From Blepharisma stoltei ATCC 30299 (lineage: Eukaryota; Protista; Ciliophora): DNA of 64,000 bases. A program made the position numbers and the translations under genes. Location of the stretch: assembly GCA_965603825.1 (NCBI GenBank), contig CBFDEM010000032.1, positions 186,001-250,000 on the forward strand, read 5' to 3'. Shown here in pieces: positions 1 to 64,000 of this stretch (the first letter of the stretch is position 1; every line of letters begins with the position of its first letter). The notes below the pieces were generated by a model that was given only the letters and a program-made list of their open reading frames with translations, was not told the DNA's origin and did no database searches.

Positions 1-1029
1 AAGTATTATAGCATTTATCGTTTAATTAGAGTAATTATTAATTTTATATTTCACTTAAATAATTAAGTCTTAAACTATTCGTCATTTATACAGCTTGGCC
101 CATCAAGCTATTGACAATACATAAGAAACCGCATCAAAAAATTATCAATTTTATAGGAATTTTGCTTATATGGTGATTCATCCTAAACCTTTTATCATTT
201 CTGCCAGAAAATTATATTAAAGTATCGTAAAAATGAATAAATTTAGTGTAAGAATCATAAAATAGTTTGTTGTTCATTTTTATTAGATCAAAAATCAACA
301 AAGCATTTGAGTTTTTTTGGCTTAATCCTAGCTGAAAATATGATTTATAAGCTGTGTGGCAAGCGATAAGCCCAAATAAAATCATCATTGCATCTCGCCA
401 AAATTCCAAGTATTTGAGGATTCTTATTCAAAAAGTTTTGAACGTTATCATAAAAGCTATGTGTATTTTCTCAAGTATAGCAAGACAAAATATTTTATTG
501 CTAATATAGATACTTAACCTTTTATTTACTGAGCGGACTTTGATCCCTAAAAGCGACAGAAATCATAATGCCTTAGAATTAAACTTTTTGCATTTTTGAA
601 TTTTTTAACTTCTTTAAATTATAAAGAAGATATTTATTATATACCCTCAATAAAAATTAATTTTAGCCAAAATGGAAAGATAGCTCAATTATCTTATGAA
701 GAATTTATCTGGATAAATTAAGTCCTGTTATTAATAGTCTTCTCGAAATTTATAGTGCTTGCTTTTAAAGATTAATTAAAATTATAAATCTAATAATCGA
801 TCTAAAATTATTTTAAAAATGTAATAGATCACCTAACAATAAAAGCTCAAACTCTAATTTAATTAATTTTTTCTTCTCTATACAGTATAAAATTCTCTAT
901 AAAAGTTATGGTAGACAGCTATACTATATGTAAAAATTGCAAATAAAGATTGTTAAAGGGTAAGCTTAATTTTTGTCCATAAGATTCAAAAATAAAGCTC
1001 AGCGAGCTATATCAGTCTTAATATATTTA

Positions 1030-4000
1030 ATGAACTTAGATTCCAAAGAAGATTTGCTGGAGAGCAATGACGCTTTAAAATTCCAATACAAGAAATCATC
1101 CTTTGAGAAACAAAAAAGTCGCATTTTTAAGCTATTTGGAAAAATTTTAAAAGCAAAATACAATTCAAGCTACAAGTTAAAGTCTCAAATAGCAATAGAA
1201 GTCCTCCTCAATGCTATAATTTCTCTTCAATTAATTGCTTTGGCTTGATACCCAAATATGAGCATTTCAGGATGAAGTAGCTATTCAAAGTTTTGGGACA
1301 CAATCAGCATTTTTAACATAAGCAATTTTTGTGGCACCTATGAGATTACTGATTACTGTTTTCATGGGATTGCCTCCATTTTATGCTTCTGCTTAGTAAC
1401 ATTTTTAGGAATGTTCTTTATTGGATATACAAAGTATGAAATTCCAAGGATTTTATTTTGGGTATTAAGAAACTTATTGCTATTTTGTGTTACAGTCTTG
1501 TATATACCTTCATTAATTGAGCTTACATTGGGTTTTAAATATTCCACTTTTAGCTATGAGAAAATTGGTGAATATCCAAGCAATAAAAATTCCGAAATTC
1601 TAAATAAAGGGTCCATGGGAACTATAATGGGTATCATTTTGATACCATTTTTGGTATTTATAGCTTATTTTTGAGAACTATTCACGACAGATACAAAGCA
1701 TATCCTCTGAGATAAGGATTTAAATGCAAGGTCACACTCAGCAGTTGATTTAAAATTTCTAGCGTTCAAGACCTTATTCAGTATCTGCTATATATTAATT
1801 GGGAATGACAATATTGTTACATATCAGATGATTTTCATGGTTTTTTCTTTCTGAATATTTTTAGAATATTTGATGAAATTGCCATATTATAATATTATTG
1901 AAAACTCAATAAAATCTTGTAAGCTGCTATTAGTATCTGTATCATTATTAGCAGTTTTATTAGGAACTATGATAGATAATGCAGGAATTATTTGTATGCT
2001 TAGCTTTTTTGTGCAGCCTGTGATGATTATAATTAATTGCTGTATTATATATACTAAATATAATTACTTGAAAAAATCTCCTGTAAGCTTTCAGAATCAA
2101 CTCTATTTTGAAAGAACAATTAGACACCTGCTATGTAGTAAAAATTTGGAAAATAAATTTGAAATAATTGATTATTTTACTGCATGCTACACTAATAAAA
2201 GGCTAATTAAAGATAAACTAATTGTGGTTTGGGAAGTCAACTATTGTGTATTTTCAATGAAAAACGAAAGGCTAGGAAGAATAAAGTTAGCAAAAGCAAG
2301 CTCGATAATTCCTACAGTTGAAGGGGATATACAAGAATGAATCGCTAATAAAATTATTGATAAAAGGGACAAATCTTCAATAGACTCTCATTATATAGAA
2401 TACTTAGAAAACCTTCATAGAGTAAAACACCAAGATGAAGAAATTTGCTATGAATTAATTGATCTGTGATCAGAACTCTGAGAAAAAAATCCAAAATATG
2501 ATAAATTATTTAAATTTGCAACCAGAAGTGCCGAACTTTTGACTATCCTTAAAGAATTATATGCAAAGCTTATTAAAAAGCATAAGCATTTAGAGCTTTT
2601 TGATCTTTATGTTTCGTTCCTAGAAAGCATATTAGGGGAAATTGGTCAGGCGAATGTTATAAATAGATTTAAAAGCAGCCTAAACCATCAATGAGATTTC
2701 ACAACCGGAGATGAATCTAAAGTAGCCTCATTAGAAGAAAGCTTAGGCATTATTCTTATATCAGCTAACGAAAGCTCATTTGGATTAATTGCACAAATCA
2801 ACGCAAGAGCTTGCCAAATGCTAAAAGGAACTGCTTCGGACCTAATTGGCACTCATTTGTCTTACTATATTCCTTATCCTTATCTTACCGACCATGATGA
2901 TTATATGAGACAGTTTTATACCAATTATTCTTTGGAAGAAATAACTCATATGGGCTGATTTTTCTTAAAAAATGCTCGAGGATTTCTAATTGAATGTGGA
3001 ATCTTAATAAAATTATCTGCTTTTCATAGCAATGCTTATTTTTTAGTGTCTTTAGCACCAAGAAATTCAAGCCGGCAACTAGCACTTATATCAGAAAATG
3101 GCATAATTCAGAACTATACAGAGCTCTTCCCTCATTATATAGGGACAGATATTTATAATATTAGGGGCTATTGCATATCAGAGTTTATCCCTGGCTTAGA
3201 AATATCAGAAATGGAGCTTTTCGAGCCATTTATCATTGAAAATAGTGGAAGGGAAATTGCTATTATTCATATAATAAAGCAATTAAGAACAACAACTATT
3301 CATATGCTTGTCGTTTCTCATACTGAAAAAGAAATCCAATCGTGAAAGAATAGGCAGGAAATTGATCAAATTGAATATTTAAAGAAAATTCAACTGTTTA
3401 ACTATGAAGAGGAAGAAAAATTAAGCAGCGGCATAGCAATAAATCACTCAGAAATAGATATAAGTGTAAAATTTCAGAAAACACCGTCTTTTACTTCAAT
3501 AGTCCATGCTGAAAGCAATATATTCCTAAACGAATCTCCAAGTGAAAACTTTACATTAATAGAAAACAATGAAGGAAAGCTAGCGCAAAACATGCTAAGC
3601 GGCAGCTTATCAAACGTATCAACGTCAAATTTTTATTCATCAGTTTCATATAAATGCATTGAAACTTTATCCAGAAACCTGAAACACTACCAATGAATTT
3701 TAGTATTTTGTGTAATCCTTATATAGATAATGGCAGTAATTGGCACAAATATAGCAATTTTAGGCTATATATACCAAGATGCTAATCATACAAACAGCCT
3801 TAATGTTTTTTCTCATTTTGGCAATTTAATGTTTTATTTGGTAGATTCTGCTGATCTAGCTAGAAGCTTAGACAGCGAGATACGAAATGGGATATATAAC
3901 CTAACAAGAGACCGAGCTCGATTTAATTCTACTATCAATGAGCTTAAAAAGCTAAGGGAGTTTATTTTATCTGACTATGAGGATTGAAGATATTGCTCAA

Positions 4001-5253
4001 GCTCAGACTTGATAATAGACAATTTGATCCCTGTATGAACTTCTAGTCAAATAAAAAAATACAATTTTTACGATGAAGTTGATATATTTATTCAACATGG
4101 TGAAAGCTTATTAGATATGATCGATAGTGGAAGTGCATACTCTACTGATGAAGCGAAATTTTTTGGACTAAATAGCTTTGGGTATACATATGAATTTACT
4201 CATCAAGCAATGCTTAATTTGAGAGATTGCGAAGTTGATAGAGTAAAAGGGCTTGGAAGGTATATAACTGCATGGATATTTATAGGCACTGCTCTATTAG
4301 GAATATTCATAGGAGTATTAATAGTGTATGTGATTTATATGAATCATAACTATGATAAATTTTGGGAATTTTTTAAAAAAAATCTACAAGTTTCTTATAT
4401 AGATCTAAGAATTGTTTGCGTTGAAAGGCTTTGAAAAATACATGGAATTGACTACAAGAGAGATTACTTTGAAGAGGGATCTGAAAGCAAAGATGCAAAA
4501 GCAATCAAATCAAAAATGTATGTTCGATATATTTTAAGGCTTTCTATATTTTTAATTATTGCTTTAACCTATTATATTATCTTGAAATATTATTTGTACG
4601 ACCAATGCGAAAGTTTTCTCATAAATAGACCAAATCTGCTAATAGATCTCATATCAAAAAGAACATTATTATCTCGTATGAGTGTGTTTGCAAGAGATAT
4701 TTCATCTACAAGCAATATAAAATGGTTTCCAAATACATATGGAGTTGCCAATTCGAATTTAGAATTTACTGTAAGTAATGAAAAATTTAAAGCTGCCAAT
4801 TCACAACTTAGAAACACAAATTTTTTAAGGTTAATTCAAAATGATATGAAAGCTCAAATATTTGAAGGCTTAGATACCACCGACCCATATTTAAGGCAAG
4901 GAACGTATGCAGCTTCTAATATTGCATATATAGATGCAAAATTTGCTTCGAATCCTATAGATATAAAAGACATTATTATATTGGAAAACTACATATCAAT
5001 TGAAGTAGCTCTTCAAAGCTCTTTGGGAGTTGAATACGATGCTATTGATCATGGCTCAAAACAAATCATAAACCATGAATTAAATTTAATTATATATGTG
5101 ACCGTAGCTTTCTCATTAGCTTTAGTATTGGTTTTTACATTTTTTTACCTTCCTTTTATTTTTAATGAAAAAAAATCGCTGATAAAGCTTAAAGTTCTGA
5201 TGTCAATTGTACCAAATTCCAAGCTGGACTCAAAGGCTGAACTTATAAAATAA
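1030..5253 (+). CDS. TmcB/TmcC-like multi-pass membrane PAS-domain protein, copy 1 (~1402 aa; UGA=Trp; one 15-nt intron 3712-3726)
   Basis: ORF-track pieces 973, 1411, 1870, 3046, 3730, 4117 and 4516 share one frame and are separated only by TGA codons plus one intron. N-terminal TM cluster with LPYYNxIENxIK motif, helical region, PAS segment (GIILISANESSFGLIAQIN...IPYPYLTDHDDY), four C-terminal TM segments. Confidence 0.85.
3712..3726 (+). other. 15-nt spliceosomal intron GTAATCCTTATATAG
   Basis: GT..AG, A at position 10, carries an in-frame TAG. Removal restores colinearity with paralogs (..ILVFC^IMAVIGTNI..). Confidence 0.9.
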
Positions 5254-5398
5254 ATTTCCAAGGTTTATTATAATTTCTACAATAATACAAATTTAAAGCT
5301 TAGCAACATTTCTTCATATAATTTTTAAAGTAATTAAAGAAAGAATAAAAATGTACATTATTTATGGTGTATATAGCAAAATTAATTAGAAAGTTGTG

Positions 5399-8300
5399 CT
5401 ACATCCCTTGGTCTTTTTTTAAGTAAACAATTGTCATTAAAGTTCTCAATTTTTTGATAACTTCTAATTCATCTCTTAGAAAAGGAAGATAATATACAAA
5501 AAACAAAAGAAAAAGCACGACAGAATAAATTTCAGTTACGTAAATCAAGGTATCTAGCTCATCATATATGGCATCTTTTGAATCTTGATTAGCTTGATCA
5601 TATTCATTCCCAATCATATCCTGCAAAATCGTATAATTGCCGATGAAATCTGATCTTTCTCAATCAGCGACTTTTATTTGGCTGCCAATATAATATGACT
5701 CTAGAATAATGAAATTTAGCCCAGATAAAGTTCCATACTTTAGAAAATTTTGTTTATTATTTGTTTTTTCAAATATTATTGCTTTTAAGCTTGCTGACAT
5801 CAAATTTTTATAATCATTATTTCGCAGCTCAAAATCTTTTGTTTTTAAATCTTTTATAGTTTCGTTTAAGCTTAAAGCAGGATTTTTAAAATCGTATGAA
5901 TTCGGATAATATTTTAATGTTCTTGGGTTATTTACATCTCTTGCTCAATATCCCATTCTTGATATTCAAGCTTTAGTGTATACGAAATAGCTAAGAAGAG
6001 CCGGACGATGTTTCATATCAGTTTCGCATTTATCATACAAATAAAAATAAATTAAAAAATAAAATGACAAAGAGATCATAACAAAAGCAAGCAGCCTTTT
6101 TGTGTATTTATATAAAATCCTTGATCTAATAACTCGGATTGTATTTTTATTAAGCTTTGGCTGTATATCTGTAGGAGGTATATCTAAAACTCCAAAAGTA
6201 GTTGCCAGTCTTTCTATTGCTGAGTCTTTTAAAATCCCATAAGAGTTTACAGTAATTCTTCTTATATGGTATCAAAACTCATCATATTGCTTTTGAATAG
6301 AAAATGCGAAATATAAAATAACTCCAGCACAACATACAATAATAAATATACCAAGTATTAATAAAGCATGTATGCTGAAGCTCGCCGAAATAATCTTATC
6401 AACTTCACAGTTTTCTAGATCTTTTAAAGAATTGCTTATATACTCATATGTAAATGTCAAACTGTTTATAACTAGAAAACTTAAATCAGGATGATAATCT
6501 GAGTTTGTATTAATTGCATCTATAAAGCTATATCCCTAAATAAAAAATACATGCGCAATAAATTCTCCAATTGTGTCATAAAGATTAAGATTTTTCATAT
6601 AAGGAGTCTTAGTATTAAAAAATCACATAGGAATAAGATTTTCTTTAACAATTTTTGAACTGGAGCAGTAACTTCAATAATCGTAATCCGATAAAATTGT
6701 GCTTTTTAAATCTGCTAAATAACCAATTTCGTTAGTAAATAAAGGCAAGTCGCGAGAAATGTTATATCTTTTATCCGCAACTTCGGCATCCAAAGTGCGC
6801 ACAAGCTCAGAGTAAGAGCTTATTTGAAATAAAATTTCACCTAAATGTCCAATAGTTCCTAAAGAAACTTCGTGCGAAACTGTTCCTTCAACCACGAGAA
6901 GTATTGAAACATTTGTAATAATCATAGCAATAATGGAAAAAAATACCACATATTTGAATACCTTTAAGGAATTTTCTGTGCCTTTTGAAAAATTTTTGGA
7001 AATTTCTTTACCTTTAGAGCTTGAAGAAACACTTAATAACTGATTTCGAGATCCTGACAAGACTATATCACCTCCATCATCAGCGTCTTCCTTATCATTT
7101 GAGCTATGAATTTTTATTGAATTTTTTCTGTGATATTTATTGTCTTCCTCCGCTTTAAAATCACGTATTACTTTTTCTCTCATTGCTAGCATGTCTTTTG
7201 GGATATTAGTTCCTTCATTATATGAAATGCTTGACATTCGCTGATATGAGAAGCCTTTTCTGACCAGCTCAATTTCATCGCTGTCATGAAAAATCGCTAT
7301 AAGATGAAGCTTAGAAGACTTAAAAGTGATATCAATAATGTAAAATATCAGCATTCTACCATTAAATAAGCTGAAATGAGGCTCGTTATGTGATCATTTT
7401 GAAACTTGAGGTAAATAATCTAAGATGCATGCTCCTTTGTGAATTGTTTTTTTATTGGAATTAAATAGCCCAGGCACCAATATAGAGTAGCTTAAAATAT
7501 TCATTTCATCTGATAGTAAAATCACTTGTCTTGATGAATTCGATGGCAAAAGTAAAACCAGCACATAAGCATCATCATTTGCCGTAGTCAGCGTAGCACT
7601 GATTTTACATTCCAATAAAAATCCTTGATAATCTTGAATGAAAAATTTCTCGGGAAGTGGAATCGCTGTAGTTGAGCAAGAGTCATAAAATTGTTTCATA
7701 TATTCAGTATGATGCAAGTTGTAAGGCCAAGGAATAAAGTCCATAAAATTATATTCAGTTCTGCTATAGCTTGGGATCCCTAAAAATTGTTTCGTTTTGT
7801 CATTCATAGAAGTTATGCAACCAAATGAATTTCTATTTAGAGAAATCAAAAAAACGCAAGTGTAAGGCCCGAAAATATCGATTTTATAATAATCATTTAC
7901 TGTATCCATAATATGGAGAGCATTTTTTTTTCGATTTATTATCATAGCTTCCTCATAATCGCCAAGCAGATTATCTAAGAAACTGCTGTAAAAATCAAAT
8001 ACTTCAAAATTACGGTATTTCCCTATAAGTGAGCTATAAAGGGAAGTTATTTTTTCTGTGTTATCAGATATTTTTTTTACTAAATCCATCAACTTATTGA
8101 AATCAGGATGTCTTGAAGCGATTTCATCCCATAAAACCAAAAACATATAGCATAGCTCTTTATCAAAAGACTTAACATTTCCAAAATCAATTAAATACTG
8201 AATATATCTCATGTCAGATAAATTTTCTTTCTTAATAATTTTGTCGATTCTCCATTTCTGGATGCCTCCTTCTATCGTTGGGTAGAATTCTTTAATTTTT

Positions 8301-9553
8301 AGCAGCTTTACTCTTCCCAGCCTTACATCTTTAAGAGTGCGTAAACAAAAATTTGTCTCTCATATTCCAAATAAATCTGTTTTCTTGATAGTAAAGTCCT
8401 TTTGAAAATCTGAAAACATCTCAAAAATTGCATCTCTATTGCTTTCTTCATAATTTATTAATAATTTTCTTATTTTCAGTTCAAAGTGTCATTGATATTT
8501 CATGCGAAAATCGATATGGGCAGAATTTCAGTCAACCCTCCTCACAACCAAAAGCATAATAATTGGTTGCAAAAAAAGAAAAAAAATCACAGTTATAGAA
8601 GCATCATCTGCGAACTTGGCAAAAATAAATGATAAAGAAGTCACCCCTAAAGTGCAAAGCTTGCATGATTGAATTGAGTTTTCTAAAGGATCATAATAGG
8701 GTAAAGTTGAGATAAATAAATAAGTTACTAAAATTGAAATTAAAACTTGGAAAATTTGTAAATAAATCGCTGTGTCTGTGCTGAAAGAGTAATAAATAGC
8801 ACACATGAGTGCGTAAACAAAAATTAAAAAAACATCTAGATCAGATTTAGACCTAGCTTTAAAATTTTTATGTGAATTTGAATGATTAACATCGGCAGTG
8901 AATAATTCGTAGCCATAAACAAAAACCAATAGAAGTATAAAATATGAGATACTTAAAAATACTCCAAAACCTCCTAAATCAGCTGTTTTTTCTTCATGTG
9001 AGTCACTTCCATATTTTGTTTTTTTAGGTTGAATATTTACTGAATATTTAAAGGTTTCGATCAAAATCATCATTAGAGGTATAAAAATCAAGCTTGTTAG
9101 TGGATATATGATTTTTCTAGAAAAAATGACTATGTACTTTGGAGTATTTTTCCAGTAGAGCTTTAAAACTCCTAGCAGAAATATACTCAAAAATACATAA
9201 GATAGAAGAGAAAAAGCTCCGTAAAAGCAAATATTGAAAATCCCTATTCAGTCACAAAAACTTTCGATGTTGAAATACCCTAGAAATTCTCAAAAATATT
9301 TATAATTATCTCAATTGGATATTTTCATATCAGAATATCAGCATAAAGAATTCATTTGGAGAGAAATAATTATATTGATAATTAATTCAATAATAATTTG
9401 CCCCTTTCTGCTGAAATTTTGTCTATGCTTTGCGCTGAAAATCGTTCCAAAATAATTGTAAAGTTGAAATATTTTGTTTTCAAAAGATGATTCATTTTGA
9501 GAAAATTCATGCGCTGAATTCTCGCTTATGAGAAATTCGTTTTTCTCAAACAT
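5399..9553 (-). CDS. TmcB/TmcC-like membrane PAS-domain protein, copy 2 (~1379 aa; one 15-nt intron 6536-6550)
   Basis: Minus-strand ORF pieces 9553, 9190, 8212, 7354, 6460 and 5626 are in one frame joined through TGA. Same motifs as copy 1 (LPYYDPLENSIQSCK; FIPWPYNLHHTEY; LENCEVDKI). Confidence 0.85.
6536..6550 (-). other. 15-nt intron GTATTTTTTATTTAG
   Basis: GT..AG on the minus strand, A at position 10, in-frame TAG. Same protein position as intron 13138-13152 of copy 3. Confidence 0.9.
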
Positions 9554-10059
9554 ATTTATATATATGGAATAAGTTTTAAGCCCATGGGTTTTTTATATAA
9601 ATATTTTTTTTAGAACTATACTTGTGAAAAATTAACAGTAATCAATATAATAAATATGAATTCTTGATGCTTTTCAAGCCTAGTAAGTTTACATTTTCCA
9701 TCATTAATGATTAATAAATTAATATTAATAGGGATTCAGCTAAATAATTGAAGAAACAGAGTTAAAGATAAATAATTATAGACTTAGAGAGAAAGCTTAT
9801 TTAATCTGATGTATATACTCAAAAAAAAATAAAAAATCCAAATATTTTATTAAATTTTTATAAATAAAAACACAGCTAGAGTAAAATTATTGGGTCTAAG
9901 TTTTCCTCTACATAGCTTTAATATATCGAAAATCCTTTAACTGAACAATGATAAATAATTTGAGGTCTATTGTGCAAATAAAGGCAAAATACTATAATTT
10001 AACCATGAATTTTAACTTTTCAATCGAATCGGTTTGCTAATATAAAAAATATAAGAAAA

Positions 10060-13000
10060 ATGTATGCAAGCTCGAACTTTAATTTGTTCGAAAACAGGGA
10101 TATGCTTGAAGTAAATGTAAGTCAAGGCTTTTTTAAGCCTTGAGAATTATTTTTATTTGAAATTTTTGAAAAGATTTTCCATCTAAAATACAATGAAAAA
10201 GTAAAATTCCGTCAGCAAATTATCACAGAAATTTTTACCAATACTTTGATGAGTCTACAGATGATTTCTCTTGCTTGATACGCTACTATGGATATATCAG
10301 AGTGAGACTATTATTATGGGTTTTGAAAATTGGTTGGATACTTAAACTTTGTTAGTTTTTGTGACTCATTGCAGATTATTGAGTTATGCCTATACTTACA
10401 AATTTTTCTAATAGGGTTTTGCATGGCTAACTTTTTACTTATTTTAATCTATAGGATTTTTAAGAAAATTTATCATCCTACAGCTTATTTTATTTTGAGA
10501 AAAGTAGCTGAATTTTTATCTACTATATTTTATATCCCTTGCACTTTAACATTAAGTTTACTATTCAAATATTCAATATTAGACTATCCTTTAATTGAAG
10601 AGTTTTCTGGTAAGCACGATGCAGTGAAAATCAATTTGGGACCTGCTGGAGCATTTTTGAGTCTTATTTTGATGGGATTTTTATATCTAATGGCTTTAAT
10701 TTACACTTTATTTTCAGCTGATATTAGACATTTTTACGTAACCAAAAATTTTGTTTCCAAGTCAAATTCGACAGCAGATTTGTATCTTGTGTCGTTTATC
10801 ACAGCTGAATGCTGACTTTTTGTTTTATTTGGCTATAATTCTACTCTATATTATCAAACAGCTCTAGCTTGCTTCTCGATAGGTATTTTTTTATCAATAT
10901 TTTATTCCTTACCTTATTATAACCCTCTTGAAAATGGCATAAAAGCCTTTAACATTTTAAGCCTTGCAATTGCGTCAATAATTTTTTTATTTGGAAGAAT
11001 GATTGACAATTCCTTAATTATTATCCTACTCAATATATTTTTGCAACCTTTATTATGCTACTTTACAATTAGAGGAGCAAAAATTAATTTTTTTCATCTA
11101 AAATTAAAAGGAGGGATTCCGAAAAATCAATATGATTTTGAAAGGATTTCTAGACATATTTTATGCCAACGAAAGCAAGATAATCCTTCGCAAGTTATTG
11201 ATTATTTTACAAAGTGTTCCAAAGATAAGAATTTTAAAAAAGATAGATTGTTTGTGGTATGAGAGGTAAACTTTTGCCTTTATATAATGGAAGATGAAAG
11301 ATTAGCAAGAATTAAATTAATACAGATTTTATCAGAATTACCAAGTGCAGAAGGGATGGTTCAGTCCTGAAGAGCTGTAAAGCATGTTGATGAAATAAGC
11401 TCAGATTTATTTACTGATGTAATTTATTTATCTTATTTAACCGATTTATATAGAGTAAAACGGCAAGATGAAGAATTATGCTATTCTTTACTAGATTTGT
11501 GATCAGAGATTTCGTCTAAAAGCCCAAGATTTTTTAAGCTTCACCATTTAGTGATAATGATTTCTGACTATATTTCAGATATAAAGAAGGTTTATGATGT
11601 TTTAGTAACAAAGCACAAACATGCTCAAATATTTGATCAATATATTTCATTTCTCGAAAATATTTTAGGCGACTCCGATTATGCTAATATTATAAACTCT
11701 CGTAAGATCGGCCTACAGAACGCTGCTAATTCTAGGGGTGGAGATGAAAACTTGTTAAATCCCTATAGTGACAAAAATGGAATTTTTTTAATCTCAGTTA
11801 ACCAAGAGTCGTTTGGATTAATATCATATATCAACGAAAAAGCTGCACAAATTTTAAGGGTTTCAACAACTGATGTTATCGGCGCTCCATTTTATCAATT
11901 TGTTCCTTATCCTTATTCAATAGGCCATGACTGGTTCCTCAAAGAATATTTTCAAAATTGTTCGAGGCCTGAAATAATTAAGCGTAATTGAATGTTTTTA
12001 CAAAATCAGATGGGATACTTAGTGGAATGCAAATTTATTATAAGAATCACAGCATTAAGTAATTGCGCATATATATTAGTGTCAATAAAATCAAGAGACA
12101 CAACTAGGCAAATTGCAATGCTATCAAGTGATGGAATTATTTATAATTACAGTGTATTATTTCCTCATTATATAGGAGCAGGAAACCAAAATATCAGATG
12201 AATGCACCTAACTAGTTTTATGCCGAGAATGTATATATCAGAAATGCGAGTATGTGAGCCATATATTATTAATTTAGGAGGCCAAGAATTAGCATTTGCG
12301 CATAGAACGATTCAGTTGAGAACAGCATTAATCCATGTATTAGTTGTGATAAATGACGATAAAGAAATTCAGTTGTGAAAAGAAAGAAGAGATACAGATC
12401 AAATTGAGTATTTTGGAACAGGCGATATTACTGACGAAGAAATTCGGATTCATGAGAGTATGAATTTTTCAATAAGTAGAATCAGCAAGCTTGGAAAAGT
12501 CAAATTTCAAGATCTTCAAGACCAAGAAAACCGGATGGAATCACCGAATCACAGCGAAGCAGATTCTGGTGCACAATTTTTGGATGACACTTTGAATGCG
12601 ATGAGTGATTTAGTAGATGAAGGTAAGGCAGAATCACTTTTTGAAAAGCAAGCCCAAAATACTTCTTCAGGTATATTTTAAATAGTTATCATCCAAAAAT
12701 TAGTTGATGATACCACAAAATATTTCAAAACATTTGAAATTATTTTATTTTTTTCTATTATAGCAACAATTGGCATGAGTATAGGAGTATTAATATACAC
12801 ATATAGAGACGTTCAACATACAAGCGAAATAACTATTTTCACTCATCTGGGCGAGCTATGATATAGATTCAGCCATATGGGCGATACAACAAGAACACTA
12901 TGATTTGAAACTAATTATGGAGTATTAAATGTTACTCGAGAGTTCTTATCATTCAACGATACAATAAATACTCTGATATTCATTAAAAACGAACTGCTAA

Positions 13001-14310
13001 ATGATCTGTCTGAATGAACTTATTGTTCTGCATCAAGCATTGTGACTGATTCTAAAATAGGAATTTGGAATTTCGATGGACCTCCTCACATAGACAATTA
13101 TAATCTCTATGATACTGTCCAATTATTAATTTCAGCTGTAATAATTATTTAGGGACAAACTCTGATGGCTAAAATTGAAAGAAAAGTATCAATTATTGAT
13201 GAGGCTCAGTTTATTATAATTAATTGTTTAGGAACAGCTTATAATGCTGTTACAAATACGATAAAAGATTTAGGCAACTGCGAAGAAAGTAGAGTAAAAG
13301 AAAATGGAACAAAAATCACTCTACTTTTATTTTTTGGGATTTTAGCTGTGGGATGCTTTCATGCAATTTTGATCTATTATATTTATTTGATAAACAGAAA
13401 ATATAATGCATTTTGGAGTTTTGTACAGCAAATATCATCATTGTCATATATAGATTTACGAATGGCATGTGTAGACAGGCTCTCCAATGTTCATGGGATT
13501 GAGTATGATCTTATAGAGAATTCTGTGCGCATTCGATCACAAAAAGATAAGGCTGCAAAAATTCATACCAAAATCTATATAAAATTGATCCTTCACTTAT
13601 CAATTTTTTTTCTTATTGTTTTGTTTTACTTTTTATTCCAAAAATTTTATTTATATGATAAGTGTGAAAATCTAATGAAAAATCGCCCATATTTGATCGA
13701 AAATTTTTCTTACAGAAGAGCAACACTGTCAATGCTCTCACTTTTTTCTAGAGATACAAACACTCAAGAATACAAAAAATGATTTCCTCTTTCCTATGAT
13801 TTCACAAACTCGTGGAGCGAGTATAAGCAAGCATCTGAAATTCTCAAAAAAAAAGGCTTAGAAGCAAGGATTAGCAAATTTAAAATATTAATGTCTGATA
13901 AACTCAAAAAAAGAGTTTTTGAAGGCATAGACACTTATAATATGAAATTGCGTCTAGGAGATTTAGCTGCAACAAATTTAGTCTATTTTGATGCAGTTTA
14001 TATAGCTGCTGCTGCTCAGCAAATGAATACAGTTAATGATATCTGAAACTTTGTAGATAGTATTTATCAGCTACAAGTTGAGATGGGGATTGATTATCAA
14101 ATGGCCAGCGAAGACTCCAAAGATGCTATTAATTTGCAATTGTCCTATATTGTATATACTACGATTATGTTTTCAATTGTCCTAATTTCGCTGTATGTTT
14201 TTTATTATTTTCCTTTGCTGAGGCACGAAAAAATTGTATTAAAAAAGCTTCAAATTATGACGCAGATAATTCCATGCACAAATAATCATTTAAAAGATCT
14301 TACCATATAA
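10060..14310 (+). CDS. TmcB/TmcC-like membrane PAS-domain protein, copy 3 (~1406 aa; introns 12671-12685 and 13138-13152)
   Basis: ATG at 10060 is in frame with ORF pieces 10330, 10999, 11551, 11992, 12460, 13165 and 14083. Only TGA codons and two 15-nt introns interrupt. PAS: GIFLISVNQESFGLISYINEKAAQIL...FVPYPYSIGHDWF. Confidence 0.85.
12671..12685 (+). other. 15-nt intron GTATATTTTAAATAG
   Basis: GT..AG, A at position 10, contains the in-frame TAA that ends ORF 12460-12681. Confidence 0.88.
13138..13152 (+). other. 15-nt intron GTAATAATTATTTAG
   Basis: GT..AG, A at position 10, in-frame TAG. Confidence 0.9.
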
Positions 14311-14784
14311 ATTTTAACAAGTTGCTTAAATTTAAGTATTTTTATCAAAACTTATCAAAAAATTCGCCTGCTATAATTTTTAGAAGTGCAATTTAAGCTA
14401 TTAACTAAATTATTGACATTTTTGTTAAAATAAAATAATTCACAGGCTTCAGCACAAGAAATATGATAATAAATTCAATAAAATAAAAAATTTAATTCTC
14501 TCAGATATATTTTACTTTGTGAAGATTAAAATAATTAGCATTTAATGCTTAAGTGAATTTTAAATTTTATTTGACTCAAACTTTATCACTTTCTTAATTT
14601 GATTTTGATTTTTATGCTATAATTAAAAATTTTCAATTATAATTTCTTTGAAAATTACAAATTTTTGCTGGAATTGCTTGAAAATATTTATAAATGACAC
14701 AAATCCGCTTTAATTGCCAATTTCTCCTTCTATTTATATTTTGAACTTAAGACAAAAGAGCTAAGAAGTTCTAATATAATTAAA

Positions 14785-17700
14785 ATGCCTGAAGATAGCA
14801 AGATATTGGGAACCGAAACCACCGAAGTTTTTAACCTTAAAAAGTATCCAAGCACTAAAGAAGAAATAAAAATTTATGTCTTCAAAATTTTGGAAAAATT
14901 ATTTAAGGTAACATACAATACTAAAATGAAAAGAGCAAGACAGCAAATGCAGGAAATTATAATAAATTTTATAATTGCATTGCAGATGGCTACAATGATT
15001 TGGAGTCCCAATGTAAATATAAAAAACTGGGATCCAAATTTAGATACTTGGCAAATAATCAAATATGTCAGCTTCGAAAGAATATGTGGAGAGACTGGAA
15101 CACTTAATATATATTTCTATGTTACAGTCTTCGAAATATTACTTTGAATATTTTGCTTTATAGCACTTCTTTCATTTAGCTATTTTGAAACTACTCTCTC
15201 ATATTTCTATATTTTACTCCCAAAGAAAATTTTATGTTTCCTTACTTCTATAGGCTTTATACCTAGCCTGATGATTTTATTAGTAGTATTCAAATATTCC
15301 ACCTTTAATTACCACGAAATTTCTGAATATTCCAATAGTATTTCATCATACTATATTAATTATGGAAAACTTGTCGGATTTTTTTCAATTTTACTTGCTA
15401 TCATTTTACTGACAATTAATATTTTTTCAATAATATTTACGTCTGATATTAGGCATTCCTCTGCAAAAGTAAATATCAGATCAAGAGCTTTTTCGAAGCT
15501 TGAAATAGCTCAGCTTTTTTTTATGTTTTTTCAATGCATTTCTTATGTAATGCTGAATGAAAAATATTTTTTAATTAGTCAAGGATTTTTATTCATATAT
15601 GGATTTATTCTTGCTGAAAAAATTATTTCAGCACTTCCTTATTATAACCCCATTGAAAATGCAATAAAATCATGCCAAATTAGTGCAATATCAATATCTA
15701 TCTTAATTTTTCTATTTAGCGCATATTTGGACAATGGAGAAATTATTGCTATTTTAAACATATTTTTGCAGCCTTTTGCGCTAATTTTAGTATGTCTTAA
15801 AGTAAAATCAAACTCAGCTGCAAAAATTGAAGTAAATACTGACTTTATAAATCAATATGAATTTGAAAGAAAAATGAGACCAAAATTATGTAATGAATTA
15901 AAACATGATTTTAACGATTTAATAAATAAATTCTCTTATTTTAGCCAAAAAGCGAAATTTGAATATGATAAACTATTTGTATTATGAGAAGCTAATTATT
16001 GTTTTTATGTGCTCAAAAATGAACAGCTAACAAGGGTTAAATTAACAAAAATGAAAAATGCCAAAAATATTTTAGAAGGAGAAATCCAGCAATGGTTACT
16101 TATTAATAAGCTTGACAACAATAAAACTAATTCATCTGAAGTGAAGTTTTTAGAGTATTTAGACGAGTTAAACAGAGTAAAAACATATGATTTATCATTA
16201 TGCGAAAAATTGCTTGATGTGATCAATGAAATTTTATTAAAATCTCCAAAAATTGATAAATTAGTAAGCATGATTATTTTCTGGATGAACCAGCAGGTCT
16301 AAGGTATTTGAGGTCTTATGCAAGATGCACAGAAACAAAATGGGGCATGCTGCATTGATACAGGAAGAGATGATACAAGAGATCTTCAGTGCAAGCTTAG
16401 TTGATGAAGGATGAATTAATGCATGATGTGCTGGCACAGAGCACTGTAGACAAGTGGCATTGATACAAGAAAATGAAATGATAAAAGAATTGACAGTGCA
16501 AGATGATTCAATACAAATTGTGCTGGCACAGAACGAAGATTGCATGTGATGTACTAATAAGGGTGAAGCTGTAAGAGTGGCAACTATGCAAGGTATCATT
16601 CTGCAAAATGATATTAAGATAAGGTTTAACCTAGATTTCCTTATAAAGGTTTGACTAATAGTGATATGTTAAGTTGTTATTGTGGAATGATCTTAGCAAT
16701 TAATGCAATTATGAAGCAATATATATAATGAAAATTGAAAACTGCTTTATGAAATGGGACTTATTTATTTATCATGCTATAGATATGCAAGTTAGTATGG
16801 AAATGGTCATGAACATTTGATATTGATATTTTGTCTTGGCATGCACTGTTTGACTATAAGTGTAATTCTTTGAATTCAAGACATAAGTCATAAATTATAT
16901 TACATTCTATGTAAACTCGATTAATTTCATATACATGAAATTGTTTGAATGCTTAGGAAAAGCACATCATGAAGCTCACTATGTTTCACTTGTTTTATGA
17001 TTTATGGTTCAAAATGTAAACAAGAGTTGAAAAGTGAAATATAAAATTTCATATGAAAACAAAATTTAGCATGCTAAAATTATTTCGTGCGCCAAATTGA
17101 TGCTCAAATATAAGTTTAGTTTGCTAAAAATGTTTGACATGTGAGTTTTTATTTTCACGTGTCAAAATAATTTGCAATTCTGATCGGGATTCCATATTTA
17201 GTAAACAGATTTTCATGGTTTTTAACATTTTGGTAATTTATTATTTTATGTATGCTCAGCAGATCACATGGGCTCTATTAACGATGCAATCACATGCAAC
17301 AAATTTTCATAATAATCTTATTTCTGCAAGCACTTGCACAATCAATTATTATTATCTCATACTTTTCTAATAGATCAATGCCCTAAAATTAATATAAGCA
17401 TCACAAATATACTTTTAATATCACATTTGAAAGCATTCAATAGTGCATTATATGATCTGTAGGACTACCAAATTTTTTACCAATATTCAGCTGAAATCAA
17501 TATCAAAGCCATCGTTAAAATCGATTACATTGCATCTTTTTGACAGAAAAAGAAGCAACCGGCATTTCTCCATAAACGAATACTATAACACTGTTCTATC
17601 ATATCAGACAAGTGTTTAATACAATAAATGTTCAAATACCGCGAAACAATAAGACAACAGCAAATTATTCAAATTTTCGAAAACTGAAGCAATAAGAAGC

Positions 17701-20700
17701 AATTTTAGATGTATTACAACTCAATTAAGCATTACCAAGTATCTATCCACTGTTAGATGAGCTTAACATAAATACTTCATCCTGCCTCAACTAAGTTTGC
17801 ACTGAAGATCTCTTGTATCACCTCTATCTGTATCAATGCAGTCTGCCCCATTTTACTTCGGTGCATCTTGCACGAGATCTCAAATTCCTTGGACCTGTCG
17901 GCTTATCCAGAAAACACGCCTTATAGCGCTATTTAAAGTAAATTGCTATAGGAGGGTTTCTCAGGTCGATCTATAACCGTGCTCACGGTGTACTAAAGCA
18001 TCAGACGATGTCAATAAAATGAAAAACTTGTATGAGAAACTTGTAAGTAGCCACAAACAAATCTGTGGGATCGAGCTTTATGCGTCATTTTTGCAAAGTA
18101 TTTTTCATAATGATGACCTCAGTAATCTGATGCTACGAAAAATAGAAACCATAAAAATTAATGACTTTAAATCTGCAGCCTTTAGCGAACAAAATGGTAT
18201 TTTGCTTGTTTCAGTTGATTCTATATCATTTGGAGAAATCGTATATATAAATGACCCAGCTTTATATATACTAAAAACTTCAAGGCTTGATACTATAGGA
18301 AAATCTTTTACGAAATTTATACCTCTACAGTATAGACTTAACCACGATACATATATTCATGAATTCGTCCAAAACTGTACAAATCCTGATGTTACAAATC
18401 ATCATGATTTCTTCCTTGAAAATGACGAAGGATTTTTATTTGAATGCCAGCTAATAATAAGGTTCACTCCGATGTATAACAAGGTTTATATTTTAATTTC
18501 CATAAAGCCTCTCAACACTTCTAGGCAAATGGCTTTAATTAGCAATGAAGGCATTATTCAAAATCATACTAATAAATTTCCATATTTTGTAGGGTGTGAA
18601 GGGGCAAGTGCTAAGAACAGAAATATTTCTGAATTTATTTCAAATTTTAGCATGCACTCTATCAATACTTTGGAACCTAAAATTGAAATGGTTGACAACC
18701 ATGAAATCGCCTTAATCCATTCAGAAAAAATCATAAAAGACACTAAAATCCATACTTTTACAATAATTTATAGCGAAGATGATATGCATATCTGGAAAAG
18801 AGAAGCTAAGTCTCACCAAGTCATTTATCTCAATAACAACAATGACACGGACACTGCAGTTTACTACTGCAACTGGATGCCATCAATTAATCAAAAAATG
18901 TATGAAAATATTAAATCTGTCTTCAAGATAACTGGAAAATTGCCTCAAGTTCCTATAGAAAATAATGATAATATCGACGCCCCAAAGGACTCTCAAAAAA
19001 CCATAGAACATTTTTCGACCCCTAAAGACCTTCTAACTCCATTAAGCAAAGATAGATATAATTCTGCCTCAAACAGCCAATCGAATTCCGCTCAACGATT
19101 TGTTACAAAAGTGATCCAAGAATCAGAAAACCGTATAAAATTTTTCCAGTCTATCTTTTTCTTTTCAGTTTTAGCTGTCGCTTGCTCAAATATTGGGATT
19201 TTAATTTATATTTATGATGAAGTCGATCATACGAGCTCATTGAAAACTTTTGAGCATTTAGGAGAAATTTTATATTTAATAGTATCCTCTGCTGATTTTG
19301 TAGTATCGATAAGCTATCATGTGAAAAATGGGCAATTATCAAATTCAAGTAATGTCCTGAATTTTAACAGGACTATTTTGCAGTTGAATTCTTTAAAAGA
19401 TTCGATCAGAACTGATTATGCAGACTGAAGTTACTGCCAGAACTCTGATATTTCGATAAAACCTTTAATTCCTGTATGGAAATATGAAAATAATAATGAG
19501 CTGAAAATGGTTAACTTTTATGATGCCATACAAGAATTCATAATTAAAGGAAATGATTTTATATCAAAAGTAGAAACTAGCAGCGATAATTCTAATGAAA
19601 TGAAATTTATCATAAAAAACTCACTTGGATTCATGTATGAGTACTCAGATTCTGCATTAGAAGGACTAGTTAGCTGTGAAAAAGACCGTATAAGTGGCCA
19701 AGGAGCTAATATAGGTGCATTTTTAGGCCTTGGAGTCGGGATTATTACTCTATTCTTAGCTTTTTTAATCATCCAGATTCTCTCCATCAATAAAAGATAT
19801 CAGGCACTATGAGACACTGTTATGAAAGTAGCCCGACTTTTTGGCGTCGAAGAGAAATATATTTTAATTGAAAGGCTTGCAGAGGTACATGGAATTGACT
19901 ATGCCTCATTAGACAATAATTGCTCTTCTAAAAAAAGCCATGAGGACTATAAAAAATTGAGTTTTAAAGTATTATGAAGATATGCATGAAGGCTCTCAAT
20001 ATTTTTCCTTGTTTCTGTTACATTTTATTTGGTCATTTATTTTGTACTTTATGCTCATTGTGAAGAATTTATGGTGAGTAGGCCTGTGATTCTACAAACT
20101 TTTACCAAGCAAAGAGCTCTATTATCAAGAATGAGCCTTTTTGCAAGGGATATTAATATTCCTGTAAATGAGGGATTATTTGCAAGTAGTTATTCTTTTA
20201 AGAATCCAAAGACAGAATTAGTAAACTCAGCAAGCCTTTTGAACGATGAAATATTGAGTATGAGGGATTCTAGGATTTTAGATTTGGCATCTGAAGATCT
20301 AAAGAAGAGAATTTTTGAATACTCTGAAATTGATGTAGGGATATTAAAATATGGGACAATTTCAGCAACAAATTCAGTGATTTTTCAAGCTTTTAGCTTA
20401 GGGAGTGGACTAGATTCTTCTTCAGAGGCTGAAATCCATAATTTTATTTTGGACATATCACAAATCCAACAAGATGCTGATATTAATTTCGGATTAGCAA
20501 ATCATGAGTCAAAAAAAAAAATCGAAGATATTTTAGGCAATATCATTCAGATTACAATTGCCTATTCAGTCGGATCCATCCTCGTCTTTATCTGTTTTTA
20601 CTGGCCCTTTTTAATTTCCGAGAGAAAAATTCTCATAAAAATCCAGAATTTTACAATTATTTTGCCTGCAAAAATAATTTTTAACAAGAAAAAAGATATT

Positions 20701-20706
20701 ATATAA
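14785..20706 (+). CDS. TmcB/TmcC-like membrane PAS-domain protein, copy 4 (~1401 aa once insertion 16277-17992 is removed)
   Basis: Near-identical to copy 5. No TAA/TAG or frameshift outside the insertion. Excision leaving one TA gives ATG ATT ACT AAA GCA TCA GAC (MITKASD), colinear with MITHVSD in copy 5. Confidence 0.8.
16277..16415 (+). repeat. Left arm of 139-bp inverted repeat
   Basis: Aligns without gaps to the reverse complement of 17776-17914 with 20 mismatches (~86% identity, hand count). Confidence 0.93.
17776..17914 (-). repeat. Right (subterminal) arm of 139-bp inverted repeat
   Basis: Reverse complement begins TTTTCTGGATAAGCCGACAGGTCCAAGG versus left arm TTTTCTGGATGAACCAGCAGGTCTAAGG. 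Ends 76 bp inside the right TA. Confidence 0.93.
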
Positions 20707-20720
20707 ATAAACAAATAATT

Positions 20721-20832
20721 TTATATTAAATTCCCTTCAACTCTTTCGAGCTTGTCATTATAAAAATTTGTAAGTCTTGGAAATGAGTCTTTTTCTTTGC
20801 TAGATTGCTTTAATAATTTCCCAGTTTTGCTA
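20721..20832 (-). pseudogene. Duplicated 3' tip of the EF-hand/coiled-coil gene (26790-28265)
   Basis: Matches 26790-26901. No upstream coding sequence is present. Confidence 0.85.
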
Positions 20833-20913
20833 AATTTAAACTGCAAGTTTTTTTGTATTAAAAATTTGATTTATCCAGTTATAAGACTTCAAAATTTTGA
20901 AATATAAGATCAA

Positions 20914-21744
20914 ATATATAGATTTACGAATGGCATGTGTAGACAGGCTCTCGAATGTTCATGGGATTGAGTATGATCTTATAGAGAATTCTGTGCGCAT
21001 TCGATCGCAATAAGATAAAGCCGCAAAAATTCATACCAAAATCTATATAAAATTGATCCTTCACTTATCAATTTTTTTTCTTATTGTTTTGCTTTATTTT
21101 TTATTCCAAAAATTTTATTTTAATGATAAGTGTGAAGACCTTATGAAAATCGCCCATATTTGTTCAAAAATTTTTCTTACAGAAGAGCAACTCTGTCAAT
21201 GCTTTCTCTTTTTTTTCAAGAGATACAAATATTCAAGAATACAAAAAATGATTTTCTCTTTCCTATGATTTCACAAACTCTGAGGAGTATAAACAAGCAT
21301 CTGAAATTCTCATAAAAAAGACTTGGAAGCAAGGATTAGCAAGTTTAAAGTATTAATGTCTGATAAACTCAAAGAGATTTTTTTGAAGCATAGGCACTTA
21401 TAATATGAAATTGCGTCTAGGAGATTAGCTCCAACAAATTTAGTTTATTTTGGTGCAGTTTATATAGCTGCGGCTTACAGATGAACACAATTAATGATAT
21501 CCGAAACTTTGTAGATAGTATTTATCAGCTGCAAGCTGAGATGGAGATTGATTATCAAATGGCCAGCGAAGACCCCAAAGATGCTATCAATCTGCAATTG
21601 TCCTATATTGTGTATAATACAATTATGTTTGCAATCATCCTAGTTTTGTAGTATGATTTTTATTATTTGCTGAAGAGCTGTATTAAAAAGCTTTAAGTTA
21701 TGACGTTGGTAATTCCAATATTTAAAAGGTCTTATCATATATAG
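20914..21744 (+). pseudogene. Decayed 3' fragment of PAS gene copy 3
   Basis: Homologous to 13446-14310, with a nonsense change (AAA to TAA at 21011-21013), several 1-nt frameshifts (e.g. ATGAAAAATCGC to ATGAAAATCGC) and small deletions. No 5' portion. Confidence 0.9.
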
Positions 21745-22536
21745 ATTTAACAAGTTGCTTAAAATTAATATAAGTTCAGATTAAGTATTTTTTTCAAAAC
21801 TTATCAAGAAATTCGCTAATTGGCTTAAGCTATAACTTTTAAAAGTGCTATCTAAGCTATCAATTAAATTATTTAAATTTTGGTCTTAAATAAAATAATT
21901 CGCAGGCTTCAACACTAGAAATATGGTAATAATTATATAAAATAAAAAAAAGTTTTATCTCCCAGATATATTTTACTTTACGAAGATTAAAATAAGGAGC
22001 ATTTAATGTTTAAGCTTTATTTAACTTAAACTTTATTACTAACGTTAGATTGATTTTTGACTCTTATGATAAATAAAAATTCCAATTATAATTTATTTGA
22101 TAATTGCAGATTTTTGCTGGAATTGCAAGAAAATCAATATCAATAGTTGGTATAGCAATTCAAGCCTCTTCAATTGCCTTCCATTTATATTTTAACTCTG
22201 AGAGCTAAATTGGCTTTTACATATTTATTTATATAAAAATAGGTTAAGTAATTTTTTCTAGAACGCTAAATCAGTTATAAAACTCCTATTTCAAATTTCT
22301 GTTTGCACCATAGCTCAGCTCTTGAATTAATAGCTTCTATGGTTCAAGCTTGTCAGATATCAAAATTAACAAATTCTAGCTGGAATTCCAGATAAATTTT
22401 CATAACCATTTTAATTAATTTTATTTTATAAGTGACTGATTTCTAGTTAAGATAATTAAAGTATTAAAAAATGGAATTCTAGAATCGAGTATTTATTGAT
22501 TCATTTATGAGATTAAGAAGTTTTAATATAATTAAA

Positions 22537-25500
22537 ATGCCTGAAGATAGTAAAATATTGGAAACCGAAACTATTGAAGTTTTTAAACTTAAAAAGTATC
22601 TCAGCACTAAAGAAGAAATAAAGATAAATGCCTTCAAAATGTTGGAACAATTATTAAATATAGCATACAATGCTAAAATTAAAAGAGCAAGACAGCAAAT
22701 GCAGGAAATTATAATAAATTTTATAGTCGCATTGCAGATGGCCATAATGATTTGGAGTCCCAATGTAAGTATAAAAAACTGGGATCCAGATTTAGATACT
22801 TGGCAGACAATCAAATATGTCAGCTTCGAAAGAATATGTGGAGAGACTGGAACACTTAATATATATTTCTATATAACAGTCTTCGAAATATTGCTTTGCG
22901 TCTTTTGCTTTATAGCGCTTCTTTCGCTTAGCTATTTTGAAACTACTCTTTCATATTTCTATATTTTACTCCCAAAGAAAATTTTATGTTTCCTCACTTC
23001 CATAGGCTTTATACCTAGTATGATGATTTTATTAGTAGTATTCAAATATTCCACCTTTAATTACCACGAAATTTCTGAATATTCTAATAATATTTCATCA
23101 TACTATATTAATTATGGAAAACTTGTCGGATTTTTTTCAATTTTACTTGCTATCATTTTACTGACAATTAATATTTTTTCAATAATATTTACATCTGATA
23201 TAAGGCATTCCTTTGCAAAAGTAAATATCAGATCAAGAGCTTTTTCGAAGCTTGAAATAGCTCAGCTTTTTTTTATGTTTTTTCAATGCATTTCTTTTGT
23301 AATGCTGAATGAAAAATATGTTTTAATTAGTCAAGGATTTTTATTCATATATGGATTTATTCTTGCTAAAAAAATTATTTCAGCACTTCCTTATTATAAC
23401 CCCATTGAAAATGCAATAAAATCATGCCAAATTAGTGCAATATCAATATCTATCTTAATTTTTCTATTTAGCGCATATTTGGATAATGGAGAAATTATTG
23501 CTATTTTAAACGTATTTTTGCAACCTTTTGCGCTAATTTTAGTATGTCTTAAAGTAAAATCAAACTCAGCTGCAAAAATTGAAGTAAATACTGACTTTAT
23601 AAATCAATATGAATTTGAAAGAAAAATGAGACCAAAATTATGTAATGAATTAAAACATGATTTTAACGATTTAATAAATAAATTCTCTTATTTTAGCCAA
23701 AAAGCGAAATTTGAATATGATAAACTATTTGTATTATGAGAAGCTACTTATTGTTTTTATGTGCTCAAAAATGAACAGTTAGCAAGGGTTAAATTAACAA
23801 AAATGAAAAATGCCAAAAATACTTTAGAAGGAGAAATCCAGCAATGATTGCTTATTAATAAGCTTGACAACAATAAAACTAGTTCATTTGAAGTAAAATT
23901 TTTAGAGTATTTAGACGAGCTAAACAGAGTAAAAGCGTATAATTTATCATTATGCGAAAAATTGCTTGATGTGATCAATGAAATTTTATTAAAATCTCCC
24001 AAAATTGATAAATTAGTAAATATGATCACCCATGTATCAGACCAAATCAATAAAATGAGAAATTCGTATGAAAACCTTGTAAGTAGCCACAAACAAATCT
24101 GTGGGATCGAGCTTTATGCGTCATTTTTGCAAAATATTCTTCATAATGATGACCTCAGTAATCTTATGCTAAGAAAAATAGAAACCATAAAAATTAATGG
24201 CTTTAACTCTGCAGCTTTTAATGAACATAATGGAATCCTCCTTGTTTCAGTTGATTCTATATCATTTGGAGAAATCGTATATATAAATGACCCAGCTTTA
24301 TATATACTAAAAACTTCAAGGCTTGATACTATAGGAAAATCTTTTACGAAATTTATACCTCTACAGTATAGACTTAACCACGATACATATATTCATGAAT
24401 TCGTCCAAAACTGTACAAATCCTGATGTTACAAATCATCATGATTTCTTCCTTGAAAATGACGAAGGATTTTTATTTGAATGCCAGCTAATAATAAGGTT
24501 CACTCCGATGTATAACAAGGTTTATATTTTAATTTCCATAAAGTCTCTCAACACTTCTAGGCAAATGGCTTTAATTAGCAATGAAGGCATTATTCAAAAT
24601 CATACTAATAAATTTCCATATTTTTTAGGGTGTGAAGGGGCAAGTGCTAAGAACAGAAATATTTCTGAATTTATTTCAAATTTTAGTATGCACTCTATCA
24701 ATACTTTGGAACCTAAAATTGAAATGGTTGACAACCATGAAATCGCCTTAATCCATTCAGAAAAAATCATAAAAGACACTAAAATCCACACTTTTACAAT
24801 AATTTACAGTGAAGATGATATGCATATCTGGAAAAGTGAACCCAAATCTCACCAAGTCATTTATCTCAATAGCAGCAATGATACGGACACTGCAATTTAT
24901 TACTGCAATTGGATGCCATCAATTAATCAAAAAATGTATGAAAACATTAAATCTGTCTTCAAGTTAACTGAAAAATTGCCTCAAGTACCTATAGAAAATA
25001 ATGATAATATCGATGTCCCCAAAGACTCTCAAAAATTCGTAGAACATTTTTCGGCCCCTAAAGACCTTCTAACTCCATTAAGCAAAGATAGATCTAATTC
25101 TGCCTCAAACAGCCAATCGAATTCCGCTCAACGATTTGTTACAAAAGTGATCCAAGAATCAGAAAACCGTATAAAATTTTTCCAGTCTATCTTTTTCTTT
25201 TCAGTTTTAGCTGTCGCTTGCTCAAATATTGGGATTTTAATTTATATTTATGATGAAGTCGATCATACGAACTCATTGAAAACTTTTGAGCATTTAGGAG
25301 AAATTTTATATTTAATAGCATCCTCTGCTGATTTTGTAGTATCGATAAGCTATCATGTGAAAAATGGGCAATTATCAAATTCAAGTAATGTCCTGAATTT
25401 TAACAGGACTATTTTGCAGTTGAATTCTTTAAAAGATTCGATCAGAACTGATTATGCAGACTGAAGTTACTGCCAGAACTCTGATATTTCGATAAAACCT

Positions 25501-26739
25501 TTAATTCCTGTATGGAAATATGAAAATAATAATGAGCTGAAAATGGTTAACTTTTATGATGCCATACAAGAATTCATAATTAAAGGAAATGATTTTATAT
25601 CAAAAGTAGAAACTAGCAGCGATAATTCTAATGAAATGAAATTTATCATAAAAAACTCACTTGGATTCATGTATGAGTACTCAGATTCTGCATTAGAAGG
25701 ACTTGTTAGCTGTGAAAAAGACCGTATAAGTGGCCAAGGAGCTAATATAGGTGCATTTTTAGGCCTTGGAGTCGGGATTATTACTCTATTCTTAGCTTTT
25801 TTAATAATCCAGGTTCTTTCCATTAATAAAAGATATAAAGCACTATGAAATACTGTTATGAAAGTATCCCGATTATTTGGTGCCGAAGAGAAATATATTT
25901 TGATAGAAAGACTTGCAGAAGTCCATGGAATTGACTATGCCTCAATAGACAATAATTGCTCATCTAAAAAAAGCCATGAGGATTATGAAAAATTGAGTTT
26001 TAAAGTGTTATGAAGATATGCATGAAGGCTGTCGATGTTTTTCCTTGTTTCTGTGGCATTCTATTTGGTCATTTATTTTGCACTTTATGCTCGTTGTGAA
26101 GAATTTATGGTGAGTCGGCCTGTGATTCTACAAACTTTTACCAAGCAAAGAGCTCTATTATCAAGAATGAGCCTTTTCGCAAGAGATATTAATATTCCTG
26201 TAAATGAGGGGCTATTTGCAAGCAGTTATTCTTTTAAGAATCCAAAAACAGAATTAGTAAACTCAGCAAGCCTTTTAAACGATGAAATCTTGAATATGAG
26301 GGATTCTAGGATTTTAGACTTGGCTTCTGAAGATCTAAAGAAAAGAATTTTTGAATACTCTGAAATCGATGTAGGTATATTAAAATATGGGACAATATCA
26401 GCAATAAATTCAATGATTTTTCAAGCTTTTAGCTTGGGGAGCGGAATAGATTCTTCTTCAGAGGCTAAAATTAATTGTTTTACTTCTGGTATATCACAAA
26501 TACAACAAGATGCAGATATTAATTTTGGACTAGCAAATCAAGAGTCAAAAACAAAAATCGAAGGTATTTTAGGCAGTATCATTCAGATTACAATTGTCTA
26601 TTCAATTGGGTCCATCCTCGTTTTTATCTGTTTTTATTGGCCGTTTTTAATTTCCGAGAGAAAAATTCTGTTAAAAATTCAGAACTTTACAATTATTTTG
26701 CCTGCAAAAATAATTTTTGATAAGAAATTATTTAAATAA
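22537..26739 (+). CDS. TmcB/TmcC-like membrane PAS-domain protein, copy 5 (~1400 aa, no intron needed)
   Basis: ORF pieces 22507, 23848, 25543 and 26035 are one frame joined through TGA. ATG 22537 matches the copy 4 start MPEDSKIL. Confidence 0.88.
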
Positions 26740-26789
26740 ACAAATAATTTTGACAAGAAGAAAGAGATTATTTAAATAAACAAATAATT

Positions 26790-28265
26790 TTATATTAAAT
26801 TCTCCTCAACTCTTTCCAGCTTGTCATTATAAAAATTTGTAAGTCTTGGAAATGAGTCTTTTTCTTTGTTAGATTGCTTTAATAATTTCCCAGTTTTACT
26901 AGTTAAAGATGTTGATGTCATATAATCAGGAAGAACATTTACAGGCCGATCATTTCCTGTTGCATCGCTTTTTATATTGAATTTTGTGACGTTTTTGAGA
27001 GTATATTTTAATGGGCTTGTTGATCTGTAACCAAGGGAAGCACTAACCGTACTCATTGCTCCGACTTTATTGACAATTGATTTAGATTTTGTAGTGCCTG
27101 GCAAAAAGCTGGCAGGTGCTGTTGATATGGCTAAATTTTTGCGTCTTGGCTGGACTTTCTTGTTGTCAGCTAAAAACTCTTTTAATTTTTTCGATTTTTC
27201 TTTCGTTCTCCTGAGTTCATCTCTTGTCATCCCTACTTTTTCTGCGAGCCTGCTTGCGAGATTTTGATTTTTGGTGATATCATGTATATGCAATTTTATT
27301 TCTTTCTCGAGTCTGATTTCATCTTGCTGCATTTTTATTTTCAATTTATTGTATTCTGTGCTATTTTTAATCAAAACATGATTTATTTCTTTTTCTTGCC
27401 TTTTTAACAGTTTTTTTCTTTTCTTTTCTTGTTCTTCTAAAATTTTGTTTTCCACTCGATTTTGTTCTTCGATTTCTAAGCTTTTGAGTTCATTTCTTAT
27501 TTGTTGTGCTTCTGCATATCTTTCATTTATAGCTACCACCTTTTCTCTAACTTGCAATTCTTTCATAACAGGCTTTGGCTTGATTTTTACAAATTCCACA
27601 TCTTTTTGCAAAGTTTCATTTAGCTCTTCAATCTGTCTGGCATGAATTTCTTTCAATTTTTGCATTTTTTCTTGGCAGTCAGTTGCGAAATCTTCAAAAA
27701 TTTTATTTCACTGTTCTTTGAATTTTTCTTTTTTTTGTATCCCTATATCATGATATAAAGAAATTTCTTTATCATGGGTGCGTAGCCTCAAAGTTCGTTG
27801 GAAATTGATGATGTCACTTTCCAAGCTACGAATAGCTTTCATTAGTTCTTTGTAAAGGCTGTATTCATGAATATTGCATAATTCATCAGCGCAGATCTGC
27901 ATTCTTTCTTTTATAGTTGAAAAGAGCAAAATTTGTTCATCTTCATTTAAAAAACCGTCTTCATCTTCGTCTAATAAATCAAGTAAGTCGTCAACGTTTC
28001 TAACAAGCAACAATTCGCCTAGGTGTTTGGCTTGTTTATCAAGCAGAAATTGCAGGGCTGCATCATTTAACAGCCCATCTTTCTTATAGTCTGCTAATAG
28101 CAAAGCTTCCCAAATTTCTCGGCATTTCAAATGGGCATCTAAAAGGGGTCTGGCTTCATTGAGGACTTTGGCCCGCTGTTGAGCACTGACGGACGTTGAA
28201 AAATTCGTGTGTGCTGTGGCAAGTCTTCTATTTAAAGATTCCTCATATTGCTTTGGCTTGAGCAT
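26790..28265 (-). CDS. EF-hand-like and coiled-coil protein (~491 aa)
   Basis: ORFs 27708-28268 and 26790-27665 join through one TGA. Loops DYKKDGLLN and DEDEDGFLNEDE, followed by a long charged coiled coil. Confidence 0.8.
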
Positions 28266-28301
28266 CACGATTTTAATCTAATAATTGTAGTAACAATAAA
28301 A

Positions 28302-28898
28302 ATGGGAGGAAAAAGCTCGAGCCAACAGCTAGAAGACACGATTTTTAATATGAGACTCGCCTCAAAACAGCTTCAAAAAGAATCACAGCGTAGCGAAAAA
28401 GAGGAAAAAATCGAAAAAGATAAAGCCAAAAAGTACCTTGAAAAAGGTTTAATTGATACTGCAAGAATTTATGCTGAAAATGCTATTAGAAAGAAAAATG
28501 AAGCTCTGAATTACTTAAGACTGTCAAGCAAAATGGATGCGGTCTGCTCCAGGATCCAATCGGCAGCCAGAACTGAGAATATGACCCACCAATTCCAAAG
28601 AGTAATTCCTCAAATGAATAGAGTCCTTCAGAATATGAACTTAGAAAATATCAGCCAAACAATGGGCCAGTTCGAAAAATGCTTCGAAGACTTAGACGTC
28701 GCATCGGGGTATATCAATGAATCATTGAACTCTACCACTGCAGTTTCTACACCGAAAGAACAAGTTGATTCTCTACTAGGAATGATCGCAAGCGAGCACA
28801 ACATTAACATTCAAGAACAACTTGGAGAAACCCCGTTAACCGGTGGGGCCAATTTGACTGAAGATCAGATGAAGTCAAGATTTGAAAGACTAGGATAA
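28302..28898 (+). CDS. CHMP1: ESCRT-III protein CHMP1/Did2/Vps46 (198 aa)
   Basis: Signature ARIYAENAIRKKNEALNYLRLSSKMDAV, FEKCFEDLDV, and a C-terminal MIM1-like EDQMKSRFERL. Confidence 0.93.
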   Translation: MGGKSSSQQLEDTIFNMRLASKQLQKESQRSEKEEKIEKDKAKKYLEKGLIDTARIYAENAIRKKNEALNYLRLSSKMDAVCSRIQSAARTENMTHQFQRVIPQMNRVLQNMNLENISQTMGQFEKCFEDLDVASGYINESLNSTTAVSTPKEQVDSLLGMIASEHNINIQEQLGETPLTGGANLTEDQMKSRFERLG

Positions 28899-28932
28899 AT
28901 TTATATCAAAATTATTATAATCAAAGTATAAA

Positions 28933-30999
28933 ATGGCATACGAAAAAACTTCATCTACTTATGACTGAGAAGAAGTTCTTAGGAATATTTTTATAAAATA
29001 CACCAATTCAGGCCCAGCCGTCTCGAACACCTATATGACTACAATTAAATTCCAAAAAATGATCCAAGATGCTGGGCTATTAGATGAAGAATTCACCCCT
29101 CAGAAAGTTGACATTATTTTTTGTTCTGAAAATCGTCATAGGCCACATATGAAATTCGAAGTATTTGTGAACACAATCCCAAGAATTGCCGAAGTAAAGT
29201 TTATTGATGAGTTCCAAAATGACCCTAGGGAAACGTTAGAAAAATTATTAACAAATCATTTCATGCCTCTCTGCACCAACATGAAGGCTCCTCACCAGAT
29301 TTTTCACCCAGATGCAATTGAGCTGAATGAAGATGTGAGAGAAATCATCCATAGCGTGATTTCTCCTCTCAAAGATTTGTATTCTACTTATTTTCCATGA
29401 GAATTGGCTGGCAATGATAAATCTGCTCAAAAAACGAATAAATCCCAAAGTGCACTGCATTTATTTTTAAGAGATTTTGATATTTGCCCACAGCTGATAA
29501 ATAAATCCACAGTTATCAAGCTATGAAAAGATGTCGTGCTGTTTCAAGGGCAATTTCCTCCAGCACAAGCGTTATTGCCAAATCCTTCACATGAAGCTGG
29601 GACTCACTTTTCGTTCAGTAAATTTTTATATTTTTTGTATATGAGTGCACTGGTAGGATATTCTCATGATTCTCAATTAAACGCCTGCCCTCCTCCAGAA
29701 AAGCTTTTGATCTTGCTAGAAAGAATGGAACTTGCCAAAGAAAACCATACAGTCCACAAGCATCGGCCAAGGACTGCAAAAGATTCATTACTTCCTAGCC
29801 GAGATTTAATTGAAAGAATCATTTTGAACACAGAAGACATGCAAACTCAATCACAAATGCAAAGCGTTTCTCAGTCAGAGCAAGAATATGAGATCTCCCA
29901 AGCTGCTCAGAGTATATCTGCACTCAATTTAGATCCTTTGGGCTTAGAAAGCTTAGAAAAATACTTAGAAAGGCTTCAGAGGATTTTCCAAGCTTATTGC
30001 TCATATGGTGAGCCTATGAATACCACAAGGTTAAAATCTTCAAAACTTATAAAAATGCTAAAAGATTGCCACTTATTGAAAGAGCCTAAAGGAGCTGAAA
30101 ATTTTGATATTTCAGTAAATTCTGCAGCTAATGGGCTTACAAAGGTAGATATTGACCTATTATTTTCAAAATTAACAGGGAATTATGCAAACCCTACTAA
30201 GCGTAATGGAATTAAATTTGGCCCAAAATCACACCTATCACTGCAGAATTCTAACAGCAATGGAAGAATGGAATTTCAGCAATTCCTTAAAGCACTAGAA
30301 ATAGTAGCAATGAAAACCTACCCAGACTGTTTACTAGAAGAAGCTTACATATCACTCATAGAAAATCATATTTTGCAGCTAGAAACAGACTGAAGCCAGC
30401 AGAGGGGAATCAACAGCTTATACGTAAAAACTCTTATGGACATGCTCAGAGATGAAGAGGTCATCGAAATTCTTGGCGTCGTCCACAAGGTCATGCTTCC
30501 TTATTACAACTTTTACGCCGACACCAGAGGCTATATGAATTTCACTGCCTTTGCAAGGTTCGCAAAAGATTTTGAGCTGTTTCCCGACCTAATTTCAAAG
30601 GCAAAATTATTAAGATATTTTTATACATTAGCAGGAATTTATGCACAAACTGAACATCCAGAAGCCCAAGGGTCTGTGAATTCTGCAGCAAATGATTGGA
30701 GGGCTCCAGAGCAAACCGAAGTAGAGGTTATTGACCAGCATTTATTTGTGGAGTCATTAGCACTTATAGCAGCAGATTTATCGTATGTTAAAAACGCGAC
30801 AGCAGTTCAAAGAATCTGCTCACTGATGGAAAGATTAAGCCAGTCTCAAGGGCCGATCATTCTTGGGATTTCTGCAGGGAATTCTCAGCCAACTTTTCAG
30901 AAATCAGATATGATAAAGCCTATCAAGCAAAAGTATCCGAATATGTTTGCACGTGCAAGAAGCCCTTCCAAGCCGTCTTTTTCTGAGCTAATGTCTTAA
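28933..30999 (+). CDS. Protein with two p25alpha/TPPP-like domains, each followed by an EF-hand-like module (~688 aa)
   Basis: One frame through TGA. LQRIFQAYCSYG..KLIKMLKDC..LTKVDIDLLFSKL..MEFQQFLKALEIVA and N-terminal LRNIFIKY..KFQKMIQDAGLL..KVDIIF..FEVFVNTIPRIA resemble the p25alpha N-terminal fold. Confidence 0.7.
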
Positions 31000-31017
31000 A
31001 AAATTATTTAAATAAAT

Positions 31018-31416
31018 ATGATTTTCTACCTTTTTATCTTACCCTTTGTAAGCTCTTTAAATCAAGGTAGCCAAGTCCCATTAGACATAGAAAACTTTTC
31101 AGATCCTATCTGTGACAAGCACAGCGAATGCATTTCATGCTCTTTTGAAGAATTAAGGACTTTTGATGTCTGTGCTTATTCAGGATACTATCAAACTGTT
31201 TTTTGTACCATGAGAAATACGCTGGCGAATTCTACACAAGAAATTTCATATGTGTCTTCATGTTTTCCTGCAAAGGCCTCAATTTTATCGAGTTTCTCAT
31301 GGTTTTTTATTATTTCAGCGATAAGTGCAATATTTTTAGTGTATAATTGGAGGATTTTGAGAAATAAGAAAATTGAAGCCCAACAAGCAAACTTAGAAAA
31401 CATAATAAAAGCTTAA
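31018..31416 (+). CDS. JTB (jumping translocation breakpoint)-like type I membrane protein (132 aa)
   Basis: Signal peptide, six-Cys ectodomain (C..EC.SCS..C..SGY....C..SC), one TM helix and a basic helical tail, as in the JTB family. Confidence 0.7.
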   Translation: MIFYLFILPFVSSLNQGSQVPLDIENFSDPICDKHSECISCSFEELRTFDVCAYSGYYQTVFCTMRNTLANSTQEISYVSSCFPAKASILSSFSWFFIISAISAIFLVYNWRILRNKKIEAQQANLENIIKA

Positions 31417-31419
31417 AAT

Positions 31420-34400
31420 TTACAAATTGAAATTATTATCTTTTAATCCTCGCGGATATGCTAATTTTTGTAGTTTTTCTGAAAGTGGAGATGGAGATAT
31501 TAATTCATAATTTCCCACTTTTTCCGGAAGTTGGCCAAATGGGCGAGGCTTTTTGCCACCTAATATTCTGGTGAGATCAATATTCATTTGAGAAGCACAA
31601 TTGTTAAACTGCCCTTTTTGCAGTTCATGCATTCTTCGGTCTAGCACATTAAGGAGCTCTTTATGATTGAAATAGAGAGGATCAACTAAATCAAGCGTGT
31701 CATCAATAAGTTGCTGCTTGACAAGATCATCTAAATAATTTTCTCTGGCTAAGCTTGGGCTTGAGTTAATTTCAATTAGTCAGCATTGGCAATTGGAATC
31801 AATCATAACATCGTACCCTACTAAATCAAAACAGCACTCCAAGCTTGGGATTTCGCTTTGCACTGCAATCAAACTTTTCAAAACAATTTCTTTTATTTGT
31901 GCCCAAATTTTTTCCCAATCAACGCCAGACCTTCCTAGCCTTTCTTTCAAAGTTTTTAAGGCAAGTTTTGTTCCCCCAAAAATAGCATCGACTGTCTCAT
32001 TTTGGGAATTCTGGTTGTATTTTTGTATAGAAGAATTTGTTAAGTGAATAAATTTGTTAGAAAGTTTGTCTGGGTTTAAGGAAAATGGTACCGTGCTTAC
32101 CCTTGCGAATCCTTCTTTATATAGGAATACTTCAAGAGGGGAAAAACTTGTAATTAAAATATACAGCCTTAGGTCGAATTTATATCCGTCTAATAATAAA
32201 GGATTCATAATATATCGTTGAATTACCATTGGTTCACCATATGTAACTTGATTTAAATCATTAATCACTGAAATTCCACGTCCTCTACTTTTCCCTATAG
32301 GTTTCATAATTCATACATTTCTGCTAGAATCTGAGTTTTCTAGCTCTGTATAATTATCAACAAACTGCACATATTCCTGGGGTAAGCAATAAGTTTGTGG
32401 GATTATTTTCCATAATTGGTTACATTTTGCTGAAGCTTTCATTATTCTTTCAATGTTTTTTTTAAGTAAATCTTTTCTTGAGAAATTCTTTGTCTCAGGG
32501 AAATGGTTGACTTTTTGCCAAACAAGCAGCTTTGGAAGCTCTATACGAGGCTTTGACCAAGTCCACATCACATTTCATGTAAATTTCAAATTCATACCAT
32601 GAGGAAGCTCATTTCACCCTTTTTTCTTATTAAAACCTCTGCTTACAATATCATATACTTCTGGTCTTGCCCTTACAACTCTAAAATACATTTCTTTATC
32701 GCATGGAACTGAAGGTCTTAAAAACTCTTTCCCTTGATTTACAAGGTCTCTTGGATTTATTTCTAAAGGAGCCAAAGAAAGCTTGAATTTTGTATGAATT
32801 TCGAATTCTGGACTTGTAAGAAGAGACTGGAATTCTTTGAACATTTGATAAGCCTCACGCAGAGCAGCCACTGCATTAAAGTCGCGGATTTTGCCAGATC
32901 CAGCAAAAATATCGAGAAATGATTTATAAATTCCTGTGTAGTCTACAGCATCTATTGGAGTTTCTTTAGGAGGCCTGGGAATTGATTTTTTAACTGGAGT
33001 CTTTTTCTCTTGTTTTGGAGGTTCTTTTTGAGCAGGCTTTGGTTGAGGCTTGTGGGATAAAGGAGGCTTTGCAGCTTTGATGATCTGGGGTTCTAATGCT
33101 GGCTTTTCTATTTCTTCTTCATATTCTTCTTCATCACTAGATTTTTGGCTTTCTTGAGGTTGCTCTTTTTTATTTTTAGAAATTAATTCACGAATATTTT
33201 GCAGTTTTTGGTGGTTTGATGAGTAAAAATGCATTCCTTCTTTAGTTTGTGTGATTAACACGTCTTCAGAATTTTTGGTGATTTCGGATATTGTAGATGG
33301 ATCTAAATTCTCTGTAGGCTTTGCAATTGTAATTGTCATTTGATGAGGATTTTCTCGAGTAAAGGGCTCTGCTGAGATTTCTTGGGATATAGAAGATACT
33401 GATTTTTCTTCTTGAAAATCTGGTTGAGATACTGAATTTTCATGACTTATGCCAATACTTTCTTCTCCTGTTTCTATATTTTCCTCGGATTTTAGTTCAT
33501 TTTCAGAGTCTGATTTATCATTTGATTTTTCTAATATTCCAAAATTTTCTTCAATGTATCTTTCATTTTGTGCACTTTTAGACTCAGCGTCACTGCTAGA
33601 TGAGCTTTCTTTGTCTTCTTCAATTAATAAATGGCTTTCTTCATTAGTTTTGCAGCTCTCTTCAAAATTTTGGGTTTCTAATTTCGATTCAAATATATTA
33701 TTTTTTTCTTCATATGCTTGATTCAGCTGGCTTTCTCCAATAGCTTTTTCTTTATTTTCTTCGTTAGGATTTTCATTTATTTTGCTATCTATTTTCTTTA
33801 TCTCTTTAATTTCTTCTTGTCTTTTATCTTGAATTTTTTCTTTGGTTTCTTCTTTTTTTAACTCACTTTTGGCCGATTTAATTTCAGGCTTTATTTTTGC
33901 ATTTTTTTGACTTTGATCTTTTTCTAAATCCTTTACATTTTTTTCATTTTTCTTTTTAATTGCCACTTCCAATGAATTCTCTCTTTTTAAAGTAGAGGAT
34001 TTTTTGTTTATTTCTTTTTCTTTAATTTCAGAGCTTGCTCTATGGATTGACCCTTGCTTATTTTCAGCAGTTTTTGTAGGCTTTTTTACATTATTTTGAA
34101 ATTTGGGTATGCTGTCTTTTCTCTCTAACTCCTTCTTTTTAATTGGAGTGTCTTGGATTTTCTTTTCTTTTTTTACAGTTGGCTTGATATTCATAAAGCT
34201 TTCAACTTTTTTAGCGACTGGAACGCTACTCCCTCCAATGACAACAGTTTTTTCAACATGTGTGTTTTTCAATACATTTTTTACGAAATCTTTATTTTTT
34301 CTGATATTTCCTCTCTGTTTTCACAGTTTTTCGCCTATGTCTTCATCCTCTCTGCTTTCGCTTTTATATTCATCATTCGATTCTATTGTAGCTTGAGTGC

Positions 34401-34659
34401 TTATCTCTTCTTTTTCAATTTCTTTATACAGGTCTGAGTTAAATTCTTTAACACAAAACATAGTAATTTGATTTATGCTTACTCTTTCATCAATTTCTAT
34501 TTCTATCAGCTCTAGAATTCTTTGAGCTTTTCTTGTCCATTTTTCAGAGGCTGAAAAAGATGATGATTGAAGGGCTTTAGAAATAGCGTCATGATGGGCA
34601 TGGAGATCGGTTTCATTAAAATCATAAATTTCTTCAAATGCTGGGAGTTCAATTTCCAT
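31420..34659 (-). CDS. Tubulin-tyrosine ligase-like (TTLL) protein, probable tubulin glutamylase, with long K/E-rich N-terminus (~1079 aa)
   Basis: Five ORF pieces in one frame through TGA. Motifs QKVNHFP, WIMKP..SRGRGI, VIQRYI.NPLL..GYKFDLRLY, EGFAR, HLTNSS, FDLVGYDVMID, WLIEINSSPSL. Confidence 0.92.
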
Positions 34660-34845
34660 TTCTTATTAAAATTGGAAAATGGAAATTTAGATTAAGAAGA
34701 AGCTATCTATATGCTAAAATTTAAAATAAATTTATGATATCTAGGCCCAAAGCGTAATAATAAATAAAATAATAATCGCTGAATTTTATGGAAAAGAATG
34801 CAGCTTAAAATACGATTAAAATCCCATAATTTTTAAGTCAGTGTA

Positions 34846-35406
34846 TTATAATAGATTAAAGTCATAATAAAATTCTCTTGCATATTTTACATGGTTCAAG
34901 TATGATTCTCTTTTGAATTTCCTGGAAGTTGTTATTCGGGGAATGTGTTTTTGGTTAATTGCAGGCACAAACCTTGGCTTAGCCACAAATCCTGTCTTAG
35001 GATTTGAAATTAATTTTCTAGAAGATCCCATTCTGCTTTCAGGTACATAAATTTTTTCAAATTCTTTTATTTTTCGCTGCCTCATAGGCATATGAGGAGA
35101 TGAAAGGACATTAACTAAATCTGAAACAAATGAGTCATCTTCATTAAAAAAATCTTGGACACTTTTTATCGGCTCAAGGCCTAATTTTAAATGTCCTTGA
35201 TCTTTAAGTGGCATGAACCCAGAAAATTTTTCACTATTTAAGCTTGCCCGGACTTTCAAAGGCTGAAGTACGTAATTTGAATATTTAAGCACTGAAAACG
35301 ATTTAGGAACTGCTTGATTTAATTTATCTGGAGACCCAGGATTAGATTCTGGGAGTAGCAAATTGTCGATTTTCTTTTTAGAGCTAGAGTCTCTATAAGA
35401 GATCAT
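34846..35406 (-). CDS. Hypothetical basic protein (186 aa)
   Basis: ATG-to-TAA ORF with coding-like composition. No family recognised. Confidence 0.65.
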   Translation of the reverse strand: MISYRDSSSKKKIDNLLLPESNPGSPDKLNQAVPKSFSVLKYSNYVLQPLKVRASLNSEKFSGFMPLKDQGHLKLGLEPIKSVQDFFNEDDSFVSDLVNVLSSPHMPMRQRKIKEFEKIYVPESRMGSSRKLISNPKTGFVAKPRFVPAINQKHIPRITTSRKFKRESYLNHVKYAREFYYDFNLL

Positions 35407-35732
35407 TATTTTACCATTTTTACTGAATGTTTGTGCAACTGACCGATAATAAAAAATACCTTATTTCTATAATAATCATGTTTGTGAAACATCTTATTAA
35501 ATAAATATTATGCGAAAAGAAAATAATTTTTTTCTGAAAATTAAGTATCATTTTAGATTTTAGAAATTATTAATGATTTATTGAGATTAAAGCTAATACC
35601 AATAGCTTATTTAATAAATTTAAATTAAAAAATAATAATATCATAGTGATAGATTAAATTTTCTAAATATGTCATTGTTAAAGGAATTTGCCATTTAGAA
35701 TTTTAATAAGTAGTAACTTCCTTCTTTAAAAT

Positions 35733-36899
35733 ATGGACTTTTTACAAATTCCAGCCTCATTTCATACTCCAGAAGATAAGAAGCCTAGTCCAAAAATTAT
35801 AAAAGTCCGCAGGAGGCTTTTAACCCCTCAAAATCAAGAAGCAACAGTAAGTCAAAAAACCTTTAATGTTGCTCATAAAGTAAGCAAACCTCAACCATCT
35901 GAAACTCCCCTTCCTGGGTCAATCGAAGAAGATTTTTTATTAGAATCTTCAGACAAGCCAATTCACTTTTTACGCATAAAAAATCCTAAAACAGGAAAAT
36001 TTGAAATAAATCCCCATATATTCACCCCAGAATCTGAAAAAAATCCTCCCATAACCCCGAGCAATAAAGAAATTTTATCTAAAGCTAAAAAATGTGTAAC
36101 AGTTATCAGTGCTGCTGAAGTGCTTCAAAAACCTGTGAAGACTTTAAGCTTCCAAAATTTATCAAGAAAACCAACAGTAATTGTAAATCCAGAGGTAAAA
36201 TATAAGGAAAAAATTCAGCAGATTAAAGAAGGCATGAAAAAAGAAGCAGAAGCAGAAGAAAGATTGCTGAAATCATTAAAAACAGGCCAGAGAATAACTG
36301 AGACAATGCAAAAACATTCTTTAGAAAATTACTACTCAACAAGCCACTCTTGGCACAAAATTTCTAATTTTCTATCACACAAGCTGAAAAAGGAGCCCCA
36401 AGATTTAAGGCTGAACTCAGCCCCTAATTTTAGACAGAAAAAAGAAGCATGTGAGCTGCTAGATAAAATAGTTCCATTGAAAGATAAATATGGAGTTTTA
36501 GCTTGAAATTTAACACTTAGACAGTGGCCAAAGTCAGACGTTCCTGGCGAAGTGTGAATTCCTATAGGAGGGCAATTAAGTGGGCTATACACCACGATTA
36601 GACACAGAAGTAACACAAGTCAAGAGTTTATTAGAACTGTAGGATCACATTGCAGTTCGAGAGGGAGCTTAAGAAATTCTCAATATTTTAAGCAAAAGCT
36701 CGAAGAAAACCAAAGTAAAGACCAAATTTTGCTTGACAAGGAATTGGACGATATGATGGTTCTAGGTGAATCAAAATTCCCTATTGAAAAATCAGCTGCA
36801 GAAATGATAGGGGTTAGATTTTTAGCAACTGATATAGGGAACAATGTGATGCCTGAACAAACAATTGAACTGAATTATGAAGTAAAAGTCAAATATTAG
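35733..36899 (+). CDS. Hypothetical protein, possibly MYCBPAP-like N-terminal domain (~388 aa)
   Basis: Reads through two TGA codons to TAG at 36897. W..I...LS.KLKK.P.DL....FRQKKE..ELLD....W..TLR...IG..LSGL resembles MYCBP-associated protein. Family call is tentative. Confidence 0.6.
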
Positions 36900-37740
36900 C
36901 TATATTATATGTGATTTATATAAAAATCTATATTTTACCTAAATTATTGATCGATGATTAAATTTTCAGCTGCATAGTAAAAATTGGATTAAAATAGACT
37001 CATAAAAAATTGGACAATAGATATGAATATATGATAATTAGTTCTAAATCAATAATGCTAACGACTTGCCTCTTTCTAAAATGTTTTAACAATAGAAAAT
37101 GGTTTGCTTAGATAAATAGCTATATTAGCTTCATAATGGCTATTTGGATTACAATGATGATACATCAAAATTCTTGACACACAGGAGACCTTGGTAATTT
37201 AAGTCTCGACTTAAATTTTTTATTTTAAAATTTTTCGCGTAATTCCCATAAGAATACCCAAATTATAAATTTATAAAATTTGCTCTTTTTCAAATATGTT
37301 TAGAATGAATGCTTATCAGTAAAAGCTGCAATTTGTTCCATTTGTAAATTTTTGCATCATAATAATCCTAAGAATATGGCTGGCTGGTTGTAAATATGAA
37401 AATTTTTGACAAAAAATATCATCTAACAAATCCCAAAAAATCTTCCTCAAGCCTCTAGAACTTCTAATTGCCTCTAAAATAATTCATCTCTCATTCCTAT
37501 AATCAATAAAAAATTAAGAGGCAATCTACTAAAAATAATTCCTAAAATTTAACAGTCACTTTTTGTAATCTTATTCTTTAAGCAATAGTTTCAATTCTAG
37601 ACTTTTTTATATATTAATTTAAGGCTTCTGATTTCTGTTGAGATAAATTAATTAAATATGAAATATTGACTTTAAAAAACAACCCACTGTACAAATATTT
37701 GTTAAGCTTCAGGGCTGTCTTGCTGTACACTTTCAACAAC

Positions 37741-38460
37741 TTAATTTGAGCTGCTTGAGTAGAGAGAGTGGATTATAGAGCAATCATTAGAAAGGAGACT
37801 AGGCATGGAGTAGCTATGAAGCGACTTAGGAAAAAATGGTTCCAAGCCAAGCTCTTCAATCATGTAATGGCTGATGTATTTTTTCATTAGCAATCATTTT
37901 TCTAGGCACTGAAAGTCGTGATTTCCTCTGCAGCAATTAAATTCAAACTTATCACAAAGAATTCTAGGATTTAAGTCAACAAATAAAAGCTCAACATAGT
38001 AATAGTAAGATTCTCTCACTCCATAAGGAGTGAAGTATTCCTTGCAGAATCCTGAATTAAAACTGTTCGCAGTTGCCTTAAATTTTTCTTTTCTCTTAGA
38101 TTTTCCATCTGTTTTCGGGCCATTTTCTGTCTTGCTGATTTGAAAAAGGACTTCTTCGTGCTTGTGGAAAACCTTTGTTAGCTTCATCCAAATTTTCATT
38201 GCTGTAGGGTTTTTAGGGTCAAAGGAATTTATTGTTCTTGTTGGGATCTTTTGGTTTTTAATCTGACGCAAAATACGCTTATGGCCACGTATAATTCTAC
38301 ACCTCAAATATTCCTTTTTAGGTGGAGTTGTTGAAGCTCGCTTTGCATTATAAAAACAATTTTTGATTTTAGCTTCTAGCTTGCTTTTCCGTCCTGAATA
38401 AGGACCATATGATTGAAGCTGGCTTACCAAAATATTGTCCATTGATTGCATAAATTTCAT
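37741..38460 (-). CDS. Basic uncharacterised protein with PKKEYLRCRIIRGHKR and CC-x3-H-x3-C motifs, paralog A (239 aa)
   Basis: ORF 37894-38460 continues through TGA to TAA at 37741. Strongly similar to 40449-41261. Confidence 0.85.
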
Positions 38461-40448
38461 TATTTAAATTTTTATTAATTTGGCTAGACTTAAGCTAATA
38501 ATTAAGAAATTTATTATAAATATTATCAGAAGAAACTAGAAAATTTTGGTGGTTAAAAAATAGATGAATAGTTGAAATAAATTATGAAATGCTTTGGCCA
38601 TATTGCTGTGGACAAAATAGAAGCGAATAGGGTGAAACAGAAGATGGATATAAAAAATGGAAAATCACTATCAAAATTCGATTCAATCAATCTTTTTATT
38701 GCTCAAAAATAGGATTTTCGAGGAGTCTTCTAATAAAAAACGAAAATATCATAATTCTATAAATCATAATTGTGGCGACAAAAGAGTAATTTTATAAGGG
38801 ACACGTAATTCTGATAAATTAATTAATTTATTAATTCCTGAGTATTTCTATATGATTTATATAATTCATGATTTTTAATAGCTATTTTAAATGAATTATA
38901 AGTTAATTCTCATTCCTCAAATTTTGAATTAGTTAAGATTTCATGTGCAATATAATGAAAATATACATAAAAATAATTGTCTTTTCTTTAAATTTTAAGA
39001 ATGATTAAGTAATTAATACTAAAATAACATTAATAAATACGCGAAGTTTGTAATAAAAACAATTTTATTGCTTTAGAGTTAATTTATAAAGACAGATTGA
39101 TATTTACCACTCATTTAAAGAAATTCTGGAGAATAAGTATTAAAGATTTAATTTAATTAGTTTAAAATATTTGAAATTAGCCCAACCATCAATAAAATAT
39201 CTTCCAGCTTAATAAAATATTAAAAATTTAAAAACCCTAGAATAGTTTATCACTATAGGAGAGATTCCAAATCATTTTTGTCCTAAATATATATAAATAT
39301 TCCATGCTCTTTAATTGTTTTATGCATAATTTTAATAGATCTTTATTGAATAGATGAATTTTTATTCTCTTTTAAAAATATTAAATTGGTTTTGTCGATA
39401 TACCATTTTGATTAGGATTTTAATTTTTAAACATTAAAATTATTTAAATAGTCAAAACCAAAAAAATTGTTTCATTCAATTTCTGAGAGATCCATGGTTG
39501 CATTTTCTCTTAGGCTTTAATTAAAAATATTTAATTAAAGCATTTATAAATTTAGATCTCTATTCTGGATGTAAATTCTCCTTCAAAACATATTTTCAGT
39601 AATAATTAATTAGCTATCTCTATCTATTAAGATTTACTTTTCTAAAGATTTAAAACTAAATCCTGCCTATTCATTAGTAAAACAGCAGAAGTTTTAAGTC
39701 CAATATTAAGATTTTGAATATCATTAACGTTAAGTTAAATTATTAAGAGCCTTACTGCAGAGCTTGCTGCTTCTGAAAGAGCCCCTTCAAATTCGTGCGC
39801 ATTTCAAATAATGAAAAAACCTACCCCTGTATTAGACTTTAACTTATAAGCTCAGCATTACCATCTCACCTGCGCAGAAAAAACTGCCAGATACCTTAAC
39901 TTTTGATTCACTAAAAGAAGCCAGTATGATGAGTCGATTTACAATACCATTTTAATGATAGATCTGGAATATCAATTAAGAGATTATTTCATATTATTAT
40001 TTTAATAATAAAATACACATTTAAAGTTCAAATTGAATTTAAATTGCTTTGTAAATAATCTAAAATAATTTTTATAAATTATCCAAGGCTAAAAATAATT
40101 ATTTTTTATCATTCTATATTTTGTATTTTATATTTAAATTTTTTCATTTCTAAGACGTTGAGACCCAAAATATTTCATAAATTATAAAATTTCCACATTG
40201 ACAAACTCCTTAAAAAATAAAAATTATTTTTACCTTAAACATTATTTTATGATTTTTGAATTCATTCCATTTTTTGAAGACCTTAGAAATTTAAAGATGG
40301 GCTAATTTTAAATTATTCCTTACTTGTTGATTATAAAATTATCGTTAACATATTAAACAAAATTCGATCTAGATGCATCATTTCATGATAAATTTTAAGT
40401 TTTCTAAATAAATGATGAGCATCTAATGATTTCTTAATTAATCTAATA

Positions 40449-41261
40449 ATGAAGTTTATACAACCAATGGATCAAGTATTGGTCAGTCAACTCCAGACTT
40501 ATGCTTCTAACGCAGGTCGTAAAAGCAAACTAGAGGCCAGGATCAGAAGTTGCTTTTTTAACACCAAGCGATCAACCCCTATGCCTCCTAAGAAAGAATA
40601 TCTAAGGTGCAGAATCATCCGTGGCCATAAGAGAGCATTAAGGCAAGTCAAAAACAAGAAGATCCCAACTAGAACGATAAATTCCTTTGACTCTAAGAAC
40701 CCTACCGCAATGAAAATTTGAAAAGCGCTTACAGAGTCTTTCCATAAATATGAAGAAGAACTTACCCCAATTAGTCAAACAGAAAATGGGCCTAAAACAG
40801 ATGGGAAGTCTAAAAGGAAAGAAAAGCCCGATGAAATTGCCAAAAGTTTTAATTCCGAGTTTTGCAAAGATTACTTCGCTCCTTATGGAGTTAGAGAAAC
40901 ATATTATTATTACATTGAACTGCTGTTTGCCGATTTAAATCCAAGGATTCTCTGCAACAAATTTGAGTTTAATTGTTGCAGAGGAAATCATAGCAAACAG
41001 TGCCTTGAAAAATGATTGCTGATGAAAAAGTACATCAGCCAGTATATGATTAAAGATCTTCAATTAGAACCATTTCTTCCAGATTCGCTAGAATACTACT
41101 CCATGCCAAGCCTTTTTTCATACAGTCATTCTTGTACTCAAACTCGTCGTTCTAGCCGTAAAAATTATGGACCCTATTTAAACTCAAAAATAGACTATTA
41201 TATTTCAAAGTCAGAACTTGGGGAGTGCTATATGAACAAGGTAGAAAATTTAATTATTTAA
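40449..41261 (+). CDS. Basic uncharacterised protein, paralog B (270 aa)
   Basis: One frame through two TGA codons. TGA 40719 aligns with TGG in paralog A. Many synonymous differences indicate both copies are coding. Confidence 0.85.
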
Positions 41262-41950
41262 CGAAATGAAGGTGATAGCTAAGGAAAAAGGCATATAAAT
41301 GTTTTTTTAGGCTTCTAATCAATATAATTATTAGTTAAAAATTTTTGCTGGCTTGCTGCTTTTCTAATTATATAAATGTTTAAAATATATCGAAAAAAAT
41401 TTGCCTGAGCCTTTCTCCAGAGTTTATACTAAAGGCTTGATGATAAAAGTTCAAACTTGTTCATTAGACTTGCCATGCTGACCATATTATTTTGGCCAAT
41501 AGAAAATGGGACTTGAAAATTGTTTTTTTTACTAGAGTCCTAAACTTTTTTTATTCTTCTAAAAAATTTTTCAATGATAGATTTGGCTATGTTTAGTAAG
41601 AATTCTTTAGCCTAATTCCCAAAAACTTATCGCTTTTTATAGGCTTTTGAAATTTTTTATCACAAAGATTATTAAATTTCAAATTCATTTTATGCTGAAT
41701 CAAAAGCCCAGTAATAATTTTTATAATTCAATAATTTAGCTTAATCATCATTATCTGGAGCCATAAAAGTTAAAATTATGTTCAGCTCAAAGAAAAAAGA
41801 TTTTCTTTGGAAATAAAGTATATTTATTCTTTTTGAAATAGGAGTAATAAATTTATTTAAAATCAATCACTGTAATATAATGACTTTAAGCTTCATCAAA
41901 TTTTAAAATAATTAATTATTTATTTATAAAGTTAAATAAATTTTTCAACA

Positions 41951-44770
41951 ATGGTGTCATTAGGGAGACACAAAAGACTATTGATACTTTTATTAAGCAT
42001 TATTATTCTCTCTTCATTCTCTTGAATGCTTATTATTTATATCGAAGGAATTTCTGAAGATAAAGAAAATATCATCAAGCCAATTATTTGAGATTTCGAT
42101 AAAGTTCCTATAAGTTTTTCGGATGAAAACAATAGAAAGATTCCAAATGACACTATTAACTCTTTAGAAATCCCTAAGGATAATTCAGAAGCAAAGCAAG
42201 GAAGTAATTTTGGAATTGATGATGAAAAAGCAAAATACTCAGCATCATGAGTACCAGAAAAAGCAGCTTTTACTGTCGACCCAACTGATTATTTTAATAC
42301 AAAATTCAATGTAGTAAATCCATGAGAAAATAAAGATAATTCGGAAAAAGTGGAAAATGGCATTGATGACACTAATAGCGAGATAAGCATAATAGAAAAT
42401 CTTATATTAGAATCAAAGCAAGAAAACTTTGAGATAAAGTCATCGTTTCTTTCAGCAAATGTAAATATTTCTGAAGAAAATATTGCCTGTGTCCCTGAGA
42501 TGCAAGGTTATACACAAGAGCAAGCCAACTGGAGATATCGATATAGAAATAGGAAATTTGGTTGTGGCTTTGAGTCTCAATCTATATGAAAAATAAAAAA
42601 TAATACTCTAACTCTTCATTGTGAGCCTGAGCCAGGACAATTTGTATTAGGAAATTTGCCTGAAGATGAACTAATAGGAAATATCAGATATCAGACAAAA
42701 TATCAGCCTTATAGAGGTCCTTTAGATCTTGGCTCTGTTGAATATGGATTTGTTAAATGTGGAATTTCTAATAAACAAGCATTTTTATTCAACAAATTTT
42801 CCGAAAAAGTTTCACAAAATTCCCAAGAAAAACGTCGCCAAATAATGGATAAATTAAATATAACGGACTCAAAGCCTCAGACTGTCTTGATAATTCTAAT
42901 AGATTCAGTTTCAAGGAATCATTTTTACAATACGTTAACAGATACTGTGGACTTCCTTAATAAAACAATAGTTAATGGAAAATATTCAAAAAATTATGCT
43001 ATTTATGATTTTTTAATAAATGGTGCTCATGGGGAAAATACACTACCTAATTTAATTCCTATGATGTTTGGCTATAACTATACTACACATAAACAGAAAA
43101 CTAAAAATCTATCATTAAAAAAATTTGAAGACAAAGAAAAATATATAGCACTTCAAAATGAAATTTTATGAAAGTTTTATAAAGACTTAGGATATGTTAC
43201 TTTATTTGAATGGGAAACTAAATGAGATTTTTTAGCAGATGCTGTAGGAAGAAAAATATTATGTGATCATGTAGCCACGAGCTTTTGGCGAGGAGCTGCT
43301 GAAATAAACGGGTTTTCTGATTTTATTGATAAACAAAGATGCATTGGGATTAATCATTCTCACCAATATATGTTTGACTATGCTAAACAATTTTTAGAAA
43401 ATTATAAAAGCCACAATAAATTCGGGTACTTGCACACAGTGGCAGGACATGAAATAACTGGATCAGTAATAAAAAGTATGGACACAGATTTATGGGCATT
43501 TTTAGATTGAATTTTAAATTTTCACAACGAAAATAATGAGGACTTGGCAATTCTTTTAGCCTCTGATCATGGGCTACATATGGGCCCATGGGATCGTTAC
43601 GAAGAAGGAAAAATTGAAAATTTAACTCCTTTCACTTTTCTAATAACAAATAAAGATTTATTAAGAAAAATCGGTAAAAACTCCCATGAGAATTTAATGC
43701 ATAACACGAAAAGAATGATGACAAAGTTTGATATAAATCTTACTTTAAAGAATCTTGGATTAGCAACATATGGGAAAATCGCTGAAAATTCTGATATATA
43801 CAAAAACTGGAAGAAAAGAACTGGGGTAAAAGATGCAGTTTCTTTATTTCTTGAGAAAATTAGCGATAATCGAAACTGCGAAGATGTAGGAATTCCTGCA
43901 TATTGATGCAAATGCTCAAAGTTCAAAGCCATTGAAATTGACAAAATTAGTGGCTTAGCTGAACACATTGCTAATGAAGGAATAAAAACAGTCAATAGGA
44001 AGGTATGAAAAGATAAATCACATGAATATTGCTCCCAGATAACTCTAGGGGATATTTTAAGTATAGAACAAGAAATTGTTTCTCATAATGAAATATTCAA
44101 TAGAACTTACAAAGTAAAGATTTCAATAAATGAGAGTTCGGATTTTATATTTAGCATCCAAGCGTATGTAGCACCAGTATTCCTCTCAGAATTAACCATA
44201 AAAGAAGAACTAGAAAATGAACTTTACCCCTTATCTGATTTTTCTTATGGAAATTTAATTTTATCAGTTCAAATACACAAAATCGTCAGAGATGACCAAA
44301 ATTGGGACTTTTGCATAGAATTGGCAGAGCTTCTAACTGCAAAACACTCTTATTGTGTCTGTAAAAGCCCTAAGACTTATGATCTTGAAAATATTCCATC
44401 TATGAAAAGAAAATTTTATTATGAAAAATTTAAAAAAAAGTTATCAATTATTGTTGGAATTGCAAATTCTACATGCGAGGAAACATGCAAAAAAGAAGGA
44501 AAGCTGTGCGAAAACTGAGGGTTACAAGTAGTAAATAGGCTTGAAATGCTGACTGAGCCTTGAAAAGAGAGACAAAGTTATACTATGTATATGGATAACC
44601 AAGGAAGAAGCTTTAAAGAACTTAGAATAAATGAAATTGAAGAAGGGGAATTTGCGGGAATTTATTTTAAAAACCAAACATATAAATTTGTGCAAGGAAA
44701 TTGGGAAGATTTAAGCTGCAATAAAAGAAATGATGAAGTGAGACCAATTTGCCCATGCTCTATATATTAA
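41951..44770 (+). CDS. Type II membrane DUF229-like (alkaline phosphatase/sulfatase superfamily) protein with C-terminal Cys-rich module, copy 1 (~939 aa)
   Basis: Single frame through TGA. N-terminal TM anchor. Motifs IDSVSRNHF, GENTLPNL, AGHE, ASDHG, R.CEDVGIP..WC.C. C-terminal TCEETC..CE..SC..RPICPC. Confidence 0.8.
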
Positions 44771-44874
44771 ATGCTTAATAGGATAGATTAACATTATTTA
44801 TAATTAACATATATAAAAATTATAAATAGAAGTATGATTATGTTAAGACTGAAAATATGGTAGCTAAATAAATA

Positions 44875-47448
44875 ATGAGCTGGCTTGCAAGGACCAAAAA
44901 ATCAATTCTTATTATTTTCAGCTCTTTGCTATTTACAAGTTTCTTCTGAGTTTTTATTGTCTACTTGGAAGATAACAACTGAGAAAATCACGAAAATACA
45001 ATAATTTTAAAAGACGAACCAGAAGAAAGAAAAAAAGCAGAAAATGATAGTTTCAGTCTTACTTTCAAAGAATTTTTTGATAAAAGTAATCAGAATGAGT
45101 CTCTACCTTATGATTTTAGCACTATTAAGTCTCAAAAATTATCCGAAGAGATAATTTTTTACGATGAAGATATAAAATCTAAACCTCAACACCAAGGGTA
45201 TACTAGTGAACAAAGTGAGATTAAATTTAAGTACAAGAACCGATCTTTAAGCTGCCCATCAGAAGTGAGGAAAATCTTTTCGTTAGAGAACAATAAATTG
45301 ACTATGAACTGCTTTGACTCTGAAACTCCTCAATACATATTAGGAATTTCTCCTGATGAAGAAATAATTGGAAGTGTCAAATTTCCAACAAATTGAAGAG
45401 TTTATACATCTCCATTAGATATAGGAAACACTGAATTTGGTTTTACAAAATGCAGCAACTTAGAGAAACAAGCCTGGCTTCATAATATTTTTTCTGAAAA
45501 AATTTCGGAAAAATCCTTAAATAAAGTAATTGAAATTGCAAAAGAGAGCAGATTGTCTAAAAAGCTAAGGCCTCAGACTGTGCTAGTTTTACTTGTAGAC
45601 GCTGTGTCCAGGCAGCATTTTTATCGGTCGATGAAACGCACGGTTTCTTTTATGAATGAAAATATAGTAAATGGAAAATTTTCGCAAAATCACACAGTTT
45701 ATGATTTTGCTAATGGGAATGCACATGGGACAAAGACCTTGACTAATCTAATTCCTATGCTTTTTGGGCGCTCTTATCTTGACCACCTTTCAGCAATAAA
45801 TAAGCTTTCTTTAAAAAACAATGGAGACGAAGCTAAATTTAAGAAAGTTCAAGAAGAAATTATATGAAAACATTATGAAAAGTATGGGTTTGTTACTATG
45901 CTTGGGTGGGAAACGAAAATGGATTACTTGGCTGAAATGATTGGAAGGAAAATTTTATGTGACCATGTAGCTGCAAGTTTTTGACGTGGTGCAGCTTCAA
46001 TAGAAGGGTTTAATGACTTCAGTGACAAGCAAAGATGCATCGGCCATCTCCATTCCCATGAATATCTATTAAACTATACAGAAGAATTCATCAAAAATTA
46101 TAAAGGACATAACAAATTCGGATATCTACACTTTTTGTCAGGACATGAGCCGACTGGCTCAGTTATACAAACTTTGGACTCTCATTTAGCAACATTTTTA
46201 GAAGAAGTTTTGACGTTTTATGATAAAAATGATGAAGATTTAGCGATTTTTCTAGCTTCAGATCATGGCCTACATATGGGGCCTTGGGATCGATATGAAG
46301 CAGGAACAGTGGAAATTGTAACTCCTTTTTCTTTTCTTATTACTAGCAAAAAATTACTATTAAAACTTGGCCCTGACACTCATGATATACTACTCCATAA
46401 TACGCAAAGGCTAACAGGAAAATATGATATTTATCTCACTTTAAAACATTTAGCTTTAGCTCCATATGGAAATATAGCAAATCAATACCAAGAATGAAAA
46501 AGTGGCATTAATATAAATTCGGCAGTTTCTTTATTTTTTGAAAGAATTCCAAATAATAGAACCTGTGAAAACATAGGGATTCCTTTACATTTTTGCAAAT
46601 CTTTGAAATACCAAACCATTGATTTGCAAAAGATTCATAAACTGGCAGACCATATTGCAAAAGAATCTGTTATTACGATAAACAAAAAAATTGCAAAAGA
46701 TAGAGCTAAGGAGCTCTGCTATGATTTATCCTTTAAAAAAGTCCTTGATATTAAAGAAGAGACAAAAGAAAGTCAAAATTATTCTGGAAAAGTTTACAAA
46801 GTTACATTTACAATAAACGAAAGTGAAATAACCATTTTCAACACAATTGCTTATGTAGGGAATTCGGATAAATACTTAAAAGAAAATACAGAAAAAGAGG
46901 CCTACCCACAATCAGAATATGAAAATTTACAAGTACAAATAAAAAAAATAATGAGAGTTGATGAAAATGACGATTATTGCATAGAATTAGCCAGTGTTAT
47001 TTTTACGAAAGGGCACTTTTGTATATGCAAATACCCAAAAGATTTTGACATAAATGCAAATTTGCCAGCCAAAATAAGATCATCACTTGATAAATTGAAG
47101 AAAACTCTGTCAATAATTATCGGAAATTCAGGCCAAAATTGTACACAGGTTTGCGAAGAGAATAAGAAGAAATGTGAGAAATGAGGGTTTTGGATTGTAA
47201 ATGAAAAAGAGATATTGAATGAGCCTTGAAGAGCGCAATCAACTTACCAAGTTTTAAAAGATAGAAGGCATGTTGATTTTAAGAATCTTCATGTAAATGA
47301 TGTAGAGAAAGGAGAGCTTCCTGGGCTTATAAATGACCAAAATATTTATAAGTTTGTGAGGAATGATTCAGGAAACTTTAGTTGTGGTACGTATAGCGAT
47401 AAAATCATGCCTATATGCCCATGCACGCTTCATTCGTTTGAATATTAA
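44875..47448 (+). CDS. Type II membrane DUF229-like protein, copy 2 (~857 aa)
   Basis: ATG 44875 is in frame with ORFs 45553, 46135 and 46603. VDAVSRQHF, GTKTLTNL, SGHE, ASDHG. Ends GNFSCGTYSDKIMPICPC. Confidence 0.8.
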
Positions 47449-47732
47449 TTATTTAGGCTAATTAATTCCTTGAATGTTTTTTTAATATGGCTCCGGGATT
47501 TGTTTAAAAATAACTGGGAAGTCAATACACGTTTCATTCTTTTATTTAATGAAACTAAATTAGAATTTTGATGTTTCTTCAACTCCAGACTCAAAGAAGA
47601 CTTTTATTGTTTCTTAAAAATCAATTTTTAGTTATAATTAGAATAAAACGCAATTGAATAGCTCAACTATATGTATTTTTTCTTTCCATTATGATTTTTA
47701 GAGCGAAAGAGCCTTATATTATAATAATATTA

Positions 47733-50300
47733 ATGCCTTGGCTATTAAGCAAGAAACAGTCTCTAGCTATTATTTTAGGTACTATATTTGTATTTGCTTT
47801 ATTTTGGTCATCAATAATATATACTGAAGAAAAAAACCTCAAGAATTTAAATATTAGCGACACCGATGTGGTTATGTCTGAATCCAGTGAAATTTCAGAT
47901 AACCGTATAAAGCCTTCAATAAATAAAGATCAAGAACAATCCCACAACAATGAATCAAAAATAAATGCAGAGCCATCCAGACAATATCCAATAAAATCAC
48001 TTATACTAAGCCCTATTGCTAATATCACAAACAAAATAAAATGTTCTCCTCCACTGAGTGGCTATACAAAACATCAAAGCAGCCAAAGATATAAATACGA
48101 AAACCGCCAACTAAGCTGCTTTAATGATCCATTTGAAGTCTTTAGAATCGAAAATAACACCTTAAGAATGGACTGCAAAGGGCTTCAACCTGCACAATAC
48201 TCATTAGCAAACTCTCCTGAAAGCGATATTATTGGAGATGTAAAGTATGCAGCTTCTTGGAAATCTTATATATCCCCAGTTGATATTGGGAATAGTGAGT
48301 TTGGGTTTGCTAAGTGTGGGCCTTCTAAAAAGCAAGGTTGGCTTCATAATAGATTTTCTCCATCAGCTTCCCTTAGAGCTCAAGAGATGAAGGATACTAT
48401 AATAAATAAGCTGAATTTAAAAAATAGGCCAAAGCCTTTGACTGTGCTAGTTTTGCTAGTTGATGCAGTGTCAAGGCAGCATTTTTATAGGACGATGAAT
48501 AAAACCGTTGATTTGCTGTATAATCTAAACGCAGAGAGTTCAGATTTATATACAGTCTTCGACTTTTTCAATGGTAACTCGCATGGTGAAAATACTTTGC
48601 CGAATCTAGTTCCACTACTTTACGGGCATACATATCAGGAGCACTTACTAAAAACTCAATCGCTTTCATTGAAAAAGGCTGATGACGCAGAAAAATACTC
48701 AAAAATCCAAGAAGAGATCATATGGAAGCATTATGAAAAATATGGATTTGTCACGATGTTTGGATGGGAAACAAGGTGAGATTATTTCGCAGAAATAGGA
48801 GGTAGAAAAGTTTTATGTGACCATACAGCAGCGAGCTTCTGAAGAGGGGCAGTTGAAATAGCGGCTTATACTGATTTTATTGAAAAGCAAAGGTGCATAG
48901 GAAATTATCATTCTCATCAATATTTATTAAATTACACAAAAGAGTTTATTCAGAACTATTTAGAGCACAATAAATTTGGATATCTTCATTTTGTATCAGG
49001 CCACGAAGTTACAGGCTCTGTTGTGCAAATGCTAGATTCAGATTTATCTAAATTTTTAGCTGAAACTATAGATTCTCATAGAGAAAATGACGAAGATTTT
49101 GCTATATTTCTTGTTTCTGACCATGGACTTCATATGGGCTCGTGAGATAGATTTCAAGAAGGGATAATTGAAAATTTATCCCCATTTACCTTTCTTATCA
49201 CAAATAATAATTTTTTATCAAAAATCGGCCCAAACACTCGTGATATCTTACTAAGCAACACACAAAGACTGATTAGTAAATTTGATTTACATTTAACTCT
49301 GAAACATTTAGCCGCAGCCCCTTATGAAGATGCAACGGAATATAGTGATTGAAAAAAAGATGTTAAAATAAGCTCACCAGTTTCACTGCTTATTGAAGAA
49401 ATTTCTGAAAATAGGACTTGTCAAGATATTGGAGTTCCCTTATATTGGTGCACTTGCCTAGAATACAATAATGTCGAAATAAAAGATATAAACGCCTTAG
49501 CACTTCATATAGCAAATCAAACAATTTTCACAATAAATAAAAAAATCCAAAACGATAAAGCTGACGAGTTCTGCTTAGGGGTATCATTAGGAGAAATCTT
49601 AAAAGCTGAAGAAGAGACCAAAGAAAGTGAAAATTACCCAGGGAAACTGTATAAAGTTACTATATCTATAAAAGAAAGAGAAGGAATAATTTTTAGTGCT
49701 TTTGCATATGTCGCTGACTTTATTAGAGATAAAAAAATCGATGCAGAAACTGAAATTTATCCTCTTTCCCAATTTGAAAACTTTAATGTCCAAATCCAAA
49801 AAGTCATAAGGGTGGACGAAACTGATCATTTTTGCTGCGCTTTCTCAGAATTCGTGGGAGCGAAGTGCTCATTTTGCGTCTGCAAGTATCTCGAAACTTT
49901 TGAAATCGATAAAGGTATGTCTGCGAAGAAAAAACAAACCTTTGATAAGTTAAAAAGAAGTGTCACTATAGCTATAGGAAATACTAATAGGACTTGTGTA
50001 GAAACTTGCGAAGAAACTAAGAAAAAATGCGAAGAATGGGGGTTACCAATAGGAAATAAGCTAGACCTACTTAAAGAGCCTTGAAGGTCTCAATCTGCAT
50101 CTCTTGTGTACAAAGATGGAGGATATTTAGATTTCAAGTCTTTGCGAGTTGACAAGAAAATAAATGGAGCACTACCTGGGCTTATTTATGAAAATAAAAC
50201 TTATATATTTAGTGAAGCAGATCAAGAGAAACTTGCATGTGATGTTAGGGATCCTATAATTATGCCAATTTGTCCTTGCACACTTTATTCATATAATTAA
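47733..50300 (+). CDS. Type II membrane DUF229-like protein, copy 3 (~855 aa)
   Basis: One frame through TGA. VDAVSRQHF, GENTLPNL, SGHE, VSDHG. Ends LACDVRDPIIMPICPC. Confidence 0.8.
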
Positions 50301-50325
50301 AGATTATTAATCCATTACATGTTTT

Positions 50326-51339
50326 CTACAGATTTTCCTCAGTTGCCTTACTTTCTGTAGTCTCATGATTGAGGCTCTCGATTTCACTATGAGATGCAGC
50401 TCTCTCATGAGAAATATCTTGACTAAGGATTCTGTTAGAAGGGTTCCTAGCACTTTGTGCCACGCCCATGTCTTTCGATTCATTTTGGCTTACTGGAACA
50501 GTATTGCTTTGGAAATTGTTGCCTCTGTCATCTACAAGCACCAATTCTCCTTCTTCAAGCTGTAGCATCCCAGCTAGATAGTCATAGTCTTCTTTGCCAT
50601 TGCAAATTTCGATCAACTCTTTGATAGGTAAGGACAGGCTGAAGCTTTCAGGGGTTTGCGTATCAAACACTACGATTTTTATGTTTCTAAATAATACTTA
50701 CTTTTTCCCTTTGTACATTTCAATCAGAAAATATTTTCCACTAATTGTTAAACCTTTTTTAAACACTAAGTTGCTTTCCCCAAGTGGTGACAACTTTCTC
50801 GGTTTTTTCGACCCAGAACTTGTTGAATTTCTTAAGAGCACATTTCCTGGAGTCCATCTCCCATCGTTGCTTTTACGGTTTCTTGAATTTCCTAACGCAT
50901 AAGGAAATTCGCACATAAATTGCAGTCTTCTTTCAGAGTCTCTTCTGTCGTCTTCCCACTTGTGGACGTTATAAGAAGGCTGCTTTTCTTGCAGCCTTTT
51001 CAGTAAAGCTTGATTTTCCGCTGTAATCTGCACAAGCTGTCTCCTTCTTAATTCTCTATTCAAGCTTTTTTTCGGTTGAGTAGAAGACCTCGACGATCTT
51101 GCTATCATTATATGAGACATTTTTTCCAGCAGCAAGCGATTTTCACGTTCAATTTCGGTGAACCTTTCTTCTATCATTTGCTCTTTTTTAAGTTTTCTTT
51201 TAAGATGGTTAAATGAAGCTGGGCAGGATTTGTCGATTGAAGATTTCATACGTTTGAGTTTGTCGTAGTGAATCTGCAGCTTTTGTTCGTCCCATTTTTT
51301 GGATAAAACTTTATTGCCGATTGGAATTGCTCGGAACAT
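50326..51339 (-). CDS. CFAP97/KIAA1430 (Hemingway)-domain ciliary protein (~332 aa; intron 50687-50701)
   Basis: EIERENRLLLEKM and SLN...RRRQLVQITAENQALLKRL...PSY motifs. A 15-nt intron joins ORFs 50698-51339 and 50326-50670. Confidence 0.8.
50687..50701 (-). other. 15-nt intron GTAAGTATTATTTAG
   Basis: Canonical GTAAGT donor, A at position 10, contains the in-frame TAA. Confidence 0.92.
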
Positions 51340-51703
51340 TGTTTGATTTATGAAAAAATGGATTCAAGTTGAAGAAAAGAAGAAAAAAGGTAATATATGA
51401 TAAGTCAGTTGGAAGTTTGGAAAACGTGATATAGAAAAGGAAAAAGATTTGATAGCAAGAAATCATTGAAATAAGATAGGAGTCGACAAAAACACGAAAT
51501 AAATTAAATATTAATGACATCTAATAAAAATTCTTTAATTTATTAGAATTCAATCTAAAAAGGTAAGTGAATATTTAAAATTAATAGCGTTTAAAAATGA
51601 AGGAATTGAATACAGCTTGCAATTATATCCCTTGCAGCGCATATTTAAATGAGTTATTAATATTTACAAGAAATTTAATTATTTTTGAAAATGGGACATT
51701 ACT

Positions 51704-51937
51704 TTAAGTATAGGGGGAATCCATAATCGTGATATGCGATCTTCTTAAGCATAATTTGAGGAAAAAATATGACAAAGGTAAAACCAGCATAAAAGAAGCA
51801 AATCCATATATCAAGACATAGCCTCAGCTCTTTTGTGGGACTGATTGAATTGCAATCATCAAAAAAGAAATGCAAGCAAAGCTTAAAATTGAAACAATAA
51901 TGATATCTTGTAAGGAAACTCTATTTCTATCTTCCAT
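51704..51937 (-). CDS. Small two-TM protein (77 aa), absent from the ORF track
   Basis: MEDRNRVSLQDIIIVSILSFACISFLMIAIQSVPQKSWGYVLIYGFASFMLVLPLSYFFLKLCLRRSHITIMDSPYT*, with one internal TGA. Two hydrophobic helices, GC-richer than the flanks. Confidence 0.6.
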
Positions 51938-52110
51938 GATCCTATTTATTGTTCTGAATATTTCAATAAAATTAAAAGACAAAATATATGAAGCTTCTTG
52001 GAAAGAAATATAATTCTAAATATTTCAGCCTTTTTATGGATATTTAATTTTTATATTGAAATTCGCTCAGTAATCAAGCTTTCGCAAAAAATTAATGGCT
52101 TATAAAATAA

Positions 52111-53079
52111 ATGATTCTCTTTAGGAGAATGTCCCGATTAACAGATAGCTACTATAGAATACTCGAGCTTTCTCCTGGGGCTTCGAAACAAGAAATTAAA
52201 GCCTCTTACAATCGCCTTGTCAAGCAATGTCATCCTGATGTGACCACTAACACAAACAAACGCGAAGCTGCAAACCAATTTAAACTCATCCATGAAGCCC
52301 GTGAAAAACTGCTTGGCATGCCTGAAGAAAATCAAGAAGTCCATGAGCCCAATCAACAATATAGCAAAGCCAGTGAAAGTCATTACACCACAAGAGACTA
52401 TGAAGAATTCAAGAAAAAGCAAGATGGATGAGCAAAAAATGACCAAAAAATGAATCAAGAGAAATCCAGTCAAAGCAATTACAATTATACCGCAAAAGAC
52501 TATGAAGATTTCAGGAAAAAACAAGATGAATACGTAAAAAATGAGCAAAGAATGCATGAAGAAATGGAAAGAGAAAAAGAAAGTAAGCGAATGAAAGAAG
52601 CCTGGGAAGCTCATAAAGCAAAGTATGAAAATGAAAAGGAAGATGAACCAAAGTATGAAAACATAAAGATACCTCAAAATGATTCAACTGAAGTCTTTAT
52701 ATTTCTAGGATTCTTGGTAGGTTTATATCTTTTGGCCTGCGGGATAAAATACATTCTTCGAGTAATTAGTTGAGGAACTCCGTCGTGGTCTGGAGGTGAA
52801 AATCCTTATTTAGCATCAACTGTAGATCAAGTACTAAAATGGAGGAATATTTATGACAAAGCTCGATACTGAGGAGTTGAATATTCTACATATGATAGAG
52901 AGTTTATTACATATAATAATTATGACGGAACAAATCATTCGAGATTTGTAAAATACGGGAATGCAGATGAGAAGAAATATAAGTGTCATACTTGTCAGGA
53001 AAGGATGAACTCTATGGAGCTTGTCAAAAATCATGTAGAAAAATATAATCCTAATGGCCCGCAAAGCGGACTTGATTAA
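52111..53079 (+). CDS. DnaJ-domain protein with TM helix and C-terminal degenerate zinc finger (~322 aa), possibly mitochondrial
   Basis: YYRILEL..A...EIK.SY..LVKQCHPD J-domain. Reads through three TGA codons. TM VFIFLGFLVGLYLLACGI. YKCHTC-x12-H. Arg-rich N-terminus. Confidence 0.85.
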
Positions 53080-53178
53080 CTATCTAATGTTAAAGATTGG
53101 TTATATTTATGATGAGGTGAAGAAAATAAAGTAATGATATTTAAAAAAATTGTAAATCATTATGAGTATTTTAAAATT

Positions 53179-54120
53179 CTATCTTACATGAATTCTTGTT
53201 TTTGAGGTTTGTAATTTAAGGACCACATCTTCATCGATTACTTTTCTTTCTAATTCAGGGGGTTTTAACATATTCATTATGTCCAGTTTTAGCTCTTTGA
53301 TTTTTGGGTCAAAATTTATACTATGAAAAGTATGTTTAGTGTCAGCAAAAACTTTTCTGTAATAAACTTCACTGTGGGATAGCTCTTTTGGCTCCTCTTC
53401 CATACACACATCATTTACTACAGTAGAAAAAACGCTAAAAAGTCGATCGTAGCTTTCTGCAAAAATTAATGATTTTGCTTCAAGTCTTCTCATGGTTGGG
53501 GTATTGCCAAACTCATTTAATGACTCAAACACCTTATTACCGAACTTTACAAATTTGCCATAGGAATTATAAATCCATCTAAAAAATCCTGTTTTTTGTG
53601 GAGGAGGCTCTATTATTTCAGACCCTGCTGATTTTATTTCTTGAAGTTCTATAGCTCTAGGTTCAGCTTTTAATGCAGATTCAGTGTTATAAATTTTGAT
53701 ATCATGATTTACCATTCTGCCAAGTTCATACGAAGGCATAAAAGCAACATATGGCTGATAATTAGAAACTACACTAAGCATGCTCCTATAAAACATTGCA
53801 GCCCGAGTTCGATATTTCACAAAAATTGATGGTTCTGATCTTAGTCCATAACATGTTAAAAATTCTCTAAATGCTGAATTCCCACCTGCCACTAAATGCC
53901 TGAGCTCAGAAATGTCCCATTTATCCTTTTCGATAGATTTTACCTCACTTATTTCTTGGCCGAGCATTTTATGATTTGAAGCACATTTTGAACAAATAAA
54001 GATGCCATGATTTATAGATGCAAAGCTAGGCTCAGGTTTTTCACAGTCAAAGCATTTGGTATTCTCAGGGTCTTGCTTGAGTTTTACTACTACTTCTTGC
54101 AAAATTTCATGAGTGATCAT
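53179..54120 (-). CDS. ArfGAP-domain protein (313 aa), catalytic Arg replaced by Lys
   Basis: CFDC-x16-CSKC zinc finger, LG..IS.VKS..D.W, GGN..FREFL, KY.TRAA..YR. Confidence 0.9.
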   Translation of the reverse strand: MITHEILQEVVVKLKQDPENTKCFDCEKPEPSFASINHGIFICSKCASNHKMLGQEISEVKSIEKDKWDISELRHLVAGGNSAFREFLTCYGLRSEPSIFVKYRTRAAMFYRSMLSVVSNYQPYVAFMPSYELGRMVNHDIKIYNTESALKAEPRAIELQEIKSAGSEIIEPPPQKTGFFRWIYNSYGKFVKFGNKVFESLNEFGNTPTMRRLEAKSLIFAESYDRLFSVFSTVVNDVCMEEEPKELSHSEVYYRKVFADTKHTFHSINFDPKIKELKLDIMNMLKPPELERKVIDEDVVLKLQTSKTRIHVR

Positions 54121-54520
54121 TATTATATCATAAATGGCTAGGAAATTTCTGGCCAGAAAAGATTGATAGAATTAAATAAATGCTAGAATTAACAGACTAT
54201 AAATTATTATAACTAGATCAAGGGAATTTTTTCAATAGTATTTTAAAACGAGAATTAATTTTGAGTACCTTTTACAAAAGATGTGATGCAATATATATAA
54301 TATAATAGGCTCCAATAGACTTACTCTAAGCATAAAACTTTAATTGTATAAGAAAATTAATATAAATTATTTATCTAAATCACTCTTTCATTAATATAAT
54401 TGATTTTCCTTTAAATTTAGTCTATGAAAAAGTGTGATCATTAATATATAACCTTAATCTCTACTTTTATATCTAGAGGTAAAATATGCAGAATTTAAAT
54501 AGAAAAATGGGTTATAATAA

Positions 54521-54772
54521 ATGAACTCACAAAAATTCGAAGTGATCCAAATCCTAGATGAGTATGAAGATCAACGAAAACAAATTATTGGAGGTAGATA
54601 TGCTCAGCTAGAAGATGTCTTTAAGAGATTTGAAGATCTTAAGCAGCACATTATGGAAAATATTATGAAGATTGATTTAGATAACCAAGAGCGAGCACGA
54701 AACACACAGTGCTTAGCAGATATTGCGAATGAGTTTTACAAAAGAATGCAAAAAATGATCAAAAAATTTTAA
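54521..54772 (+). CDS. Small coiled-coil hypothetical protein (83 aa)
   Basis: ATG-to-TAA ORF, coding-like composition between AT-rich flanks. Confidence 0.6.
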   Translation: MNSQKFEVIQILDEYEDQRKQIIGGRYAQLEDVFKRFEDLKQHIMENIMKIDLDNQERARNTQCLADIANEFYKRMQKMIKKF

Positions 54773-54990
54773 TTAGATTGACAATTTTAACATAAAAAAT
54801 TACTAAACTTCTGATCTTTCGAATACCGCCATATATCAATTTACATATCCATTTAAAGCTTAATATTTAGTGAATATTCCATCTTTTCCATACTGCTTAG
54901 CTTTTCTTCCTCTTCCCTGCTCCATTTTATGCTTTTATCGCATCTTCCCATAATCCTTAATCTCCTGCAGTCTCTTTATATATTCTTAAT

Positions 54991-56088
54991 ATGGATTCAA
55001 GTTTCTCAGAGGAAGAAAGCTCAAAAATCGAGTCCTGGGTTTCAATTCGTTTTCTCAAAGAAGCAGCCAATATTCAATCAGTCTACCGTCAACGCAGCCG
55101 CAGCTCTTCTCTAGACTCTTCTTCTCCAATCCCATCAGAAGAACCAAGCATTACATCTGAATGGAAGCCTAACGCCTTCATCAACCAAAGCATCTGTTTC
55201 AGCGCTGTTAACAGAACTCAGCCTCTAGAACCACCCAAACCTACTGAAACCTCCCAAGAATTGGAAGACTTACACTGTCTCTTGCAAATCAAAGACACCA
55301 AAATCCAAAAAATCAAACAAAAATACCAAAATTTGTTAGAGAAAACGAATAAAGAGCTAGTTGAGGCAAAATTACACTATAAACAGGCAAATCAAGAGAT
55401 AGCAACGCTGAAGAAAATGAACGACATGATAAAAGAACAAAATGCAAAGCAAATAGAAGACCTACAAATGAGGCATGAAAAGAAATTGCAGAGGGTAAAA
55501 CAAGATGTAGATAGCTATTTAAGCGAGCTCTATGAAAAAGCTGCAGTTTATGTAACGGAAAAACTGAAAATTTCACATAAAAAAGAAATGATGGGGTTAA
55601 GAGAACAGTATGAAGAGGAGATCAGCAGGATAAGGATGGATTATGAAGCAGAAATTGAAGAAAAAGAGTATGAAAATCAAAAATTACTAGAGCAATTAGA
55701 AGAGCAGACTGAAGAATTTACAGAAGAAACATCAGAAAAATACGAAAATTTAATTAAAAAACATGCACAAAAGAAAAAGCATAAGAAAGATAGAAAACTT
55801 GAAACAATGATGAGACATATAGAAGAACAAAAACTAATCATCGAGTCACAACAGAGGATTATTGATGATTTAAGCAGAGAGCTGCAAGAAACCTTCAGAA
55901 GAAAATCAAGGCTGAGCAGCTCATCTAATAAATCTTGCCATATAAAATCCCAAAAAAGCTTTCAAGGACTACTTGATCAGCTAAATGGATTTTTAGATAC
56001 AGCAGATCCAAGCACTTCAAGAGAGCTTGAAGATACTTTAAGAGGCCTCCAAAGCCGCCAAGGAAGCTCAGAAAAATTAAGTTTTTAA
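54991..56088 (+). CDS. Coiled-coil hypothetical protein (365 aa)
   Basis: Long ORF with a Ser-rich head and an E/K/Q-rich coiled coil. Confidence 0.8.
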   Translation: MDSSFSEEESSKIESWVSIRFLKEAANIQSVYRQRSRSSSLDSSSPIPSEEPSITSEWKPNAFINQSICFSAVNRTQPLEPPKPTETSQELEDLHCLLQIKDTKIQKIKQKYQNLLEKTNKELVEAKLHYKQANQEIATLKKMNDMIKEQNAKQIEDLQMRHEKKLQRVKQDVDSYLSELYEKAAVYVTEKLKISHKKEMMGLREQYEEEISRIRMDYEAEIEEKEYENQKLLEQLEEQTEEFTEETSEKYENLIKKHAQKKKHKKDRKLETMMRHIEEQKLIIESQQRIIDDLSRELQETFRRKSRLSSSSNKSCHIKSQKSFQGLLDQLNGFLDTADPSTSRELEDTLRGLQSRQGSSEKLSF

Positions 56089-56161
56089 TTAATATATGTA
56101 AATTAATTCCTAAGAAAATAATAATTTCTACAATGACTAAGGATAAATAATTGTTATTTAG

Positions 56162-57658
56162 CTACTGATTGCCTACGAGATTTTTTATAAAAACATTTTC
56201 ATTCTCTGGGAATTCTCTTGCAGGGTTCAGTTGTGCAAACTCATAAACAGTTTTCGCAGCTAAAAGTCTTGGTGAGAAGTATTCATGGTGCGTTCCCATT
56301 CCCATATCCATTTTCTTTATAGGCAGCATTTTATTCAGGTACATCTCCATTTGCTGAAGTGGCCAGAATTTATGTGGTGGAGATTCATGCCACTGAGTGA
56401 GAATCTGCATAAGCTTAGGTGGGTGGCATTGTCCTTCAATGATTTCTGGGAATAAATTACCGTCCCCAATAATGTTCATGTCATTGGTAAATCTATTCCA
56501 GGCCAGGAGACAGTAAAATTCCATTTTCTTCATGTTTTGGATGACTATTGTAGAAAGTTGGTTGACAAAGCATTCAGTTACAATGTCGCCGTTATAGCAG
56601 ATTGCGAGATCACTGCCAGCCATAGCGGATTTTCTGTTCTCACAAGTGTCAACTATCTGAACACGGCATTTCCAGCCTTGGATATTGACTCTTTCACTTA
56701 CATAAGCTTTTGTTTTTTCTGTTGTTGGAATAACTACTACGAATTTTTCAACTGGAATTGCATCTGATCTCTTTGAAAAAGGTGCTGCATATTCATCTAT
56801 AAAAGCATTAGCAGTCTTATTTAGTATTGGCAAGCTCCACGCTATCTCACTTTCTAAGCTCCCAGGCGCTAAAAATAGCACAGTTGCATCTTTAGCAATT
56901 CCGAATTTTTCTCTAAAAGTGTTTCTTTCAGCTTCGATGTATTGATCCATTTCTGAGTAAAAGTGGTCTTTATTCATAAAAATTGAGTTTTCTGTCAACA
57001 AGTGGTCGCCTCCATTTCTGCTTAATAAGAATCTACATGTTTCCTCGAATGCAGACTGTCCGATATAAGTGCTTGGCATTTTGAATTTATTCCAGTTTAT
57101 AGGCTCGAGGGGCATTGTATATAGAACATGGTCTAAATAGCTTAACTGATAAGGCTGATATTTATTGACGAAATTCCCATAATGGACCTGCTTAGGCCTC
57201 GAAAGGTTAGTTTTTCCATACAACTGAGCAATCTGCCTATGGATCCTAAAGCTGAGCTGGTCGTGGTCTAAAGTAAGCACAACGCTTGGTCTGAATCCTG
57301 CAATTTTATCAATAATCTGGTTTTTTGAAATGTAAGCGAGAACTTCGCTCATTGGCTTGGTATATGATTTAGTCATTGGGTTTCGCTTGCTCCAGACCCA
57401 CCAGTTGTTTTCTTCAATCCATGCTGTCCTGAATGGGACCATTGGCTTTGGGTGGAACATGTCAGTATTGTATAATGGGGTGATGCCTTCTTTAATCATG
57501 CCTTCTCCGCCTGATCCAATGAACTTTATTGAATTTCCGCTGACTTGCTTGAGATCGCTCATAAGCTGAGCACCTATTCTATCTGCTTTTCTGGAGTTTG
57601 CCAGTAAGCAGACGACACGGCCAGATGAAAAGTATCTCTTCAACATTTTATTTACCAT
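56162..57658 (-). CDS. Lipid-A-disaccharide synthase (LpxB, GT19)-like mitochondrial protein (498 aa)
   Basis: N-terminal MVNKMLKRYFSS presequence. LAN...D.IGA.LM..LK....F.G.GG..M, FRP..V.T.D, LAPGS..SE, SDLAI...G....E, N......FPE...QC follow the LpxB pattern with degenerate catalytic motifs. Confidence 0.75.
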   Translation of the reverse strand: MVNKMLKRYFSSGRVVCLLANSRKADRIGAQLMSDLKQVSGNSIKFIGSGGEGMIKEGITPLYNTDMFHPKPMVPFRTAWIEENNWWVWSKRNPMTKSYTKPMSEVLAYISKNQIIDKIAGFRPSVVLTLDHDQLSFRIHRQIAQLYGKTNLSRPKQVHYGNFVNKYQPYQLSYLDHVLYTMPLEPINWNKFKMPSTYIGQSAFEETCRFLLSRNGGDHLLTENSIFMNKDHFYSEMDQYIEAERNTFREKFGIAKDATVLFLAPGSLESEIAWSLPILNKTANAFIDEYAAPFSKRSDAIPVEKFVVVIPTTEKTKAYVSERVNIQGWKCRVQIVDTCENRKSAMAGSDLAICYNGDIVTECFVNQLSTIVIQNMKKMEFYCLLAWNRFTNDMNIIGDGNLFPEIIEGQCHPPKLMQILTQWHESPPHKFWPLQQMEMYLNKMLPIKKMDMGMGTHHEYFSPRLLAAKTVYEFAQLNPAREFPENENVFIKNLVGNQ

Positions 57659-58342
57659 TGAAAAATGGAAAGAAAAGAAGAAAGGAATTCAAGATTCAGA
57701 AAAATTCGGTTAAAATGTTTGGGTTAGAAAGCTAAAATAATTATTAGACTTTATTAAGAATAGGCAAACTAATGCTTAAAAAATCTTAAGGGATTTAATT
57801 AAAAGATGGTAATTTAAGCTTCAAAAGATGCTGGAAAATGGCATTCTTATAAAATTGACTATGAAAAAAAATTCTAATTACTTTATCATTTTTTGGAATA
57901 AACATTTTTATTGAAAAATTCTTTGCCTACAAATAAATTTCTACATCAGATTGATTATAATCATAATAATTTTAATTGGAGTTAATTATGATAATTCTTG
58001 CTTTATTAATTGATATTATCATAAAAATTATCCCTAGACTTGCACAATAATTTTCGATCTTTGTTTGGTAACATCCAAACTTTGTGTTTTTTCTTAAGTA
58101 TACACCATTTAAATGGAGATAAATAATTTGGCATTTTCTTGACAGTTCAGTGCTCTAGAAATATTGCAAGCATTAGTTACATAGAACTACCAATAATTTA
58201 CAAGAATAGAATAGCACTTTAGAAAAAGTCTAAAATAAATAGACTCATAAATCGGCAATCTCCCATATTATTTAGACAAAAATTTTCTTCCCATGATTGA
58301 GATAAAAAATATGCCATCTTACGTTAATATTAATTGTTAAAT

Positions 58343-59233
58343 ATGCACCTGCAAATAAGGCCAAACCCTGTAGGAAAAATCACAATTTTTTATCTAAAAC
58401 ACCATTTTTCAACAGGAATAAAAACATCCGAAACTCATTCCTATCTTAAAAAAGGCTTTTCTGAGGCAAAAACCTGGTATTCTAAATATGGGACAATGAC
58501 CAGTACCAAGCTTTACCAAGAATATTTGCCTTTTATGAAGATGAGAGAAGCTACCTCAGTGATAGAAACAGGTTCAGGCCCTGGAAATGGAGTTTCAGCC
58601 ATATTAAAATCTATTTCTCCATCTTGCAAATTTACTGCTACAGATATCAGTCCAGGGTTTCTGGACGAGCTAAAAAAGATTAAAGCTGAAAACTATTCAG
58701 TAGAAGAAGCCAATATAGAAGAGTTGCCTTTCCCTAAAAAAACGTTTGATCGTTACATTTCGAATATGGCTATACATAATGCTGCAGATCCTGAAAAAGC
58801 ATTTAGTGAAGCGTATAGAGTATTGAAAAACGGAGGTATTTTAGGAGTTTCAACTTTTGGGGCAAACGAAAAAACAAATACTTATATGAGCCTCATGAAG
58901 AATTTCAGAGCCTTTATTGGGCAACCATACCACGATTCAATTTTGAATAATCTCGCAGTCATGGGGCTCCCTGAACCTTTTAAAGAGTTTGTAAGCAGGA
59001 TCGGATTCCAAAGAGTACTTTCGTACTCAGCTATGACTGTTTATCCTTTGAGCACGCCTGAAGAGGCTGCTGATCTCTTCTTAAGTTTCGGTCCTTTAGA
59101 AAATTTCATGAAAAACAACCCAGATAAGGCTGGAGAACTTCAAAACTTGGTGATGTCAAAGCTTTATGAATGCCTTATTACAAACGGTACACCAATTGGC
59201 TACGATTCCTCTATTTTAATTGCATTTAAGTAA
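58343..59233 (+). CDS. Class I SAM-dependent methyltransferase (~296 aa)
   Basis: Motif I VIETGSGPG, ATDIS, ANIEELPF..FD, EAYRVLKNGG. Confidence 0.88.
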   Translation: MHLQIRPNPVGKITIFYLKHHFSTGIKTSETHSYLKKGFSEAKTWYSKYGTMTSTKLYQEYLPFMKMREATSVIETGSGPGNGVSAILKSISPSCKFTATDISPGFLDELKKIKAENYSVEEANIEELPFPKKTFDRYISNMAIHNAADPEKAFSEAYRVLKNGGILGVSTFGANEKTNTYMSLMKNFRAFIGQPYHDSILNNLAVMGLPEPFKEFVSRIGFQRVLSYSAMTVYPLSTPEEAADLFLSFGPLENFMKNNPDKAGELQNLVMSKLYECLITNGTPIGYDSSILIAFK

Positions 59234-59276
59234 TTTATTAAGGTTTTTATTAAATTTTTGTATAAAAATTTTTATT

Positions 59277-60431
59277 ATGGACACTGATATCTCCTTGCAA
59301 AGCTCTGATAATGAGTTTTGAAACGACTTAGAGTCAGTGCCACAACTTACCAGTTTTCACAAGACGACTCCTATTGATTTTTCATATAAAAAATCATCTA
59401 AAGCGTCAAGTCCACCTATATCGCCTAGTCCAAACAGTCCGATGAGATTGATAAGACTGGAAAAACAAATTGACCATATGAGATTAGCCAAAGAAGAAGA
59501 AATGGAGGCTTTGAAAATTATTGTAAGAAATAATACAAGAAAAGAGCTCCAAGCGAATGTTGAAGCAATTATTGAAAAGTTTCAAGAAGAAACGAAAGTT
59601 ATGAAGGAAGGATATGACGGTCTGAAGATTATTATCACAAACAAAGAAAAAACCATAAGCCAGCTTGGCGAATACTTATCTGATCAAGCTGTCTTGATTT
59701 CGGAATTTCGCATTGAAAAATCAACGGAAAAAGAAGCTTCGTCGCCAGCTAAAACTTCTGACAAATTCGAGACTCGTGAACTAAAAAAAGAGGTAAAGCT
59801 TTTAAAAGTCCAATTAGATGCTTTACGAGAAGTTTGTGCTAGTTGTCAAAAAGATACTGACGAATTTAAGAAAAAAATGATGGCTCTACAAGAAGAAAAC
59901 GATGCAATGAGGAGAAATCATAATAACGAATTAGAAACAGTAAAAAGAGAAGCTAAAACAGTTGAGGATGAGCTGAATGATGAAATTGATAGGCTAAAGT
60001 ATGAATTAACGAAGTATAAAGAAGATGTCAACAAAGAGCTTGCGACAAGAGATATCATATCAATAAGGCAAAAGTCATTTATTAACTCTCTTCAAGAAGA
60101 ACTCAAAAATGCCAAAATTGTCTTACAGAATCCAAGGATCAGAAACAAACTTCATGACCGGCTAAAAGACTACATGGAAGAGCACCAAAAAGCTATGGTT
60201 GAAACTATAAGAACACCTAAAAAGACTCATCCAGGATCAATGACAGCTACCTCGAGAAGGACTCAAACGGCTTGAGATATAAAACTGAGCCGCTCCAAAG
60301 GCCGCTCTTTCGATAATGATACTGATGAAGAGTCCTGCCTTAGCAAAGCTATTTCGATCCGTCCTGGCTCTATTTCCAAGCGGAATTCCATTGACAACCA
60401 TTATGCAGTTTCTCGCTTAAGTTCCTTGTAA
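59277..60431 (+). CDS. Coiled-coil hypothetical protein (~384 aa)
   Basis: ORF 59337-60275 extends at both ends through TGA, to ATG 59277 and TAA 60429. Confidence 0.78.
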
Positions 60432-60454
60432 ATTAACTTCTGATAATTTAAAAT

Positions 60455-61735
60455 ATGGACAAAAGAAGGAGATCAAGAAGCCCACGCAGTTCTCATCGTC
60501 ACCATAGTTCCAGCAGTGAGAGATACTCTAGTCATAAATCCAGCAGGCACGAGAGAAGACACCACCATCACAGCCATCGCTCCAAAAAGCAAAGATCCCC
60601 ATCCCCACGGTACAGGTTCGACAGTCCTCCAAAATCGTTCTTGGCTTATAACCAGCAGCTCTGGGACGATCACAAGACTTCAGTAAACCCTGAGGGTTTC
60701 ATCAATAAAATTCAACAAGTTGCGTCTACCATCCCTTCATCACAAGCAAATAAAATCGATAGAGAACTTTATATAGGCAACTTACCTTCTGGAATTACTT
60801 CAACTCAGCTTGTAGATTTGCTGAACAGCACCATTGCTTCGATGGAATTAAATTTATGGGTAATTTTTATGTAGCCTGGCCCTCCTGTAATTTCAGCTTG
60901 GATAAGTAATGATGGACACTATGCTTTTATCGAGTTCAGAAGTATTGAAGAAGCTAAAGCTGGGTATGCACTAAATAATGTAAGCATTTTAGGTCAGCCT
61001 TTAAGAGTCGGAAAACCTAGAACTTATGCTGGAAATGAGCCACCGGTAGTCGCTGGCCTCCATGCATTAGGAGCTTCTGCTGTGGGACTAAACAAAGTTA
61101 CTGAAGATATGGCAAGCAAAATTCTGGGTGGCAAAGGAAGACTTATTTTAAGCGGGCTCCCGCACGGCTACTGCAGAGAAGAAACCAAAAAAATGCTGGA
61201 AGAGTTCGGGACCCTAAAATGCATGGACATGCCAAAAGACCCCTTGACTGGGCTAACCAAAGGCTATGCGATTTTTGACTATGAAGAAGACGAATCTGTA
61301 GCAAATGTACTGCAGCAAGGCAGTTTTTCTATTGCAGGCTGTAAAGCAGTAGTCAGTAGAGTAGGTAAAGAAAGTTTAACTCAAGCATTTCTCCCGCCTA
61401 CACCTGAACTAGACAATAGAGCCAAGTTCAGCTCAAGAATTTTAGTATTGAAGAATATGGTGAGGATCACTGATTTAGAAAATGACGATGAGTACCAAGA
61501 TTTGCATGAAGACGTGCTGGAAGAGTGCAAAAAGTATGGAAGAGTCATCTCTATAGTAATTCCAAAACCTGGAGAACATACAAGTGGGATTGGGAAAATC
61601 TTCGTGGAGTACACAACAGTGGAAGAGGCAATGCAAGCTAAAGTAGGGCTGACAGGGATGAAGTTCAACGATAAAAGAGTGGAGTGCTCTTTCCACCCTG
61701 AAGAACTCTTTTTCCAAGGCAACTTTGTAGGGTAG
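60455..61735 (+). CDS. U2AF2: Splicing factor U2AF large subunit (U2AF65-like, ~421 aa; intron 60860-60874)
   Basis: RS domain, FDSPP, RRM1 (RELYIGNLP..YAFIEFRS.EEA), RRM2 (KDPLTGLTKGYA), UHM (SRILVLKNMV...EY.D..EDV.EEC.KYG..G.GKIFVEY). Confidence 0.9.
60860..60874 (+). other. 15-nt intron GTAATTTTTATGTAG
   Basis: In-frame TAG. Removal gives continuous RRM1 (..ELNLW^PGPPVISAW..). Confidence 0.92.
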
Positions 61736-62000
61736 GATTATTATAGATTTAATAATGAAGTTTATATAAATTTGTAAAGCCAGACCAAAAGCCGCTATAA
61801 TGAAATTTGCCTGATAATTAACTATTGCGAAGTTAAAATTTTCATTAAAATTTCATATTAAAAAGTCACTTCTTTAATTCACCTAGACAAAGTTTTGAAT
61901 CATTTAATTTTAGCTCTAATTCAAATTCTTTTGAAAATATAGCCTAAGTTTATTACCATAGCATCAGATCCATTATAATAATCATCCAATAGTTGAAAAA

Positions 62001-62606
62001 ATGCAAAAAGCTCCAACTCAAGTCAAAGTAGTTCTCTTAGGCGATTCTGGCGTAGGAAAATCCAGTCTCGTATTACGATTTGTAGCCGACAACTTCAAAA
62101 ACGACGCAGATGCAACCATTGGTGCATCTTACATGGGAAAAATCCTTCAGTTCAATGATAAGATGATTAAGTTCAATATCTGGGATACAGCAGGCCAGGA
62201 AAGATATCACAGTTTGGCCAAAATGTATTACAGAGACGCGAATGCTGCCATCATGGTCTACGATATCACTAAACGAGATAGTTTTGAAGGACTCAAAAGA
62301 TGGCACAAAGAACTTCAAGAATTCGGGCCAAAAGACATAGTCGTCACTATTGCAGGAAACAAAGAAGATTTAGTCGAGACTGAAGCAGTGCCGCAGGAGG
62401 AAGCAAAAGAATACTCGAAATCAATCGGAGCTTTGTATAGGAAGACTTCAGCGAAAACCAACTATGGGGTTGAACAAGTGTTCCGTGATATAGCAACTAA
62501 AATGTGTCCGGATTTAGAAGCACAAGCCCCTGCTGCGAGGCCGTCAGGGACCATTTCTCTTCAGCCTAAACCTACACCAGCTGGCGGTAAGAAAAAGTGC
62601 TGCTAA
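62001..62606 (+). CDS. Rab GTPase, Rab5/Rab21/Rab22 group (201 aa)
   Basis: GDSGVGKSS, TIGASY, WDTAGQERYHSLA.MYYR, GNKEDL, TSAK, C-terminal CC. Confidence 0.93.
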   Translation: MQKAPTQVKVVLLGDSGVGKSSLVLRFVADNFKNDADATIGASYMGKILQFNDKMIKFNIWDTAGQERYHSLAKMYYRDANAAIMVYDITKRDSFEGLKRWHKELQEFGPKDIVVTIAGNKEDLVETEAVPQEEAKEYSKSIGALYRKTSAKTNYGVEQVFRDIATKMCPDLEAQAPAARPSGTISLQPKPTPAGGKKKCC

Positions 62607-62665
62607 TTAAATACGTTCATTTACCAACATTTTCATTGCTTATTTTATTGAATTTTAATAACGTT

Positions 62666-63580
62666 ATGATAAGCACTATTCCTGTTCAACCATCATATTC
62701 CATTGGGAAACAAAAACGGTTTGGACTTAGCTCAGCTATTTATAATGCTCCTGGGCCAGCTGCCTATAATATTCCAAGAGATCTAGCCAAGCGTTCTTCG
62801 TCTTTTACAAGAGCTAAAAAACATGCAGCTATGCCTAATGGAAATCCAGGGCCTGCAAGTTATAATACTCCGGCAAAGATAGGAGAAGGGCCTAGGGCTA
62901 TTATAATCTCAAGAAAATCTATGAGAAACCAAGAAATGATCCCAGGGCCTGCGGATTATTCGCCGAAGTATCTTAAAAGAAATATCAGTTATTCAATGAG
63001 AAGCAAATCAAGTGGAAAAAATGACGAAAACCTTCCTGGGCCTGGAGCTTATAGTGGAAACCCAGTCAAACCAAACTCGCCAAGGGCTACAATTGGGAGA
63101 GCTAGAAGATTGTCATTAAATTCTGATACTATAAACCCTGGCCCTGGGGCTTATGAATCTAAATGGGAACGGATAAAGAATCCGAATTATTCCTTTTCTC
63201 ACAGTTCTCGCGATGGGTTTCTGAACACCTCAGTACTAGAAGATGGAAAAGAAAGCGTGCGAACACATAGAAGGATAAAAACTTCCAAAGAAATCACACC
63301 TGGCCCTAGCGATTACGCCCCAAACTATAATTGCAATAAAATTTTATCCCCAAGAGCCGTAGCAGGGAGGTCTGTAAGGGATTCTTGAATAGCAGATAAA
63401 AGCAACCCAGGGCCTGGCAATTACACCCCTAAATCTGACTATTTTTCTCCAAGATTCAGCTTCTCTAGAGACCAAAAAACGCGTGTCACCAAAGATGTTC
63501 CAGGCCCTGGACAATATGATATCCCAAGTACAATCGGGAGCATTAAAAGTACAGCGTCATTGAATAATACATTTTCTTAA
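62666..63580 (+). CDS. SHIPPO (PGP)-repeat ODF3-like microtubule/ciliary protein (~304 aa)
   Basis: Eight PGP-x-x-Y repeats, two of them beyond the TGA at 63386. Confidence 0.88.
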
Positions 63581-63612
63581 GTCTAAATGGTGCTTTATAA
63601 CATTTTTATTGG

Positions 63613-63951
63613 ATGGGAAAGCGCACAAAGAAGGTCGGGATCGTAGGGAAATACGCCACGAGGTACGGAGCTTCACTCAGAAAGATGGTTAAGAAGATCG
63701 AAATCTCTCAGCATGATACTTATGAGTGTGCGTTTTGTGGAAAGAAGACCGTCAAGAGAACTTGTGTAGGCATATGGAAATGCAAGCACTGCTGTAAGAC
63801 TATTGCTGGAGGAGCTTGGGCACCAACAACTGGAGCCGCTCTTACTGCTCGTCACAACATACAAAGGCTGCGCAAGTTAATGCAAACTGGAGCCTCCCAA
63901 ACTACAGAAGCAACCCCACAAGCCCAACCACAAGCTGCAGCTAAGAAGTAA
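63613..63951 (+). CDS. RPL37A: 60S ribosomal protein L37a (eL43) with C-terminal extension
   Basis: [22 protein letters not shown]4 zinc finger, AGGAW. Confidence 0.97.
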
Positions 63952-64000
63952 TTTAAGAATTTTCACATAGTTGAAGATAAGTTTGCGTTAAAATTATGGG

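Follow-up and report, generated by a model that had tools for sequence, protein, structure and literature searches.

Copy 4 of a tandem gene family in the macronuclear (MAC, somatic) genome of Blepharisma stoltei ATCC 30299 is split by a 1.7-kb insertion, and we lean towards the view that this insertion is a recent, non-canonical copy of a non-autonomous element, retained both in the soma and in transcripts, whose youth would account for the intact state of the two gene halves. Copy 4 belongs to a tandem family of TmcB-TPR/PAS membrane proteins (sensors), and its closely similar paralog, copy 5, is uninterrupted. The source assembly comprises 64 contigs and 41,464,486 bases, its contig ends carry telomere repeats (CCCTAACA), and TGA is used as a sense codon, all of which agrees with the published B. 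stoltei MAC genome (PMC9942806). In the stretch analysed here (the 64-kb window), TA accounts for 8.9% of dinucleotides. The features discussed below are listed in Table 1.

Table 1. Features of the interrupted gene, the insertion and the uninterrupted paralog (positions in the window).
Feature	Position	Strand	Details
Copy 4, N-terminal half	14785..16276	+	ATG 14785; 8 insert-encoded codons, then TAA 16300-16302
Left TA (one of two direct-repeat copies)	16275..16276	.	Matches an internal TA within the contig-29 element, 37 nt into the left TIR
Left TIR arm	16277..16418	+	Outer ~37 nt missing
Non-coding interior of the element	16419..17772	.	No Pfam or Rfam match
Right TIR arm, complete (~178 nt)	17773..17950	-	Ends ..GCTATA
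40-nt extension, foreign to the element	17951..17990	.	Short palindrome CCGTG-CT-CACGG
Right TA	17991..17992	.	
Copy 4, C-terminal half	17992..20706	+	Starts T K A S D D; TAA 20704-06; weak PAS_9 match
Copy 5, uninterrupted paralog	22537..26739	+	Empty site at codons 24019-24042

The split gene and its paralog

When TGA is read as tryptophan, copy 4 consists of two open frames (14623-16299 and 17977-20703), and removal of 16277-17992 joins its halves in frame (..KIDKLVSMI-TKASDDVNKM..), colinear and without indel with copy 5 (..KIDKLVNMI-THVSDQINKM..), as the original prediction had proposed for a TA-bounded insert. Copy 5 had also been put forward as the empty site, which is borne out by the colinearity, but its homologous codons (ATG ATC ACC) contain no TA.

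Copies 4 and 5 share 94.9% nucleotide identity over 4219 nt, with 91% amino acid identity between the N-terminal half of copy 4 and residues 10-521 of copy 5, and neither half of copy 4 has an in-frame stop or frameshift relative to copy 5. By contrast, the duplicated tail of copy 3 (20914-22134 vs. 13446-14685) shows 83.8% identity and 26 gap openings, and therefore the difference between this decayed fragment and the halves of copy 4, to which the original prediction had drawn attention, is real. The dN/dS comparison of copies 4 and 5 that had been suggested along with it was carried out on a codon alignment using the insert-removed reading of copy 4, and gave dS 0.147 and omega 0.23, with similar values for the two halves. 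Polarised amino acid changes numbered 6 in the copy 4 lineage vs. 8 in the copy 5 lineage, and therefore copy 4 has not passed through a long period of relaxed constraint.

We hypothesize that the insertion knocks out copy 4 as one of two redundant paralogs. The N-terminal product would end eight codons into the insert, the C-terminal half would be translated at best from the first in-frame ATG downstream of it (18019), and copy 5, at 95% nucleotide identity, would supply the redundancy. A young insert might then be tolerated in the soma because the loss of copy 4 is covered by a recently arisen paralog. When the products of an internal ORF, of an ORF across the left junction and of the C-terminal half of copy 4 were searched for other contigs encoding them, none were recorded; a search for protein homologues of the first 150 amino acids past the junction gave no match, a blank without evidential weight.

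Structure and age of the inserted element

The insert is flanked by a direct repeat of exactly 2 bp, and contains an inverted repeat of 142 nt with an 85% match (16277-16418 / 17773-17914), together with sub-repeats of the left arm (16405-16440 / 16497-16532 and 16352-16366 / 16457-16471). Pfam and Rfam searches of the insert gave no coding or RNA-family signal; a match to mt-tmRNA (E 0.45) fell far under the gathering score and was rejected. An intron was also rejected, given the intron length of 15-16 nt in this species (PMC9942806) and the lack of any RNA-like contig that skips the insert.

A search of the MAC assembly with the insert, which the original prediction had likewise suggested, revealed a near-identical second copy between ORFs on contig 29 (C29:310431-312105; 2 mismatches in 1675 bases, 99.9% identity). 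These two are the only copies in the assembly, and a third right flank of the element, not present in the MAC assembly, was found in run X9. The contig-29 copy is complete, with imperfect TIRs of ~180 nt bounded by TA-TAGC...GCTA-TA, and thus has the Tc1/mariner-type ends (terminal TIRs plus a duplicated TA) that the window copy does not have. The insert would represent a putative family of non-autonomous DNA elements making TA target duplications, with the contig-29 copy as its complete form. The element is without coding capacity, and no autonomous DDE-transposase partner with matching TIRs was found in the MAC assembly.

Relative to the contig-29 element, the left end of the window copy lies 37 nt inside the TIR, and its right end lies 40-42 nt beyond the TIR. 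Homology to both the contig-29 copy and the third copy ends at 17950/17951, and the extension that follows occurs only once in the 41.5-Mb assembly. By eye this extension resembled a TIR, but the resemblance was rejected since its local alignment score was below the mean of shuffled controls. Classical transposition does not account for ends displaced in this way from the TIRs, and, judged by these ends, the insert is not a canonical transposition product. The offset ends are the new point here; retained TA-bounded inserts as such are already known (Seah et al., 2023).

The original prediction took the ~14% divergence between the inverted-repeat arms as a sign that the insert is old. However, the arms of the contig-29 copy show the same 85% match in a copy that is 99.9% identical, and arm divergence is therefore a trait of the family rather than an indication of age. 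The alternative offered at the same time, in which an element that had already diverged jumped only recently, is favoured by this near-identical copy. Divergence between the insert copies is 0.12%, compared with a dS of 0.147 between copies 4 and 5, which makes the duplication ~120 times older than the insertion, although the identity of the insert copies could partly reflect gene conversion instead of age. From the insert divergence, dS and the decay of copy 3, we calculated that only ~0.7-1.4 disabling changes would be expected after the insertion. Therefore, the halves of copy 4 probably look intact because the insert is young, and excision is not needed as an explanation.

Retention of the insert might be self-sustaining, given that a near-identical copy resides in the parental macronucleus. 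In the scan-RNA subtraction model developed for Paramecium and Tetrahymena, a parental-MAC copy protects homologous DNA from elimination, and in Paramecium such a copy reportedly keeps homologous DNA from being eliminated in the new MAC. Maternal inhibition of this kind would predict that new insertions of a MAC-resident element, like the one on contig 29, are retained. Further, because its ends are shifted, the insert would probably present no pair of TIR ends for a transposase to cut.

Retained and excised forms and competing explanations

Junctions were surveyed in contigs assembled from four public runs (including X1, X8, and X10), in which minority forms are dropped; the run labels (DNA-like for X1, RNA-like for X8 and X10) are automatic guesses. 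The excised junction that the original prediction proposed to look for, skipping the insert, was absent from the contigs of all four runs, which lose rare variants, while the retained right junction is contained in an RNA-like contig (X10 record 11, 17479-17999) that extends beyond the unique 40-nt stretch and the right TA to reach copy 4. Copy 4-specific contigs cover the right half of the gene in X8 and X10, and the X1 contig covering the element matches the window at both sites that distinguish the two copies. The depth in X1 is 161 for the two-copy element vs. 62-121 for copy 4-specific contigs, which would point to almost complete retention, but contig depth is not copy number and we give it no weight. 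The N-terminal half of copy 4 is uncovered in X8 and X10, but the DNA-like X1 also has a hole there and one X1 contig is a mosaic of copies 4 and 5, so the missing cover carries no information on expression of this half.

According to the original prediction, selection has kept copy 4 intact because the element is excised. As a true IES, precisely removed from some or many somatic copies, the insert would leave copy 4 functional, and its dosage could vary with retention. This is rather unlikely, since the youth of the insert already accounts for the intact halves (0.12% vs. dS 0.147, which renders intactness uninformative), and since the run contigs hold the retained junction in an RNA-like run and the excised one in none. 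As expected of an IES, the insert has a TA at both ends and its exact removal restores the frame; somatic removal, the other mark of an IES, was not seen, the insert being present in the MAC assembly and its right junction in independent contigs, where minority forms are invisible. Precise excision would also be consistent with an omega of 0.23 and with the lack of surplus changes in copy 4, and excision in this species is a continuum, with 10,048 "cryptic IESs" in the MAC reference at a median retention of 95% (PMC9942856 and its supplement). The IES-like idea thus survives in that the element is TA-bounded, transposon-derived and exactly removable with restoration of the gene, but not in what was concluded from it about age and excision.

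The two odd ends would be explained together if the insert were the leftover of a larger germline IES, formed when the complete element landed at a TA within a short IES that copy 4 already carried. MAC development would then remove only the left segment, bounded by the host TA and the TA within the TIR and made up of the left part of the old IES and the outermost 37 nt of the TIR, so that 1714 bases stay, including 40 foreign bases on the right. Nested repeats within IESs and partial excision are both known in B. stoltei (PMC9942856), and the occurrence of the 40 nt nowhere else in the MAC assembly fits germline-limited DNA. However, no contig in the runs compared departs from the reference at 16276, which is weak counter-evidence given that MIC DNA is a minority of such libraries, and we regard this origin as quite unlikely. 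It is distinctly unlikely that an excisase-defined TA-to-TA fragment was cut from a donor and re-inserted at a TA of copy 4, either in the germline or in the early developing macronucleus, even though the ends lie 37 and 42 nt off the TIR ends and are nonetheless exactly TA-TA, the 40 foreign nt would presumably be donor flank, and the insert is almost identical to another copy. Elsewhere on contig 32, a candidate solo outer end of the TIR terminates at this same GGAG-TA, but this match (78% over 37 nt) is near chance level, as control patterns also matched at 3 mismatches. Further, the donor locus was not found in the MAC assembly, and integration by a domesticated PiggyBac-type excisase is not reported in the literature examined. 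Misplacement of the contig-29 repeat into copy 4 during assembly is highly improbable. The element is a two-copy repeat and its left junction is bridged by no short-read contig shown from the four runs, but the 40-nt extension and two bases are private to the window copy, 17479-17999 is covered by an independent short-read contig, the boundaries are exact and in frame, and the long reads behind the assembly easily bridge a repeat of 1.7 kb (PMC9942806).

Relation to known ciliate elements

Under the preferred reading of a young retained copy, the insert is a dated case of something already known, the presence of a young mobile-element copy in the Blepharisma soma. With an exact empty site in copy 5, a complete sister on contig 29 and its odd ends, the locus is useful for tests, and it could bear on whether MAC-resident elements escape elimination, whether alternative TAs leave partial IESs behind, or whether excisase fragments re-insert, questions that touch the transposon-to-IES models discussed in PMC9942856. 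If the excisase-fragment reading were true, it would show directly that the domesticated machinery for excision is still able to move DNA and to seed IES-like inserts.

In Paramecium, the mobile IESs and the non-autonomous IESs of Tc1/mariner origin (Sellis et al., 2021, PMC8354472) are likewise TA-bounded, non-coding, multi-copy and exonic, their exact removal restores the gene, and recent copies are almost identical. However, they are germline-limited and efficiently excised, whereas the insert described here occurs in transcript-like contigs as well as in the somatic assembly and, unlike them, has ends that lie off the TIR ends.

Within Blepharisma itself, the MITIES Bogo/BogoMITE and BstTc1 (Seah et al., 2023, PMC9942856) share with the insert the possession of TIRs and TA-containing duplications, double as IESs and are possibly nested. 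However, their TIRs are C-rich (CTCCCC.., GTACCC..) and their duplications are TAA/TTA or TATA (PMC9942856), which differs from the ends of the insert family (TAGCTAGAAATAT..), and membership in BogoMITE or BstTc1 was rejected on the mismatch of the published TIRs. There is no Bogo copy to compare because the MAC assembly, in which the insert family has two copies, lacks the Bogo TIR core. Cryptic IESs and partly excised retroelements of Blepharisma are also present in the MAC reference, often TA-bound and perhaps lost from a minority of molecules. The cryptic IESs have a length peak of ~72 bp and consist of ordinary DNA destined for the MAC, whereas the insert is a 1.7-kb TIR element in coding sequence; the partly excised cases are LINE-like, whereas the excised form of the insert appears in no run contig (PMC9942856 for the published elements). 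What these published cases and the insert have in common is that mobile-element DNA is tolerated in the soma.

Macronuclear setting and the interrupted gene

The assembly holding the window (C32:186001-250000, on contig 32) totals 41,464,486 bases in 64 contigs with CCCTAACA repeats at their ends, the G+C content of the window is ~30%, and TGA must be taken as a sense codon for long frames to open. These features almost certainly identify the published macronuclear (MAC) genome of ATCC 30299, which comprises 41 Mb in 64 telomere-to-telomere contigs, reads UGA as Trp, has introns of 15-16 nt and is virtually homozygous (PMC9942806).

The original prediction described a TA-bounded insert in copy 4 that can be removed in frame and colinearly, next to a decayed fragment of copy 3, and all of these factual elements were confirmed. 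Excision of 16277-17992 in silico yields ..VSMI-TKASDD.., compared with ..VNMI-THVSDQ.. in the neighboring uninterrupted paralog (copy 5, 95% identical), with no indel. The two junctions share a direct repeat of exactly 2 bp, and the homologous site in copy 5 reads ATG ATC ACC, without a TA. The N-terminal half of copy 4 is truncated after eight foreign codons encoded by the insert, and the insertion site is spanned by a TPR_TmcB domain match (PF25474, E 1e-8), with a weak PAS_9 match just downstream. Copies 1-3 of the tandem family share only ~30% protein identity with copies 4 and 5, and contig 17 carries weaker relatives.

Coordinates of the insert, its host gene family and related sequences (window positions unless prefixed C29 or C32, for contigs 29 and 32)
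Feature	Position	Description
Five tandem gene copies	970-26739	large TPR_TmcB and PAS multi-pass membrane protein family
Copy 4	14623-16299 and 17977-20703	two frames with TGA as Trp; halves align to copy 5 residues 10-521 (91%) and 516-1415 (94%)
Flanking TA dinucleotides	16275-76 and 17991-92	
Insert arms	16277-16418 and 17773-17914	85% complementary
Decayed duplicate of copy 3 tail and spacer	20914-22134, between copies 4 and 5	source 13446-14685; 83.8% identity, 26 gap openings
Copy 5	22483-26736	single frame with TGA as Trp
Apparently complete sister element	C29:310392-312104	~1713 bp, ~180-nt TIRs, TA both sides; intergenic stretch
Possible solo TIR stub	C32:339990-340011, minus strand	37-nt stretch in ORF-free region

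Copies of the element and age of the insertion

None of the readings of the insert yields a long frame, and it matches neither a Pfam domain nor an Rfam family. A search of the whole MAC assembly recovered a single other copy (C29:310431-312105), and neither the terminal inverted repeat (TIR) nor the interior, used as separate queries, recovered any more. In a pairwise alignment over 1675 bases, the two copies differ twice, at window positions 16654 and 17897. The C29 copy lies between open frames, and its longer arms extend to TA-TAGC... (left) and ...GCTA-TA (right), so that it resembles a complete element flanked by a TA target duplication. The 14-15% divergence between the arms had been read as a sign of an old insert; however, the C29 arms diverge from each other as much as those in the window, and therefore this divergence is a property of the family rather than decay after insertion. 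In a low-depth contig from X9, a public sequencing run, window 17875-17950 is followed by 184 nt of a third flank (CCTAATTACGGCAGG...) not present in the MAC assembly. The family has at least one additional member, probably located in germline-limited DNA or another strain. In two RNA-like runs, X8 and X10, the C29 left TIR region with C29 flank letters has the top depth (~35) across the examined stretch, and the C29 copy may be transcribed.

With the insert removed, comparison of copy 4 with copy 5 gives dS 0.147, dN 0.033 and omega 0.23 (Nei-Gojobori), and omega is similar in the two halves of copy 4 (0.26 and 0.21). When polarised via copies 1-3 (~30% identical), 6 replacements are assigned to the copy 4 lineage and 8 to that of copy 5, and therefore copy 4 has not spent any large share of its history drifting as a pseudogene. 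The tandem duplication behind these two genes also carried the copy 3 tail, and this fragment (16% diverged, 26 indels) is a useful local neutral yardstick, in agreement with the gene dS.

The two insert copies differ by 0.12%, ~120x below the copy 4/5 dS. Using 0.22 indels per substitution from the decayed fragment, by our own arithmetic ~2.5-5 neutral substitutions in 4.2 kb and ~0.7-1.4 disabling events would be expected since insertion. With so few events expected, an intact gene is unremarkable, its chance ranging from about one in four to roughly even. The original prediction had reasoned from an old insert and an intact gene to excision, and since the insert is young, this chain fails at its first link; its own alternative, a recent jump of an already-diverged element, accounts better for the data than an old insert kept harmless by excision.

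Offset ends of the insert

Relative to the complete copy, the insert starts directly after a TA located 37 nt inside the left TIR (..GGAG-TA-TTTTCTGG..), whose counterpart in the right arm is a TG instead. Homology to C29 ends on the right side at 17950/51, where the X9 contig also departs from the reference, placing the true element end at 17950. The 40 bases beyond it (17951-17990) occur nowhere else in the assembly and show no relation to the element; the stretch of 76 bases that separates the inverted repeat from the right TA thus comprises 36 bases of outer TIR, lacking a left counterpart, and 40 foreign bases. The insert is therefore an exact TA-to-TA segment whose ends differ from the transposon ends, and a transposase acting on the TIR ends would not yield such a segment. 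The offset ends might instead represent the remnant of a larger nested germline internal eliminated sequence (IES) after the internal TA was used, an excisase-cut fragment that was put back in, or aberrant transposition.

A stretch on contig 32 is 78% like the outer left TIR end, with the last 16-17 nt nearly exact. It ends precisely at GGAG-TA, the internal TA that also bounds the insert on its left, and might be a solo stub of a TIR that remained after excision from this TA, although the match is near chance level. Read inward from the right TA (17976-17992, reverse strand), the sequence CACCGTGAGC.. has 9/11 bases in common with the published Bogo TIR core (..CTCCGTGAGCG..), which hints weakly at the 40-nt extension being the terminus of a Bogo-like MITE or IES. 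The MAC assembly holds no copy of Bogo itself for comparison.

Retention in assembled reads and relation to known elements

Twelve matching runs from three studies were available as assembled contigs, and those of four, X1 (DNA-like), X8, X9 and X10, were aligned to 14700-20600 (5901 letters) with a 98% similarity threshold chosen to exclude copy 5; the DNA or RNA nature of the runs is a guess. None of the contigs of these runs, which drop rare forms, contained the joint across the insert that excision would leave. Retention is seen at the right junction, where X10 record 11 (521 nt, 17479-17999) crosses the 40 unique bases and the right TA and continues into copy 4; the left junction is bridged by none of the listed contigs. 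The right half of copy 4 is covered in X8 and X10, both guessed to be RNA, by copy 4-specific contigs that show zero mismatches at 13-14 positions distinguishing it from copy 5. Coverage of the left half is uninformative, since the X1 contig over 15231-16129 is a mosaic of the two copies, with five switches, 13 copy 5 states and 8 copy 4 states. This most likely reflects paralog bubble-popping in the contig builder, the alternative being gene conversion or a third allele. A long X1 contig over the element combines C29 flanks with window bases at both variable positions, and thus both copies feed it. Protein-level searches, covering the residues that follow the junction and three ORF products of the region, gave no matches.

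The insert is young, non-coding and exactly TA-bounded, and is present in both somatic sequence and transcript-like contigs. We hypothesize that copy 4 has simply been knocked out, its loss being tolerated via redundancy, and that the insert might escape elimination because a near-identical copy resides in the macronucleus. In Paramecium, a homologous MAC copy reportedly blocks excision (Duharcourt, 1998, and Lepere, 2008, as cited in PMC8354472).

In B. stoltei, ~40,000 IESs have been described, three quarters of them TA-bound, together with nested repeats, partial excision of somatic retroelements and 10,048 'cryptic IESs', whose median retention is 95%; 8% of the somatic genome consists of interspersed repeats, and excision is explicitly stated to be a continuum (Seah et al., 2023, PMC9942856). 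The same study reported two transposon families limited to the germline, with TIRs unlike those of the window element. Paramecium exons hold near-identical mobile IESs (Sellis et al., 2021, PMC8354472). The insert belongs to this known landscape, and what is new here is the particular unclassified element family and the offset ends of the insert; the event itself is of an ordinary type, apart from one unusual structural feature.

At 17533, 19845 and 20136, X8 and X10 carry bases that match none of copy 4, copy 5 and contig 29, which fits a second strain, as ATCC 30299 was combined with HT-IV in the published RNA time course. If the 17533 variant were phased with the right junction, which 31-mer contigs cannot do, the other strain would also have the insert. 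Inside the insert, at 16858, the short-read contigs of X1 and X8 have one base fewer than the reference, where the assembly may contain a homopolymer error.
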